From: Candidatus Bathyarchaeota archaeon
GTDB lineage: Archaea > Thermoproteota > Bathyarchaeia > Bathyarchaeales > Bathycorpusculaceae
Assembly (NCBI GenBank): GCA_963815095.1
Contig: CAWFFH010000007.1
Location: 60,457-124,456, forward strand
DNA: 64,000 nucleotides
Direction: 5' to 3'
Shown here: in pieces, positions 1 through 64,000 of the stretch
Position numbering within the stretch: position 1 is the stretch's first letter
How the letters are laid out: each line of letters begins with the position of its first letter
Notes under the pieces: model-generated
What the model saw: the letters and a program-made list of their open reading frames with translations, nothing else
Database searches by the model: none
Told to the model about the DNA's origin: nothing
Translations under genes and position numbers: made by a program

Positions 1-368
1 GCTACTCGATCTGGAGGTAGAGGTATGAATTGGGTTTCGTAGAAGGTATCAACGATGGGGTTGTAGTATTGGTATCTTAATGTTTTGTTTGTGTTGATTG
101 CTTTAATCGCATAATCAAACCAGCGTTGTTCTGCAGCTGGAGCGACTTCTTTTTTTCGCTTACCTATTATGTTAGCTGCTTTTAGGCCTGTTTGCCGCTC
201 GTAAGCAGGATTAACTTCAACAAATACAAAATCAACAACTCTGCCTTGACTGTTACGGACTAATTCTAAAAGTTCAAAACCATCATCAAGCATACTGATA
301 AATTTAGAAAGACTCTCCAGTTTCTTATCTAAAAAAGCATCATCGGAATTGCTGCAAGAAAAAGACAT
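1..368 (-). CDS. PAS-domain sensor protein, N-terminal part (runs off the window start)
   Basis: Translated by hand from ATG at 368: MSFSCSNSDD...DGFELLELVRNSQGRVVDFVFVEVNPAYERQTGLKAANIIGK..., open to position 1. The VNPAYERxTGL...IIGK pattern is typical of PAS domains. Not in the ORF track. Confidence 0.75.
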   Translation of the reverse strand, partial: MSFSCSNSDDAFLDKKLESLSKFISMLDDGFELLELVRNSQGRVVDFVFVEVNPAYERQTGLKAANIIGKRKKEVAPAAEQRWFDYAIKAINTNKTLRYQYYNPIVDTFYETQFIPLPPDRV

Positions 369-452
369 ATTCTCTACGGAAAACTAAAGTGTCAAGTAAA
401 TAATATAGCATTTGGTAAAGCTTAAGCGTTAATATTTTACTATGGTGTAATT

Positions 453-1538
453 ATGGTTTCAAATGCTGTCTGGTTCACTGTTAAAGAAAAGAAGTGGAAG
501 GTTAGCTACTTTGGCGAGTTTTCTTGGACAAGAGAGGATCAGTTTTGGGACTCAGATAATTGTATAATTAGTTTTGCTAGAACACTTGATAATAAATGCT
601 TGATTGTTGTTCGAAGCAACCAAACAAAACGCAGCAGGTTCATGGAAAAAGAAGTTGTGCTTCGGTACATGTTGGGTTTTGAGATTTCGGGTAACCCTTC
701 TGAACCTAAAGCCGAGATGTACATTGCAAGGAATAATTTTCCAGACAAAAGAGAAGGCCCGAAGAATCGGTGGGTTTTGCAGCTGGATGATAAACATTGG
801 ATTTGGGAGTGGGCACAGGAAGGAGGAGACATTGCCAATTCGACAATCTACAAAATCTACAATGAGATAGTCAACGAGATAGAGCATCCTTCGATAATGG
901 GAGATAATATCCTCAAGGCGCAAATTGAAGTGGAGGACGATAGAGTGATTCCAGTTTTATATCAGCCGAGCGTTGATGCCTTGAAGAACTTTGTTCGAGA
1001 AGTTCACTGCGCAAAGGGACCCGCCAACCCGGACGGTTCTTACGAAATGGAGGTCTCAATTCTCTTTAATAACGAGCGACTACGCCAGCATGGCATCTGG
1101 AATTCAATCTACGAGTTTATCCGACGGTTGAAGTATGGTAGGTTGATGGATCTGGAGTCATTTAAGATTCATATGGGTAAGGATCAAGATAGTGATCGAT
1201 TCTTTTTCGCAGGGATATACAGTAACAAAGAGGAATTGAATGCTGATTCTATTCATGGCGACAAAATCCCTCCGCCTGCGCCGGAACATCGAATCAAATA
1301 CTATTTCTTAAATCGCAACCATCCCGTTGTTTTCATAAACACATCAAATCACGCTATGGCAGAGCGTGACACAAACGATAGAATATGGAAATGGGAGTAT
1401 ATCCCATGGTTAAATGATGCACCAATAAAGCTAGGCTCGAAAACGAGAACAGAAATAGAACAAAGTCTCAGGGTCCGCACAAATTCTGGTAGCCCACCTA
1501 TTGATCGAGTAACTTCGTCAGTACTGCCAAAAAAATAA
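453..1538 (+). CDS. hypothetical protein, 361 aa (C-terminal half loosely NPP1/Vps62-like)
   Basis: Long ORF. The motifs GRLMDLE and HPVVFINTSNHAM only loosely recall those folds. Confidence 0.6.
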   Translation: MVSNAVWFTVKEKKWKVSYFGEFSWTREDQFWDSDNCIISFARTLDNKCLIVVRSNQTKRSRFMEKEVVLRYMLGFEISGNPSEPKAEMYIARNNFPDKREGPKNRWVLQLDDKHWIWEWAQEGGDIANSTIYKIYNEIVNEIEHPSIMGDNILKAQIEVEDDRVIPVLYQPSVDALKNFVREVHCAKGPANPDGSYEMEVSILFNNERLRQHGIWNSIYEFIRRLKYGRLMDLESFKIHMGKDQDSDRFFFAGIYSNKEELNADSIHGDKIPPPAPEHRIKYYFLNRNHPVVFINTSNHAMAERDTNDRIWKWEYIPWLNDAPIKLGSKTRTEIEQSLRVRTNSGSPPIDRVTSSVLPKK

Positions 1539-1783
1539 GACACAATTTTTCTAAAAACTACTGAAAAACCTTTCGGTCGCTATCCTCAATTGCCCCAGCT
1601 CATTTCTTGTCTTTACGATAAATTACTTAGATCTTGTTGCTTATTTGGTGTGACAACATTAGTTTATTAATGGTATGCTGACTTGAGTAATCAGACAGAA
1701 CTCTTTTGAAAAGAGGTATATGTTATGATTGATTTTTCAGATAGGAAATTAATTGATTTTTCCCGAAATATCGATTCAGAAAA

Positions 1784-3649
1784 TTGGCTGAGAAGGAGTT
1801 GTTGCTTGTGTCGTTAACTAGCAATTCTGATTTTTATGTTTCTATTCACGATGCTGGCATAAATCGGGTTGTAAAGCACGTAATGCGGCAACGTCCCTCC
1901 TTATTCAATTATGGTACTTCATTTTTGCTACATAATCCAGACTTGCTTTGTCAAAGAATTGATGCTGCATCAGAGGTTGTGCAAGCTGGCAACCCACTTA
2001 TCACAGTTCTTGACCCACTCCCAGTCATCGGGACAAATTTAGGCTTAAACTATTGCGTTCAACTTACAAAAGGCGAGATTGATTTTCATCCAGGGAACAT
2101 TATAGCTCTTCCACCTGAGTTAAATCCACTGAAGCCTCAACGTCTTGGTGTTCACTTTCAAGTTTGCGCGGGCATCGGATGCCCAACTCGTAGTCTTCCT
2201 CTCCCAGGAAGACTTTCAACTTCAGTTTTAACCGCCGCTCGGATGTCTGCAGCTAAAGTGGATGTAACTGACAGAAAACCTACCTCTGGATTAGACGGCA
2301 TTGCCTTGCCAGGCAAAGAAGTTGTTGTAGTTCCCACATCCAAGCTTGAATGTTTCTGTCTTGATCTCTTTGCCACTGCAGGAGCCAAAATAACGGGTCC
2401 AGTCGGAAATCAAACCATTTTACCTTTTGTAGATGGCATAGAAATTGTTGACTTAAAACCCGAAGGCTTAGAAAACAGCATCGAATGCTATGCATTGCTG
2501 GCACTTAATCAAGGAATAATTCCGCCCTTAGCGTCTTCAATATCTAATTTGGCCTTTAACTTGATTGATTTACCGGATAATATGGGTAAACTTAAGGTGT
2601 CTGGATCAACTGCCGTTCCAAACAATCCGGCAATAGAACAAGATCAACTCAAAGCTTTCATCAATCTTGACCAAGTTGAACTAAACATCGGTATTGAACC
2701 GATAGATTGCAGTTTACCAACTGGAGGCGGCGGACCGACAATAACTCGGACTACTCGATCTAGAACCAGGACTGGTACATTTGACCTTCAGGCTGCTGTT
2801 TCTCAAAAAGCGTTTGAAAAGATTTTTGCGGGAGTGGTGAAAGGGTTTAGTCTTCACTGCGCAGACAGCGGCAGTTTTGGTCCTTTTTCGGCAAACTACG
2901 ATGTCAAGGCTCATTTGGAAGGCGGCTCGGTTGACTTAAGAAGTAACGGTACCATAAAAATTTCTGAATTAGACATTAAATGGGATACCCTTAGCCTAAA
3001 TCTGTGCATCGATATCCCGAAGATCTGCACACCCGGTGGATGCATTATTCCTATTCCCTTCGAAGGCTGCCTATTAGATGTGCCCTCGTACTGCTTCTTT
3101 AAAGACACCCCAGACTTCTGTATACCTCTAAACATAAGCAGTTTGCTAACTTCAGAGGTATCTTTCACTGCAGGCATAAAAGTCTTCTACGGAACCAGCC
3201 CAGGCTTACCTAACCGCTGGCAAATAGTCATAGTGCCTACATTGCCTTTTGATATTGATATCATCGACATAGCTGATACAGTGGGAGACTTAGTTGAGAA
3301 CGCTGTAAACGCCGCAATTGATGGTCTTCTTAGCGGATTTCCAGATTGGGCAAAAGACGTTTTCAAGTTTCTCTTTGGGCCCCTCGACGACTTCATACGT
3401 TTTGCTCTCGACATACCCGACGACGTAGGTGAATGGCTTCTTGATGCGCTCACAGATTTAGGAGTCTTTGACGTGCTTCTATCTGCTTTGAACGATTTCT
3501 TGACGACATTGGTGCCTCCCCTTGAAATTGAAGATCCATTTCCGATACTATCTGAACCAGGATTGATTCCAGTTAAGCTTCCGATAGAGTTTATCGGCGT
3601 TCGAATTACCGGTGATGAGATGGTTATAGAGGGAGATATAGGAAATTAA
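1784..3649 (+). CDS. hypothetical Cys-rich, beta-rich protein with two probable domains (likely start GTG 1808)
   Basis: 621-aa ORF. AAGGAG at 1793-1798 precedes GTG 1808. Two halves are joined by a GGGGPTITRTTRSRTR linker. Confidence 0.7.
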   Translation: MAEKELLLVSLTSNSDFYVSIHDAGINRVVKHVMRQRPSLFNYGTSFLLHNPDLLCQRIDAASEVVQAGNPLITVLDPLPVIGTNLGLNYCVQLTKGEIDFHPGNIIALPPELNPLKPQRLGVHFQVCAGIGCPTRSLPLPGRLSTSVLTAARMSAAKVDVTDRKPTSGLDGIALPGKEVVVVPTSKLECFCLDLFATAGAKITGPVGNQTILPFVDGIEIVDLKPEGLENSIECYALLALNQGIIPPLASSISNLAFNLIDLPDNMGKLKVSGSTAVPNNPAIEQDQLKAFINLDQVELNIGIEPIDCSLPTGGGGPTITRTTRSRTRTGTFDLQAAVSQKAFEKIFAGVVKGFSLHCADSGSFGPFSANYDVKAHLEGGSVDLRSNGTIKISELDIKWDTLSLNLCIDIPKICTPGGCIIPIPFEGCLLDVPSYCFFKDTPDFCIPLNISSLLTSEVSFTAGIKVFYGTSPGLPNRWQIVIVPTLPFDIDIIDIADTVGDLVENAVNAAIDGLLSGFPDWAKDVFKFLFGPLDDFIRFALDIPDDVGEWLLDALTDLGVFDVLLSALNDFLTTLVPPLEIEDPFPILSEPGLIPVKLPIEFIGVRITGDEMVIEGDIGN

Positions 3650-3652
3650 GAG

Positions 3653-4402
3653 GTGAACATGATGATAAACCGTTTTATTTTTTCTCAGGCGAATGTTGAC
3701 AGTGGTTCGCTTACCGTGTTGGCTTCTGTTGTCCACAAGTTCTCTGAATCTGGCGCATACTTTGGCAAAATCAGAAGAGGCGAAAATGAGGTAGGTCAGT
3801 TTAAGATACTGGTTGGAGAATCGCTCACAATGCAGCCAAGCGTCAAAATCGACCTAAAAGCTATAGAAGATCCCCTATCAGATCAATCGAAGAATCCAGA
3901 ATGCAGCTGCTTTAACCTTATCCTTGGAGGATACGCAATGTTCTTTGTTTCAACCGGAGCCGGGGGATATAACATAGAAATTACAAAGCCAGAAAATGAA
4001 GGCAAGAAGATTTTTGATAACCGCGAATTAACAAGTCAGGACTTGTTTGTTGCAACGCTGCTGCGTCCAGGAACCTATCGAATAACGAATACTTTAACAA
4101 AAGCTGAAGCAGAATTGAAGATTCTTTACCCACAAATAGGCAAGACTCCAAGACAATCACAATCAGTTCAAGTAGAATGTACTGAAAAAGCAATTAACCC
4201 GCCTAAGATCAGCGTTAACCCAGGTCAAGGTGTTATCTTTAACTTCAAAGTGCCTTCAAGAATAAAGGTAGAGTTAGTTACGCCTGAAGACAAACCAAAG
4301 CAACCATCGCCAGAGAACCAAGCGTCCCAAGCAAAAACTAAACAAGATGCTAAAGCGCCACAAAAGAAGATAATGCGTCGATTGAGCCTAAACCCAACTT
4401 AA
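3653..4402 (+). CDS. hypothetical protein with possible cupredoxin-like C-terminal domain
   Basis: Starts 3 nt after the previous stop. The segment INPPKISVNPGQGVIFNF resembles a cupredoxin strand, but no Cu ligands are evident. Confidence 0.65.
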   Translation: MNMMINRFIFSQANVDSGSLTVLASVVHKFSESGAYFGKIRRGENEVGQFKILVGESLTMQPSVKIDLKAIEDPLSDQSKNPECSCFNLILGGYAMFFVSTGAGGYNIEITKPENEGKKIFDNRELTSQDLFVATLLRPGTYRITNTLTKAEAELKILYPQIGKTPRQSQSVQVECTEKAINPPKISVNPGQGVIFNFKVPSRIKVELVTPEDKPKQPSPENQASQAKTKQDAKAPQKKIMRRLSLNPT

Positions 4403-4556
4403 GGGTCAGCTACACTCTTTCCTTGTTTTTTTAGAGTTGAAGTCTCTTGTTTGGCGAATATAACCAAGACACAATAGAGTTATTATTTTCTTACTCTAGA
4501 GTAGATTTCTTTTGGGTGAAACAAACGCCGTTTTTAGTTAGTTATGGAGGTTTGCT

Positions 4557-4976
4557 ATGAGTTTTTTTGTAGATCCTTTTGGCCTTCTCTTCTTTGGTGC
4601 CATTCTATACATTATCTCAGCCAACTATAAGTTTGCAAAGTCTTTGACCTATGCTTTGGCGACTGCTATTTTGACGAGTTTCACATTTGGTGGGTTAGCT
4701 CTCTACCTAGATTGGTATCGATGGACTATACCTGGGCTTGTGGATTTGCAGGGATCATATATTATGTTTGACCAAGGCTTAACCGGCATTACCAAGGCCG
4801 CATTTCCTGCATGGATAGTTATGATGTTCTTATCCATCTACCCATTCTGGTTCGTTCTAGGCTATGAGACAGCAAAAAAATACAATCTCACGCTAAAGTT
4901 TGTGCCAATTCTAATTGTATTAATTGTGCTTCTGGCCATTCCATCAATTATCCAATCTCAATTTCTAAGCCATTAA
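4557..4976 (+). CDS. hypothetical integral membrane protein (~4 TM)
   Basis: Hydrophobic 139-aa ORF with a GGAGG SD upstream. Confidence 0.7.
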   Translation: MSFFVDPFGLLFFGAILYIISANYKFAKSLTYALATAILTSFTFGGLALYLDWYRWTIPGLVDLQGSYIMFDQGLTGITKAAFPAWIVMMFLSIYPFWFVLGYETAKKYNLTLKFVPILIVLIVLLAIPSIIQSQFLSH

Positions 4977-5080
4977 TAATCTGCACTTTAACATGCATCA
5001 AAAACTTGGGTTAGTCTATTGGCTAGCGGTTATCATAATTAGCAACCTGCAAAAATTCCTTCCTTCAAAATCAATATCTT

Positions 5081-6880
5081 CTATAGATTGATCGGTTGGG
5101 CATAGGAAGGCAATGTTACTTTCAGGCCAAACATTTCTACAAACAGGTTGGTTTTCTCTGAATGGATAGGGATTATCTTTGCAGGCTTTGTTTTTTCTAA
5201 TAGTTCAAAAAGTTCGCTCTTTGAGGCGTGGCCTGACACGTGCCTCCTAACAAATATCTTAAGTTCACCGTTCATTTCGTGGTCGTAAGATATTCCAAAG
5301 AAGTCAAGCCAATGCACCATTTTGGTTTCATCGATCTCCATTTCTTCGTTGAAGGGCTCAGTTGAAGCAGAAATATACTTTGTGTTATGTTTGTGGCCAG
5401 GCGGAATTAGGTCGAAGAGATCGTTTGCATCCCAATACGAAAGCATTAGAATGTACTTTTTAGGGTTTTCTCTGATTTGGTATGCTCTAACTCCGTTGTC
5501 TAAGTGGTGGGTTGCTAGCTCATAGAGTTCCCTGTAATCATATGGTTGCCCTTCACTGGTTACTGGCAAAGGGTTTTTTGGGTTGTTTGGGTTGCCGCCT
5601 ACGCCCAGTCTTTCTGCCACTCGCACGATGTTTCTATCGTCTTGGGCGATGTTTCTTCCGTGATAGTGGAGGTAGCCCATTTTGTATTTGTCGTAGTCTG
5701 CTTTTGAGTAGAGGAGGTCGCCTTCTCGTTTGAGGTAGACTTTAAGGTTGGGCATTGAGCGTGGATCGGCGTGTTCGGTTGGAAAACTATGGTGCATTTC
5801 ATAGAGAAGGTACGCGAGTTTGGAATTAATTACCAATGTGCGATCGTTTTCCTTTGCGGCTTGGTAGATGGTCTTGAATCGTGTTAGATCCTTCCAGCCA
5901 AAATTTATGAGAACTAATCCTTCAGAACGACCAATGTCAACACTGATCTCTCTTCCAACATCTTCTTCAGTTATCACTTCATCCGAGCCAATACGGGTTC
6001 CTTCACTAATCAAAACATCAACCGGACCACCAATCAAGCCAACATAATCATCCATCGAAACCTCGCCAGCACCATGAAACCTCACATCACCAGTGTAGAG
6101 GAGGCGTTTTCCATCTGGAAGAATAAGCAAAACTGAACATGCACCTGGCACTGAGTGCCCGACTGGGATCAATTTGTATTTAATGCCCTTGATCTGCCCC
6201 TCAGAAGCCGTGTTAAACACTCTGTACTGAGGCGCTATGTCGTAGGTGAATTTGAATTTAGTTTTGGGATCCTCAATGATCGGGTGCTCCTCTTCCTTTT
6301 CTTCACTGCACGCGCACTCTCCGGGACAAAGCGTCTTGAAGAGAGGAACTTTCTGCTTTATGGTGACTTTTTTAGCGATTTTGTAATATTGATCATCCAC
6401 ACCAGAAACCGAAACATCAGTCATCGCTTTTGCGAGAACTTTGGTTTTTTCGGTACAGTAAACAGGAATGCATGGGTCAAGGAAGCTGACGTCTTGAATG
6501 TGGTCAAAATGAGCATGAGAAACAAAGACACCATCAACTGCTGGTTGCTCGGGGTTGCAAGGGCAAACATCAGTGGTTTTCCAATAATCCAACGCCTCAT
6601 CCAAAGGAACCTTCTTGCTAACCTCATCGTTTTCAAAAAGAACCGTCATATCAACCAAATGCTGCGTATAGATGCCGTCGATTTTAGGCAAAATCCCCAA
6701 CCGAAGCATATCCCGCAAAGCATTCTTAGAACGAGCCAAAAGAAACTCGGAGAAAAACTTGCCATATTCGCCCATTCTACGCCCAAAATCCAAAAGAACG
6801 GAGCCATCCTCGGTTTGGAGCAAGATTTTGTTGCCGCCGATTTCGTTGACTCCACCGTAGAACGTAAGCTTAGCCGTCAT
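5081..6880 (-). CDS. MBL-fold beta-CASP metallo-hydrolase, RNase J-like
   Basis: Motifs GGVNEIGGNK, LLDFG, SHAHFDH, GHSVPGA, TGD, SEGT, HVSGHA and PIHSE. ATG 6880 is preferred over TTG 6898. Confidence 0.85.
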   Translation of the reverse strand: MTAKLTFYGGVNEIGGNKILLQTEDGSVLLDFGRRMGEYGKFFSEFLLARSKNALRDMLRLGILPKIDGIYTQHLVDMTVLFENDEVSKKVPLDEALDYWKTTDVCPCNPEQPAVDGVFVSHAHFDHIQDVSFLDPCIPVYCTEKTKVLAKAMTDVSVSGVDDQYYKIAKKVTIKQKVPLFKTLCPGECACSEEKEEEHPIIEDPKTKFKFTYDIAPQYRVFNTASEGQIKGIKYKLIPVGHSVPGACSVLLILPDGKRLLYTGDVRFHGAGEVSMDDYVGLIGGPVDVLISEGTRIGSDEVITEEDVGREISVDIGRSEGLVLINFGWKDLTRFKTIYQAAKENDRTLVINSKLAYLLYEMHHSFPTEHADPRSMPNLKVYLKREGDLLYSKADYDKYKMGYLHYHGRNIAQDDRNIVRVAERLGVGGNPNNPKNPLPVTSEGQPYDYRELYELATHHLDNGVRAYQIRENPKKYILMLSYWDANDLFDLIPPGHKHNTKYISASTEPFNEEMEIDETKMVHWLDFFGISYDHEMNGELKIFVRRHVSGHASKSELFELLEKTKPAKIIPIHSEKTNLFVEMFGLKVTLPSYAQPINL

Positions 6881-7022
6881 GACTTTCCCAAATGGCAATT
6901 AACGGGCAAGTTACATTAATAATTTACCCATCACCAGCTTAAGACTTCAAAAGACATAACACTCTCAGAGGAAACAAATTCTTAAATGCACTGAGTAAAG
7001 AAAAGAGTATTGAGGGGTAAAA

Positions 7023-7184
7023 TTGAAGAAGTGTGGGTTGTGCGGAGAAGAAATTAAAGATGACAAATACTTTACGATTTATCAGTGCAAGGGGACGGAG
7101 AACAGACTTGTCTTAGTGGCATGTGAAAAAGATTTCAAAGATAAGGCCTACCGAGAAATCATCATGAAAATCGCAAGTATGTAA
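7023..7184 (+). CDS. small Cys-containing (zinc-finger-like) protein, 53 aa
   Basis: Hand-translated MKKCGLCGEEIKDDKYFTIYQCKGTENRLVLVACEKDFKDKAYREIIMKIASM*, with a GAGGGG SD upstream. Below the ORF-track cutoff. Confidence 0.6.
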   Translation: MKKCGLCGEEIKDDKYFTIYQCKGTENRLVLVACEKDFKDKAYREIIMKIASM

Positions 7185-7220
7185 AGAAGCCATAATAGTC
7201 AATAAGTGAAGATAGACACA

Positions 7221-7911
7221 ATGGCATTCATCAATTCGCTTCTTGCACAAATACTAAAAGCAACTCCTTTTCCATCAGAATCCATAGACAACCTAGCCGA
7301 GACAATGCAGGTAACCCAAAATTTTGAAAAAACCCAAATCAGATCGCTTTTATAAAGCGAGGTTGCGGGTTGGCGGTATGGCTTTCTTAGACAGAATCTT
7401 CTTTGACGCCACATATTTCAATACGCTCCAAGCTGATGAGGTGCTAGCGGTTGCAGCGCATGAGTTAACGCATCTAAAAAAAAGACATGGACTAAAAAAA
7501 TTCTTTCGATTAACCATACCTTCAGCATTAATTGGAGTTCTGATGGGGTCCTTTGTGTTTTTCAACTTTACATCCATAGATGCAATTCTTATCGTTGGAA
7601 GTTTAGGAAAAATCGCATCCAGTTTGCTCGCAGCCTTATTCTTTGGTTTTTTAGGTTTAGTTGGTGCCTTATTCGTTAACGCAAAATGGCTCCGAAGCCA
7701 AGAAACAGAATGCGACCTCAACACAGTAAAGTACCTAAACGGCGAACCAATGATAACCGCTCTAATCAAACTAAATAACCTGCGACCCCAAAGAAACACA
7801 CGCATAGAACGATACATGCCCAAACTTTACCCAACAATTGAACAAAGAATAAACGACATCAAAGCGGCAGTCGAAAACAAAAAGAAACGAAACAATGCAC
7901 TAATTCCTTAA
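7221..7911 (+). CDS. M48-family (HtpX-like) zinc metalloprotease with an apparent +1 frameshift near 7316
   Basis: HELTH motif, two TM helices, ETECD and YPTIEQRI in ORF 7324-7911. An upstream ATG 7221 frame (MAFINSLL...) overlaps it one base out of frame. Confidence 0.7.
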
Positions 7912-8266
7912 TTATTTAAAACTGTTAGGTAATAATTCCCTAGCCCTTCCTTCATAGTTTCTCGCGGGATTACGATTTGACCCTTAGACAAAACCTTATG
8001 ACGTATGCAATTTGCCCTCTCATAATTTAGTAATCCAATCCAAATCGACATCGAAGATTTCTGTGCCAAAATGGAAAAACCCGACAAGGCAACAAAAGAA
8101 GTTGTTGCTGCTGCTACTGCATTCTTCACTTCGGTTGCAACAACAATCAAAACTAAACCATAGTCAAAAATTTGGCACTGAGTGCTCACATGTGTTTGTG
8201 GAAATTTTTTCCCAAAATAACATAGGACTTTTATAATCATCGAAGAGATTGTAGGGTGACTCCAAA

Positions 8267-9499
8267 TTGGCTATTTCATATTTGTGCAGAAAATGCGGTA
8301 AAAATTACTCCAAAGAAGAGTTTACTAAATGCAAATTTTGTGAGTCATGCGGTTCTTTTCTCATGCCCAACTTCAGAGTGCAAAATCAGGAAACCGTAAC
8401 AGCTAAATCTGATAATTTTATCAAAGAAAAATCTGCTCTAAATAGAGCTGCTGAGAGCCTTAGGCAAAGAGTAGATGATTCAAAAGAGTATGAGGTTGTA
8501 TCTGAAGCTGCTGTCGAGTCGCTCAAGAAACCCGTTTTTGAGAGTTGGCTATGGAGTGCTGAGTACAACGATGCTTTGTACCTCGAAGGAGAACTGATTA
8601 AACAATATCAGGACAAAAGTATTGAAGATGCCATTCCTGGGAAAGTGGTTTCAAATGATCAGGGCGAATGCTACTCCATCTCAGCATCTTGCACATCAAA
8701 CTTCAAACTGGTGCCTTACCAGGAAAGCAGGCAACACATTATCTCTGACTTAAAAGTCCTATCGGGAATTGGACCTGTCGGTGAACAAACACTAAAGCGA
8801 AAGGGCTACAAAACAGTGGAAGACTTGACGCATCATCCCAGATGGAAAAAACAAGCCGTCAACTACATGAAAATAATCGACAATAAAAAAGTAGATGCAA
8901 TACAAAAATTTCTGTGGCAACGGCTCCCAAAATCCCACCCCCTGCTCCACTATTTGGCAGGATTCTGCCAAGACCAGGACTTCGCTATAGTTGACATAGA
9001 GACTTTAGGGCTATCGGAACGACCCATCATTTTACTGGGGATCGCAAAACCAACAAAAGACCATATATGTACAAGCCAATTCTTGCTAAGAGACATCCAA
9101 GATGAACCCAGCGCAATCTGGGCTTTAGTTTCTCAGCTCGAACCTAACTTATCGCTAATAACGTTTAATGGCCGAAGCTTTGACATGCCATACATTAAAC
9201 AAAGATTGGCTTACTATGGATTAGATGCACCTTTGGATAATCCACATTTTGACGTTCTACATTTTACTAGACGCGCGCTACGCCACAAATTATCCGATTG
9301 CAGGCTGGACACGGTTGAGAAATACATCGGTATCAAAAGAGACATAAACATACCTGGCGCTTTGGTTCCCCACTTCTATGAGACTTATCTTCGAACTAAA
9401 AACGTTGGACCCCTCGTTCCCATAGTAGAACATAACAGGCAAGATTTGCTAACGCTTGGCACACTTTTCTCAAAGCTGTATGAGGAATGGAACCTATGA
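8267..9499 (+). CDS. YprB/MrfB-like RNase H-fold exonuclease with N-terminal Zn ribbon and HhH
   Basis: DIETLGL, TFNGRSFDMP, HFD and HNRQDL motifs; HhH-like LSGIGPV; N-terminal CxxC...CxxC. Confidence 0.85.
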   Translation: MAISYLCRKCGKNYSKEEFTKCKFCESCGSFLMPNFRVQNQETVTAKSDNFIKEKSALNRAAESLRQRVDDSKEYEVVSEAAVESLKKPVFESWLWSAEYNDALYLEGELIKQYQDKSIEDAIPGKVVSNDQGECYSISASCTSNFKLVPYQESRQHIISDLKVLSGIGPVGEQTLKRKGYKTVEDLTHHPRWKKQAVNYMKIIDNKKVDAIQKFLWQRLPKSHPLLHYLAGFCQDQDFAIVDIETLGLSERPIILLGIAKPTKDHICTSQFLLRDIQDEPSAIWALVSQLEPNLSLITFNGRSFDMPYIKQRLAYYGLDAPLDNPHFDVLHFTRRALRHKLSDCRLDTVEKYIGIKRDINIPGALVPHFYETYLRTKNVGPLVPIVEHNRQDLLTLGTLFSKLYEEWNL

Positions 9500-11751
9500 T
9501 TGAGGAATTCATCAAAAACATAAAGCATATGCCGTCTTACAAAAAACAAATCGTGCATATAGAAAAACTGCCAGCCCAAGAAGCAAACTTTGGCGAACTG
9601 GAAAAGCCTCTGCCACAAAAATTGCAAACTTGCATGCTGAACCGAAATATCAGTCTCTATTCTCACCAAGCCCAAGCCATTAACATAGCAAGACAAGGTA
9701 AAAACGTAGTTATTGCTACACCAACAGCCTCAGGGAAAACCTTAGCGTTTAACATCCCAGTCATAGAAGCCCTAACAAACGACAAGAAAGCAACAGCACT
9801 ATACCTCTACCCGACAAAAGCCTTATCAAACGATCAACTCAAGGTTCTAAAGGAACTCGAAAAAGACATAGGCATCAAAGCAGATCCGAATGTTTACGAT
9901 GGAGATACGCCTCAACATCAAAGAGCAAGCATACGCGAAAACTCAAGAATCATTCTAACTAATCCATATGGGCTTCACCAGTATCTTCCTTGGCATTACA
10001 AATGGCGAAGCTTCCTCCAAAATCTCAAATTTATTGTAATCGATGAAGCGCACGTTTACCGGGGAATATTTGGATCCAACTTTGCCATGCTTCTAAGACG
10101 GCTTTTGCGAATCTGCAATTTTTACCACGCAAACCCCCAAATCATACTCTCCTCTGCCACAATCGCAAACCCCCAAGAACACGCAAAAAGACTCACCGGC
10201 AAAGACTTTGAAGTAGTCTCAAAGGATGGCTCTCCCAGAGGACAGAAAACCTTTGTTTTCTGGAACCCACCCTTCATAGACGCAGCCAATACAGTGCGTA
10301 GGTCAACCCATCAAGAAACCAAAGACCTCCTAACCCTCAACATTGTAAAAAACTTGCAAACTCTATGTTTTACCACATCCAGACAAATGGCTGAATTAAT
10401 TACGCGATGGACCAAAGAAGAACTCACCCAAAGATCAAAGTCACCCAGTATTGTAACGGCTTATCGAGCAGGGTATTTGCCCCAAGAACGTCGTGAAATA
10501 GAAAACCGACTAAAAAACAAAAACCTAATCGGCGTAGTCTCAACCAACGCATTGGAACTTGGAATAAATATTGGCTCTCTTGATTCCGTCATAATTTCGG
10601 GTTATCCCGGAACCGTCATTTCCGCTTGGCAACAAGCGGGACGAGCAGGCAGAACCAGCTCCGATTCAATAGTAACTTTAGTTGCCTTCCAAAACCCCCT
10701 GGACCAATACTTCATGAAGCATCCCGACGACTTCTTTGGAAGACCCCACGAACAAGCCATAATCGACCTTCACAATCAATACATCTCACTGGGACACATA
10801 ATGTGCGCCTCAAGCGAACTACCCATAACAGACGGAGACAAACAATTCTTCCCCGAACTGCTCCAAGAAAGCATTCAAGCCCTCGAAAAAGAAAACCTGA
10901 TCCGAAAAACACCAAGAGGATGGGTCTACTCAGGAACCGCAAGAACAACCGAAGTTGTTAGTCTAGAAAGCCTCTCTCATCAAACGGTCACAGTGACCTG
11001 CAACGGAAACCTACTAGAAACACTCACATTAAACAAAGCTTACGAAGAAGCCCACGCAGGCGCGGTCTTGCTTCATCAAGGAGAAACCTACATTTCAGAA
11101 GAATTGGACTTAAACCAATTGGTTGCCAAGGTTAGGCAAGAAAACGTCAACTACTATACTGAAGCACTAAAGGACGTGGATGTTGCCATCGAAAAAAACC
11201 TTGAAGAAAAAAACTGCGGAGTAAAAATTGGGCTTGGAGAGTTAAGTATAACTGAAGTATACAATACCTACGTTACTAAAACGTATGATGAAGTTATCAA
11301 GCGAACACCGCTGAGTCTTCCGCCTCTGTCTTTCTCGACGGTTGGCATGTGGTTTATCGTTCCTGACACAATAAGACAAGAAATTGAAGAGCAAGGACTC
11401 GATTTTGCTGGAGGCATTCACGCAGTTGAACATGCAATGATTGGGATGTCTCCCATTTTCGCGATGTGTGATAGATGGGACATTGGAGGATTATCTACTC
11501 CTCTTCATCGGGATACGGGGGAGGCAACAATTTTCATATACGACGGCTTTGAAGGCGGCATCGGTATCTCAGAAACCCTTTATGCAAACATAAAACCCCT
11601 CTGGGAAAAAACCCTCGAATTAATTGACAACTGTGAATGCCAAGACGGCTGTCCCTCATGCATTTATTCGCCAAAATGTGGAAACGAAAACAAGCCCTTA
11701 GACAAAAAAGCCGCCAAGATTATTTTGAGAAGTCTTTGCAAATCGATATAA
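9487..11751 (+). CDS. DEAD/DEAH helicase with DUF1998 (MrfA/YprA/Hrq1 family)
   Basis: TPTASGKT, DEAH, SAT, ALELGINIG and QQAGRAGR motifs; C-terminal CxCxxGCPSC. Confidence 0.92.
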   Translation: MEPMIEEFIKNIKHMPSYKKQIVHIEKLPAQEANFGELEKPLPQKLQTCMLNRNISLYSHQAQAINIARQGKNVVIATPTASGKTLAFNIPVIEALTNDKKATALYLYPTKALSNDQLKVLKELEKDIGIKADPNVYDGDTPQHQRASIRENSRIILTNPYGLHQYLPWHYKWRSFLQNLKFIVIDEAHVYRGIFGSNFAMLLRRLLRICNFYHANPQIILSSATIANPQEHAKRLTGKDFEVVSKDGSPRGQKTFVFWNPPFIDAANTVRRSTHQETKDLLTLNIVKNLQTLCFTTSRQMAELITRWTKEELTQRSKSPSIVTAYRAGYLPQERREIENRLKNKNLIGVVSTNALELGINIGSLDSVIISGYPGTVISAWQQAGRAGRTSSDSIVTLVAFQNPLDQYFMKHPDDFFGRPHEQAIIDLHNQYISLGHIMCASSELPITDGDKQFFPELLQESIQALEKENLIRKTPRGWVYSGTARTTEVVSLESLSHQTVTVTCNGNLLETLTLNKAYEEAHAGAVLLHQGETYISEELDLNQLVAKVRQENVNYYTEALKDVDVAIEKNLEEKNCGVKIGLGELSITEVYNTYVTKTYDEVIKRTPLSLPPLSFSTVGMWFIVPDTIRQEIEEQGLDFAGGIHAVEHAMIGMSPIFAMCDRWDIGGLSTPLHRDTGEATIFIYDGFEGGIGISETLYANIKPLWEKTLELIDNCECQDGCPSCIYSPKCGNENKPLDKKAAKIILRSLCKSI

Positions 11752-11817
11752 ACCTCGCTTGCTCGTATTATTTCAGAAAGCAATATTCTCTTAGAAATAA
11801 ATGTAGTCAAACCTTAT

Positions 11818-12438
11818 TTGTTCGGTAGTCTTACTTTCACAATTATGATTCTGCAAGAATCTTTCTATCAAAGGGATACAATTACCGTTGCGAAAGAGCT
11901 TTTGGGAAAAATTTTAGTTCATGAAACCAAAGAAGGCATCACGTCTGGCAGAATAGTTGAGACAGAAGCCTATCACGGACCTGAAGATCAAGCAGCCCAC
12001 AGTTATGGTGGTCGAAAAACAGCTAGAAATGAAGTTATGTTTGGTCAAAAAGGTCGCGCCTATGTTTATTTTATTTATGGATTATATTACTGTATTAACG
12101 TAATTACTGGCAATTTGCCGGGAAAACCGGAGGCGGTTCTTATTAGAGCTCTCGAACCGATAGCAGGCGAAGAAATTATGGAAAAACGCCGCGGTAAACA
12201 AATAAAATTTGTTAACCTGACAAATGGCCCAAGCAAATTATGCATGGCAATGAATATATCAAAAGCTCAAAACAAAACAAACCTAACAGCTCGGCCACTG
12301 TACATTAAAGATGCACCACAAGTTCCGAGAGATGATATAATGGAAACTACTCGTGTGGGCGTAGATTATTCAGGTGAATGGAAAAACAAGCCTTGGCGAT
12401 TCTACATTAGAAACAACAAATTTGTTTCGGTAAAATGA
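11818..12438 (+). CDS. mpg: DNA-3-methyladenine glycosylase (AAG/MPG family)
   Basis: IVETEAY, AYVYFIYG, AVLIRALEP, NGPSKLC, RVGV and PWRF motifs. Confidence 0.92.
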   Translation: MFGSLTFTIMILQESFYQRDTITVAKELLGKILVHETKEGITSGRIVETEAYHGPEDQAAHSYGGRKTARNEVMFGQKGRAYVYFIYGLYYCINVITGNLPGKPEAVLIRALEPIAGEEIMEKRRGKQIKFVNLTNGPSKLCMAMNISKAQNKTNLTARPLYIKDAPQVPRDDIMETTRVGVDYSGEWKNKPWRFYIRNNKFVSVK

Positions 12439-12527
12439 GGTTTCGCAATTCAAACTAAATCGCACTAAATATCCGTTTGCCGTTTGATCCTTAAGGTGTT
12501 TTAACGACTCCTCCTAAAAGTCCGTTG

Positions 12528-13757
12528 TTATATTATGAAGGGTAACAAAGTAACTAACAAGACAAGAATAACACAAGCAACGGTTGTCCCAATAGTTATT
12601 GAATGGATAGCTTTTTCATTTATTCTCTTACCGAGGGCCCTTTTCAAAGTGATGTCAAAGATTCTGCCTCCGTCCAAGGGATATATTGGTAACGCATTGA
12701 AGATTGCAAGGTTGAAGTTGACAAACCAGATCCAAAAAAGCGTGTTGGCAACGATTTGCCACTGCGGAACCGAGCTTGAATAGAAGGTCCCCAAAAAATC
12801 AGAGAATGGCACAACCCCGGAAGCTAAGGTCGGTGGAACAATGTATATGGCAAGCTGCTCTATCGAGAAGGTTTTGTAGTTTTCTAATCTTTGCTGGGTA
12901 AAAAGGTCAAAGCTGGTTATTCCCATTATGGTCCGGTTCCCATCTGAAGTTAGATTGACTGTTGTAGAGTATCTGTCCAGCCAATGTTCACCCCTGGCCA
13001 CTGATACTTGAATTAGATCTCCCGCCGTCTTATTGTCAAGGATGGCTCTTAGCTGTGTGGTGTTGCTGATTGTTATGTTGTCGATGGAGACAAAGACATC
13101 TTTTGGCATAAGCCCTGCAGCCTGAGCCGGCAAGCCACTTGAAACATCATTAACATAAACCCCGTCGATGACTGGAGACAAGCTCCCAACCAAAAGCAAA
13201 ACACCCAAAAGGCAAACAGCAGCTAAAATGATGTTTGCGCCAACTCCACCAGCCATAACTTTTAGAGCAGGGCGAGGTTTCGCCTTCTTTATTTGCTCCT
13301 CATCCACATCCACAAAAGCGCCGATGGGAATAAACAAAAAAAACAATAAACCACTTGACTTAACATTAAACCCTACGTTTCTGGCTATAACCCCATGTGC
13401 ACCTTCATGAATCGCGATTGCGATTACTATCGCAATCCACCCATAAACTATGGGAAGCAAAGGGTTGATTCCAGGCAGCAACAGAACTGATCCTGGTCCC
13501 AACTGCCGAACTGCTTGACCCACACCTGGATTAGAGAGTACACCAAAGAGGCTGTTGACCAAAAGGTAGAGCGCGAATCCAGCAACCAATGGTACAAGTA
13601 TCAAGCTTACCCACGAAAAATATCGTGAGGCACGCAAAACCCCCATCCTGTTAAAGATGGCTTCAAACCGTTTTGTTCTAATAATTAGAATTGGAAAATT
13701 AAATTCAATTCTTTTCTGCTTAGCATTTTGCTCTTCGCTTTCGTTACTAGATGCCAA
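12528..13757 (-). CDS. site-2 protease (peptidase M50) with PDZ domain
   Basis: HEGAHG and NALPIYPLDGG motifs, a PDZ segment (PAQAAGL...D), and multiple TM helices. Confidence 0.92.
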   Translation of the reverse strand: MASSNESEEQNAKQKRIEFNFPILIIRTKRFEAIFNRMGVLRASRYFSWVSLILVPLVAGFALYLLVNSLFGVLSNPGVGQAVRQLGPGSVLLLPGINPLLPIVYGWIAIVIAIAIHEGAHGVIARNVGFNVKSSGLLFFLFIPIGAFVDVDEEQIKKAKPRPALKVMAGGVGANIILAAVCLLGVLLLVGSLSPVIDGVYVNDVSSGLPAQAAGLMPKDVFVSIDNITISNTTQLRAILDNKTAGDLIQVSVARGEHWLDRYSTTVNLTSDGNRTIMGITSFDLFTQQRLENYKTFSIEQLAIYIVPPTLASGVVPFSDFLGTFYSSSVPQWQIVANTLFWIWFVNFNLAIFNALPIYPLDGGRIFDITLKRALGKRINEKAIHSITIGTTVACVILVLLVTLLPFII

Positions 13758-14035
13758 ATCAACAATCGCTCGACTACTCTAAACCTTATTACTAAAAAAT
13801 AAACTTTTATCGCCAAAATAAAAAAACACTAAAAGATGTTGGATAACTGGTAAAAAAAGGCGGTCAACCGTTCAAGTGCATAACATTATCGACTTAGATA
13901 AATATGCCAAGATTTTGCAAAGGGCAAATCATGCAAAAAAAGATCAATTCGGATAGAACTTAACCGTTTATTACCTTAAACGTTAAATCTGCATAACGAT
14001 AACTTGCTTGATACCAAATGTTATGAGGTAATATT

Positions 14036-14599
14036 TTGACAAAGATCGAGTATGTTTGTAGAAAATGTGGAAAAGTGGTAACCTCTGAACAGTTTAAGTT
14101 AAGCTGTTTCTGCCCTGATGTTAACTGCAAAACATCACTTTATCCAAAACCTCAACCCAAGCATTGGCTTTTCCAATTTAATCCCTACACCTACAAATGG
14201 ATAGATAGAATAAAAGAAACGCAAGAACCAGAACAGTGGCTGTTAAGCCAATATGCCAAACTAATCCAGAAAGGAGACTTAATTGCAATTTGGGGTTCAA
14301 ACCACAACGGAGGCATCTATGCCTTGGGCAATATAATCACTAATCCCGCCACGAAACCCCTAAACCCCAACCAAATAAAGTATTTTTCAGACTTAGCCTA
14401 TGTGGCAAAGTTTTTGGAAAAACGTAGCGTTATGGTTGAGTACTTTAAATTCTCGGGAGAGAGACCGCTTCTTGAGCAAGGTGTATGCAGTGAAGATAAA
14501 ATGTTGAGTGATTTACAGGTTTTTATGAATCCCCAAGGAACAAACTTTCGACTAAGTTCCGAGCAATGGGACAGAATCTTTGGCTTACAAAAAAAGTGA
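14036..14599 (+). CDS. zinc ribbon + EVE-domain protein
   Basis: N-terminal CRKC...CPDVNC; EVE-like pattern WLFQFNP...W...KGDLIAIW...GIYALG...QGTNF. Confidence 0.75.
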   Translation: MTKIEYVCRKCGKVVTSEQFKLSCFCPDVNCKTSLYPKPQPKHWLFQFNPYTYKWIDRIKETQEPEQWLLSQYAKLIQKGDLIAIWGSNHNGGIYALGNIITNPATKPLNPNQIKYFSDLAYVAKFLEKRSVMVEYFKFSGERPLLEQGVCSEDKMLSDLQVFMNPQGTNFRLSSEQWDRIFGLQKK

Positions 14600-14889
14600 A
14601 GTTAGAATAATAATACTCGATACCAAATAGTAAACAACGATTTTTCCGAGCATTCCTTTAAGAGCAATCGCCATACTGATCTTGAGCTAAATAACTAATA
14701 TAACAAGAGTCCATAACCACAAAGAAAGGTTGAATTTGGGTAAACCCCTAAATACATTTCATAAAAATATGAACTATAGACAAAACCATGCGATTTACTT
14801 TTAGACATGACTGGCAGAAACCAGTGTTTCATTGCCCTAGCTAAAGCCGATGTCATGAATGAACTTGCCGGAAAAATCCTTCAAAGTAC

Positions 14890-15438
14890 TTGAAACCTCG
14901 GCGGAAGAAAAACTCAAGAATAGCAAGTAGAGGAAACGAAATGTTCAGAGACCCTCAAGAAATGCGCAGAAGACTCCAAGAGATAATAGAGAAGTTCCGC
15001 CAAAAAGACGCAACCAGCCCAGAAAAAGCCCTCACCGTTGAACAATTGGAGTTACCGCCTCGTTTCGAACAAGCCATGAATCGAAGACTTGGTCAAACAG
15101 GCATATTTGTTGAAGCTAACGGCAAATACTACCTCAACGAAGATAGACTGAGGCAAATCCAGCAAGAACGCGCCAACTCAAGAGGCGGCGACGGAGGAAT
15201 TGGAGATCGGCCCTCATCTTGGTTACGGTACGCAGGGATTCTTCTTATGCTTCCGTTTGGAATCATAGTTGTGGTTTTGCTTTACATCTCTCTGAGTTTA
15301 ACTGGTGCAAAATATTATCCGGGAGAATTCTTGATTGTCATTTTGATTGTTATGCTAGCCGTGTTTGTGGCTCGTATGCTGCTTTGGAGATCAAGAAGAA
15401 GATATTATCAAAACTGGCGAAACGAATCCCCATTTTAA
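14890..15438 (+). CDS. hypothetical membrane protein (2 C-terminal TM; likely start ATG 14941)
   Basis: Soluble N-terminal domain followed by two hydrophobic helices. Confidence 0.65.
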   Translation: MKPRRKKNSRIASRGNEMFRDPQEMRRRLQEIIEKFRQKDATSPEKALTVEQLELPPRFEQAMNRRLGQTGIFVEANGKYYLNEDRLRQIQQERANSRGGDGGIGDRPSSWLRYAGILLMLPFGIIVVVLLYISLSLTGAKYYPGEFLIVILIVMLAVFVARMLLWRSRRRYYQNWRNESPF

Positions 15439-15686
15439 AAGTGATATTGCTGCAACTCATTCCGCACAACGGTTAAAACAACAAACAAATAAAAAAATAT
15501 GCCCAAAAATTGTCAGTGATGTAAAATAAGGCATAATGCACATGAATTTTAAGGTTTTAATTAATCATGTATAATAACCACGCTGTTTTATTAATATAAT
15601 TGCGCGGATCGCATTATAGTTTTTAAGCCTTAAATCGGGTTTTTATGATTTAGTGACTTTCTGAGCAAGGAAAAGTAATACGAAAA

Positions 15687-16652
15687 ATGACAGTAACTCA
15701 AGTTAAAGTAAATGAAGAAGGTCCAAAAGTACGTCAGCGCTTTGCTGAAAAGTGCCCTGAATGTGAGAGCAAAAACCTCGTTCACGACTATGATTCAGGG
15801 GAAACTATTTGCGGTGATTGTGGTCTTGTTCTCTATGAGCAGATGTTGGATAAGGGTCCCGAATGGCGCGCTTTTACGATGGAAGAAAAAGCCTCAAGAA
15901 GCCGCGTTGGAATGCCCACATCATATTCAATTCATGACAAAGGATTATCAACAACTATAAGCCAAGTGGACCGTGATGCGTTTGGAAGAAAACTGCCTCT
16001 ATCTACTAGGTTGCAGATGTGGCGCCTTCGTAAATGGCAAATACGCAGCCGCGTCCACTCATCCGTCGACCGCAACCTCGCACAAGCTATGAGTGAACTT
16101 GAACGGTTGTCAAGCAAAGTCTCCATCGCACCACCAATAAGAGAAAAAGCAGCTGTCGTCTACAGAAAAGCACTCGACAAAGGCTTAGTCCGAGGCAGAT
16201 CAATCAACGCAATCGCTGCAGCGGCACTTTACGCAGCTTGCCGCCAAAGTGGAAGTCCCAGAACCCTTCGCGAAATAGCCGAGGCAAGTCTTGTTGATAA
16301 GAAAGATGTCGCACGTTGCTATAGGCTGCTGTTGCAAGAACTCAACATACATATGCCAATTGCCGATTCATTAACGTACGTTTCAAAGATTGCAGAGAAG
16401 AATGGTGTGTCAGGTAAAACTCAGGGCGCAGCTATTGCTATTCTTGGTGAAGCTAGGCGAAAACGTTTTGCAGCTGGAAAAGACCCAACGGGATTGGCTG
16501 CTGCTGCACTCTACATAGCTTGCCTACAAAATAACGAAAAAATAACGCAAAAAGACATTGCGGAAGCAGCTGGAGTCACAGAAGTCACAGTTAGAAACAG
16601 ATACAAATCACTTAAGAGGCAATTAAACATCGAAATACCTGAAAGAGCTTAA
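15687..16652 (+). CDS. tfb: transcription initiation factor IIB
   Basis: CPEC...CGDCG ribbon, GPEWRAF, two cyclin repeats, and VTEVTVRNRY. Confidence 0.97.
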   Translation: MTVTQVKVNEEGPKVRQRFAEKCPECESKNLVHDYDSGETICGDCGLVLYEQMLDKGPEWRAFTMEEKASRSRVGMPTSYSIHDKGLSTTISQVDRDAFGRKLPLSTRLQMWRLRKWQIRSRVHSSVDRNLAQAMSELERLSSKVSIAPPIREKAAVVYRKALDKGLVRGRSINAIAAAALYAACRQSGSPRTLREIAEASLVDKKDVARCYRLLLQELNIHMPIADSLTYVSKIAEKNGVSGKTQGAAIAILGEARRKRFAAGKDPTGLAAAALYIACLQNNEKITQKDIAEAAGVTEVTVRNRYKSLKRQLNIEIPERA

Positions 16653-16734
16653 TTTTCTTTATCTTTTTCAACTAGCAAACGAATAGATCAAATTCAAATT
16701 ATTCATACATCCAATTGCAGAAGATCCTTCGATT

Positions 16735-17667
16735 TTACTCCACAAATTGTTCTAGATATTGGATGATTAACTCGTAAGCACCTATACCATTTGGACCATA
16801 TCTGTCATTATTGCGGTCACTTCTGATTATCGCTTCACCATCCAATTCTCCGACAGGCTCGTTGTATTTGATTCTATAAACACAACGGATAACATTGTCG
16901 TCGCAAGCTTGAAACGTCAGTAAGGGATATTTTATCCCGGGCAAATGCAAATCGTATTTTTCATCTGCTTTGGTCTCAATGATGAAATCTTTGGTCTCTT
17001 CTAGTCTTAGAAGACTCTGTAGCAATGATCCCTTATATAGCGGAAAACAAGATCGTTCCCTCAGGTCAGTGTTCTTTCTTACTTCTTCAATTTTCGAAGT
17101 CAACGTGTCTTTATCCCAAAGCTCGACACCCAACTTCCGTGCATCAACTAGGGCTTGTTGAGAAAAATATGAGGAAGTTATAACAATTGATCTTGAGCAT
17201 CCGAAGATACGCCCCGCTTCTTCAGTTTTTAAAACGATTACATTCGAAACTTTGCTTTCCTTTGGGCATCTTCTGGCCAAAATTACAATTTTCTGGTCAT
17301 CCTTCGAGGCTACAACCTCAATCCCTAAATCAGCTTCATATTTCCCAGGATGAACTTCATAACCCAATTCTTCAAGTAGCCATTTAGTAAAAAGTTCGAA
17401 CTCCTTCTCCGAAAGTCTTTCAACTGAATAAACACCTGTTTTCGAGGAAATCTTTGGGTTATTCGATTTTTCCAAGTTTTCTACTTCATAATCTGTTTCT
17501 ATTTTGCTCAAAACCTTCAAGCAATATTCTTTCTCAATTCTTGCAGCTAATTCCTCTGCTTTAAACGTGGGCAGCTGAAGTTTCTCTTGTAAAAAATCTA
17601 CTACATCGATGTTTGGGTACCGCTCAATGATCTCATTTAAGACACCGTTAAACCTCAAATAACTCAT
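16735..17667 (-). CDS. Mrr-like restriction-endonuclease-domain protein (catalytic motif degenerate)
   Basis: LSEKEFE...LGY...DLGIEVVA...VITSSYFS...A...VELWD matches the Mrr_cat pattern; QxK is replaced by LAR. Confidence 0.75.
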   Translation of the reverse strand: MSYLRFNGVLNEIIERYPNIDVVDFLQEKLQLPTFKAEELAARIEKEYCLKVLSKIETDYEVENLEKSNNPKISSKTGVYSVERLSEKEFELFTKWLLEELGYEVHPGKYEADLGIEVVASKDDQKIVILARRCPKESKVSNVIVLKTEEAGRIFGCSRSIVITSSYFSQQALVDARKLGVELWDKDTLTSKIEEVRKNTDLRERSCFPLYKGSLLQSLLRLEETKDFIIETKADEKYDLHLPGIKYPLLTFQACDDNVIRCVYRIKYNEPVGELDGEAIIRSDRNNDRYGPNGIGAYELIIQYLEQFVE

Positions 17668-17668
17668 C

Positions 17669-19405
17669 TTAACGCTCCCTTAACTTGTCTAAGAACGAAA
17701 TGGATTTTTGATAAACAACGTTATCGTTCTCAATAATGTATAACGCGTTTGAAAATAGGCTTTTTGCTACTATAATTGCGTTTAGAGCATTTTTTCCTAC
17801 TAACCACTTTGTTGTTTTTTGTTGAGAACTATCAAAATTTTGAACAATAAGGGTAAGTGCTGGGTCATTTGTTTCCTTTAGGTTATTACAAGCTTGACAC
17901 CTATCGTCAATTAGTGCTTTGGTGGAGTATTCCTGCTGGCACAAAGAACATTTTGTAAAGGTCATACATTTGATGCACCATATTTTTCCAGTTGCTTTGC
18001 AAAGCTTACTCTCAGAAAGTGCAATAGTTGTTTGACAGGTTTCACATTTAACCATGTGGGTAGGGCATAATTGTCGTTTGAATTCTTCTGTGTAGGCAAG
18101 GTTAAGTTTTGAAAACACTTTTCCACATTGATCGCAAAGTCCATAATGCTGGATGCATACGCTTGAATTATCATGACTACATTTGAACTCCAGCAACCGA
18201 CTGTGCCTCTTTCCACAAACCGAGCAGACAAATCCCGAATCATGTTCAAAGTACTCTTTCAACGTTTCATCCAACGTTAAAGCTGCTTTTTTCGAATAAA
18301 ATTTCCCAGTATCTACGGATTGTCTAACGCAGCCCTTGCAGACATAGAGCGCATCTTGCGTCGCGTACCCCTCAAAGAAAGTTTTTCGGCATATGGGGCA
18401 AGTAACTTCCGAAGCATGGTTGACGCCTAAGATAAGAGAGGAATGTATGGTTGAATTATTATCAAGGTTTACTTCGAATCTGATCTTAGCTGTGTTGATT
18501 ACAAGTAGATTGATGAATTTTATGGATACGTTGGTTATGTATGATTCTTCTTCTCTTTTTAGGAGTTTTTCATAGTTGGCTTGCCATTGGAGTACGTCAA
18601 AATCATGTTTTCTTGATATTACTTTTTCTCGGCGTTCCCTTCTAAGTCTCTTGTCAAAGCTTCTTAGTTTAGACTTTTTCTCCTTGCTAAGCGATAAATC
18701 AAAAAGAATCAACTTTTCCCTAACAATATCCTCTACCTTTTCCTCTGCAACCTCATTTAACTTATCAAAAACCATGGCTTCGAGTTTCGTTTTAAAATCT
18801 TGAATCTCTATCTCTTCATCGTTCAAAACATTATCTTCACTAAAATCCCCTTCGCTAACAACATTGCCTTTCTCGTCTATCATTAATATGATTGTTTCTT
18901 CGTTTTTTGGTCTTAGTTTATTTTGGAATGTTGCAGAAAAATAAAATTGAAAATATCTAACTGGTTCTTTCTTTATTATTTTTGCGGAAACAATTTTTCC
19001 ATTAATTATTTGATGGCGACATGGCGGGGTTTTCGTGCAAGAGGTGATTACTTCATCTCCTAAAGTTACCCTGTCACATTCTTCACAGGAAAAGGGCGAA
19101 TCTTTAAAGTATTTATTCACTAATGTTTCAATTTTTTCTTTGGAGTTTAGTAAAACCTGGGATAGAACACCATTTTCTAAACATTCTTTTAGTATTTGCT
19201 GGAACGCTGGGCTCCCTGGTGTTAGCAAAGGTATTTTTTTCTCTCGTGACAATGCTGGTTGATAGGTGTATTCTTTGGGGTTTGTTTGATTTGGATAGGT
19301 TACTGTAAAGACATCATCAGTTTGTTCAATTATCTTGCCTTCTTTGGATTTGACATATGCCTTTATGAAACGGTCAATTTTTGTTTCAGAGTACTTTACG
19401 CTCAA
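17669..19405 (-). CDS. multi-zinc-finger protein, partner of the SNF2 ATPase (possibly YqhG-like N-terminal half)
   Basis: Many CxxC/CxxH pairs in the C-terminal third and a central coiled coil; overlaps the SNF2 gene by 4 nt. Confidence 0.7.
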   Translation of the reverse strand: MSVKYSETKIDRFIKAYVKSKEGKIIEQTDDVFTVTYPNQTNPKEYTYQPALSREKKIPLLTPGSPAFQQILKECLENGVLSQVLLNSKEKIETLVNKYFKDSPFSCEECDRVTLGDEVITSCTKTPPCRHQIINGKIVSAKIIKKEPVRYFQFYFSATFQNKLRPKNEETIILMIDEKGNVVSEGDFSEDNVLNDEEIEIQDFKTKLEAMVFDKLNEVAEEKVEDIVREKLILFDLSLSKEKKSKLRSFDKRLRRERREKVISRKHDFDVLQWQANYEKLLKREEESYITNVSIKFINLLVINTAKIRFEVNLDNNSTIHSSLILGVNHASEVTCPICRKTFFEGYATQDALYVCKGCVRQSVDTGKFYSKKAALTLDETLKEYFEHDSGFVCSVCGKRHSRLLEFKCSHDNSSVCIQHYGLCDQCGKVFSKLNLAYTEEFKRQLCPTHMVKCETCQTTIALSESKLCKATGKIWCIKCMTFTKCSLCQQEYSTKALIDDRCQACNNLKETNDPALTLIVQNFDSSQQKTTKWLVGKNALNAIIVAKSLFSNALYIIENDNVVYQKSISFLDKLRER

Positions 19406-21492
19406 TCAAGAACCCCTTGAGTGAATTTTTCGGCTAATTCCTGATTTTTTCTAGAAACAATTAGATTGTCTGCAAGTTTTTCAAGTTCTTTTTTTATGTC
19501 TAAACGAGAATTGCTTCGAAGCAAAATTTCAGCTATGGTCTTTTGAATATCTTGGGAGCCCTCTTTTAATTCTGCTAGCACGGTTTCCATTTTGCCAATT
19601 GTCATTGTAAACAACTCAATTTTTTGATATAGGATATGAAGGACATAATCGTCAATGGTATCTTTGACACTTAGGTTGAAAACCGTAACATCCCGATCTT
19701 GTTGGAACCTATGAATTCGCCCTATACGTTGCTCGATTTTCATAGGGTTCCAATGCAAATCATAATTAAACATTATACAACAATTTTGAAGGTTCAAGCC
19801 TTCCGCTGCTGCATCGGTTGCGACAAGATATTTGGTTTCGCCTTTTTTGAAACTTTCAATAACTTTGTCTCTATCATTTTGATCCATATCACCTAAGTAG
19901 ACAGATGTTCTTCCAAAGTCTTGATCCAACATCTCTTTGAGTTTGTGGGTCGTTATTTTTCGTGAGCAAAATATTATTGCTTGTTCGTTGGGAATTTCTT
20001 TTAGAACGTTTCTTAACAACTCCATTTTTGCGCTATTGACTTTTGTCGCCATCTCAATTAAATGGCTAGTAACCTGGACCTCTGAAGGGAACCGTAGCTG
20101 TCTTTTTTTTAACGATTCAATAGCGGCTGACGGTGAACTTGAGAAAGACTGCTGCAAAGTAACAGCTTGAAACACTAAAATCGCGTTGCTTTGAGATGCA
20201 CTGATTTTTCTATTCGGATTCTCGGCCATTAGGGTCTCTATTGTTTTGAAATGGTTTTTGCTCATATCCCGCAGGTATTCGGTTGCTTGATCAATAAATT
20301 CACGTTCGCTTTCATTTGCTTCGAGAGATCTGGATTCAACGCATCGCTTAGTAAATGGAATTCCTGTTTGTTCTCGGCGAGTTCGACACATTACGTCTCG
20401 AAGGCTCTGTCGTAATTGGCTTGCTTCCTCTTCTTTTACAATTCGGCTTTTCGCGTCTTCAGCAAATCGAGAAATAAATGCACGTTCACTGTCAAGAATT
20501 CCAGGCTGAATTAAATCTACAATACTGTACAAATCCGTTAGCTTATTGCATAAAGGAGTAGCGGTAAGAAGCAAGAAATGATTCTTTTTTAAATTGGCAA
20601 TACAGGCTCTGCCTTTGCTATGGGTGTTTCTGAATGCATGCGCTTCATCTATTACAATTAAGTCCCATGTTCGACTTGCAAACTGGTCAATTTTTCTAGC
20701 TAAAAGGTTATGAGAACATAATATTCTATCGTCAGTTTCAATCATAACGTGTTCTTTTGGGGTATTAGCTATAGAAAAGTTTTCTCCAAATTTTTCAGCC
20801 ATTTCAGTTTTCCACTGAGACAAAAGACTCTTGGGCGAAATAATTAAAATTGAATTAATCTCTTCTCTTAGAAGCAACTCTTTCATTATGAGCCCAGCCT
20901 CTATGGTTTTGCCAAGTCCCACCTCATCAGCTAAAATAGCATTTGCGTTCATATCATTTATTACTTGAAGTGCGGTTTGCATCTGAAAATTATACGGAAT
21001 TAGTTTTGTTCGCAAAGCATCTAAAGCAATTAGTTGGTCGATTTTGCCCATATGTTTGATTTTGTGTGCTTCTAAATTCAATTGGAATTTCTGAAATTTT
21101 GAAAAACTCTTTGCCATGATTTTTTCTTTTATGCCGAAGGGATCGGAGAAACAAAGGGCATATTTGTGTTTAACTTTTTCACCGGTTGCTGTTTCCTCTA
21201 CAAATTCATCCGAAATCATTCTCGGGGGAGATTTTATTGCCGTGGTTGATGTTTTCCCAACTAAGAGCTTCTTACTGTTCTTTTTGGGTAGCTTCTGAGT
21301 CTCCTCTATTGGCTTATCAACAATTAAAGATTCAACGCCTAAAAGTGAGGCACATTTTTCACAAATCTTGTCCTCAAGCTTCCCAGTTACAGAATCGGAT
21401 TGCCCGCACGCGCGGCATTTAGCTTTGGAGTTAACAGGCAAGGGAATCGCGGTGTATTCCATCTCTAAGTATAAAAAGATAAAGTCAACCAA
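19402..21492 (-). CDS. SNF2-family helicase (YqhH-like) with N-terminal Zn finger
   Basis: ILADEVGLGKTIEAG, DEAH, LTATP, EGLNLQ and WNPMKIEQRIGRIHR motifs. The true start may be ATG 21462. Confidence 0.9.
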   Translation of the reverse strand: MVDFIFLYLEMEYTAIPLPVNSKAKCRACGQSDSVTGKLEDKICEKCASLLGVESLIVDKPIEETQKLPKKNSKKLLVGKTSTTAIKSPPRMISDEFVEETATGEKVKHKYALCFSDPFGIKEKIMAKSFSKFQKFQLNLEAHKIKHMGKIDQLIALDALRTKLIPYNFQMQTALQVINDMNANAILADEVGLGKTIEAGLIMKELLLREEINSILIISPKSLLSQWKTEMAEKFGENFSIANTPKEHVMIETDDRILCSHNLLARKIDQFASRTWDLIVIDEAHAFRNTHSKGRACIANLKKNHFLLLTATPLCNKLTDLYSIVDLIQPGILDSERAFISRFAEDAKSRIVKEEEASQLRQSLRDVMCRTRREQTGIPFTKRCVESRSLEANESEREFIDQATEYLRDMSKNHFKTIETLMAENPNRKISASQSNAILVFQAVTLQQSFSSSPSAAIESLKKRQLRFPSEVQVTSHLIEMATKVNSAKMELLRNVLKEIPNEQAIIFCSRKITTHKLKEMLDQDFGRTSVYLGDMDQNDRDKVIESFKKGETKYLVATDAAAEGLNLQNCCIMFNYDLHWNPMKIEQRIGRIHRFQQDRDVTVFNLSVKDTIDDYVLHILYQKIELFTMTIGKMETVLAELKEGSQDIQKTIAEILLRSNSRLDIKKELEKLADNLIVSRKNQELAEKFTQGVLD

Positions 21493-21698
21493 AACGCCAT
21501 TTTAGCACGCATAATCAACAATCTGCTCCATCAAAATTCACTGATTAAAGTTAATTTATTTTAGAGAAAAAAGAGACCAAATTCGAACAAAAAAACACAA
21601 CCACTCAAACAAAACCAAACAATGCTTAGCGCGTAAGCTGTTGCTGTACGAGCACAGTCACAAAGAGTTATTTTTCCAAATGTAAAACTCATAAAGGA

Positions 21699-22700
21699 AT
21701 GCTTATGTCGGACATTATTGACGTCAAAGATCTTGTTTTAGTTTACGGAGACGGCACCAAAGCAGTGGACAACATCTCTTTCAGCGTGAAAACTGGAGAA
21801 TTCTTCGGATTTTTAGGCCCCAACGGCGCCGGAAAAAGCACCACAATTAAGGTTCTAACAACTCTTCTAAGAAAAACATCAGGAACCGTTACAATCGCGG
21901 GTTACGATGTTGCAAAGCAAGCAGTCGATATTCGAAAAATCATAGGCGTTCAAAGTCAAGAAACAACTGTCGACGGCGATTTAACAGGTAGAGAAAATAT
22001 TACCCTTCAAGGGCATTTCCATCAAATGAAAACTGATGAAATCAAAAGACGAGTAAACGAACTTCTGGGTTTAGTAGGTCTTGAAGAAGCTGCCGAAAAA
22101 CGTGCCAGAAACTACTCGGGCGGAATGAAAAAACGCCTAGATTTGGCTACAGCCCTTGTCCATAAACCAAAAATCCTATTTCTAGACGAACCAACAACAG
22201 GCTTGGACCCTCAGTCACGTTCAGCCATTTGGAGTTATCTGGAAAAACTAAACAAAGAAGAAGGCATAACCATTTTCTTAACAACCCAATATCTAGAAGA
22301 AGCCGACAAACTATGCAAAAGACTTTCAATAATTGACGTTGGAAAAATAGTTTCGAGTGGCTCTCCGGCTGATTTAAAACGTGAAATTGGCGCAGATTCC
22401 ATAAAAATATCACTTGAGAATTGTTCAAAAGACCAACTTAAAGCAAAAGAACTTATCAAAACTCTGATAGGTGTTAATGAAATATTAGTTTCTGAAGAAT
22501 GCCTCACGGTTTATGCCAAAAACGCTGGATTATTAATACCGGATATTGTAAGGGCATTAGACAGCAGCGAAATACGGCTTTCATCAGTAACGTTTTCTTC
22601 GCCTTCACTGGATGATGTCTTCATGAAGCACACCGGAAAAAGAATCCGCGCCGAAGAACTCGTTAAAGCTCCCAGCACAATGTTTGGAGGACGACGTTAA
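21699..22700 (+). CDS. ABC-2 exporter ATP-binding subunit (DrrA-like)
   Basis: GPNGAGKST, YSGGM and LDEPTTGLDP motifs. Confidence 0.92.
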   Translation: MLMSDIIDVKDLVLVYGDGTKAVDNISFSVKTGEFFGFLGPNGAGKSTTIKVLTTLLRKTSGTVTIAGYDVAKQAVDIRKIIGVQSQETTVDGDLTGRENITLQGHFHQMKTDEIKRRVNELLGLVGLEEAAEKRARNYSGGMKKRLDLATALVHKPKILFLDEPTTGLDPQSRSAIWSYLEKLNKEEGITIFLTTQYLEEADKLCKRLSIIDVGKIVSSGSPADLKREIGADSIKISLENCSKDQLKAKELIKTLIGVNEILVSEECLTVYAKNAGLLIPDIVRALDSSEIRLSSVTFSSPSLDDVFMKHTGKRIRAEELVKAPSTMFGGRR

Positions 22701-23471
22701 ATGACTCTACTTTCTGATACTCGTTATGTTTTTATAAGGTACATGACCAAACTTGTTCGAACTCCTATTTTGCTTTTCTTTTCGCTCTTCCAACCCCTTT
22801 TGTTCCTTTTGCTATTTACACAGTTACTAGGCAAACTTGGAAATTTTGGAGTATTACCGAATGGCGTAAGCTATATAGAGTTTGCAACTGCGGGAATTCT
22901 GATTCAAAACGCGTTTGGAAGCGCTCTGCAATCAGGAAACTCAATTGTGGCTGACATCGACTCAGGGTTCCTACAGAAAATGCTCGTGACACCTATGAGT
23001 CGTCCTGCGATTCTGCTAGGTAGGTTAACCAGCGACGCCTTTAGAGTAGTTGTCCAAACTGCAATAATTCTAGGTTTAGCTTATGCATTGGGCGCTTACG
23101 TCAACACAGGGATCATCGGAATTTTACTAATCTTTTTCACACTTGCATTCTTTGGTCTTGCATGGTCAGGAATATCCTTAGCATTAGGCATGAAGACGAG
23201 AAGTGCTGAGACAGTTTTTGCCATAGGAGGCGTTATTACTTTTCCATTGCTGTTCTTGAGTTCAGCTTTATTCCCGGTTACTTTCCTGCCCACCTGGGTG
23301 CAAGACGTTTCAAGGTTTAACCCCGTAAGCTACGCCGTTGACGCCAGCCGAGCACTAATGATCAATGGCTATGACTGGGGCACGATTCTTCCCGCATGGG
23401 GCGTAATCGGATTAGTTGCACTGATAACATTGAGCGCTACGCTGTATCAATTCAGGAAAGTAGTCAGCTAA
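22701..23471 (+). CDS. ABC-2 type permease (DrrB-like)
   Basis: About 6 TM and an NPVSYAVD motif; abuts the ATPase gene. Confidence 0.9.
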   Translation: MTLLSDTRYVFIRYMTKLVRTPILLFFSLFQPLLFLLLFTQLLGKLGNFGVLPNGVSYIEFATAGILIQNAFGSALQSGNSIVADIDSGFLQKMLVTPMSRPAILLGRLTSDAFRVVVQTAIILGLAYALGAYVNTGIIGILLIFFTLAFFGLAWSGISLALGMKTRSAETVFAIGGVITFPLLFLSSALFPVTFLPTWVQDVSRFNPVSYAVDASRALMINGYDWGTILPAWGVIGLVALITLSATLYQFRKVVS

Positions 23472-23760
23472 AAAGCTGATTCTACTTAACAGGATAAAGG
23501 TGTGCATTCACTTCAGCGGGTTTGGGTAACCGCTTAATTTTGTACCTCAATCACATCACAGCCTGATAAAATATTATCGTTTATTTTATTAATCCTTTAC
23601 AGCGTGTTGATTGCTCTACAGTTCATGTTCATTAATTTTGACTATATACTTTGCTGCTGAAATATGGAGAAAAATGTTTGTTTAGTATAACAGCTAATAT
23701 ACTTGAACGAATAATTTTCCCTCGAAGCGAATCGTACTCTTCGGGGAAAGGAGCGGCGCC

Positions 23761-25455
23761 GTGCTTAACAAACTCTGGAACACATTAAATAAACTGTCCT
23801 CTAAAAAACCCTTAAAGTACACTCTCTACCTTTCCGCAATCATAATCTTCTTTGCGATAATCCTTGTACCGCCGATAATTGGTATTCTTCTAAAAATTGG
23901 AACAGTTCAAAATGTTCTCAACCAGCCAGCGTTGATGAATACGGCGTTATCTGCAGTCCAAAACTCGTTTATAATTGCATTAGTGGTGGCTGCTTTGGAT
24001 TTACTAGCTGGAGTGCCTTTAGCATGGTTGATTACCCGTGGCAAATCCAGGTGGTTAAGTGTTCTTGATACCTTAGCCGACATTCCCTTTGTTGTGCCTA
24101 CAGCGGCTTTGGGTTATTCTATTTTGTTGTTTTGGAGTTCAACGGGCGGAATCTCAGACCTTTTCGGTTATTCGCTAATTTCCCCCGGCTGGCTATTGGT
24201 TATGCTGTTGCATTTCACCTTTTCCTTCCCTGTTGTTGTTCGAGTCATTGTTGGTGCTTTGCTTGATTACAAGATGGAGTATGAACGTGCATCACGAACC
24301 CTTGGAGCACCACCTTTAACCGCTTCGAGAACAGTAACTTTTCCTATCATAAAACCTTCTTTGATAGCGGCATTTTCTTTGGCTTTTGCCCGTTCCCTCT
24401 CTGAGACTGGAGCAACATTCATCGTGGCGGGAGCTTTCATAAATGGCCCCGTTTTTATTCAAGGGTTGAAAAATCAGCTTGCAAGCGGTGTACCTGTACC
24501 TATCACTCAAGCGACATATGAAGGCGGCACCGTTTTTGCCAGTCTTATACTGATCGTTGTTTCACTGGTCATATTCGGTTTGATTCGGGTTCTAGGTCAA
24601 AAGTTAACGTTGCCTTTTGGAAAGGGTTTGCCCCTTGTTGAAAAAAAACTCAGTTACAAGAAAACAGCTTGGACCCGAAATGGAGTAGCTTTGACTGTTT
24701 TCCTGATTGTAGTTCTGATTCCTTCGCTTTTTGTTGCTTTACCAGCTTTTCAAGCAATTGCAACTGGTAACACTCTTGTTCAAGCATTTACTGGGCAGAG
24801 TATTTGGGCAAGTTTTTGGCAAAGTCTTTTACTGTCATATAGTTTAGGCGCAATTGTCACTGTGATTGGCATACTTACTGGCATACCGATGGCGATTTTG
24901 ATTGCACGAAAAACATTCGGCAAATGGCCCTCAACTATTCTTGACTCGCTAATCAACATTCCACTAATAGTGCCATCCATTGCATTAGGTATCTCTTTGA
25001 AATTCTTTTGGCAAGGTGTCCCCGGAATACCAGAATTCCTGCTGCTTGTATTTGCCCACCTATCAATTACCTACCCGTATTTCGTTAGGTCCATGTCAGC
25101 AGCGATGGAGAGAATAAACGTTGACATGGAAGAGGCAGCAAGAACCTTAGGCGCCAGACCCTTTACTGTCTTCAAAACAATTGTGTTGCCTATCACAAAA
25201 TACTCAATTCTCTCAGGAGCCATCATTGTATTTACTCGAAGCGTAAGTGAAACGGGGGCTACGTTAGCTGTAAGTTCGAAGCTTATCACTGCGCCGGTTT
25301 TGCTTGTTAACTGGGTAAACTCGGTACGAGGAATAACAGCTTCAATTGTTGGCGTTAACTCTTTAACTGTTGGTTTAGCCTGTGGCTTCTTGATATTGTT
25401 TAGTTTCATAATCCTGTTAGTTTTGAGGCTTTTAACTAGAAAAGGAAAGGTTTAG
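23761..25455 (+). CDS. ABC importer permease with two fused TM domains (ModB/WtpB/FbpB-like)
   Basis: Two EAA loops (ERASRTLGA, EEAARTLGA) and two copies of RSxSETGAT. Confidence 0.85.
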   Translation: MLNKLWNTLNKLSSKKPLKYTLYLSAIIIFFAIILVPPIIGILLKIGTVQNVLNQPALMNTALSAVQNSFIIALVVAALDLLAGVPLAWLITRGKSRWLSVLDTLADIPFVVPTAALGYSILLFWSSTGGISDLFGYSLISPGWLLVMLLHFTFSFPVVVRVIVGALLDYKMEYERASRTLGAPPLTASRTVTFPIIKPSLIAAFSLAFARSLSETGATFIVAGAFINGPVFIQGLKNQLASGVPVPITQATYEGGTVFASLILIVVSLVIFGLIRVLGQKLTLPFGKGLPLVEKKLSYKKTAWTRNGVALTVFLIVVLIPSLFVALPAFQAIATGNTLVQAFTGQSIWASFWQSLLLSYSLGAIVTVIGILTGIPMAILIARKTFGKWPSTILDSLINIPLIVPSIALGISLKFFWQGVPGIPEFLLLVFAHLSITYPYFVRSMSAAMERINVDMEEAARTLGARPFTVFKTIVLPITKYSILSGAIIVFTRSVSETGATLAVSSKLITAPVLLVNWVNSVRGITASIVGVNSLTVGLACGFLILFSFIILLVLRLLTRKGKV

Positions 25456-25506
25456 AATGGCAAATCATAAACACTTCAAAAACGCTACACAGGGAGAGAG
25501 TTAATT

Positions 25507-26607
25507 ATGCCTGACGTCAGAGTCGTAAACGTAACAAAAAAATACGGCAAACTCTACGCCTTAGACAACGTTAGCTTAACCATACATGACCAAGAGTACT
25601 TCTCTTTGCTTGGACCAAGCGGTTGCGGCAAAACAACACTTCTAAGGCTAATCGCCGGGCTCATTGAACCCGATAGCGGCGAAATCTACATAGGCGACCG
25701 CCGCATCGACAAAGTACCTCCTGAAGACCGCGACATCGGCTTTGTCTTCCAAACCTTCGCTTTGTTCCCACACATGACTGCTTGGAGCAACGTTCTATAT
25801 GGCCCAAAAGTCAAGAATTACGATGCAAAACAGGCAGAAACGATAGGACACGAAGTTCTTGAACTAGTAAAGCTCAACGAACGCTTGAACGCATATCCAA
25901 GCGAACTCAGCGGCGGAATGATGCAGAGAATAGCCGTTGCTCGAGCCTTGGCTGCAGGCGCGAAAACTCTACTTTTGGATGAACCCTTGGGACAGCTTGA
26001 CGCTAAAGTGCGCAACGAGATTAGGTATGAAATTCGTAGAATGGCAAAAGACCTCAAATTAACTGCAATCCACGTAACCCACGATCAAGCAGAAGCAATG
26101 TCCATCTCTGACCGTATAGCAGTCATGAAAAAAGGCAAGATTGTTCAGGTTGGGTCCTCACAGGAACTTTACATGAATCCAAACAGTTTGTTTGTGGCTC
26201 ATTTCATTGGGGAATCCAACTTTTTAGAAGGTTACATCACTAATGCAAATGGCCAATCGGATATTGAGTTGAGGGAGGGTTTGAAGATTAAGGCCTCAAA
26301 CCCGTTGAATATTAAGCCAAGCGAAAGAGTGGTTTTAGCTATAAGACCCGAAACGTGCGAAATGAGAAAGGGGCATATTGTGGCTGAGAATAGTTTGTTT
26401 GGGAAGGTTGAGAAGGCTACATTTGAAGGTATTGTTGTTCGTTATGAAATCAGGCTTGATAATGGAGACCGATTCGTGATCAACCGACCCTCGCTTACAG
26501 AAGAATGGGGTAAAATCGGTGAAGACGTGACAATCACTTACCCACTGGACAAAGCACATTTGTTCCCATATCCAGAAGCTGGTTTAGCCGAGGAAATCAA
26601 AGTCTAA
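25507..26607 (+). CDS. ABC importer ATP-binding subunit (PotA/WtpC-like, TOBE domain)
   Basis: GPSGCGKT, LSGG, LLDEP and VTHDQAEA motifs. Confidence 0.92.
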   Translation: MPDVRVVNVTKKYGKLYALDNVSLTIHDQEYFSLLGPSGCGKTTLLRLIAGLIEPDSGEIYIGDRRIDKVPPEDRDIGFVFQTFALFPHMTAWSNVLYGPKVKNYDAKQAETIGHEVLELVKLNERLNAYPSELSGGMMQRIAVARALAAGAKTLLLDEPLGQLDAKVRNEIRYEIRRMAKDLKLTAIHVTHDQAEAMSISDRIAVMKKGKIVQVGSSQELYMNPNSLFVAHFIGESNFLEGYITNANGQSDIELREGLKIKASNPLNIKPSERVVLAIRPETCEMRKGHIVAENSLFGKVEKATFEGIVVRYEIRLDNGDRFVINRPSLTEEWGKIGEDVTITYPLDKAHLFPYPEAGLAEEIKV

Positions 26608-26978
26608 GGCTTCGTACAACATGAGATTTCTCATTTTTTAGCGTGCTTATTAATTTTTTTAAAAAACATGAAATTTTTCATATTTTTGTGCTTAAAATTT
26701 AAAAGCAAGTGTAGTATTTCTATGTGAACTAGCTCGGGGTAGTATGGGAGAAAAAAGTGCAGAGGGAGAGGGTATACTAGGCAACTTTGTTGAAAATGAA
26801 GTTGCTTTCGTGAAAGACATCTGTCCTTCAAACACAGTTACTTTTGCTCATCTGCACAGTTTCTATCCAGATAAATTTAAATATGGTCATACCAAGGCTT
26901 TTGGTTATAAACAATACAAATTAAACTCTACTCTTGAGGGAGATTTAATGATTGAATGGATAAATGGAGAGATGAATT

Positions 26979-27323
26979 ATGGATTATGAAGCGATTATTG
27001 AAGCCCTCTTAGCATTCCTATTAGTCTTCATCTCAACTTATGCAATATACGCTTTAGGCAAGCGTGCAGCGCCTAAAACTACTATAAGCGAAAACGAACA
27101 ATCATCCTACGCTTGTGGAGAAAAAGTAGTTTTCCGCGGCGTAAAAATCAACGTATCACTCTACAAATACCTGATTTACTTTGTTATCTTCGATTCATCC
27201 GTTTTAGTTCTTGCTTTCGCCTCTTTCTCAATAGCAGGAACAACAAATCCTCTTCTTTTAATTCTCTACCTCGGCATAATTCTTGCCGCAGGAATAGTTC
27301 TCGTCGAAGGAGGAAAAGAATAA
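26979..27323 (+). CDS. nuoA: hydrogenase/complex I-like subunit, NuoA homologue
   Basis: 3 TM, YACGE loop, YFVIFD. Confidence 0.8.
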   Translation: MDYEAIIEALLAFLLVFISTYAIYALGKRAAPKTTISENEQSSYACGEKVVFRGVKINVSLYKYLIYFVIFDSSVLVLAFASFSIAGTTNPLLLILYLGIILAAGIVLVEGGKE

Positions 27324-27862
27324 TGACTGACACAAAGACATGGGCACGAGTAAAATCGCCATGGGTTCTACACTTTAACTCAGGAGCTTGCAACGGCTGC
27401 GACATAGAAATAGTCGCTTTACTAACACCAAAATACGATGTTGAACGCTTCGGAGTAAAACTTGAACCATCACCACGCCACGCTGACGTTCTCCTAGTAA
27501 CAGGCTGCGTTACCCAGCAATGTGCAGAACGACTAAAACGAGTCTATGACCAAATGCCACAACCCAAATTCGTTGTCGCCATTGGCGCATGCGCATGCAG
27601 CGGCGGAGTTTTCGAAGGAAACTACAATGTTCTTGGCGGAGTAGACAAAGTAATTCCAGTAACCGCTTACATTCCAGGGTGCCCACCGCGTCCAGAAGCA
27701 ATCTTAGACGGGGTAGTGAAGCTCCTAAATGCTTTAAACCCGCCCAAACCTAAAAAACAATCTAAACAGGAAAAAGCGCTTGAGGTTGCCAAACAAGAAG
27801 CCGTAGTAACACAAACGGCTCATCCAGTAGTTGAGGAGGTAAAACAAATTGTCAAACAATAA
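27323..27862 (+). CDS. nuoB: group 4 [NiFe]-hydrogenase small subunit (NuoB homologue)
   Basis: ACNGCDIE, SPRHADVL, GACAC and PGCPPRP motifs. ATG 27323 overlaps the previous stop; the longer ORF-track start is rejected. Confidence 0.9.
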   Translation: MTDTKTWARVKSPWVLHFNSGACNGCDIEIVALLTPKYDVERFGVKLEPSPRHADVLLVTGCVTQQCAERLKRVYDQMPQPKFVVAIGACACSGGVFEGNYNVLGGVDKVIPVTAYIPGCPPRPEAILDGVVKLLNALNPPKPKKQSKQEKALEVAKQEAVVTQTAHPVVEEVKQIVKQ

Positions 27863-29426
27863 AATAGATATTCTTAGCATAATTGAATCAAAACTTGGAA
27901 ACAAGGTCCAAATCCAACCAGGACACCTGAGCACAGGAACAATAATTGCTCAAAACGGCTTGCACCGGGAGGTCCTAAAAGTGATGCTTGATGCTGACGA
28001 AAAAACAGGCATAACAGCCATAACTGGATTAGATCTTGGAGCAACCATTGGCGTTTATTATCATGTTCACACATCCAACGCGTTTGTAACTATCAAAGCT
28101 CAAGTCCCTAAAGAAAACCCCAAAATCCAAACTATCGTAGACTTACATCCAGGCGCAGTTTTTCATGAACTTGAAGTGGCTGATCTTTTAGGTGTCGTTT
28201 TCGAAGGACACCCAACCCCTGGTCATTTTGTTTTATCAGAAAATTGGCCTATAGGTGTTTACCCGCTCAGGAAAGACGTTAAAGCAAACGAAGTAAAGCT
28301 GGTTCCAACCCCAGTATCTGAGGAAATTAAGCTTCCCGAAAATGAAAAGCTCGTGAAAATCATCATTGGTCCCCAGCATCCTGCGTTGTTGGAGCCTGAA
28401 AAGTTCGCGGTAACTGTCGAGGGTGAAACTGTAGTCAAGGTTGAACCACGAATTGGCTACGTCCATAGAGGCATCGAGAAAGCAACTGAGTCACGCACTT
28501 ATCTGCAAGATGTTTATTTGGTTGAACGAATCTGTGGAATCTGTAACAGCATCCATGCAGCAGGCTTTGTTGAATGCGTCGAAAAAATAGCAAAAACAGA
28601 AGTTCCTCCACGAGCCAAATACCTACGCGTTGTTGCTTTAGAACTCAACAGGCTCCATAGCCACCTACTGACTTTAGGTCATGCAGGCTTAGAAATCGGG
28701 TACGAAACTTTGTTCCAGTATTTCTGGAGAGACCGAGAACCAATTATGGATCTAATCGAGTTAACCAGCGGCAACCGCGTTTACTCTTCACTCATGACCA
28801 TAGGCGGCGTACGACGAGACATCAAAGACACAGATATTCCAAAAATCAAATCTACTCTCAAGACACTTCGAGGACAATTACCCTTCTACAGACAAGTTTA
28901 CGAAAATGAACCCACACTTAGGTTGCGCATGAAAAACGTCGGGGTTCTCAAAAGGGATGATGCCCTTAAGCTCTCAGTAGTTGGTCCAGTGGCGAGGGCT
29001 TCTGGCGTCGACATTGATGTTCGCAAAGATGAGCCTTACGAAGCATACGACGAGATTCCCTTCAAAGAAATAGTCTACAAAGAGGGCGACACTTGGGCTC
29101 GAATGAACGTTCGTATGGATGAAGTTGAAGAAAGTATCAACATAATTGAATATGCAGTCGATAACTTACCATCAGGACCTTTCCGAATCGCTACACCCAG
29201 ATCAATACCTGCAGGGGAAGCGGTAAATCGCGTTGAAGCTCCAAGAGGCGAACTATTCTACTACGTTAGAAGCAATGGCACAGACATGCCTGACCGCGTT
29301 AAAGTCCGCACTCCGACATTCGCTAACATTCCATCATTCCTCAAGACAGCAATAGGAGAGAGTATAGCAGATGTACCCGCCAACTTTGTTAGCTTAGACC
29401 CCTGCTTCTCATGCACAGACCGGTGA
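27849..29426 (+). CDS. group 4 [NiFe]-hydrogenase large subunit, fused NuoC+NuoD-like
   Basis: N-terminal NuoC-like domain (ELEVADLLGV.FEGHP...YPLRKD); GPQHP; L1 ERICGIC and L2 DPCFSCTDR supply all four Ni-Fe cysteines. Confidence 0.92.
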   Translation: MSNNKIDILSIIESKLGNKVQIQPGHLSTGTIIAQNGLHREVLKVMLDADEKTGITAITGLDLGATIGVYYHVHTSNAFVTIKAQVPKENPKIQTIVDLHPGAVFHELEVADLLGVVFEGHPTPGHFVLSENWPIGVYPLRKDVKANEVKLVPTPVSEEIKLPENEKLVKIIIGPQHPALLEPEKFAVTVEGETVVKVEPRIGYVHRGIEKATESRTYLQDVYLVERICGICNSIHAAGFVECVEKIAKTEVPPRAKYLRVVALELNRLHSHLLTLGHAGLEIGYETLFQYFWRDREPIMDLIELTSGNRVYSSLMTIGGVRRDIKDTDIPKIKSTLKTLRGQLPFYRQVYENEPTLRLRMKNVGVLKRDDALKLSVVGPVARASGVDIDVRKDEPYEAYDEIPFKEIVYKEGDTWARMNVRMDEVEESINIIEYAVDNLPSGPFRIATPRSIPAGEAVNRVEAPRGELFYYVRSNGTDMPDRVKVRTPTFANIPSFLKTAIGESIADVPANFVSLDPCFSCTDR

Positions 29427-29433
29427 TCCAACA

Positions 29434-30432
29434 ATGATCGACTTTACCCTGATCTTCCGCATACTCGTCTTTCCAGGTTTCACATTCATAGTACTCTTAA
29501 CTCTCTTTTGCGATTGGGTAGAACGCAAAGTCGAAGCCCGAATACAAAACCGCGTCGGACCTATGGTTGCTGGTCCAGCAGGGATTCTACAGCCTTTAGC
29601 CGACTTCATTAAACTTCTAACGAAAGAAGACATTGAACCAAGAGACGCAAAAAAAACCATCTTCAAGTTTGCACCTCTAGCAGCTTTCACAATCATGATT
29701 TTTGCCTTATTCTTCATACCAATTGATGGAAAAAACATATTTTCCACTGGCGGATTCAGTGGCGATTTAATCATTATTTTGGCTTTCTCAACAATAGCTA
29801 ACTTTTTGCTGTTCCTTGCAGGTTGGGCATCTTGCAACCCATACGGCACCATAGGCTCAGCAAGAGTGTTAACTCAGTTCTTAGGCTATGACATCCCGCT
29901 CTTTCTAATTGCTTTAACACCCGCATTCATCGCTGGCAGCTTGAGTATTGCAGAAATATCTGCATACCAATCAGCCCATTTTCTTCCATTCATCGTTTTG
30001 GCTCCTTGGGCTTTCGTCCTATTTGTAATAACTATGCAGGCGGAACTTGAAAAAGACCCGTTCGACGTTCCTCACTCTGAAAGCGAGCTCGTCGGCGGTT
30101 TAGAAACAGAGTTCACAGGCGCCAAACTGGCATTTCTTCATTTGACACGTGACGTGCAAATAGTTTTCGGTTCAGCGTTAGTGGTTATGTTGTTCCTTGG
30201 TGGTGCTAACGGGCCTGTATTCTTTGGTGCATCTTGGTTCTGGTTTACCCTGTGGTTTGTACTCAAACTCTTAGTTGTCGTATTGATTAGCGAGTACATT
30301 ACAACTGTATTTGCTCGCTTCCGCATCGACCAAGTCCTGTCAGGCAATTGGCGAATCCTCTTACCCGCAGCGTTGCTCTCTTTGATGCTTACTGTAGCTT
30401 TAGTAACATGGGTCTATCCATTGGTGGTGTAA
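29434..30432 (+). CDS. nuoH: NuoH-like membrane subunit
   Basis: ERKVEARIQNRVGP, QPLADFIKLL, PFD...ESELV and RFRIDQ motifs. Confidence 0.92.
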   Translation: MIDFTLIFRILVFPGFTFIVLLTLFCDWVERKVEARIQNRVGPMVAGPAGILQPLADFIKLLTKEDIEPRDAKKTIFKFAPLAAFTIMIFALFFIPIDGKNIFSTGGFSGDLIIILAFSTIANFLLFLAGWASCNPYGTIGSARVLTQFLGYDIPLFLIALTPAFIAGSLSIAEISAYQSAHFLPFIVLAPWAFVLFVITMQAELEKDPFDVPHSESELVGGLETEFTGAKLAFLHLTRDVQIVFGSALVVMLFLGGANGPVFFGASWFWFTLWFVLKLLVVVLISEYITTVFARFRIDQVLSGNWRILLPAALLSLMLTVALVTWVYPLVV

Positions 30433-30436
30433 CAAG

Positions 30437-30889
30437 ATGACGGAAAAGAAAAAACGCATATCCCCCATCTTCAGACGAGCGGTATCACACATATTCACAA
30501 AGCCAGCAACAACAAAATACCCGTTCGTAAAACCGGTGCTTCCTGAAGATGCCCGTTGCAAAACAGTTTATACAATTGAATCTTGCAACGTCATCGATAT
30601 TGGAACAGGTACAGGCGGTTCAAATGGCTTAACTTTGGATGTTAAATCAATCGTTGGCTCTAACTGTAGAGTTTGCGTACGAGATTGCCCAGCAGCCGCG
30701 ATAGAAATAGTTGAAGTGGAAGGCAAAAGACGCCCCCAAATCCGTTTTGACAAATGTATCTTCTGTCACCAGTGCGTAGAAAGTTGCCCCCGAGGTGCAA
30801 TTAAAAGCTCAGTTTTCTATGAATTAGCCACAACTGACAAATGCGCATTAATCCAAAAGCCAAATCACGCTAAGGAGACTAAATCTTAA
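30437..30889 (+). CDS. nuoI: NuoI-like 2x[4Fe-4S] subunit
   Basis: T.KYP, CRVCVRDCP and CIFCHQCVESCP motifs. Confidence 0.85.
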   Translation: MTEKKKRISPIFRRAVSHIFTKPATTKYPFVKPVLPEDARCKTVYTIESCNVIDIGTGTGGSNGLTLDVKSIVGSNCRVCVRDCPAAAIEIVEVEGKRRPQIRFDKCIFCHQCVESCPRGAIKSSVFYELATTDKCALIQKPNHAKETKS

Positions 30890-31353
30890 TGATCTTTGAA
30901 ATTCTCGCTGTAGGCCTGATAATTTCCGCCGTATTGGCGCTTTTCCTAGATGAAGTTATTTATTCCGTTGCCGCGTTGGCAGGAACTTTCTTTTTTACAG
31001 CATTAATCTACGTTTTAAACGGTGCACTATTTGCAGCTATTTTCCAGTTTGCCGTAGGCGTGGGCACGTTATCGATCTTGTTTCTTTCAGGAGAAATGTT
31101 AGGCGATAAACCAAAAAAGAAAACTTCCCCAAAACGCACAAGCGCCTTAATTGGAATAGGCGCAGTTTTATCGTTACCTGCAATTTTCCTCTCAGTTTCC
31201 GGTTCAACCGGCACAAATTCAAACCTTGATTTAAGTGATGCCCTGTGGAATGCTCGGGGTTTAGATGTTGTTTTACAGGCTCTTGTTATTTTGACAGTGT
31301 CTCTGGGAATCGCCATTGTCTTGTATGAGAAGAAGAAAAAGGGTGGTCAATAA
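30889..31353 (+). CDS. nuoJ: NuoJ-like membrane subunit
   Basis: Hydrophobic 154 aa at the position between I and K. Confidence 0.75.
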   Translation: MIFEILAVGLIISAVLALFLDEVIYSVAALAGTFFFTALIYVLNGALFAAIFQFAVGVGTLSILFLSGEMLGDKPKKKTSPKRTSALIGIGAVLSLPAIFLSVSGSTGTNSNLDLSDALWNARGLDVVLQALVILTVSLGIAIVLYEKKKKGGQ

Positions 31354-31673
31354 TGGACTTTGTTATACTGTCACTAGTAATGTTGGCTATTGGAATCTAT
31401 GGTTTGCTCACCAACCGTCAACTGATTAAAGTTTTCATATCCGTTGAGTTAATCGCAACGGCAGCCACATTGAATTTCGTGATGCTTGCGTCTTCTATGG
31501 GTGTCGGCTTAGGTCAAGCATTTCTAATTTTGGCGTTCTCAACTGATACCGCGGTCAGCGGCGTGATCCTAGGGTTGCTCGTCATAGTATCCAAAAAGTA
31601 CGGAACGAGCGACATGAGCAAAATAATACAGATGTTGCAAGATAAAGGCGAAAGTGAGGATGAAGTGCAATGA
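31353..31673 (+). CDS. nuoK: NuoK-like membrane subunit
   Basis: GIYGLL...ISVELI; 3 TM. Confidence 0.82.
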   Translation: MDFVILSLVMLAIGIYGLLTNRQLIKVFISVELIATAATLNFVMLASSMGVGLGQAFLILAFSTDTAVSGVILGLLVIVSKKYGTSDMSKIIQMLQDKGESEDEVQ

Positions 31674-33604
31674 TTCTTGAAGAATTCTCAGCGTGGTTCG
31701 TTTGGGTCCTACCCCTCATAGCAAGCTTATTTGTACCTATAATTGGAAAATACAGTGACAAAGCAAGAAACTACTTCGTTGTCGCAATTGCGGCTGTCAC
31801 AGCTGTGTTGGCGCTTTCCTTGGTTCCAAGTGTCTGGAATGGCAACGGCGTAGCCACCGAGTTCTCGGTATCCTGGATTCCAGGACTAAACGGTCCACTT
31901 AACGCTGGAGTCTACATAGACCCCTTAAGCGTATTATTCACATGTCTTGTTGCCTTCTTTGCATTAATCATCGCCATCTACTCAATAGGCTACATGAAAG
32001 GTGAAGAAGGATTAACACGCTACTACTACCTCATCTTACTTTTCATCGGCTCCATGATTGGCCTTGTAATCGCCGACAACATGCTGCAGATGTTTATCTT
32101 CTGGGAAATGGTGGGCTTATGCTCTTACGCTTTAATTTCGTTCTGGTATAAAAAACCAGAATCAATCAAAGCAGGTGTCAAAGTTTTTATAATGACACGT
32201 ATCGGTGACATCTCCTTGCTTGCCGCTATCGGTATCCTCTTTTTAATGTTTGGCACCTTCAGCTTCCACGGAGTAATAACCGGTATACAAGATGCTGCAA
32301 CGGCAGGGACATTGAATACAAGTCTACTGGTTGTTGTTGCATTCCTTGTTTTAGGCGGCGCTATTGCAAAGTCTGCTCAGCTTCCATTGTTCACTTGGTT
32401 ATATAGCGCTATGGAAGCCCCAACCTCAGTTAGCGCCCTCTTACATGCAGCCACAATGGTCAAGGCAGGTATCTATTTGCTTGCAAGGTTCATACTCATA
32501 TTCTCAGTTGCACCCGTACTAATCACAGCTTTAGGCACTCAGTTCTGGTTTGCAACAGTATCTTGGATAGGTGTTTTAACCGCCATAGTCGGAGCAACAC
32601 TCGCGTTAACAACCACCGACATCAAAGGAGTCCTTGCATACTCAACTGTAAGCCAGATTGGTTTCATGATGGCTGGGTTAGGCGCAGCAGTGGATGGAGC
32701 TGCTTCAATTGGCTGGTTTGCAAGCTTATTCCATATGGTCAGTCACGCTTTCTTCGAAGGTCTTGGATTCCTCTTGGCAGGAGGTATTATACATGCAATC
32801 GGCACACGTGACATGCGCCTTATGGGCGGTTTACGCAAGGCTATGCCTATTTCATTCATTCTGATGGCAATCATGATTATCACCACTAGTGGTCTGCCGC
32901 CTTTCGCCGCGTTTTTTAGCAAAGGCCTAATTATCTCAAGCGCAACTGACGCTGGATACCTTGCCCAAGCAATAATTCTCTACGCTACCGCCGCGATAAC
33001 ATTCGCCTATGTCGTGCGTATGTTTAGTTTGGCGTTCATGGGTAAAGAATCTGAACACATCCAAAAACAGCATGTTCACGAAGCACGCAAAGTCATGCTT
33101 ATCCCAGCAGCAATCCTTGCAGGCTTATGCATCGTATGGGGCTTATCAGAGACTATAGTAGCAAGCTTTATGCATGTAAACTTGGGCGAAGGCTTACTAG
33201 CTGCATTCACAAACATAGAGTTCCCCATCTTCATCGTATTGCTCATACCCACAGGATTAATCGCATATTATACATATTACAAGGGCTATCAGGGGATCCG
33301 AAACTTTGCCGCAGGCAAAAACCCTCTTATGACAACATTCAAACATGCTTACTTCTTCGACGACTTCTACGGTGCAGTCTCAAAGGGAATAGAACGTTTC
33401 TCAGATGGCCTTACACGAATCGAAAATGCCCTGTTCGGACGCTACCCCGACAACGCTGCCAACCAAGTCGGTGAGGCTGCAGAACCTGGACACGCTACAA
33501 CTTTGAAGCAGGGACCATCAGACTCCTTTAGAAACTACGTCGCCGCGGCAGTTCTCGGCTTCATACTAATCGTTATACTGATCATATTAACTGTAGGAGT
33601 GTAA
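31670..33604 (+). CDS. nuoL: NuoL-like antiporter subunit
   Basis: WEMVGLCSY and KSAQLPL..WL..AMEAPTSVSALLHAATMVKAG motifs. Confidence 0.92.
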   Translation: MILEEFSAWFVWVLPLIASLFVPIIGKYSDKARNYFVVAIAAVTAVLALSLVPSVWNGNGVATEFSVSWIPGLNGPLNAGVYIDPLSVLFTCLVAFFALIIAIYSIGYMKGEEGLTRYYYLILLFIGSMIGLVIADNMLQMFIFWEMVGLCSYALISFWYKKPESIKAGVKVFIMTRIGDISLLAAIGILFLMFGTFSFHGVITGIQDAATAGTLNTSLLVVVAFLVLGGAIAKSAQLPLFTWLYSAMEAPTSVSALLHAATMVKAGIYLLARFILIFSVAPVLITALGTQFWFATVSWIGVLTAIVGATLALTTTDIKGVLAYSTVSQIGFMMAGLGAAVDGAASIGWFASLFHMVSHAFFEGLGFLLAGGIIHAIGTRDMRLMGGLRKAMPISFILMAIMIITTSGLPPFAAFFSKGLIISSATDAGYLAQAIILYATAAITFAYVVRMFSLAFMGKESEHIQKQHVHEARKVMLIPAAILAGLCIVWGLSETIVASFMHVNLGEGLLAAFTNIEFPIFIVLLIPTGLIAYYTYYKGYQGIRNFAAGKNPLMTTFKHAYFFDDFYGAVSKGIERFSDGLTRIENALFGRYPDNAANQVGEAAEPGHATTLKQGPSDSFRNYVAAAVLGFILIVILIILTVGV

Positions 33605-33608
33605 GAAA

Positions 33609-35204
33609 ATGACGCTACCCATTCTTTTAGCAGTATTTGCAATTCCAACAATAAGCATACCCTTTGTTTACTTTACAGGAAAGAAATCGCCAAAAGCAGC
33701 AGCAATTTTTGTTGCTTTAATAGCGCTTATCAACTTGGGCTTGGTTTTATCCACGGTTCCAACTGTACTTAACGATGCAAGCCACCGCTACACCGAATCC
33801 TACAGTTGGATCTCAACCCTAAACGGTACCCAATTCTCACTATTTGTCGACGGGATAAGCGCCTCCATTGCCTTAATCAGCCTAGGCCTAATCTTCGTAG
33901 CCGCTCTCTACTCAATTAACTATATGTCAGGCAAAAAGAACCTTCCAGCCTACTATGCACTGCTCTGTATGCTGTCAGTAGGTTTAATCGGTGTGTTCTT
34001 AACCTCTAATCTGATTTTATTCTACTTCTGCTGGGAACTAATGCTTGTTCCTGCCTACTTCATAGTTGGCGAATGGGGCTACCGAAACAGCTACAAATCT
34101 GCATTCAAACTTTTCATATACACCCATGCAGGAGCAGTATTTGTTCTGCTGGGTATAGGAACAATATATTATCTAACCAATACTTCAGACATGTTCCAAG
34201 CTCAAGCAGCTTTATCCGCTTTCCCAGATCTCGCCAAATGGATAATAATCGCGTTAACCGCTGGGTTCGCCGTTAAAATGGCAATATTTCCAGTTCACGG
34301 GTGGCTCCCAGATGCACACTCTGAAGCACCAGCACCCATGTCTGCGCTCCTAAGCGGAGTCATCATTAGCGCAGGAGCTTATGCCATTTTGCGATTATCA
34401 TTTGGAATAGTTTTCCCGGCAGTCGGAACAGCATTCGGAACAAACTTCCTTTATGCCTTGTCAATAGTCGGTGTAATTACTGCGTTTTTCGGTTCATTTC
34501 TTGCGCTTGTTGCAACTGACATAAAACGCCTAATTGCCTACTCAAGTATTGCCCACATGGGCTACATCATGTTCGGGCTATCCCTGTTTCCAGTGGCTTT
34601 AGCCAGCGGAAACCCAGTGTTCCTTGCATCTGCCTCAGCCATTGCAATCGTAGGTACCGTACTCCACATAATCACCCACGCCGCCAGCAAAGGCCTCTTC
34701 TTCCTTACTGCAGGCGGAATCATGCATCAAACTGAAGAAAGAGACATCCGCAAAATGGGCGGTTTAGCAAGCAAGATGCCGTTTTCAACCGTTTCAGGAA
34801 CTATAGCGGCGTTGAGCATTGCAGGAGCGCCACCACTAGCATGCTTCATCAGTGAATTTCTAATATTCGTCGGCGCTATACAGATAATAAATAAGACGGG
34901 AGGAGCTAGCAGCTTCTACATAATACCCACAGCTCTTATGCTCATAGCAACAGTGTTCTCGTTAGCCTACGCATTAAGATTCATCTCAAAAGTGTTCTTT
35001 GGAACATCAAAAGACGAAGAGGGCGCAGAAGAAGGACACAAAGATGCTGCCGAACACATAGCTGCTGAAAAACACAAGATCGTCGATGTTCCCAATTACA
35101 TGAAGGTCTCATTGGCAATCTTGGTGGTTCTGGTAGTTCTCATTGGGATTTACCCGACGTTCTTCATGAATCTAATACAAACAGTTACCTTTGGAGGCGC
35201 TTAA
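33609..35204 (+). CDS. nuoM: NuoM-like antiporter subunit
   Basis: FCWELML, KMAIFPVHGWLPDAHSEAP and AYSSIAHMG motifs. Confidence 0.9.
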   Translation: MTLPILLAVFAIPTISIPFVYFTGKKSPKAAAIFVALIALINLGLVLSTVPTVLNDASHRYTESYSWISTLNGTQFSLFVDGISASIALISLGLIFVAALYSINYMSGKKNLPAYYALLCMLSVGLIGVFLTSNLILFYFCWELMLVPAYFIVGEWGYRNSYKSAFKLFIYTHAGAVFVLLGIGTIYYLTNTSDMFQAQAALSAFPDLAKWIIIALTAGFAVKMAIFPVHGWLPDAHSEAPAPMSALLSGVIISAGAYAILRLSFGIVFPAVGTAFGTNFLYALSIVGVITAFFGSFLALVATDIKRLIAYSSIAHMGYIMFGLSLFPVALASGNPVFLASASAIAIVGTVLHIITHAASKGLFFLTAGGIMHQTEERDIRKMGGLASKMPFSTVSGTIAALSIAGAPPLACFISEFLIFVGAIQIINKTGGASSFYIIPTALMLIATVFSLAYALRFISKVFFGTSKDEEGAEEGHKDAAEHIAAEKHKIVDVPNYMKVSLAILVVLVVLIGIYPTFFMNLIQTVTFGGA

Positions 35205-35207
35205 ACA

Positions 35208-36731
35208 ATGGTTCAAATCCTAGACATAGTATTACCCATCTTCACGCTAGTAATCGCTGCATTACTTACAATTCCAATATTTAGGATTATCAGAAAACAA
35301 GAAAACCATAAAACCGCTCTAACATTGGGCTGGCTCTTAACCGTTTTCCTGATTGCAGGCGCAACCGTGGCTAATCTTGCATTAAGCTATTACAGCACAG
35401 CCAACCCGCCGCCATTAAACTTGGCTTTAGATGGTAGTATATCATCTGCAATTTCAAGTTCCTTTTTAGTAGATGCCATTTCCATCTATATGGCAATAAT
35501 CATCGTAGCAATTAGCTCGGTAGTCATGGTTTACAGTGTTTTCTTTATTGACTCTAACGAACGCCCCTCAGACAGGTACTTTGCAATCATGCTCATACTC
35601 ACCGCAGCATTGTTGGGCGCTGTTCTCTCAGGCGACCTCTTAACCTTCTTTATTTTCTGGGAAGCCGCAACCGCAGCTGCAGCCTTCCTAATGATGTACC
35701 GAAAGAATGCGTTCAGCCTCAATGCAACCCTAAAGTTCCTGGTAATGGTCATAATCGCTTCAGCATTCGTATTGTTTGGAATGTCGATCGTTTACGGCTT
35801 AACTGGCAGCTTAAACTACAGTGCTGTCAGAGAAGCTTTGAATGTTTCCACTTTGGTTGGATCTGACAAAAACTTACTTATAATCGCCTTCGTCTTCATC
35901 GCTGCTGGCTATGCTATTGAAGCAGCAATTGTGCCATTCCACTTCTGGCTACCCGACGCATACACAGCCGCACCAGCACCATCAGCAGCATTCCTTTCAG
36001 CACTTGTTGACCAAGGCAGCTACTATATTCTCATCAGAATACTGCTGTACATTATCATTCCAACGGGTCCGAACCTAGTGTTAGATTGGACATTCATGCT
36101 CGCCATATTGGCTGCAGTAACTATGGTCGTTGGCAATGTGTTCGCTTTAATCCAAAACGACGTAAAACGCTTAATCGCATACATCTGCGTTGCAGACGTC
36201 GGCTACAACCTGGTAGCAATCACCAGCATAAAATCACTTGGTCTCGAAGGGAACCTATACTTCTTCCTCATCGGCGGCTTAACCACAGCCTTAGCTTTCA
36301 TGGCAATAGGCATCATAAACAAATACGGCATAAAGACACTCAGTGACTTCGCTGGATTCGGCAAGAAAGCGCCTCTGGTAAGTTTAGCTTTAGTAATAGC
36401 TGGATTATCGTTCGCTGGAGTACCACCGCTAGGAGGATTCATAGGTAAATATCTCGTCTTCACCGCTGCACTGCAAGCAAACCTCAGCTGGTTAGCTATA
36501 ATTGGAGTCTTAACAAGCGTCTTGCAAACCGCCTACATCTTCCGCCTAATGAACGTCATGTACTCAAAGAAACCAAAGGACGAAACACCCCTCAAAGAAA
36601 ATAGACGCTTGCTCATCCCTGTCTTCATCTTGGTCGCGGCAATCTTCTTGTTAGGCTTATTCCCAGACATCGTCCTCCAACTGATTCAGCCAGCAACACA
36701 CCAACTCTCAGCCCTAATCCCAACCCTCTAA
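35208..36731 (+). CDS. nuoN: NuoN-like antiporter subunit
   Basis: PFHFWLPDAY and GVPPLGGFIGK motifs; last gene of the operon. Confidence 0.85.
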   Translation: MVQILDIVLPIFTLVIAALLTIPIFRIIRKQENHKTALTLGWLLTVFLIAGATVANLALSYYSTANPPPLNLALDGSISSAISSSFLVDAISIYMAIIIVAISSVVMVYSVFFIDSNERPSDRYFAIMLILTAALLGAVLSGDLLTFFIFWEAATAAAAFLMMYRKNAFSLNATLKFLVMVIIASAFVLFGMSIVYGLTGSLNYSAVREALNVSTLVGSDKNLLIIAFVFIAAGYAIEAAIVPFHFWLPDAYTAAPAPSAAFLSALVDQGSYYILIRILLYIIIPTGPNLVLDWTFMLAILAAVTMVVGNVFALIQNDVKRLIAYICVADVGYNLVAITSIKSLGLEGNLYFFLIGGLTTALAFMAIGIINKYGIKTLSDFAGFGKKAPLVSLALVIAGLSFAGVPPLGGFIGKYLVFTAALQANLSWLAIIGVLTSVLQTAYIFRLMNVMYSKKPKDETPLKENRRLLIPVFILVAAIFLLGLFPDIVLQLIQPATHQLSALIPTL

Positions 36732-36919
36732 ACCAACTAACCAGCGGAATACTTTGAATGGGCACATTCTTGCCCGTTTACTCTTCATACTTTTTTCATA
36801 AAAAAGGTAGGTTCTTTTGATTGAAAACAGCTGCTTAGTATGTTAAAATCGTTATACTTTATTGTTAACTTGTTTTGTGGTCGCTATTTTTATAAGTCCT
36901 ACGCTTGAATTAGGTTTTC

Positions 36920-37711
36920 ATGCAAGCTGAATTTGGAGTAATCGGTGGCACAGGTCTTTATGACCCTAAACTTCTAAAAAACATCCAAGAAGTAACAGTT
37001 GAAACCCCATATGGCAAACCCTCAGATGCCATAACCGTTGGCGAACTTGCCGGAAAATCCGTTGCATTTCTACCAAGACACGGAAAAAAGCACACCATAC
37101 GCCCCACAGACATCAATGTTAGAGCGAACATTTTCGCTCTCAAAAAACTCGGTGTAAAACACATATTGGCGCCTTCAACGGTTGGTTCACTGCGCGAAGA
37201 ATATCATCCCGGCGAAATTGTGTTCGTAGACCAATTCATCGATCGAACCACACGACGCGAGCAATCCTTCTACACAGCAACGGAAGGAAAAGTTTGTCAC
37301 ATCTCAGTTGCTGAACCCATGTGCCCCGAACTACGTAAAACATTAATTTCAGTTGCTAAAGGCTTAGGTATCAAAATGCATGAAACAGGCACATACGTTT
37401 GCATTGAAGGGCCTCGCTTTTCTACCAAAGCAGAATCCAAAATGTACCGTCAATGGGGAGCCGACGTGGTTGGTATGACCCTGGTTCCCGAATGCGTCTT
37501 GGCTCGAGAAGCTGAAATCTGCTATGCAAACATATCCACCGTTACAGACTACGACGTTTGGAAAGACCACGTAGTCAGCGTTGACGATATTCTATCAACT
37601 ATGAAAAGCAACGTTGAGAATGTTAAGCGTATAATCGCTGAAACAGTTGCCAAAACGCCAGCCAAATGCAGTTGTGGATGTGAACAAGCATTAAAAGGAG
37701 CATTCGTTTAG
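36920..37711 (+). CDS. mtnP: S-methyl-5'-thioadenosine phosphorylase
   Basis: GVIGGTG, LPRHG, EGPRFST.AES, VGMT and TDYD motifs. Confidence 0.92.
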   Translation: MQAEFGVIGGTGLYDPKLLKNIQEVTVETPYGKPSDAITVGELAGKSVAFLPRHGKKHTIRPTDINVRANIFALKKLGVKHILAPSTVGSLREEYHPGEIVFVDQFIDRTTRREQSFYTATEGKVCHISVAEPMCPELRKTLISVAKGLGIKMHETGTYVCIEGPRFSTKAESKMYRQWGADVVGMTLVPECVLAREAEICYANISTVTDYDVWKDHVVSVDDILSTMKSNVENVKRIIAETVAKTPAKCSCGCEQALKGAFV

Positions 37712-37723
37712 GGGATAAGACAA

Positions 37724-38269
37724 ATGAACAAAACCGACAAAAAAATAGATATAAAATCCAAAATCCGAAGAATCCCAGAGTTCAAAGGTGTAACTTTCTG
37801 GGACATAACACCCCTCCTAAAAGACAAAGCCTGCTTTCACGAATGTATCAAACAATTAGCCGACCACTATAAAGACAAACCAATCGATGTAATTGTTTCA
37901 AATGAAGCAAGAGGATTCATCGTAGGCGCACCCTTAGCCTACGAGTTAGGCGTGGGGTTTGTCCCAATACGCAAAAAAGGTAAATTACCCTACAAATGCA
38001 TGGACCTAACATACAAAAAAGAATATGAATCTGACACCATCGAAATTCACCAAGACGCGATTGAAAAAGGACAGAACGTTTTGCTCATCGACGACCTTTT
38101 AGCCACGGGCGGCACCGTTAAAGCTAACATTGAATTGGTTGAAAAGTTAGGCGGCAAAGTTGTTGGATTGGGCTTCCTCATCGAATTGGGTTATTTAGAA
38201 GGTCGAAAGGCACTTGGCAATAAACACGACATATACTCACTGGTTCAATTGAAAACCACAAACGGGTAA
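37724..38269 (+). CDS. apt: adenine phosphoribosyltransferase
   Basis: F.DITPLL, EARGF, RKKGKLP and LIDDLLATGGT motifs. Confidence 0.95.
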   Translation: MNKTDKKIDIKSKIRRIPEFKGVTFWDITPLLKDKACFHECIKQLADHYKDKPIDVIVSNEARGFIVGAPLAYELGVGFVPIRKKGKLPYKCMDLTYKKEYESDTIEIHQDAIEKGQNVLLIDDLLATGGTVKANIELVEKLGGKVVGLGFLIELGYLEGRKALGNKHDIYSLVQLKTTNG

Positions 38270-38509
38270 AAAGAAGTAATCAAGCATGTAAATTTCGGGC
38301 TTGGCTGTAGAAAGAACAATTCAAGCTCTATTTCTTTACTACCTTTAGACGGCGAAAATATAATTGCCAATGGCGCCTCTCGAAGCCCCAGCGCTCTCCG
38401 GCTGCAAAAAAATTTAAAGCCGTTTTTAACACGGTTTGTTGTTGTACTATGACAGCAACGCACACTTAATAGTTAATTCTCGAATAATTATCATAAGTAG
38501 ATTTTTGAG

Positions 38510-38821
38510 GTGGATTTTTTGGAGAACATTTTTGTAGATATGGGAACGGAGATTAGTAGCAAATACTCTAAACAAGAAATCTTTGAGAAACCCAATCGGA
38601 GCGCTTTTGTTTTTATAACGGCAGATTCCGATGACAATAGCTTATTGCTTGAAGATTTAAGGAAGATTGAGGAAGTCAAAGAGGCTTACCTTGCTTACGG
38701 TGTTTATGACATTGTAGCTAAGGTAAGCGGCACATCGTTTAACCATGTTCGCGAGATTGTTCAATCAAGAATAAGAAACCTGACAAGCATCAAATCAACG
38801 TTGACTCTAACCATTATCTAA
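38510..38821 (+). CDS. Lrp/AsnC ligand-binding-domain protein
   Basis: AFVFI...VKEAYLAYGVYDIVAKV...IR.L..IKSTLTL pattern; no HTH. Confidence 0.8.
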   Translation: MDFLENIFVDMGTEISSKYSKQEIFEKPNRSAFVFITADSDDNSLLLEDLRKIEEVKEAYLAYGVYDIVAKVSGTSFNHVREIVQSRIRNLTSIKSTLTLTII

Positions 38822-39357
38822 ACATGCGCAATCATACATTGCCAATCTAAATGCGTTTGAACCGCAACTATGTACTCAACGAAAAATACTTCTTTGCTTT
38901 TCGATTTATAGGTGAAACTTTTTACTTTATTTTGTATTTTTTCAATAATTTTTAACTCTAATAGTTTAGCTGCTTCTCCGAAAATTGTTTCAACTGCAAG
39001 AGTGAAACTTTCGATCATGCGAGGAATTTGTTCTTTTCTTATGCCGTGCTTGTTTTCTAAGTAACTGTAAATGGCTTTCTTAACATTTTCTCCAAGGGAA
39101 GTGAAAACTTCATCAATTGCATCTATTAAGGTTGTTTCAAAATTGATTTTTAGTGGTTCTTTTTCGCCGTTTAGGACGAAAGTTGTTATGCTGGTTAGTT
39201 GTTGAGCCATTTTCATTCCTGCTTGTTGTTGTGTTCTGCTTAGCAACGGTTGTATCTTAATTGTTAATATATCACTTGTTTTAGATTCCGATATATTCCC
39301 AAAGTCGATATATACAAAAAAGATATGTGCAAAACAAGTAATAAAAAAAATAGCCAA
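38818..39357 (-). CDS. hypothetical protein (possibly DUF3227/NitrOD5-like); real start probably ~39215
   Basis: AIDEVFTSLGENVKKAIYSYLE...IP..IE.F..A.E.IFG..AKLLE pattern. Confidence 0.55.
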   Translation of the reverse strand: MAIFFITCFAHIFFVYIDFGNISESKTSDILTIKIQPLLSRTQQQAGMKMAQQLTSITTFVLNGEKEPLKINFETTLIDAIDEVFTSLGENVKKAIYSYLENKHGIRKEQIPRMIESFTLAVETIFGEAAKLLELKIIEKIQNKVKSFTYKSKSKEVFFVEYIVAVQTHLDWQCMIAHV

Positions 39358-39552
39358 AATTAGCGTGCTTTGCCTTTTAATTCATGCACATGCATTCGAA
39401 CTTGTCCTTTTACTTATTCAGGTGCCTTCCATGATAATGGCTATCTACTACAAATGCCCAATAACATCATGCAGTTTGCCACATTTTCGATAAAGCAAAA
39501 TCCATAATCCTTTTTAAAATCCCCTGAGTAGTATAGAGTAAGATGTGATTTT

Positions 39553-39816
39553 TTGACAACATACATGGTTAACTCAGCTATTTTAAAATCTGGAAAAAAT
39601 CCAAAAACCTGTGCACAAGGCGCAGCAAAAATGCTTGCCAAAGGAAAAATCAAGGGAATAGAAATGAAAGCCTGTTATTGCTGTGAAACAGAAAATAGAG
39701 TTGCTTTTCTTATTGAAGGCCCAAGCGAGGATGCTATCTTACGTGTGGTTCAAGAGCAACTTGACATTCCAGTCGCTTCAATAATGGAAGCAGAAGAAGT
39801 CTCAGTTTTGCCATAA
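39553..39816 (+). CDS. small hypothetical protein (ferredoxin-like fold, DUF4242/GYD-like?)
   Basis: 87 aa with CYCC and FLIEGPSEDAI. Confidence 0.55.
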   Translation: MTTYMVNSAILKSGKNPKTCAQGAAKMLAKGKIKGIEMKACYCCETENRVAFLIEGPSEDAILRVVQEQLDIPVASIMEAEEVSVLP

Positions 39817-39911
39817 CCCCTGCCAATATCCTTTGTTGCAGCTTGAAGAAAAATTCTCAAGCCTTTTTCTGTATTTTAAAATAGCGATATCTTATAGAAA
39901 ATGCGTCTAAT

Positions 39912-40460
39912 TTAGATTAACTCTTTCGCTGCCTTAAGGTAGATTTCGAAATCTCGTTCGGAAAACAATACAAAAGTAACTTTTTCAATCCTATCTTCTT
40001 TTTCTAAAAACGCCTTAATTGTGCCAATTGCTACTCGGCTAGCTTCTTCGATGGGATAACTGTATGCTCCAGTGCTGATTGATGGAAATGCAATAGTTTT
40101 CAGCCCCTTGCTGACGGCAAGCTTTAACGAGTTCCTATATGCCTGTTTCAACAGTTCGGCTTCGACATGAAAACCTCCAAGCCAGACTGGTCCAACTGTG
40201 TGGATGACATGTTTAGCTTTTAGGTTTCCTCCAGAAGTTATAATTGCTTTACCAGTGGGCAATCCATCTGGCCACTCGGTTTCTCGGATGCGTTTGCATT
40301 CTGCAAGAATTTTTGGTCCACCTTTAAGATGTATAGCTCCATCCACTCCGCCGCCTCCAAGAAGCGTTGAGTTAGCTGCGTTTACAATGGCGTCAGCTTC
40401 AACCTCCGTAATGTCACTTTTGATTAATTCAAGCTTAGCGTTTCCAACTTTAAATTCCAT
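39912..40460 (-). CDS. macrodomain O-acetyl-ADP-ribose deacetylase (YmdB-like)
   Basis: DIT..EADAIVNAAN..LLGGGGVDGAIH, HTVGP and FPSISTG motifs. Confidence 0.92.
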   Translation of the reverse strand: MEFKVGNAKLELIKSDITEVEADAIVNAANSTLLGGGGVDGAIHLKGGPKILAECKRIRETEWPDGLPTGKAIITSGGNLKAKHVIHTVGPVWLGGFHVEAELLKQAYRNSLKLAVSKGLKTIAFPSISTGAYSYPIEEASRVAIGTIKAFLEKEDRIEKVTFVLFSERDFEIYLKAAKELI

Positions 40461-40490
40461 AGATATCCCTTATCTCAAATGGCTATTTAA

Positions 40491-41138
40491 CTATGCCAAC
40501 AAAGACCACAAAGCTGAACCAATAAAATACACGCCAAAACAAATGAATACAGCTATACAAAAAAGCGTAATTCCTATCCGTGTGCGCTCGGTCCAGAACC
40601 TTTGAGACTTAAAAATCAATAACGCAACCACAGTGTACCAGATAAAATCAGTGAGCCAATGAACCCCTGCAAAGATAGAAAACCCTAACAATCCAAACAA
40701 TTTTGCGTTCAAGATAAGAGTTGTTCCAATAGTTAGCCACCATAGGATAAAGCCTGCATTTGCAGCTGTCGTCCACGCTCCTGCAAGTACGGAATCCCGC
40801 TTAACACTCACAGTGCGCTCTTCTTGTTTGTGCCTGTTTATGAATGCCCGCAAGCCCATGAAAATCATTAGAAAACCACCAATCAAACTAATCATAACCT
40901 GCACGAAACTGGGGATTTCAAATTCGCTGAGCACAAAGAAAATCAGGAACATCAAAGGAATTTCAACTATAGCATGACCGACGGCTATCAGGGCGCCAGC
41001 TGTTTTGTTTTTTGATGCCTTTCGAATTGTGACCGCAAATAGTGGTCCCGGTATCAGAACCCCTGAAAGCGAGATAAGCAACACAGAGGCCAAGAATACA
41101 TAGAAGTCGGTGATAAACTCCAAGATCCAAGTCTCCAA
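40491..41138 (-). CDS. LysE-family translocator
   Basis: PGP motif, GHAIVE, and about 6 TM. Confidence 0.85.
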   Translation of the reverse strand: METWILEFITDFYVFLASVLLISLSGVLIPGPLFAVTIRKASKNKTAGALIAVGHAIVEIPLMFLIFFVLSEFEIPSFVQVMISLIGGFLMIFMGLRAFINRHKQEERTVSVKRDSVLAGAWTTAANAGFILWWLTIGTTLILNAKLFGLLGFSIFAGVHWLTDFIWYTVVALLIFKSQRFWTERTRIGITLFCIAVFICFGVYFIGSALWSLLA

Positions 41139-41228
41139 TGCTTTTCCAATCTTTTTGCATGGTCAGCTATAAGCTTTCACTCTCCAATGGATCTAAACAT
41201 ACTTTGAAACCTTCGCTTTAATCAAGCA

Positions 41229-41807
41229 TTACTCAAACACATTTTTGCTTGGCTCGCGTTTTTGAGGCTTTAACAACCTCGTTTGCATTTCTACAATGTC
41301 TGCGCTATCCTTAGCGGTTACGTAATTGTCTAGCAACATTTGGTTTACCTCAAAAAACGTGTGCCCCCACGGAAAAATCAACAAAACATCTTCCGCCTCT
41401 TTCTTAAAACCAGCAATGTACAAGGCTGCTGCGATGGCTTCAACGGTTGTTAGTTTGGTAAGCTTCCCATAATTCACGGGATTGCCTGCAATCAAAATGG
41501 GTAAGCACCTGCTGGTTCCCTTTACTTGTTTTTCCATAACTTTTTGGGCATGTTCCCAACTGCAATCTAACGCTGCTAATCCAAACTGTTCTAGCCTTTC
41601 CCTGTCCGCTGGAGAGAACGCAATTTCGCCAAATGGGTTGAGCACGATGGCTCGCTTTGGAAGAAACCTTGTACTTGTAACTATTCGGGCAAGTCCTCGG
41701 CGTTTAAGCCTCAAGGCAGTGTTTTTTTTAGGGTCATCTTGAGCAGCGTGATAAATCGTAAGCCTGACGGGTAAAACCTGCTTTTGACCTTCAGAATCAG
41801 ATTCCAC
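41229..41807 (-). CDS. tsr3: rRNA aminocarboxypropyltransferase Tsr3 (DUF367)
   Basis: QDDPKKNTA, DCSW, LP.LIAGNPVNYG, EAIAAAL and F.WGHTF motifs. Confidence 0.92.
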   Translation of the reverse strand: MESDSEGQKQVLPVRLTIYHAAQDDPKKNTALRLKRRGLARIVTSTRFLPKRAIVLNPFGEIAFSPADRERLEQFGLAALDCSWEHAQKVMEKQVKGTSRCLPILIAGNPVNYGKLTKLTTVEAIAAALYIAGFKKEAEDVLLIFPWGHTFFEVNQMLLDNYVTAKDSADIVEMQTRLLKPQKREPSKNVFE

Positions 41808-43344
41808 TTGGGCTTCGCACCTTCAAATGACTCATGGGATCTTCAAACACACGTGGAATCCAATCGATAATATCCGTGGCTACCATATGAAAACCAATTT
41901 CATCTGTAACGAAGTCACCTGCCGCACCATTCACGAAGGCACCTGCGACAGCTGCCTCAAAGGAGTCAACGTTTTGAGCCATCAAACTCCCTACTATGCC
42001 GCTTAGAACGTCACCTGTTCCACCTACAGTCATCCCTGGATTACCGGTAAAATTCATCTTTGCACGGTTTGCATCGCAGATTATGTCAACTTTTCCTTTT
42101 ACTAAAACGACAGCGTTGAGTTTTTTGGCGGTTTTCTGTATTGCTAAGACGCGTTCTTCTTGGTTATCAGGCAACACTTCTCCTGTAAGTATCGTGTATT
42201 CGCCAGCATGAGGCGTTAAAACAAGAGGAATTTTTAGGGGTCTTTTGAATTTCGCGAAAGCTTTCAATCCGTCAGCATCCAAAAGCAGCGGTTTTTTGGC
42301 TTTTTCAACTTCATCTACGCATGCCTTGACAAATTTGACTGTTTCAGGGTTTAATCCTAATCCGGGCCCCATGACAACCGCGTCAACCATGCCTATGTAA
42401 TGCTTAATTTTTTCCATGTTTGCTGAGGAAAGGCTGCTGCTATCTCCCTCAAGTTTTACGGTAATCAAGTCAGGAGATATGGATGAAATAGCGTAAGCTG
42501 TCTTTTCTGGTGCGACAAGGTAAGTTATGTCCACGCCTGTGCGCAGGGCCGCCAAAGAAACAAGTGTTGGAGCGCCAGAGTAAACTTCGCTGCCGCCAAT
42601 AACGAGCAGTCGTCCAAAATCGCCCTTGTGAGACGTAGGGCTACGCGATTTGGTTACGAGTAAAACGTCGCCTGGACCGGCAAACCGCTCTATTTCGGTC
42701 GGTAAGCCAATATCGACAACGGCGAGTTCTCCAACGTATTGTTTGGCTTTATCCAAACCTGCTTTTGCCTTATGAAATGTTATTGTAAGATCTGCTTTTA
42801 TGGCAGCGCCTAACACTTCGCCAGTATCTGAATCAATGCCTGTGGGCACATCGACTGCAATCTTGAAACCGCTCAGCGAGTTAATGTAATCGACCACTTT
42901 AGATGTTAATGGTTTTAGTTTTCCTTTCGTTCCAGTTCCAAGCAAAGCATCAATAATTATGCCAGCGTTAACTTTAGGAATTAGGGAACTATCTGTTACC
43001 TCAAGCAAGGTCACTTTGCTCTGTAGTGATTGAAGAATGCCCCAGTTGATCCGTGCGGCTTCATGGGTAATGTCGCGGCTTCTGCCTAGTAAAACCAATG
43101 TGACATCAAAATCCTCTGCCAAAAGATGTCTAGCAGCTACAAAACCGTCGCCCCCATTTCCACCTAGACCACAAAAAACAGCTGCTTTTTTGTTTTTTTG
43201 GAAGCGAGTAATAGTTTCTTGGGCTATGCTGCGTCCAGCGTTCTCCATCAGTTGAAGCAGACTAATGCCAAAGTATTGTGCGTTGACTTCTAGGGCACGC
43301 ATTTCGCGGCTTGCTATGTAGAGGGTTTTGTTTTTTGCTTGCAT
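41797..43344 (-). CDS. nnr: bifunctional NAD(P)HX epimerase/dehydratase
   Basis: LMENAG, GNGGDG, DVPTG, HKGDFG, TPHAGE and GGTGDVLSG motifs. Confidence 0.93.
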   Translation of the reverse strand: MQAKNKTLYIASREMRALEVNAQYFGISLLQLMENAGRSIAQETITRFQKNKKAAVFCGLGGNGGDGFVAARHLLAEDFDVTLVLLGRSRDITHEAARINWGILQSLQSKVTLLEVTDSSLIPKVNAGIIIDALLGTGTKGKLKPLTSKVVDYINSLSGFKIAVDVPTGIDSDTGEVLGAAIKADLTITFHKAKAGLDKAKQYVGELAVVDIGLPTEIERFAGPGDVLLVTKSRSPTSHKGDFGRLLVIGGSEVYSGAPTLVSLAALRTGVDITYLVAPEKTAYAISSISPDLITVKLEGDSSSLSSANMEKIKHYIGMVDAVVMGPGLGLNPETVKFVKACVDEVEKAKKPLLLDADGLKAFAKFKRPLKIPLVLTPHAGEYTILTGEVLPDNQEERVLAIQKTAKKLNAVVLVKGKVDIICDANRAKMNFTGNPGMTVGGTGDVLSGIVGSLMAQNVDSFEAAVAGAFVNGAAGDFVTDEIGFHMVATDIIDWIPRVFEDPMSHLKVRSPSGI

Positions 43345-43397
43345 ATTGACGCCTGATTATTGTTATGTATGGTTAAAAGATAAGCATATCCTTAGCT

Positions 43398-43423
43398 GTA
43401 TACAAAAGCATCGCCCAAACACA
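43398..43423 (+). repeat. 26-bp dispersed repeat, copy 1
   Basis: GTATACAAAAGCATCGCCCAAACACA. Confidence 0.9.
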
Positions 43424-43480
43424 TAAATCAACTTGATCTGTTTTGCTGACCTCAAAACTGGAAAAAAATTCGAAGATCAA

Positions 43481-43498
43481 CGAACTATATATAATCAT
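43481..43498 (+). promoter_or_regulatory. BRE/TATA-like box with no nearby gene
   Basis: CGAACTATATATAATCAT; 16/18 identical to 45048-45065. Confidence 0.5.
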
Positions 43499-44289
43499 AC
43501 TTGCATTCAATTCAAAATAAAAGAGGAAACAAAATAAAGTGGCTAAACCGTGTTAGGAATCATGGCTATTAACATTCCAAACAATCGTTTAATTAAGAAG
43601 AAACCTCTTTAAGCGTAAGATTGCGGTTATTTTTCTACGAAAATGACAGGGACTACCCTTTCGAGACACTTCAAGAGAAACATGTACTATGTGAAACTAT
43701 TTTTTTGGCGTAGAAACTCTTCTTGGAAGTTTTTTGAATTGTTTTGGAAGCATTTTTTTCTTCAAATGAAATGAATTTTGTTTCTTCAAATGAGTCCTTT
43801 TATGTGCTTACGTAAAATTAGACGGTTTTAATTGCTATGTCTTTTTTTGTTTGAGCGAAAAATAGTCGAACGTCACTTTTTTACACTAAAAAGTTAAAAC
43901 ACCCCTTGATTATTACGTAAAAATTAATGAAACAACTATAACTTACCATAGGGAGCTTTACTTAGAAGCACAAAAAATAACGAAGGTGCATCTTCAAACC
44001 TAAAATTGCTATCGTTAAAAATTTATTTTTCAAAATTTCAAACTTTAAATTCAATAAAAAAGGTTGGTTTTTTGGTTGAGAGTTTTTGCGCTACCTCTCT
44101 TTCAGTTCCAGAAGATACTTTGAAGAGAACGTAAGCTAACATCGCGCCATGATTTCACCATTTTCATAGTCTTGTTAAGTCGTAATTACTTTTCCAAAAC
44201 ATCAATTTGGGCAAAAAAGTTTATCCATACCTTTACGTTTACTTAGTTCAGGTTTTAGCCTACATTCTTGAAGAACTATATTTCTGAAA

Positions 44290-45024
44290 ATGGTGACTTG
44301 TTTGAATAAAAACTATATGATAAAAAACTCGGATGCCCTCTTAGTAACAGACATACAAAAAGATTTTCTGCCCGGCGGGGCCTTGCCAATCGAAAACGGT
44401 GATGAAATAATCCCCGTCATCAATAATTACATAAAATATTTTGAAAACGCTAAGGCACATGTTTTAGCGTCTCGAGATTGGCACCCAAGCAACCATGTTT
44501 CCTTCACAACTCAAGGAGGACCTTGGCCACCACATTGCATCCAGGAAACAAGCGGCGCAAAGTTTAGCGCTGAACTTAAACTGCCCAAACGCACAATCAT
44601 TATTTCCAAAGCTACCAATCCTCAAAATGAAGCATATTCAGCCTTTGATGGAACAAGCCTCGCCCATGAGCTTCAGACTTTATGTGTAAAGCGGCTTTTC
44701 GTTGCCGGATTAGCGACCGATTACTGTGTGGTTAATACCGTTGTTGATGCACGTAAGTTGGGCCTTGAAGCAGTGGTGCTTATGGATGCAACATTGGGAA
44801 TTAACTTGGAGCCAGGTGATGTAGATCGAGCCATTGAAACGATTGTTAAATATGGTGCCCAACAGGCCACTGCCGACGATTTTCCAGATGCTGTTGATAA
44901 ATTGTCCATAGAAGAAACGCAGCCTGACGCGTTAGCAGAGAAACCTTCACTACGCGCAGAAGTTAAGAAAAAAGCTCGAATGCGCCCTAAAGGAGCCACT
45001 AAGCAAATTCGGACGGAGCGATAA
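44290..45024 (+). CDS. pncA: nicotinamidase/pyrazinamidase
   Basis: D.QKDF.PGGAL, DWHP..H.SF, WPPHC, YSAF and GLATDYCV motifs. Confidence 0.92.
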   Translation: MVTCLNKNYMIKNSDALLVTDIQKDFLPGGALPIENGDEIIPVINNYIKYFENAKAHVLASRDWHPSNHVSFTTQGGPWPPHCIQETSGAKFSAELKLPKRTIIISKATNPQNEAYSAFDGTSLAHELQTLCVKRLFVAGLATDYCVVNTVVDARKLGLEAVVLMDATLGINLEPGDVDRAIETIVKYGAQQATADDFPDAVDKLSIEETQPDALAEKPSLRAEVKKKARMRPKGATKQIRTER

Positions 45025-45047
45025 GGCTAAGTTTTTTCGAACAGCGA

Positions 45048-45065
45048 CGAACCTTATATAATCAT
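45048..45065 (+). promoter_or_regulatory. BRE/TATA-like box inside an inverted repeat
   Basis: CGAACCTTATATAATCAT, facing the convergent pncA-yjbQ gap. Confidence 0.5.
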
Positions 45066-45597
45066 CGGAGTAGAATTCCTGTAAAAAAGCGTAAGGTTCG
45101 TTGTATGACTTTTTTTTCCAAAAATATTTTTAACTGGACTTCTAAAAAGGTTTTCTATTCGGATTAAATGCATCACTCGGAGTTATTTGGCTTAATTAAC
45201 AGGTTGAAACGAGCTGAATGCCTCTTGCTAATGGTGTTTTAGGCTATGTTTTGAACTTTACAGGTTCGATTGTGCTTTTGGTGAGATTGCATAACTTTAG
45301 TAACATCTTTCTAATTTTATTCCCTTGTTCGTACACGTTTTAAAATCAACTTTTGATGCTAAAGAAGTGTTTTCCAAAGTTGTCAATCCCTTAACATGCC
45401 CAATTTGGTTTTTTGTTTACGAAATTTTTTCGAGTAGTAACTTTTTACAATAAATAGTGAAAACAACAGACATCATATTCTGAATTTATCATCAAACAGT
45501 TAATTTTGCACGTAAACAGTCGCACTTTCTCCTATTCGAGAGCCGAAAAATGAAAACTTTCAATAAAATATTTTTACCACCACTCGGAGCACGATTT

Positions 45598-46014
45598 TTA
45601 TTGTTCGCCCAGAACTTGAATAATTATTGTCCTAGCTCGGGGATAAACGTCGGTCTCAACAAAAAGGAGTGATTGCCAAGTTCCAAATTCGACGTTACCA
45701 TTAACTATTGGCAGAGTTTTATCTGGAGGAAGAAGCATGGAACGCAAATGTGAATGCGCATTAGAAGGATGCTGGTATGCCCCATGTTTTGGCGCAATCT
45801 CTTCTAGAAAAACTTTAATATCTTTCAGCAACGCGGAGTCGTTTTCAGTTAAGATGAGAATGCCTGTGGCATGTGGAGCGAATACATGGACTATACCGTT
45901 TCGGATTTCTGAAATGTCAACCGTCTCCTGGACTTTATCTGATAAGTTTACAAAGTCAATTTCTCCTTGCGTGGAAAAAGTGTAAGTTTTGTTTATGACT
46001 TTAAAGTTTGACAT
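45598..46014 (-). CDS. yjbQ: YjbQ/UPF0047 family protein
   Basis: PHATG...ENDS, NAHSHLRS, GTWQ and R.R motifs. Confidence 0.88.
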   Translation of the reverse strand: MSNFKVINKTYTFSTQGEIDFVNLSDKVQETVDISEIRNGIVHVFAPHATGILILTENDSALLKDIKVFLEEIAPKHGAYQHPSNAHSHLRSMLLPPDKTLPIVNGNVEFGTWQSLLFVETDVYPRARTIIIQVLGEQ

Positions 46015-46080
46015 TCTAGGCTCTCCCGCTATTTTATCAGTTCACTTGGCTGAAAAAGTTTTCGAGTTTGATTAAATGAC

Positions 46081-46106
46081 TGTGTTTGGTTGATGCTTTT
46101 GTATAC
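46081..46106 (-). repeat. 26-bp dispersed repeat, copy 2
   Basis: Reverse complement reads GTATACAAAAGCATCAACCAAACACA. Confidence 0.9.
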
Positions 46107-46559
46107 AGAAAAGGTCAAGGTTAATTTTATTGAAGTTGATTTTCATCATTTTTAACAATCATATGCGATTAATTCTTAACAAGATAACTTTTTCAGGCTT
46201 CTTCTGAGACTTTCAATTATTTGTGTCTTGACAAACAAAATACCATGGGGCTGACGATAGCTAACATTTGCCCAAATTTTTCCAGATACCATGATGACGT
46301 CATTTCAGTGTATATTACATTTACTACTCACTACAATGACAGCTCTTTTTAATCAATCACAGTTAACAAAATTAAGTAATTTAGGCATCTTTAAGCATAT
46401 GTAATAATGCTTTTGAATTCCAAATAAGCTTGAAAACTGATTACTTACCAACTCTTTAATCAGCTCTACCTCCAAACCGTGTCTAAAAGAAATAACCAAA
46501 TAGCTTTGAAGAAAATCAAAAACATTTACAAATTAATTAATAGTTGCATTTTTCTAAAA

Positions 46560-46789
46560 AAATCCTATCCACTTTCAAGAGGCACTGAAATCAAAGCTGG
46601 AATAAACTCAGTGTTTCTTGAATAAGAAAGTGGCAGCTGAAAGGAACAGTTGTTTTCAGAGCAGTGAGTTGTTTTTGAAAGTATCAGCACTTATTGTGGC
46701 TCCAATTTGTCTGTGAGTATGTCACCAGTTAAAGTTAGGATTTCTGGACCCTGTGCTTAGAGGGGCCTCTTTCGCGGACACTTTTTTTT
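46560..46789 (+). ncRNA. candidate structured non-coding RNA (unassigned)
   Basis: Nested helices with G-U pairs favouring the + strand, a TATA-like box upstream and a T8 tract downstream; details in findings. Confidence 0.45.
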
Positions 46790-47720
46790 GTATTCAAAAA
46801 AACTCTTGCTTAGCTCGATTCAAAGCTTGTTTAGAAGTGGACACAAGTGAGAAAGAGTCTATAATGTTAGCGAAAAAATAATTTTATTAACTTAGACCAA
46901 AATTAAAAATTTTTCTTAGTTCAAAAATTTTCGGGTAACCGTTGAGGCTTTTTATCATAAATAGCCTGTATTTGGACTTATTTTGCCTTAATTTTGTGTT
47001 AGTGCTATTGTTTTGCTCCGAAAGACGTTAAATACAGAAAACAATGATTTTTTTCTATGGAAACGATAATCTAAAGGCTCAAATTGCAGTCAAAATGGTA
47101 AAAAACCCTCAATTACGCCCTCATCGGTTTTAGCTCAATGAACTGGTATGGACATTACCGGAGCCTCATATAAGTACCTCCGAAAATCTCCATGCGAAGC
47201 AAGTGTCTGTTTTTTCGGCTAGCCTTCGAGGAAAAACCCCTTTTTTTGATAAATTGGATAACTTTGGCATTTTGGCTCAAAAGATTTTTTCAGAAAAGTT
47301 TTGTCATTAGGAAGTAATTCTTGGCTGTGTTGGTTTTGTTTTGGTGAATTGATGACTGGGTTTCTAAGTTTTGATCCAATTTCTATTTGGCGAGTATATT
47401 GTCTGGTGTTTGTTTTTTGTCTGAAAGGATTTCCTTGGGAGACCAGAAAAGGTTCTAGTTGAGCATTCTGTATTGAGTTTCTTTGGTTTTTTGAAGGATA
47501 GGTTATGTTTCTGTGGGAATTTTTGGTCTCTTAGGGAGCGTTATTTTCTATCTCTTTCAAGTCAACAATCACTTTTCGTATGCTTACTGTAGTCTAATCG
47601 GCGGTTATTTTTCATGTGTGGATGTTGAAGAATGCGTAATCAGTGGCTATAGTTGTGTAAGTAATACTTGCAATTTACACCATCACCAGTGCGCTCCAGC
47701 CACACCAACCTAAACGGGCA

Positions 47721-47746
47721 GTATACAAAAGCATCCCCAAAACACA
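47721..47746 (+). repeat. 26-bp dispersed repeat, copy 3
   Basis: GTATACAAAAGCATCCCCAAAACACA. Confidence 0.9.
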
Positions 47747-47816
47747 TTTCCAACTTGCTCCCAAGGAACCATTTTTATGTTAAGAGCTCAATAAATAGAA
47801 ACATTCTGAGTGGAAA

Positions 47817-48272
47817 TTGTTGGCAACAGAGATCGACCGCATCAAACTTAGGCGATGGCGCAAAAGAGGCTTCTACAGCGAAACAGTCCTAGTCAAGCTC
47901 TTACAAAAAAAAGGCTACAATTCCGTCCGCGTCCCAGTTAGCAACCCTAGCCTCAACCCTCTACCCGACGTCATGGCCCGAAAAGGCAAACACATGTACG
48001 CGTTTGAAGTAAAAAACGCAAGCTACTACGCCTACTTCCCAAGAATACAAATCGACAAACTCTTCCGATTTCTCGACCAATTCATTCCCTCAGGAAACGA
48101 AAACAAACACGCCGTCATCGCCGCTCACCTGGGGAAACGATGGATATTCAAAGAAATCAGCTGGAACGACTGGGAAAAAAACAAACTCCCTGACAAAGTA
48201 AGAATCTTAAAACGGGACCGCGGCAACCTAAACATAGACACAAGCTACCAGCAACTGGAAAAAACAGAATAA
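47817..48272 (+). CDS. Hjc-like Holliday junction resolvase / PD-(D/E)xK nuclease
   Basis: RG..SE..LV..L...GY..VRVP.S...PDV.A...FEVK pattern. Confidence 0.8.
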   Translation: MLATEIDRIKLRRWRKRGFYSETVLVKLLQKKGYNSVRVPVSNPSLNPLPDVMARKGKHMYAFEVKNASYYAYFPRIQIDKLFRFLDQFIPSGNENKHAVIAAHLGKRWIFKEISWNDWEKNKLPDKVRILKRDRGNLNIDTSYQQLEKTE

Positions 48273-48697
48273 AACAAATTATTACCTTTCAGGCAAACTG
48301 ACACTTAATTCGCGCCACATTTAGAACGTCTACCTCAAAAAAAAATGATATAATCGTCTCTTTACAAGCCTTAGGAAAAACATGCGTTACGTGAAATAAA
48401 CTTTAAGTCTTAAAAAAAATAAACCTGCAAATTCCACAAACAATATTTGCATTGTGTGGCGTTATAGGTTCAGGCAAAACCGCTTCCTCAACATTATAGT
48501 TAAGAATTAAATGCTATCGTCGGGAAAAAATCGTGTTTGCAGATCGGCATCTGACAGAGCAAGATGAGGATTTTTGTCAGATTTCCGCTGTACCCATGTT
48601 GGTTCATTTTTCAAGCGTAGTTTGATTACTTGCAGCCTTATTTTTTATGTTCATCTTTGGTCGCCTCCCGGTGCTTAGACTCGATTAAGCCGCGATT

Positions 48698-49405
48698 CTA
48701 AAAATCTTGACTTAACGTTTTGAACGTTTTAGGGAAAAACTTTAGCATTTCCGTGTAAGCAACCAGTTGGTGAATGAAATCTTGGAGCTGAAGGACAGGC
48801 ACCACTGGAACTTTCTCGTAAAACTTGAAGGAGCTGGGTATTAGGGAGAGCACAGTTGGAATAAACTTGGCTTTTTCCCATCGAGTGCATTCAAGTTTTA
48901 TGTTTATGTTAGGCAGTGAATCTGCTAACGCATGGGTTCTTTGTGTTTGTAAATCAACAATTTTTTTCAAAGCTGACGCTGCAATCGAACGTTGCCAATG
49001 TTTACAATCAATACAAACGACTAACGGCTTTTTGCATCCGACTACATCGATTTCCCATCTTTTTTCGTTGTGTTTGAATCGGACATTGTTTTGGACGACA
49101 TAACCATTATTTTTGAGGGCCAAAGCGGCGATTTCTTCAAACTCTTGCCAACAAAGCAAATCGCTAATTTGTTCAATGTCAGCCCCTAATTGTGATGCTT
49201 TAATGGCTAGTTTAAGTCTGCTGCCTCCGTTTATTTCAATGCTGGAGGGTTTGAGGTAAATGAGGTTTTCTTTTTGTAGTTTTTCAAGCAAATCTAATGT
49301 GACTGTTGAAGGTATCTTGGCTTCTCTTTTAACACTTTCAACTAAAGCAGGTCCTTCTTTAGTCAGTTTCAGCAGCGAAATCAATAGATTCCGTTCAACA
49401 CTCAT
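48698..49405 (-). CDS. wHTH + PD-(D/E)xK (Mrr/NERD-like) nuclease
   Basis: WQEFE...EIDVVG...IDCKHW; N-terminal segment resembles a wHTH. Confidence 0.78.
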   Translation of the reverse strand: MSVERNLLISLLKLTKEGPALVESVKREAKIPSTVTLDLLEKLQKENLIYLKPSSIEINGGSRLKLAIKASQLGADIEQISDLLCWQEFEEIAALALKNNGYVVQNNVRFKHNEKRWEIDVVGCKKPLVVCIDCKHWQRSIAASALKKIVDLQTQRTHALADSLPNINIKLECTRWEKAKFIPTVLSLIPSSFKFYEKVPVVPVLQLQDFIHQLVAYTEMLKFFPKTFKTLSQDF

Positions 49406-49496
49406 AACCTAACCTCAGGAAAATCAACATAAAGGATTCAAGAACAGTCAAATTACTCTGATTTGAGGCTGAACCTAAATCGACAAAGAATAAACC

Positions 49497-49522
49497 GTAT
49501 ACTAAAGCATGTCCCAAACACA
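49497..49522 (+). repeat. 26-bp dispersed repeat, copy 4 (diverged)
   Basis: GTATACTAAAGCATGTCCCAAACACA. Confidence 0.85.
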
Positions 49523-50195
49523 CTTTTATCAACCTCTCAGAAAATCCGGCTGCCCTCAAAGTCATCAATAATCTCCATCCTTACCTACTGTTTTAAAATC
49601 TAAGCCCTGTCGCTGAAATAACCTTTCCCATTGTTTCTATAAAAATGAAAATTTCGCTTACCTTCGCTACTCGTAGGTCCAAAAAACAAAAAGCCCCATG
49701 GATACTTGCACTGATTAATGTTACTCTATTCAACTATGCTATGTTATCTTTAACTTTTTAATGTAAAAAATGAACGTTCGATGGTTTTTCGCTTAAGATA
49801 AACTAACTTGGAAGCCTTAATCAAATAAATTTCGCTGAAAAAATCCACGACTCTTAGGAATACAAGATATAAGAAGACCCACCCAAAGCAAAAATAATAG
49901 AAGATTAACAAAAAATGGCACTACGCTCGTTTGAGACTGAAACTTAAGGGTTCTTTCATCCTTACAAGAAATAAAAAAACACTAAAAAACGAGATTCTAA
50001 CGACACAATTTAAGAAACTTGAGATTTTTTTTGGTTTTTGTTTCTGATCAAGCGGATAAAAAGGGGAATCAACGATTTATCTTTCATTACGTATATTTTT
50101 TCTGATTTTGGGAAGCTTAGTGTCTTAATCTTGTTGCAGAAGTTTGTAGCAGGAACAATGCTTTTTCAGTTTTTATCACTTAAGTCCGGCACGTA

Positions 50196-50208
50196 TATAT
50201 AAGGTTCG
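50196..50208 (-). promoter_or_regulatory. BRE/TATA-like box with no nearby gene
   Basis: Reverse complement CGAACCTTATATA is identical to 45048-45060. Confidence 0.5.
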
Positions 50209-50270
50209 TAAAGTTTCGGGAATTTAACGACTTATGAGCTAAATTTTTAAAAATTCTGAAAACCGTTTTG

Positions 50271-50296
50271 TGTGTTTTGGCGATGCTTTTGTATAC
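50271..50296 (-). repeat. 26-bp dispersed repeat, copy 5
   Basis: Reverse complement reads GTATACAAAAGCATCGCCAAAACACA. Confidence 0.9.
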
Positions 50297-50396
50297 AAAC
50301 CCAGAATAGACCATTTAATCGACTAAAAAAACCCAAAAATAGCCCCGTACATACGCTTTAAATATTAAGTAAGGGTTAGCTGAATAGGTAATTTTT

Positions 50397-51416
50397 ATGA
50401 CGCTTATGAGAGCAATCCAAGTTAACCACCCTGGTGGCGAATTTGTTCTAGCGCAAAAGGAAATTCCTGAACCAAAAGAACACGAAACCTTTCTCAAGGT
50501 TGAGGCCTGCGGCATTTGTCATGGGGACGCGATCGTTAAGTATGGGGGTTTTCCCGGTTTACAGTATCCGCGAACACCCGGACACGAGGTTGTTGGTACT
50601 ATTGCGAAGTTGGGTTCTCAATCACATTATTGGAAGGTTGGGCAAAGGGTTGGGGTTGGTTGGCGTGGCGGGCATTGCCAAAAATGTAAATCTTGCTTAA
50701 AAGGCGATTATTGGGCTTGTGAGAGTCCTTTGGCAACAGGAATTTCAACTGATGGTGGATACGCTGAGTACATGGTTGCTCGTGTGGATGTTTTAACTGC
50801 TATTCCTGATGAACTTACCTCAGTGGAAGCTGCACCGCTTCTGTGTGCTGGTGCAACAACGCTTGGAGCCTTGAAAAGTAGCGCTGCAAAAGGTGGAGAT
50901 TTAATTGCAATTCAAGGTTTTGGGGGTTTAGGTCACTTGGCGTTGCAGTTTGCTGTGCGGCTGGGTATGAAAACCGTGGTTATTTCTCGCGGGAAAGAGA
51001 AAGAAGATCTGGCCCGTAAACTTGGTGCCCAATTTTACATAGATGCAGAAACCGCTAACCCAAGTCAGGAACTCATGAATCTTGGTGGAGCAAAAGCTAT
51101 CTTTTGCACTGCACCTAACAGCAAAGCCATTGGAGACCTCGTTGAAGGGCTAGCCCGCAATGGACAACTAATCATCGTTACTTTTGTTAATGAGCCAATG
51201 CAGATTTCTCCTTCACAACTGATGCGTGCAGTAAGGTCAGTTAGTGGTTGGGTGGGCGGAAATACAGCTGACACACTAAACTTTAGCGTCCTAACACATG
51301 TTGTTCCCATGGTTGAGGTTTTTCCTCTTGAACAAGCGGCCGTAGCTTTTGAGCGCATGATGACTGCAAAGGTTCATTTTAGGGCAGTTTTAAAGATTGG
51401 AGATGGTTCAAAATGA
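50397..51416 (+). CDS. zinc-dependent alcohol dehydrogenase (MDR family)
   Basis: CGICHGD, GHE, CxxCxxC...C and GFGGLG motifs. Confidence 0.92.
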   Translation: MTLMRAIQVNHPGGEFVLAQKEIPEPKEHETFLKVEACGICHGDAIVKYGGFPGLQYPRTPGHEVVGTIAKLGSQSHYWKVGQRVGVGWRGGHCQKCKSCLKGDYWACESPLATGISTDGGYAEYMVARVDVLTAIPDELTSVEAAPLLCAGATTLGALKSSAAKGGDLIAIQGFGGLGHLALQFAVRLGMKTVVISRGKEKEDLARKLGAQFYIDAETANPSQELMNLGGAKAIFCTAPNSKAIGDLVEGLARNGQLIIVTFVNEPMQISPSQLMRAVRSVSGWVGGNTADTLNFSVLTHVVPMVEVFPLEQAAVAFERMMTAKVHFRAVLKIGDGSK

Positions 51417-52126
51417 ATGAGGTTTCAAGACTAATTCAGGAAAGGCAATCAGCAAGAGTTCCCTTTGACCCGAATCAGAGAGTGTCCAAAGAAGATCTTA
51501 AGCAAATTTTAGAGGCGGGTCGATGGACGCCTACAGCCCACAATATGCAAAACTTTGATGTTGTGGTTGTGGATGACAAAGAGGTTTTGGAGATAATTGG
51601 AAATGTTAAGTCCCGGATTTCGGAAGTGTTTCTTAGAGAAAACTATGAGCAACTTTCATTCTCAAAAGAGGAATTGCAGGAGAAGAAGACTGGAATTTTA
51701 GGTGCTATGTTTCCTCCAGCGTGGGTGGATCCGTCAAAAATGGCTGATGTTGCCTCTAAAAGCGAACCTATGCCATTGACTCAATCCATTCGTGGCAGTC
51801 CTTGCCTTTTGATAATAATTTATGACCCGAGCAAGAGAGCCCCTGCATCTGAAGGCGATGTTTTAGGTTTTATGAGTCTTGGATGTCTTATGGAAAACAT
51901 GTGGCTTATGGCTCAATCCTTGGGAATTGGCTTTCAGATACTCAGTGCTTTCGCAGCTCCACCAGTAGAAAAACAGGTAAAACAAATTCTAGGAATCCCT
52001 GAACAATTAAGAATTGCATATGCCTGCCGACTAGGACATCCCATAGGAGCATCCAAATACTTCAGAGTACGCCGCGACATCGCAGATTTCACCCATCACA
52101 ACAAATATGGAAACAAAGACATCTAG
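51413..52126 (+). CDS. nitroreductase family protein
   Basis: R.S.R, ILEAGRWTPTAHNMQ and ENMWLMA.SLGIG motifs. Confidence 0.88.
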   Translation: MNEVSRLIQERQSARVPFDPNQRVSKEDLKQILEAGRWTPTAHNMQNFDVVVVDDKEVLEIIGNVKSRISEVFLRENYEQLSFSKEELQEKKTGILGAMFPPAWVDPSKMADVASKSEPMPLTQSIRGSPCLLIIIYDPSKRAPASEGDVLGFMSLGCLMENMWLMAQSLGIGFQILSAFAAPPVEKQVKQILGIPEQLRIAYACRLGHPIGASKYFRVRRDIADFTHHNKYGNKDI

Positions 52127-52204
52127 CCTATTTCGGCTTTCCTAAATTATTTTATTTTTCTTTCTAATAAAGGTCGAAAGAAGAAAAAATCACAAATAAA
52201 AAAA

Positions 52205-52408
52205 TTATTCTTTTTCTTCTTCTTTGATTTCGCACTGCAGCTTCTTTATGATTTCGTCTGCTCTCAGCGGCTCAATCTTTAATGTATAGAGTTGACCGGG
52301 TGTGCGAAGTTTCAATTTTACGGTGTCTTTGAGCCTTTTTACTTGGCATTGTTTTGCTTTGGCGCTCATGGCCACAAATTTTTCGACATCAGTAATTTCA
52401 GATGGCAT
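52205..52408 (-). CDS. rpl38e: 50S ribosomal protein L38e
   Basis: MP.EI.D...F...VK.K.RT...LYTL pattern of eL38; 67 aa. Confidence 0.85.
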   Translation of the reverse strand: MPSEITDVEKFVAMSAKAKQCQVKRLKDTVKLKLRTPGQLYTLKIEPLRADEIIKKLQCEIKEEEKE

Positions 52409-52573
52409 GATTTATCCTTCTTGTGTTAGTTCGTTGTGATGGATGCAAAGCCAAGTTTTTATCTGTTTTGGTACAACCTAAGATTCCCATGGGAAATTGC
52501 ATGTTATTGCAACTTTTATATTCAATCAACCTTCACTCATATAACGGAAAGCAGGCAATAAGAGTGCTAAGAT

Positions 52574-53830
52574 ATGGAATATAAGCGAATAAAAACTCGA
52601 CACATCCTCTCGCTTATCCTAATAGTTATCTTACTTGTTGCAACAGTGTCGCTGCTTGTTTCATACACCCAAAGCAGCAACGCTCAAAAAAACCCCGTTT
52701 ACGTTGGCGTTGCCTACGGCGGCAACACAACTCTTGGCGCAGAACTTCTAATTGACAAAGTTAAAAGTTACACCAATCTGTTCGTTTTGGATTCTGGCTT
52801 AAATTCCATAAGCAAAAACCAGACAGCCGTAGAGGAAATCTGCGATTACGCTGTCAAAGCTGGGTTAAACATAATTGTGAACTTGGGAACATATACCAAT
52901 CAGACGGATTGGGCTTGGAAACTCCAATTCTATAATTTCTCCAAAGAAAAATATAACGACAAATTTCTGGGCGCATATTACGATGATGAACCGGGAGGAA
53001 TACCTCTTGACTGGAATTGGACAAAGCAATTCTCTGAAAACAGCGCACTTTTTTCTGGGGCAAATCCGCTGGATTTAACCCCGATTCACTATAAAATCCA
53101 AATAGCCAACATAACAGGAACCCAACCGCAGAATTACACCATAGAAGCCCAATGGTTTAACCAGCTTTTAGAACGAAACAGAGGACACAACAGCCTCAAA
53201 CAAAACAACATCACAACTTTTACTTCCGATTATGCCCTCTACTGGTTTGATTACCTTGGCGGATACGACACCCTCTTTACGCAGTTAGGCTGGAACGAAA
53301 GTATAAATGAACAAATTTCACTCATCCGTGGAGCTGCAACTATGCAGAACAGAGATTGGGGAGCAATCATAACTTGGAAGTATACGCATTTTCCATATCT
53401 TGACACAGGCGTAAACATTTACAGCCAGATGGAAGCAGCATACAATTGTGGAGCTAAATACATCTTACTTTTCAATTTGGAATTTGACCCTTATAACGCC
53501 ACAAGCAACCCCTATGGTACAATGACCAATGAGCACTTCCAAGCGCTCCAACAATTCTGGAGCCAAGTCGTAACAAAATCAACGCCGAACTCAGTACATG
53601 CCAATGCTGCTTTGGTTTTACCCAACGATTATGGTTCAGGATTGAGAAGTCCAACTGATGGGATTTGGGGTTTTTGGGGACCAGACAATAATTCAGCCCT
53701 AATTTGGAATAATACTCAGACTCTTCTCAACATGTACGGTTTGCATTTGGATATTATTTATGAGGATCCAATGTTTCCCGTACAGGGAAATTACTCGCGA
53801 ATTTACTATTGGAACCAAACGATCACTTAG
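52574..53830 (+). CDS. secreted/anchored hypothetical protein (possible glycoside-hydrolase-like barrel)
   Basis: N-terminal hydrophobic helix, GAYYDDEPGG, Trp/Tyr-rich, many NxS/T sequons. Confidence 0.65.
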   Translation: MEYKRIKTRHILSLILIVILLVATVSLLVSYTQSSNAQKNPVYVGVAYGGNTTLGAELLIDKVKSYTNLFVLDSGLNSISKNQTAVEEICDYAVKAGLNIIVNLGTYTNQTDWAWKLQFYNFSKEKYNDKFLGAYYDDEPGGIPLDWNWTKQFSENSALFSGANPLDLTPIHYKIQIANITGTQPQNYTIEAQWFNQLLERNRGHNSLKQNNITTFTSDYALYWFDYLGGYDTLFTQLGWNESINEQISLIRGAATMQNRDWGAIITWKYTHFPYLDTGVNIYSQMEAAYNCGAKYILLFNLEFDPYNATSNPYGTMTNEHFQALQQFWSQVVTKSTPNSVHANAALVLPNDYGSGLRSPTDGIWGFWGPDNNSALIWNNTQTLLNMYGLHLDIIYEDPMFPVQGNYSRIYYWNQTIT

Positions 53831-53876
53831 AGATAAATTGAAAGAAAAAGGGTTCAGGTTTTGACCTGCTGCTTAT

Positions 53877-54077
53877 TTAAGCTTTTTTTGAGCGAATGCC
53901 CAGCTTAAGATTTACTTCAACGACGTATTCTTTTTCCATTTTGCCAACGGAGAAGTTCCAATCCTTGACTTCAACTTCCATATCCTTGAATTGGTTTACA
54001 ATCGCTTCTTTGTATTCTTGAGCGGTTTGTCCAATCTTCTGTAACTTCTCAGTGATGTTAACTGATGTATCTGCCAT
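53877..54077 (-). CDS. small hypothetical protein
   Basis: 66 aa with a strong GGAGGTG SD upstream. Confidence 0.7.
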   Translation of the reverse strand: MADTSVNITEKLQKIGQTAQEYKEAIVNQFKDMEVEVKDWNFSVGKMEKEYVVEVNLKLGIRSKKA

Positions 54078-54286
54078 AAACTACACCTCCTTATTCAGGT
54101 CAATTGCACTAGATTCATCTGATAGTTGACTGCTTTTATGAATTTGTGACTGTACAGATACAACAGCAACCGCTGGGTTGACCTCAACGCCCTATTTATG
54201 GGCTAAATTTGACTTATTGTCTTTTTATTGCTGGGCGCTTAGCGTACATTATTGTTTTTAGAATGGCTAGCTTTTGGTTTGCTTGT

Positions 54287-54598
54287 TTAATGTTTTGGAT
54301 GGGAATGATTTATCCCGTAAAACATGGTAACCGCGAATAGAGTAACAAAGACAACTTCGATAACTAGCACAATTATGAATGTATTGTTATGGTTTTCTTG
54401 TAGTTCTGCAGGAGTAAGGGTCGTTATGTTTCCGTTTGTCTGCAACCCATTAGGGTTTGCTACTATGATGTAATTGTCTAAGTCATGGTCAGCTTGCAAT
54501 ATTAAAACGACTGGAGGCACAACTAAAGCAACAACCAGAAATATAGCTGCAACAAAAAATACTGTTTTTCGATGCATAAAAAATTTCCCTAAATACAT
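54287..54598 (-). CDS. small 2-TM membrane protein
   Basis: Two hydrophobic helices around a polar loop. Confidence 0.55.
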   Translation of the reverse strand: MYLGKFFMHRKTVFFVAAIFLVVALVVPPVVLILQADHDLDNYIIVANPNGLQTNGNITTLTPAELQENHNNTFIIVLVIEVVFVTLFAVTMFYGINHSHPKH

Positions 54599-54662
54599 AT
54601 CCGCTTACAAGGTTATAAAGATTAAAATCAAGGTTCCTATAAAGAGATTAGTAGGTTTGGGC

Positions 54663-55242
54663 ATGAGTTCTTCAGGAAAACTCGAGTATGAATGTAGAAA
54701 ATGTGGCAAACATTTTACAGTAGAAAAACCTGATTCTAGTTATCCCTGTGCAATCTGTGGAAGCTTGTTAACGCCTCCGCCTCAACAACGTTATTGGGTT
54801 TTTCAATATAACCCAAAAACATACAAATGTTTTGAAAGAATGAAGGACAAAAAGCTAACTAATAAGCCAGCACAATGGTTAACAAGTAGATTCTCCCAAT
54901 ATATGAAAAAAAAACGATTTGGTAGCTATCTGGGCATCCGGAAAAAAGGCAGGTATCACTGCATTGGGAAGAATGGTCACCTATCCAACTGACACTCCTT
55001 TAAACCTCGAGGAACAGCAATTTTGGATGGAAGAGCGGGCAATAAATAAATTCCTATATAACAAAAGCGTCTTAGTTCTGTATTTTCAAGACCTATCAGC
55101 CAACCCTTTGCTTGAGCATGAGTGTTTAAGTGATGACGTCCTAAAGACGATTGACGTCCTAAAACATCAGCAAGCAACAAATTTTCAAATTTCGCTTGAA
55201 CAGTGGAATAAAATAGTTGTTCTATCATCAAAGAAAATATAA
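54663..55242 (+). pseudogene. zinc ribbon + EVE protein split by a frameshift in an A9 run (54906-54914)
   Basis: MSSSGKLEYECRKC...WVFQYNP... joins ...DLVAIWASG...ATNF if one A is removed; paralogue of 14036-14599. Confidence 0.7.
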
Positions 55243-55252
55243 CGATGGTATT

Positions 55253-55272
55253 TGGTGGGCCGTACCGGACTT
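55253..55272 (-). other. tRNA 3'-end fragment (putative att site)
   Basis: Reverse complement AAGTCCGGTACGGCCCACCA reads as part T-loop, T-stem strand, acceptor strand, discriminator A and CCA; no 5' half adjacent. Confidence 0.55.
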
Positions 55273-55809
55273 ACCCCCTAACGGGTACGAGTCCCAAACA
55301 AAAACTTGGTGAATAAGATTAATCTTCGCAGATTTTGACCAATTTGACAATGCCCGTCCCTGGAACAGTTCGAATTAAACGGCAGAGTCTTACGAGTTCT
55401 CCAAGAAACTTTATGAACTGACTGTAGCGGGAGGCTAAACTTCTATGTAGTTGACTTCGCAATTTCCCTGTCTCCCATTGCAGCCAAGCATATGGGCTAC
55501 CTTTTCAATTTTTTATCTTCCATTGGCTCTTGTTGAAAGTTGCGGTCTCTAATAGTTTGAACGGTTTAAAACTTTACCACTACTACTTAGTTTGCTTTGA
55601 CCGTATCTAAGTAACAAGCCAATACGTTAATATTTGGAGCAATGACCTGATTATCTAGAACTGTAAGAAAACAGGTTCAGTAGAATTTCCCTAACATCAA
55701 AGGACTAAAATGAGGTTGCACCAAACTTTTTTGGAAATTGCATGTTTGTTAAATTTTATATTTTTAAAATCGTTTAATGTAATACTGTGAGGATTAAGGC
55801 GATTGGAAA

Positions 55810-56622
55810 TTGTCCACTTCTGAATCCAAGGTAAAGGTCGAGAAAAGTTTCTTAGAAAAACTAGAAATATTCTTAGAATTTGAGGGTCCGAAGAGAAAGA
55901 ATATTGACGACCCAAAGCATGAGCTTAGGCGGTTGTTCTCAGAGATTTTAGGCACATTTTTTCTTGTGTTAGTTGCTGTGGGTGGAAATATAGTTTACTT
56001 GATGAATGCTGGGGTAATAAGCCCTATTGCAATCGTCGTAGCGCCTGGTCTAATGGTGATGGTGATTATTTTATTCATGGGAAATGTGTCTGGAGCGCAC
56101 CTAAATCCAGTTGTAAGCATAGCTTTTGCTGCTCGGGGCGACTTTCCATGGCGCAGAGTTCCAGGATATGTATTAGCCCAGTTGGTTGGCTCAGTTATTG
56201 CATGTTTGTTTCTATTCTTTATGTTCGGAAAAGTGGGAATGTTTGGGGCAACTCTACCTGGCGTTGGAATAAATGATTTCCAAGCATTTTTAATGGAGAT
56301 TATACTTACGGTTGGTTTAGTGAGCACGATTTTGGGGACTGCATCGGAAGCTCAGAATGTTGGACCACTCTCAGCTATTGCTGTCGGCGGATACATAGCC
56401 CTTGCAGGGCTCTGGGCAGGTCCTATAAGCGGCGCGTCGATGAATCCTGCACGTTCTTTTGGTCCTCAACTGATATTGTTAAATTTTGCTCATTATTGGT
56501 TGTATGTCTTGGGACCGATTACAGGCGGATTCATTGCTGTTGGTTTTGCATACATTCTACGGGGACGGATTACAGACAAAGCTGCAATCAAAGCTGCTCA
56601 AGGAACTCTTGACCAGACATAA
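55810..56622 (+). CDS. MIP family channel (aquaporin)
   Basis: SGAHLNPV and GASMNPARSFGP motifs; 6 TM. Confidence 0.92.
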   Translation: MSTSESKVKVEKSFLEKLEIFLEFEGPKRKNIDDPKHELRRLFSEILGTFFLVLVAVGGNIVYLMNAGVISPIAIVVAPGLMVMVIILFMGNVSGAHLNPVVSIAFAARGDFPWRRVPGYVLAQLVGSVIACLFLFFMFGKVGMFGATLPGVGINDFQAFLMEIILTVGLVSTILGTASEAQNVGPLSAIAVGGYIALAGLWAGPISGASMNPARSFGPQLILLNFAHYWLYVLGPITGGFIAVGFAYILRGRITDKAAIKAAQGTLDQT

Positions 56623-56768
56623 ATATCAAAAAAGGCATTCCACAGATAACCTCTTTGGCTACTTGCAACAGAACAAAGAAAGGTGCACAATTATTTTTCA
56701 TGGAGTGTTATTTGCGCTCTCCAATACAATAGGCGCCCTATCCTAACCAGAATGCTTTTTGATGCTAA

Positions 56769-57677
56769 TCAATACATCCTAAGTGAAGGAACGTCCATTC
56801 CGGTCTCGGTTTTTCTGAAAACCTTCCATATTTCGCCTTGAAGTTTCTGCAAGTCATTCAAATCATTTGAAAGCGCCTTGATAACCAGACCCCTATTGTT
56901 TGCCATTTGTGTAGCCCCACCATAAGTATTTCCAAAATCAATTTCCTTCTTTGCCTTAACAGCATTGCCGGAATACCAATATGCTTTCAAGTAAAACTTG
57001 TTATCACCAAACATAACATCAAGTGAGTCTTTGTCCTGCCCAGTGAAAATCGTGCTTTCATTAAGCAAGAGCTTTTTATCCTCTTCTATAACTACCTTCG
57101 AAGAATAAATGTCAAAATCCCAAAATTCTCCCCTTTCCACCCGCCCAGGGCAGAATATGTCACAATACAAGAATTTAGCACCATCACTAACATGAAAAGT
57201 TACTCTTTGATGCCAACGGGAATCAACAAAAACCATAGTTTCTCTTGGCAGAAACTCCAAACGACTGTTCTTTCCAAGATAAACATCTATTTCTTTGCTA
57301 GCATAATTTAAATCCATTTTATAGATTTTTGTGGCCATTGTATCCGTGATGAATGCTTCTGCGCCCTCTTTCAATCTAAATTTGTAAAAATAACGGTCAC
57401 CTTGAACTATCCCGCCTGTCGGGTTCATAAAAAGAATATAAGGCAACCCCGGCAGGTAAGGGTCATAGTAGAGTTCTCTTAGAATTTTCGCGGGAACTTC
57501 ATTATAAACATCAGTAAGATATGTCTTGTCACCAAATTTCGTGAACGTTAATTCTGCGACAGCATTTTTGCCTGGAGAACCAACAGCAAGCCTTGTTTGT
57601 TCTGCCTCAAACTTCGAGAAAGCGGACGGTAAACCGCTTAGGTCTTGAATCACTTCTTGAAACACTTCCTGCGTCAT
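56769..57677 (-). CDS. ureD: urease accessory protein UreD
   Basis: NPTGGIVQGD, ATKIYKM and PGR..RGE motifs; operon context. Confidence 0.88.
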   Translation of the reverse strand: MTQEVFQEVIQDLSGLPSAFSKFEAEQTRLAVGSPGKNAVAELTFTKFGDKTYLTDVYNEVPAKILRELYYDPYLPGLPYILFMNPTGGIVQGDRYFYKFRLKEGAEAFITDTMATKIYKMDLNYASKEIDVYLGKNSRLEFLPRETMVFVDSRWHQRVTFHVSDGAKFLYCDIFCPGRVERGEFWDFDIYSSKVVIEEDKKLLLNESTIFTGQDKDSLDVMFGDNKFYLKAYWYSGNAVKAKKEIDFGNTYGGATQMANNRGLVIKALSNDLNDLQKLQGEIWKVFRKTETGMDVPSLRMY

Positions 57678-58321
57678 TTGAAAAGTGCCTTTTCTTTGAT
57701 TATTTTCATCACATCATCCAATCCGGTGCCATCTTTTAAAGACAACATGACTGTTGGTTTGTCACCTCGCAGTTTCTTTGCATCTTGCATCATAAGATCA
57801 AGGTTGGCAGTCTTAATCCCAGATTCAAGAATGGTAGATTCAACATAAGGGGCTAAGTCTATTTTATTTATAACAAGTAAATCGGATTTTTTGATCCCTA
57901 ATCCCCCTTTCCGAATCGTTTTGTCTCCGCCAGCCACATCCACCATATAAATGAAGAAGTCCGCTAATTTTGGACTAAAAGTCAACGTTATATTGTCTCC
58001 TCCGGATTCTATCAAGAGTACATCTAATCCAGGATTGTCTCGCTCAAGTTTCTCAGCAGCATCTATGTTCATCGACGGATCATCTCGAACGGCAGTATGG
58101 GGGCATCCTCCTGTCTCTATTCCTAAGATTAGATTTGGGTCGATGTCTTTGCCAAGTCTTGCTGCTAGTCTTCTTGCATCTTCTTTGGAGTACGCGTCGT
58201 TTGATATTACTCCAACCTTGAAGCCTTGTTCAATTAGCTTTGGAACCAATTTCTCAATTAATTCAGTTTTTCCACAGCCTATTGCGCCGCCCATTCCAAT
58301 TCTAACAGTTCTACTACTCAT
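57674..58321 (-). CDS. ureG: urease accessory GTPase UreG
   Basis: G.GKT, ETGGCPH, ESGGDN and NKID motifs. Confidence 0.95.
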   Translation of the reverse strand: MSSRTVRIGMGGAIGCGKTELIEKLVPKLIEQGFKVGVISNDAYSKEDARRLAARLGKDIDPNLILGIETGGCPHTAVRDDPSMNIDAAEKLERDNPGLDVLLIESGGDNITLTFSPKLADFFIYMVDVAGGDKTIRKGGLGIKKSDLLVINKIDLAPYVESTILESGIKTANLDLMMQDAKKLRGDKPTVMLSLKDGTGLDDVMKIIKEKALFK

Positions 58322-58344
58322 TTTTCATGTCAATCTCCTTTTTT

Positions 58345-58986
58345 TTAACTCATGAACATTCTACTTGTGCTTAATTCATGCCTCATTGAGGCGATATCAA
58401 CCAATGGGAAAGTTTGGTGTAAATCAGTTATCTTCAGAGGCGTTACCTGAATTGCTGTTACAGCGTTAATCAGAATCTTTTGTGCCTCTATGTAATCGAT
58501 TATGCCCATTCTCACTAGAGAAGCGGTGACTTCCATCAAGTTCACGTATAAAAGGGATAAAGCGCCTAAATCTTTGAAGCTGAACTGAATGGACACAAGC
58601 GCTAAAACAACCGGGTATGTTCCATATGCAGCATCAGATTTGACTAGACCCTTGTAAGATTTCCCTATCGAGTCCTCGCTGAATTCAGTTGCATTCATCA
58701 TGCTTCTTCCCATCTTAACGATTGCAGACCTGTTTTCTTCAGAAACTTTAGAAGAATAACAGATTTCATCAATTTTCTTTAAAAACTCGATATCTTTCTT
58801 TTCTATTGCATCTAAAGCGTAGTAGAAGATACCAAGGTCGAATGTTTTCCAAATCTTTTCTAAATAGATATTTATTATTTTTGAAACTTTTTCTTTAGGC
58901 AACAAATTATCATTTATAACCTGTTCCATGCCTTGCGACATGGTGAAGGACCCCATGGGAAAAAACGAGTCTGAGGTCCTCAGCAA
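58345..58986 (-). CDS. ureF: urease accessory protein UreF
   Basis: DSFFP.G.F..S.G.E and H....RMFMS motifs. The frame is open further upstream (LTENAKLLN), so the start is uncertain. Confidence 0.88.
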   Translation of the reverse strand: MLRTSDSFFPMGSFTMSQGMEQVINDNLLPKEKVSKIINIYLEKIWKTFDLGIFYYALDAIEKKDIEFLKKIDEICYSSKVSEENRSAIVKMGRSMMNATEFSEDSIGKSYKGLVKSDAAYGTYPVVLALVSIQFSFKDLGALSLLYVNLMEVTASLVRMGIIDYIEAQKILINAVTAIQVTPLKITDLHQTFPLVDIASMRHELSTSRMFMS

Positions 58987-59015
58987 ATTTAGTAGTTTCG
59001 CGTTTTCAGTTAAAA

Positions 59016-59489
59016 TTATTCCTCTTCTCCTCCGTGGTATCCTGCTGAAGACATTGATATTACCTTCTGAACTGATTCGAACTTTATCGGCAACTTCATA
59101 GACTCCAGTATTTTCCTGACCTTTTCTTCTCCTATCGTAACTGGAACAAATAAAGCGCCATCCTCAATTAATACCTCAAGATGCCGATTACCTAAATTGT
59201 AACCCAATTTTGCTGCTTTCTCTATAGCATCATCGCTCAGTGTTTTATCTAAAGTCACTTTTATTACAAGTTCTGGTTCGATTAATATTTTATAATAGTC
59301 TCCTTTTTCTGAAGGCCCAAAAATGTCGCCCTGCCCTATAGGTTGACCTCGGGGCAAGTTGATTACTAAATCCTCTGCCTCGCTTAACTTAGCTCTTACT
59401 CTACCCCTCATTGCATCTTGCCTGTTGGCTGTAACTTCCTTAATCTTTTCAACGTTAACTTGGCTTGCTAATTTATCAAAAACAATCAT
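59016..59489 (-). CDS. ureE: urease accessory protein UreE
   Basis: LPRG...GD and GYNLGNRH motifs. Confidence 0.88.
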   Translation of the reverse strand: MIVFDKLASQVNVEKIKEVTANRQDAMRGRVRAKLSEAEDLVINLPRGQPIGQGDIFGPSEKGDYYKILIEPELVIKVTLDKTLSDDAIEKAAKLGYNLGNRHLEVLIEDGALFVPVTIGEEKVRKILESMKLPIKFESVQKVISMSSAGYHGGEEE

Positions 59490-59506
59490 TCAACAACCTT
59501 CTCTTT

Positions 59507-59839
59507 TTATTTAGTTTCCTTTAAAATTGCCTCTCTTAGCTGTTCATTCCTTTCGGCTTCATCAACAAAGCCTAAATGCTTGTATGCTTTGGGACTCACA
59601 AGGACGGACATTAACCTTTCGTCCTTGGTTATTATCTTGCTGTTTAACTCTAAATTCTCTGCTATGTACACTTCTCGCATGAGATGTTTGGGAAAATCTA
59701 AATTTAAATGAGTTTGTGGATCAATCCAACCGGAAAGATTTGAAATTTTAAGAGCAGTAATTTCTCCATGTTTAACTTTTTGGGGATCAATTACTTCTCC
59801 ATTTTTCACGTTGGAAATTAATGTAAAATGTCTAATCAA
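59507..59839 (-). CDS. hypothetical protein inside the urease operon
   Basis: 110-aa ORF filling the ureC-ureE gap on the same strand, with GGAG upstream. Confidence 0.6.
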   Translation of the reverse strand: MIRHFTLISNVKNGEVIDPQKVKHGEITALKISNLSGWIDPQTHLNLDFPKHLMREVYIAENLELNSKIITKDERLMSVLVSPKAYKHLGFVDEAERNEQLREAILKETK

Positions 59840-59878
59840 ATTATTCTTGCTCCAAAAAAAGGATGGAAGACTCAGCTT

Positions 59879-61604
59879 CTATACTAGATGATAGAGCTGA
59901 GTTAACGGTAATGTTTTTGCAGGTTCACAAGTTGCCGGCTTACCATTGAATGTTACTTTGTATGTTTCCGGATCGATTTTTATTTCGCCGAGTGTGCTGT
60001 TCCGAATCATATGTTGCTTGCCCAAGTTTCTTACGTTGTATACTGGTAGAACTTGGCGTTTTATGCCGTATTTTTCTTTGATGCCGTTTTCAATTGCTAG
60101 TTTTGATGTGAATAGTGCCGATGTTGTCGATCTTGCTGAACCGAATCCGCCAAACATTGGTCTGAAGAAGACTGGTTCAACTGGTGGAACTGAAGCATTG
60201 GGGTCGCCCATCATTGCGTAGGCTATGAAGCCTCCCTTGAAAACTATGTTTGGTTTTGCTCCAAAGAATCTTGGGTCCCATAGATACTATGTCAGCCATT
60301 TTTCCTTTTTCAAGACTGCCTACGTAATCGGAAACTCCGTTTGTTATTGCTGGGTTTATGTTTAGCTTAGCTAAGTACCTCAAAACTCTAAAGTTGTCAT
60401 TTCCTGGAACGTCTTCAGGAAGTTTGCCAAATTGTGCTTTCATTTTGTGTGCAGTCTGCCAGCATCTGGTTGAAACTTCTCCTGTTCTCCCCATTGCTTG
60501 GCTGTCAGCTGAATACATGCTAAGAATGCCCCAATCGTGGAATACGTCTTCCGCGGCTATCGTTTCGGCTCTGATTCTTGATTCGGCAAATGCTACATCT
60601 TCAGGAACTTTAGGATTAAGGTGGTGAGTTACCATGACCATGTCAAGATGTTCAGCTAAAGTATTGACGGTATACGGTCTCGTGGGGTTTGTTGAGGATG
60701 GTAATGCATTGGGTTCTCCAGCTATTTTCATAATGTCTGGGGCATGTCCGCCTCCTGCGCCTTCCGTGTGATAAGTGTGAACTGTCCTTCCATCAATCGC
60801 ATCGATGGAATCGTCAACGTAGCCTCCTTCGTTTAGTGAATCAGTGTGTATTGCTATTTGAACGTCATATTCGTCTGCAACACTTAAACCAGTGTCCAAA
60901 GATGCCCTGGTAGCTCCCCAGTCTTCATGCATTTTAAGTCCACCTGCTCCTGCTGCAAGTTGTTCAACTATTGTTTCCCCTTTGCTGTCGTTAGCTTTAG
61001 CCAAGAAAAGCCAGTTTAGTGGTAAGCCTTCAATTGCTTCTATCATTTTTCTTATGTTCCAAGGTCCAGGTGTACACGTAGTTGCGTTTGTTCCATCGGC
61101 AGGTCCTGTGCCTCCACCTATATAGGTTGTTATTCCATTTCCTATTGCATGGAATACTTGTTGTGGAGATATCATGTGAACATGCGTATCGAAGAAGCCA
61201 GCAGTGGCTATCAGTCCTTCTCCAGCAGTTACTTCAGTTGAGTTGCTTACAACCATGTTTTCAGTGACGTTGTCCATTGTACTTGGATTTCCAGCTTTTC
61301 CGATTGCGGCGATCACGCCGTTCCTAATGCCTATATCCGCTTTAACAACACCCAGCATAGCATCCAACACTACAACGTTGGTGATAACATGGTCAAGAGC
61401 TCCATCTGCTTGTGTGGTGCCAGCCGCTAATCCCATTCCTTGTCTAGCAGTCTTTCCACCACCAAAGACCAACTCGTCGCCGTATGAAGTGCAATCTTTT
61501 TCCACTTCAATGATCAAGTTTGTGTCTGCTAACTGAATTTTATCGCCTGTCGTGGGGCCATACAGGTCTAGATATTGTTTTCTTGGAATTTTCATTTTTT
61601 TCAT
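59879..61604 (-). CDS. ureC: urease subunit alpha, with a +1 frameshift at ~60284 (pseudogene or sequencing error)
   Basis: [40 protein letters not shown] and DSQAMGR motifs. Removing one base restores [15 protein letters not shown] and joins the two ORFs. Confidence 0.92.
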
Positions 61605-61979
61605 GCTCCTTTGAACTTAAGCTCCTTAGCTTTTTTAAGCGCCATGTGCTTTTCGGTATATGGTCCGTACGCTGCCATCGACGAGGTTGTTAAATCCGTG
61701 TATGTACTTTTTACCTCCATATTCGACAAGGGTCACTTCTTTTTCCTGACCGGGTTCAAATCTTACGCTTGTGCCTGCTGGAATTGCAAGTTTCATGCCA
61801 TACGCCTTTTCTCTGTCAAAGTCTAATGCCCTATTTGCCTCAAAGAAATGGAAATGCGAACCCACCTGAATTCCTCTGTCACCAGCATTCTTTACTTTCA
61901 ATTTAATCGATTTTCTTGTTTCGAAAGCCTCTATGTCTCCTTTTCCAAGAGTTATTTGTCCTACGGTGTTTGGAGTCAT
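61601..61979 (-). CDS. ureB: urease subunit beta (probable +1 frameshift near the 3' end, ~61668)
   Basis: [15 protein letters not shown] and [12 protein letters not shown] motifs. The +1 frame gives ...[15 protein letters not shown] with an ATGA overlap onto ureC. Confidence 0.9.
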
Positions 61980-62299
61980 TTTTTACCTTCTCCCTTTGGT
62001 TGGATTGGGTTATGTACGCTTACTAGTTTGGTTCCGTCTGGAAATGTTGCTTCAACCTGCACTAGAGTTATCATGTCTGCTACGTTAGGCATTACGTCAT
62101 CCATCGTCAAAACGTGTCTAGCATCTTTAGCAATTTGAGCAACCATCACGCCTCTTCTGGCGCCTTCTTGTACAAAATCAGCTATGATTGCAACGGCTTC
62201 AGGATAATTCAGTTTTAAACCGCATTTAAGTCTTCGGTCAGCCATTTGTGCAGCGGTGAAAATCATCATTTTTTCTACTTCACGTGCTACTAACTTCAT
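61976..62299 (-). CDS. ureA: urease subunit gamma
   Basis: [11 protein letters not shown] and [18 protein letters not shown] motifs. Confidence 0.96.
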
Positions 62300-62357
62300 T
62301 TTTTCACCTTTTTTACAAAAACTATACTAAAACACTAGCGGAAGACGTTTTAAGAGT

Positions 62358-63569
62358 ATGTTGTTGTCTAATGGCTACAACAAGAATTTAAATAATAACC
62401 GCAATAATTTTTCTTACTCAGTGATTTTATTGGATCCAATTTCAGGAACTATAAATTTCATTCTTAACGGAGTTGCTCAAGTTTTCTTCATGGGTTCACC
62501 CTTAGTTGGAATCATCTTTGTAATTGCTCTTGCCATTAACTCAAAAAGGGCAGCTGCCTTTGCAATCATCGGGTCAATAGCAGGCAGTTTGGTGGGTTTA
62601 GCGTTAGGCATAGAGTTAGTTCCAGCTTCTTTATCTTCGCCCGATAATGCGCTAACTTATGGAATATTTGGGTTTAACTCCGTTTTAACAGCTATCGCCT
62701 TAGGCGATACGTTCCTTGAGAAAGGAAGATCAGCAACAACCGCAGCGGTTATAGGCGCTCTTATAACTGGTTTTATTACTGCTTCGTTAATTTGGTTCAC
62801 TAAAATTTTTGGTCTCCCAGTGGAAACTTCAGCGTTTGTATTAACAACTTGGATTTTCCTGTTTGCAGCTAAAAAGTTTTCCGGCGTGAAATTGGCTGGT
62901 CCTCCACCTGCACCAAAACAAAGAAGCACACTACTCAAAAATCCTCAAGACACAGAGAAAAAAGAGCCCCTGCGATTAAGTGAATTCACCGCTGGAGGAT
63001 TCATAAAATTGATCTTTACAGGCATTGCTCAAGTATTCTTTCAGGAAAACTGGAAGACAGGCGTTTTAATTTTCATCGGACTAACAGTCGCCACGATTCC
63101 ATTAAATCCTTATGGTTTCCCGGTGCAATATCCAATATACTTTGCTGGAATCACAGCATTCATAGGGACTCTTTCTGCAACATTAGCCGCGATTGCTTTC
63201 AAAGCTGACAGATCATCTGTCCTAATTGGGTTGTACGGTTTTAACGGAACCTTAACCGCCTTGGCTGTCATGGGTGTCTTTGTTGGGTTCCTCTGGCCAA
63301 TAAGTCCCTTCAATGGTGCACCAATTAACTTCTTAGTCATGCTTTTCGCCACGGCTTTCTCAACTGTAGTGACGGCTTTCATGGGAACAATAACAGGACG
63401 TTTCAATCTGCCAACTTTAACAGGTCCGTTTGTGTTCACTGCTTGGCTTATAGAGTTGGGCGCACACATTTTTCCTTCTATAGCTCCAGCCCAAATAGCT
63501 ATTTTAACAAACAACGGCGTTCCAGTGCTTATGCAGTTAATCCATCATTTTGCATTGGTGCTGCTTTAG
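62358..63569 (+). CDS. urea transporter (UT family)
   Basis: Internal duplication: G.AQVFF x2, G.(F/Y)GFN x2, LP..T..FV...W x2. The true start may be ~62421-62430. Confidence 0.88.
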   Translation: MLLSNGYNKNLNNNRNNFSYSVILLDPISGTINFILNGVAQVFFMGSPLVGIIFVIALAINSKRAAAFAIIGSIAGSLVGLALGIELVPASLSSPDNALTYGIFGFNSVLTAIALGDTFLEKGRSATTAAVIGALITGFITASLIWFTKIFGLPVETSAFVLTTWIFLFAAKKFSGVKLAGPPPAPKQRSTLLKNPQDTEKKEPLRLSEFTAGGFIKLIFTGIAQVFFQENWKTGVLIFIGLTVATIPLNPYGFPVQYPIYFAGITAFIGTLSATLAAIAFKADRSSVLIGLYGFNGTLTALAVMGVFVGFLWPISPFNGAPINFLVMLFATAFSTVVTAFMGTITGRFNLPTLTGPFVFTAWLIELGAHIFPSIAPAQIAILTNNGVPVLMQLIHHFALVLL

Positions 63570-63598
63570 TGCCTAAGTAGATTTATGGATGGATAAAG

Positions 63599-64000
63599 AT
63601 GTCAGCTCTTCCTACAGAAAACCTATTCAATAATCTCTGGGTCTTGATATGCGGAGTCCTTGTTTTTATCATGACTATTTCAGTTGGAATACTTGAGAGA
63701 GGCGAACTTGGCAGAGGCGCCAACAGAGCCTTAATGAAGAATATTATGATATCGTGTTCAGGCTTCTTTTTCATGGCATTTATCGGCTTTAGCGTTGCTT
63801 TTGCACCTGCAATAGGCGGGGGCTTAATGGGTAATCCGCTGTACAATTTTCCATTCATGGGAGGCTTCCAAAGTAATTCTGCAGATATATTTACGCAAGT
63901 TTGGTGGTCAATGGGTCCACAATATTTTAACAATTCAGTTACTCTTCCTTCTTATTTTTTCTTTGAAACAGCCTTCGCGACGGTAACCCTTGCATTGGTT
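63599..64000 (+). CDS. amt: ammonium transporter, N-terminal part (runs off the window end)
   Basis: Hand-translated MSALPTENLFNNLWVLICGVLVFIM...LE.G...MKN...GFSVAF...FFFETAFATVTLALV. Confidence 0.82.
   Translation, partial: MSALPTENLFNNLWVLICGVLVFIMTISVGILERGELGRGANRALMKNIMISCSGFFFMAFIGFSVAFAPAIGGGLMGNPLYNFPFMGGFQSNSADIFTQVWWSMGPQYFNNSVTLPSYFFFETAFATVTLALV

Follow-up and report, generated by a model that had tools for sequence, protein, structure and literature searches.

Five copies of a polar 26-bp word lie in a gene-poor tract of a Bathyarchaeia chromosome, and we consider this word to be probably the upstream binding site of a putative sequence-specific transcription regulator in one Bathyarchaeia (Bathy-6) family. 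From the demonstrated sequence conservation, position, orientation and distribution of the motif we infer protein binding, activation and the assignment of the TATA boxes. The site would lie a few to ~30 bp upstream of the BRE/TATA region, function in either orientation and mark a small regulon, several promoters of which would be gathered in one place within the window, that is, the whole 64-kb stretch of DNA analyzed here.

The motif cluster and its gene-poor tract

At ≤3 mismatches the window contains five motif matches (Table 1), whereas none of 100 dinucleotide-preserving shuffles contained any (mean 0.00). All five are where an earlier sequence-only reading had placed them, with the first 15 bp identical in four copies and AAACACA shared by all five. 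A position weight matrix built from relatives revealed no copy beyond these five in the window at a score of ≥5, as that reading had claimed. It had also estimated about 55–100 bp to the adjoining start codons, in both orientations; the measured gaps are 53–100 bp, and both orientations relative to the adjoining gene do occur among the five copies. These distances carry some error, because the ORF calls are crude (≥80 aa, first start codon), while the gene names in the cluster were checked by Pfam or NCBIfam.

Table 1. Features of the motif cluster and its flanks, in window coordinates
Feature	Position	Strand	Remarks
nnr, NAD(P)HX epimerase/dehydratase	41797..43344	-	Pfam Carb_kinase + YjeF_N; left flank, divergent from copy 1
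Motif copy 1	43398..43423	+	GTATAC end 53 bp from nnr start; reads into unit A, then towards the nicotinamidase-like gene
Island 1, unit A	43469..43498	+	TTCGAA-N5-ACGAAC then TATATAA (BRE/TATA-like); ~60 bp after copy 1
Island 2, unit A	43851..43898	+	GCGAAAAA-N3-TCGAACG..TTTTTTACAnTAAAAAGTTAAA; 48 nt, 83% match to 49749–49796
Remnant similar to a 147-aa ORF of G009	43952..44146	+	tblastn E 1e-6, 42% identity over 72 aa
Isochorismatase-family, nicotinamidase-like gene	44290..45024	+	Pfam; NCBIfam nicotinamidase/pyrazinamidase 2e-46, below equivalog cut-off
Island 1, unit B	45036..45065	+	without a preceding 26-bp motif
Island 2, unit B	45419..45463	+	
yjbQ (UPF0047)	45598..46014	-	Pfam/NCBIfam
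Motif copy 2	46081..46106	-	reads towards yjbQ; 66 bp to ATG
Conserved non-coding core	47146..47230	+	invariant GCCTCATATAAGTAC
Motif copy 3	47721..47746	+	reads towards hjc; 70 bp to start
hjc	47817..48272	+	genome's only Hjc-family gene
Deletion relic of ABC ATPase + FtsX-type permease operon	48335..48709	+	tblastn: ATPase residues 2–114, E 2.5e-13; permease residues 604–631, E 0.011
wHTH + PD-(D/E)xK nuclease gene (NERD/Mrr_cat/YraN-like)	48698..49405	-	Pfam
Motif copy 4	49497..49522	+	2 mismatches; reads away from wHTH-nuclease gene; 91 bp from ATG
Island 2, unit C	49749..49796	-	
Island 1, unit C	50195..50225	-	~58 bp after copy 5; reads towards wHTH-nuclease gene
Motif copy 5	50271..50296	-	reads inward into unit C; GTATAC end 100 bp from adh start
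adh, zinc alcohol dehydrogenase	50397..51416	+	Pfam; right flank

The tract at 43398–50296 is indeed gene-poor, as the same reading had noticed, with 33.6% ORF coverage compared to 90.5% in the rest of the window and 83.7% in the genome (ORFs ≥80 aa). Among 5266 sliding 7-kb windows, no more than 4 have such low coverage, all of them at two loci, the motif cluster and a site at ~1.51 Mb on contig C3. The intergenic tracts of the cluster have 31–37% GC, against 40.9% for the whole window.

The tract probably looks empty because genes were lost from it and because family-specific non-coding modules are present. The losses are the ABC transporter deletion, of which a relic persists where relatives carry an intact ABC ATPase/FtsX-type permease operon after hjc (Pfam on G001 genes), and a small ORF reduced to a remnant. 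The modules would be three copies of a two-island unit (A–C) and one candidate hairpin RNA. Island 1 occurs only three times in the 2.69-Mb genome, always inside the motif cluster, and island 2 is present in 21 of the 24 congeners, on cluster contigs only; a gene end was ruled out as its identity. The core at 47146–47230, single-copy in the genome and with no match in Rfam, may be a plus-strand hairpin RNA: its pair 45–62 is AU in 6 cases, GC in 5, CG in 1 and GU in 1, with 3 broken, and the G-U wobbles pair on the plus strand only.

Promoter context and candidate regulon

The genome (G000) contains three further copies of the motif on another contig, upstream of a Glu/Leu/Phe/Val (ELFV) dehydrogenase gene, nth and a purM-like gene. 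With ≤2 mismatches, the motif was found in 23 of the 24 congeneric genomes at 4–10 copies each, and the exact 15-bp core in 26 of the 27 other genomes of the family, while a reversed control pattern gave no match in any of the 41 genomes. The motif keeps its position and orientation at orthologous promoters and is syntenic in 17 loci; in a logo of 135 instances its flanks fall to ~0 bits. In line with the earlier proposal, comparative sequence evidence supports that the motif is a genuine cis-acting element with polarity, and that the cluster is conserved at its locus across the genus and family. The scan of genome and relatives suggested there bore out the conserved locus, but it also turned up the three promoter copies on another contig. 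Moreover, motif copies stand beside TATA-like boxes at unlinked promoters (ELFV dehydrogenase, nth, MazG-like and MTAP-like genes), which is largely the distribution that the sequence-only reading had itself set against a dedicated locus.

A start codon lies within 130 bp of 89 of 134 sites (66%), compared to 839 of 2640 random intergenic positions (32%), and each of the eight G000 sites has a start codon at 45–128 bp, belonging to a gene whose transcription leads away from it. Unlinked orthologous targets carry the motif upstream in the same orientation, the ELFV dehydrogenase in 13 genomes, and the motif also precedes a MazG-like gene in 4, a PNP/MTAP-like gene in 2 and nth in 2 (Pfam identities). 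Within the cluster, the orthologue of copy 2 is 51–72 bp from yjbQ in 10 relatives, and is found in other families too. The orthologue of copy 1 keeps 50–58 bp from nnr in relatives; in G007, G015 and G023, it lies directly upstream of the isochorismatase gene, at 68–120 bp. Putative TATA boxes follow 5–26 bp beyond the motif: TCTTATCTAGCC after a 5–21-bp spacer at the ELFV dehydrogenase, AACAATTTTTATCT after 22–26 bp at hjc in the genus, and GCTTATCTTT ~12 bp from the GTATAC end at nnr.

The forward-facing members of the regulon would be yjbQ, hjc (with the ABC transporter in relatives), the nicotinamidase-like gene and the ELFV dehydrogenase, as well as nth with a peroxiredoxin, and the MazG-like and MTAP-like genes; the reverse-facing members would be nnr, the wHTH-nuclease and LysE. 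In the smallest genomes of the family, the motif is retained only as a divergent pair beside yjbQ or hjc. Two sites ~250 bp apart, one reading towards yjbQ and the other towards hjc, probably represent the ancestral core.

The polarity of the motif and its A/T-rich 5′ end raise the question of whether it is a specialized core promoter in its own right, with GTATACAAAA as a TATA-like box and the remainder as the initially melted region and initiator. Such a promoter would fire in the reading direction; its mRNAs would have 50–75-nt leaders, and the empty tracts would be transcribed into non-coding RNA. Indeed, 56 of the 134 sites read towards a start codon 31–128 bp away, and copies 1, 4 and 5, like some sites elsewhere, face ORF-free DNA. 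However, the median distance of 65.5 bp for the forward-facing sites is matched by 63 bp for the reverse-facing ones, which are equally tightly placed (nnr, wHTH-nuclease, LysE), and some sites read directly into the 3′ end of a convergent gene. Furthermore, separate conserved TATA-like boxes stand downstream of the motif, and BRE-like conservation upstream of it amounts to one C at most. We therefore regard a core promoter as unlikely.

The tight placement of the reverse-facing sites is seen, for example, at the wHTH-nuclease gene. Among 76 loci, selected by similarity of this protein alone, 72 have the 15-bp core upstream of the orthologue, always reading away from it, and 68 of these 72 at 78–96 bp; most of the 91 bp between the core and the gene is unconserved across these loci. 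The encoded protein has an N-terminal wHTH that is well predicted by AF2 (pLDDT 84–92 over residues 1–80; the remainder is poor), and 29 orthologues share E118, D120, D133 and K135 without exception. This protein and Hjc had been put forward as possible trans factors, a proposal that did not hold. The nuclease gene is single-copy and occurs across the class (156 of 201 genomes), yet three genomes with the motif lack it, so that it would be a target rather than the factor; Hjc is the only protein of its family in the genome. An RHH gene beside nth also fits poorly as a candidate, the site being present in only 5 of 25 loci. No test of a candidate factor gave more than a weak result, and a cognate factor for the motif was not found.

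Recombination and replication as alternatives

The two outermost copies have opposite orientations, and each stands at the head of one of two imperfectly matching inverted units of ~500 bp (motif, island 1, island 2). If the copies served recombination, or marked the ends of a formerly mobile or invertible segment, this arrangement would allow a 7-kb flip or the entry of cassettes. In 2 of the 17 loci (G013 and G014), the whole 7-kb segment is inverted relative to both flanks, with the nnr–motif distance still at 53 bp; comparison of the loci indicates that the cluster segment has inverted once in evolution. Gene content also differs at motif boundaries, as in G006, where two copies in the same orientation enclose a 430-aa ORF, and the right flank on the adh side varies between genomes. 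Nevertheless, a single inversion between 0.5-kb inverted repeats is an ordinary outcome of homologous recombination. The sites are syntenic rather than scattered, solo copies are conserved at unlinked promoters, Hjc and the nuclease are the sole and class-wide genes described above, and the cluster ORFs that were scanned showed no integrase, invertase or other recombinase domain. Recombination sites are therefore a distinctly improbable explanation.

Two specific versions were rejected. Copies 4 and 5 point towards each other across 748 bp of 33% GC, and the inward-facing partner of copy 4 is present in 12 genomes, with pair lengths of 623–825 bp. Inverted 26-bp sites, the size of a hix site, thus bracket a 0.6–0.8-kb segment with a strong promoter-like box, as in the Hin/hix and fimS switches. 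Unlike in those switches, the segment has one and the same orientation in 12 of 12 genomes, no gene for an invertase turned up, and other promoters have single copies of the site; of the inversion idea in the sequence-only reading, only the flip in G013 and G014 stands. As with the terminal inverted repeats of MITE or IS elements, inverted copies bound DNA segments, but only one possible target-site duplication was seen in 14 pairs, the copy number is low, no transposase was found, and the motif is conserved at syntenic positions while its flanks diverge.

A non-canonical replication origin, centromere/SMC-loading site or fork barrier, which the sequence-only reading had listed among its candidates, is the least probable of the alternatives and can hardly be maintained. 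The cluster does offer five to six copies in both orientations, long AT-rich intergenic tracts, the inward-facing pair and a locus conserved across the family, and archaeal ORBs are likewise repeated elements of ~25–30 bp, conserved in relatives, with inverted copies around AT-rich DNA. However, the ORB consensus comprises a dyad core and a G-string, and the motif, as that reading had correctly noted, is non-palindromic and does not match it, having neither. The region upstream of orc1-1, at ~667 kb on contig C3 of G000, has canonical ORBs (TTCCAGT(A/G)GAA with a GGGGTG string) in inverted arrangement on either side of an AT-rich stretch. They are conserved in G002 and G013, and none was found on the contig of the window, C7. 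Both orc1/cdc6 (Cdc6_C) genes are on C3, and in the closed genomes G002 and G013 they are >500 kb from the cluster. Copies 4 and 5 may be compared with inverted boxes around an AT-rich unwinding region, although the AT-rich stretch at the orc1-1 origin (~150 bp) is several-fold shorter than the span between them, which contains conserved promoter-like islands. Cumulative GC skew has no extremum at the cluster, although it is noisy genome-wide, the orc1 loci included. Finally, the motif copies at unlinked promoters are fixed in orientation, and the smallest genomes keep just the divergent pair.

Equally remote is a broader chromosome-organizing locus, either another origin that does not depend on Orc1 or a site at which a segregation or SMC-type protein is loaded or has a boundary. 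A putative factor would then recognize the polar 26-bp sites, the domain would be bounded by the inward-facing units at its ends, and the single promoter copies would be secondary uses of the same factor.

Relation to known activator sites and outlook

Archaeal upstream activator sites, such as the Ptr2 sites of Methanocaldococcus jannaschii, are short, lie directly upstream of BRE/TATA and are usable in either orientation. The motif resembles them as a short site upstream of BRE/TATA that is common to few promoters and kept among relatives. It differs in its 26 nearly invariant non-palindromic positions, which exceed the needs of most regulator sites, and in its placement: 45 of the 134 sites, a third, have no start codon within 130 bp, and a single 7-kb locus contains several of them. 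Genera differ in the distance from motif to TATA-like box, and the candidate target genes have no obvious common function.

To our knowledge, nothing is known about gene control in uncultured Bathyarchaeia. As a putative regulator site, the 15–26-base word predicts a small family-wide set of co-controlled promoters for DNA repair, NAD salvage and repair, and amino-acid and nucleotide metabolism, and would serve as a direct bait for the regulator in enrichment cultures. Our analysis also flags conserved non-coding units and, as a by-product, locates a conventional ORB-type origin beside orc1-1 in the lineage.

Distribution and arrangement of the motif

The sequence-only reading had described five polar copies of a 26-bp motif, lying near start codons in both orientations within a gene-poor tract, and this description proved correct in every detail. 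The motif, GTATACAAAAGCATCNNCNAAACACA, has five matches in the window at up to three mismatches, where 100 shuffles lead one to expect none, and a position weight matrix (PWM) built from the relatives' sites gave no further window copy at a score of at least 5. A degenerate sixth copy near 47450, plausible by eye, scored below 5 and is therefore not counted. A start codon lies 53–100 bp from every window copy, in either orientation. According to Pfam and NCBIfam, the cluster neighbours are nnr (NAD(P)HX repair), an isochorismatase-family, nicotinamidase-like gene, yjbQ, hjc, a gene for a winged-helix plus PD-(D/E)xK nuclease (wHTH-nuclease) and a zinc alcohol dehydrogenase gene (adh). ORFs of at least 80 aa cover 33.6% of the motif-bearing tract, whereas the remainder of the window reaches 90.5% and the genome as a whole 83.7%. 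Just one other 7-kb stretch of the genome, on contig C3, is equally ORF-poor, and it contains no rRNA, Rfam match, 26-bp motif or notable tandem repeats. No tRNA genes were found in the window.

Coordinates of the features discussed (window positions unless a contig, C, or a fetched locus, L, is named)
Feature	Position	Strand	Remark
Motif copy 1	43398	+	
Motif copy 2	46081	-	
Motif copy 3	47721	+	
Motif copy 4	49497	+	2 mismatches
Motif copy 5	50271	-	
ORF-poor, motif-bearing tract	43398-50296		
Unit A	43469-43898	+	non-coding, islands 1 and 2
Unit B	45036-45463	+	non-coding, islands 1 and 2
Unit C	50225-49749	-	non-coding, islands 1 and 2
Segment resembling a relative's ORF	43952-44146		E 1e-6
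Single-copy conserved core	47146-47230		candidate hairpin (plus strand)
Transporter operon relic	48335-48709		
wHTH-nuclease gene	48698-49405	-	
adh and nitroreductase gene	50397-52126		
Small right-flank gene	52205-52408		
Region compared with G013 and G014	41797-52472		includes the segment inverted there and its flanks
Second ORF-poor locus	C3 ~1,510-1,518 kb (L192)		
Region upstream of orc1-1	C3 ~666.6-667.1 kb (L219:440-900)		
purM-like gene	C3 ~795.3-796.4 kb (L226:273-1356)		two overlapping ORFs

The window corresponds to C7:60457-124456 in a genome of 2.69 Mb and nine contigs. A scan of this whole genome revealed three more good copies, all on C3, all intergenic and each reading, in its 5' to 3' direction, towards a gene assigned by Pfam. 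The first is 54 bp from a Glu/Leu/Phe/Val (ELFV) dehydrogenase gene; the second is 45 bp from nth, which is followed by a peroxiredoxin gene, and has an RHH-domain gene divergent on its opposite side; the third and weakest, with three mismatches, is 128 bp from a purM-like gene. This purM-like gene is split, by a frameshift or an error of assembly, into one ORF with AIRS and another with AIRS_C. Weaker core matches in the genome (two mismatches in 15) lay mostly within ORFs at about chance level and were set aside.

The motif-bearing organisms are recorded as Candidatus Bathyarchaeota/Bathyarchaeia (Bathy-6), including Ca. Bathycorpusculum. At up to two mismatches, the motif is present in 23 of the 24 other genomes of the genus, with 4–10 copies each, and in none of 16 genomes from other genera of the order; a reversed control pattern gave no match across all 41 genomes scanned. 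The exact 15-bp core, GTATACAAAAGCATC, is carried by 26 of the family's 27 other genomes (11 genera), by two genomes of the order's other families, and by one more from the rest of the class, for which the control pattern likewise gave one match. The 5' 18 bp of the motif are conserved family-wide, and the 3' AAACACA is genus-specific. The wider scan proposed in the sequence-only reading yielded both unlinked copies and conservation throughout the family.

Conservation of the cluster itself, which that reading had also proposed to check, was seen in 17 syntenic loci, where gene order and the orientation of every motif copy are identical. From the left, leftward nnr has a plus-strand site at its head, followed at a distance by the rightward isochorismatase gene and by leftward yjbQ headed by a minus-strand site. 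In the middle, a plus-strand site precedes rightward hjc, which may be followed by ABC ATPase and FtsX permease genes in the same direction and converges on wHTH-nuclease, itself headed by a plus-strand site; further right, a minus-strand site precedes a rightward variable gene. The family's other genera keep the same plan. The smallest genomes retain only a divergent motif pair, 230–330 bp apart, beside yjbQ or hjc, and in G031, a genome of another family, such a pair, its copies 231 bp apart, lies between divergent yjbQ and hjc. This divergent yjbQ/hjc pair is probably the ancestral core. In the window, adh and a nitroreductase gene separate copy 5 from the small right-flank gene. Both are missing at this place from two relatives (G014 and G021), and the right flank is therefore a variable insertion point.

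Position relative to genes and promoters

Forty-nine dispersed sites were examined, leaving out a few such as G001:C6:329522, G021:C20:11629, G023:C82:30 and G008:C314:141. The genes that recur downstream, by Pfam, are the ELFV dehydrogenase gene (13 genomes), towards which the motif reads in every case, a MazG-like gene of 98 aa (four genomes), a PNP/MTAP-like phosphorylase gene (two) and nth (two). Among all 134 sites having enough flank, 89 (66%) have within 130 bp the start codon of a gene that points away from the site, on the forward side alone at 47, on the reverse side alone at 33 and on both sides at nine, compared with 839 of 2640 random intergenic positions (32%) from the same loci; these counts use crude ORF calls, and 22 sites are overlapped by an ORF over more than half of their length, probably owing to over-long N-termini. 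Forward site-to-start distances cluster at 50–77 bp (median 65.5), and the reverse median is 63. Moreover, in 76 loci picked by similarity of the wHTH-nuclease protein alone, the core lies upstream of this gene in 72, always reading away and in 68 of these 72 at a distance of 78–96 bp (mode 91–92).

Archaeal promoters carry a TATA box centred near -26 with the BRE directly upstream. Conserved A/T-rich boxes are found between the motif and the gene at the dehydrogenase (TCTTATCTAGCC, beyond a spacer of 5–21 bp), at hjc (AACAATTTTTATCT, 22–26 bp past the motif) and at nnr (GCTTATCTTT, ~12 bp off the GTATAC end, which faces nnr at copy 1). By analogy with known promoters, these boxes are likely TATA elements, and the motif would then occupy the usual place of an activator site. 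In a logo drawn from 135 motif instances, no further position was conserved at a constant distance. On balance, we favour the view that the motif is a putative upstream binding site of a transcription regulator. That it is instead a specialised core promoter is unlikely, for all its regular distances to start codons, with the candidate TATA elements lying outside it. We found no published account of the motif, and no paper in the searched literature contains the 15-mer core. In the available text of the Bathy-6 complete-MAG paper (PMC11697101), supplements aside, a term search gave no passage on replication, its origins, GC skew, cdc6, repeats or promoters.

Non-coding units and gene remnants

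Part of the ORF-poor tract consists of gene remnants. In most relatives, hjc is followed by an operon of ABC ATPase and FtsX-type permease genes (Pfam). The segment between hjc and wHTH-nuclease is a deletion relic of this operon, with pieces of the ATPase gene (E 2.5e-13) and of the last 28 codons of the permease gene (E 0.011). Another segment is similar to part of a 147-aa ORF of the relative G009. The tract between sites 2 and 3 was also considered as a decayed form of the ~750-aa gene found there in other genera, and was rejected as such for lack of similarity (best E ~2).

The cluster also contains three non-coding units, A, B and C, each made of two islands. Island 1 is TTCGAA-N5-ACGAAC followed by TATATAA, and island 2, ~370 bp further on, is GCGAAAAA-N3-TCGAACG...TTTTTTACAnTAAAAAGTTAAA; both share CGAA-N7-CGAAC and then an A/T box, and the sequence between them is unconserved. 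The two-island unit is confined to the cluster and conserved in the family: island 1 has three copies in the whole genome, and island 2 has 1–3 copies in 21 of 24 congeners, on cluster contigs only. Island 2 was rejected as the end of a gene, since open frames ending there have at most 56 codons in 36 of 38 copies (154 and 79 in the others). Units A and C each lie ~60 bp after an outer motif copy and point inward, so that long, imperfect inverted repeats enclose the cluster. In these two units, the island-1 box is ~790 bp upstream of the nicotinamidase-like gene (A) or of wHTH-nuclease (C) and reads towards it. In three genomes that lack unit A (G007, G015 and G023), 68–120 bp separate the motif from the isochorismatase gene. 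Candidate identities for the units are long leaders, non-coding RNA genes and protein-binding arrays. A separate single-copy core bears an invariant GCCTCATATAAGTAC as its loop, and compensatory and G-U changes give modest covariation support to the predicted hairpin. No Rfam match was obtained in 40000-54000 at E <=1, this core included.

Recombination, replication and candidate factors

Another possibility would be that the motif copies are recombination or inversion sites. In two relatives, G013 (L036) and G014 (L042), the whole motif-bounded segment is inverted with respect to both flanks, and nnr and the small right-flank gene have swapped sides. Since nnr nevertheless remains 53 bp from a motif copy, the breakpoints lie within the terminal inverted units. 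However, one inversion is expected from ordinary recombination between 0.5-kb inverted repeats. The inward-facing pair beyond wHTH-nuclease, which spans 623–825 bp, shows one and the same internal order and orientation throughout (12 of 12 genomes). This argues against a phase-variable switch. We thus regard a role in recombination as quite improbable. Nor does the motif look like the end of an IS or MITE, an alternative named in the sequence-only reading: in 14 inverted pairs whose flanks were compared, the one candidate target-site duplication is a possible 5-bp one in the present genome.

The proposal of a dedicated replication origin found no support. Both orc1/cdc6 genes are on C3, and in two closed relatives over 500 kb separates them from the cluster. 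The ~700-bp intergenic region upstream of orc1-1 (34% GC) carries three TTCCAGT(A/G)GAA...GGGGTG elements, of which two share a strand and the third has the opposite one, around a very AT-rich stretch; these ORB-like elements are conserved in the present genome, G002 and G013 (also L220 and L221). The canonical ORB consensus agrees with that quoted in the sequence-only reading. By its sequence, this region has the classical layout of ORB plus unwinding element predicted for a conventional origin, and no ORB-type element was found on the window's contig. GC skew is too noisy in this genome to be informative, and a literature search on Bathyarchaeia and replication origins brought up only unrelated papers, as judged by their listing. 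Nothing points to a second, unconventional origin at the cluster, and it is highly improbable that the cluster is an origin or a chromosome-organising site.

Neither protein suggested as a trans factor fits that role. Hjc, as the only Hjc-family protein encoded in the genome, is presumably the housekeeping resolvase. The AF2 model of wHTH-nuclease is confident for the N-terminal winged helix (residues 1–80) only and poor for the rest, and E118, D120, D133 and K135 are invariant. The gene is single-copy and near-universal in the class (156 of 201 genomes), and no copy turned up in three genomes that still have the motif pair, G117, G175 and G219 (93–95% complete); its phylogenetic profile and the motif distribution do not match. 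The Bathyarchaeia wHTH-nuclease is also encoded, at 78% identity, on a 1.5-kb contig (L115) assigned to an Ignavibacteriales MAG, probably through a binning error in that record. The RHH-domain gene beside nth was rejected as the factor, with the motif core in just 5 of 25 loci. In other families of the order (L094:1391-1549, L096 and L097), a small RHH gene directly precedes hjc, with TATGCAT palindromes upstream; it too was rejected, having no homologue in the present genome or in the clusters of the motif-bearing family.

wHTH-nuclease, convergent with hjc wherever looked at, may work with Hjc as a conserved partner in DNA repair, and is better read as a regulated target. As the binding site of a transcription regulator, the motif would probably define a small regulon shared throughout the family.
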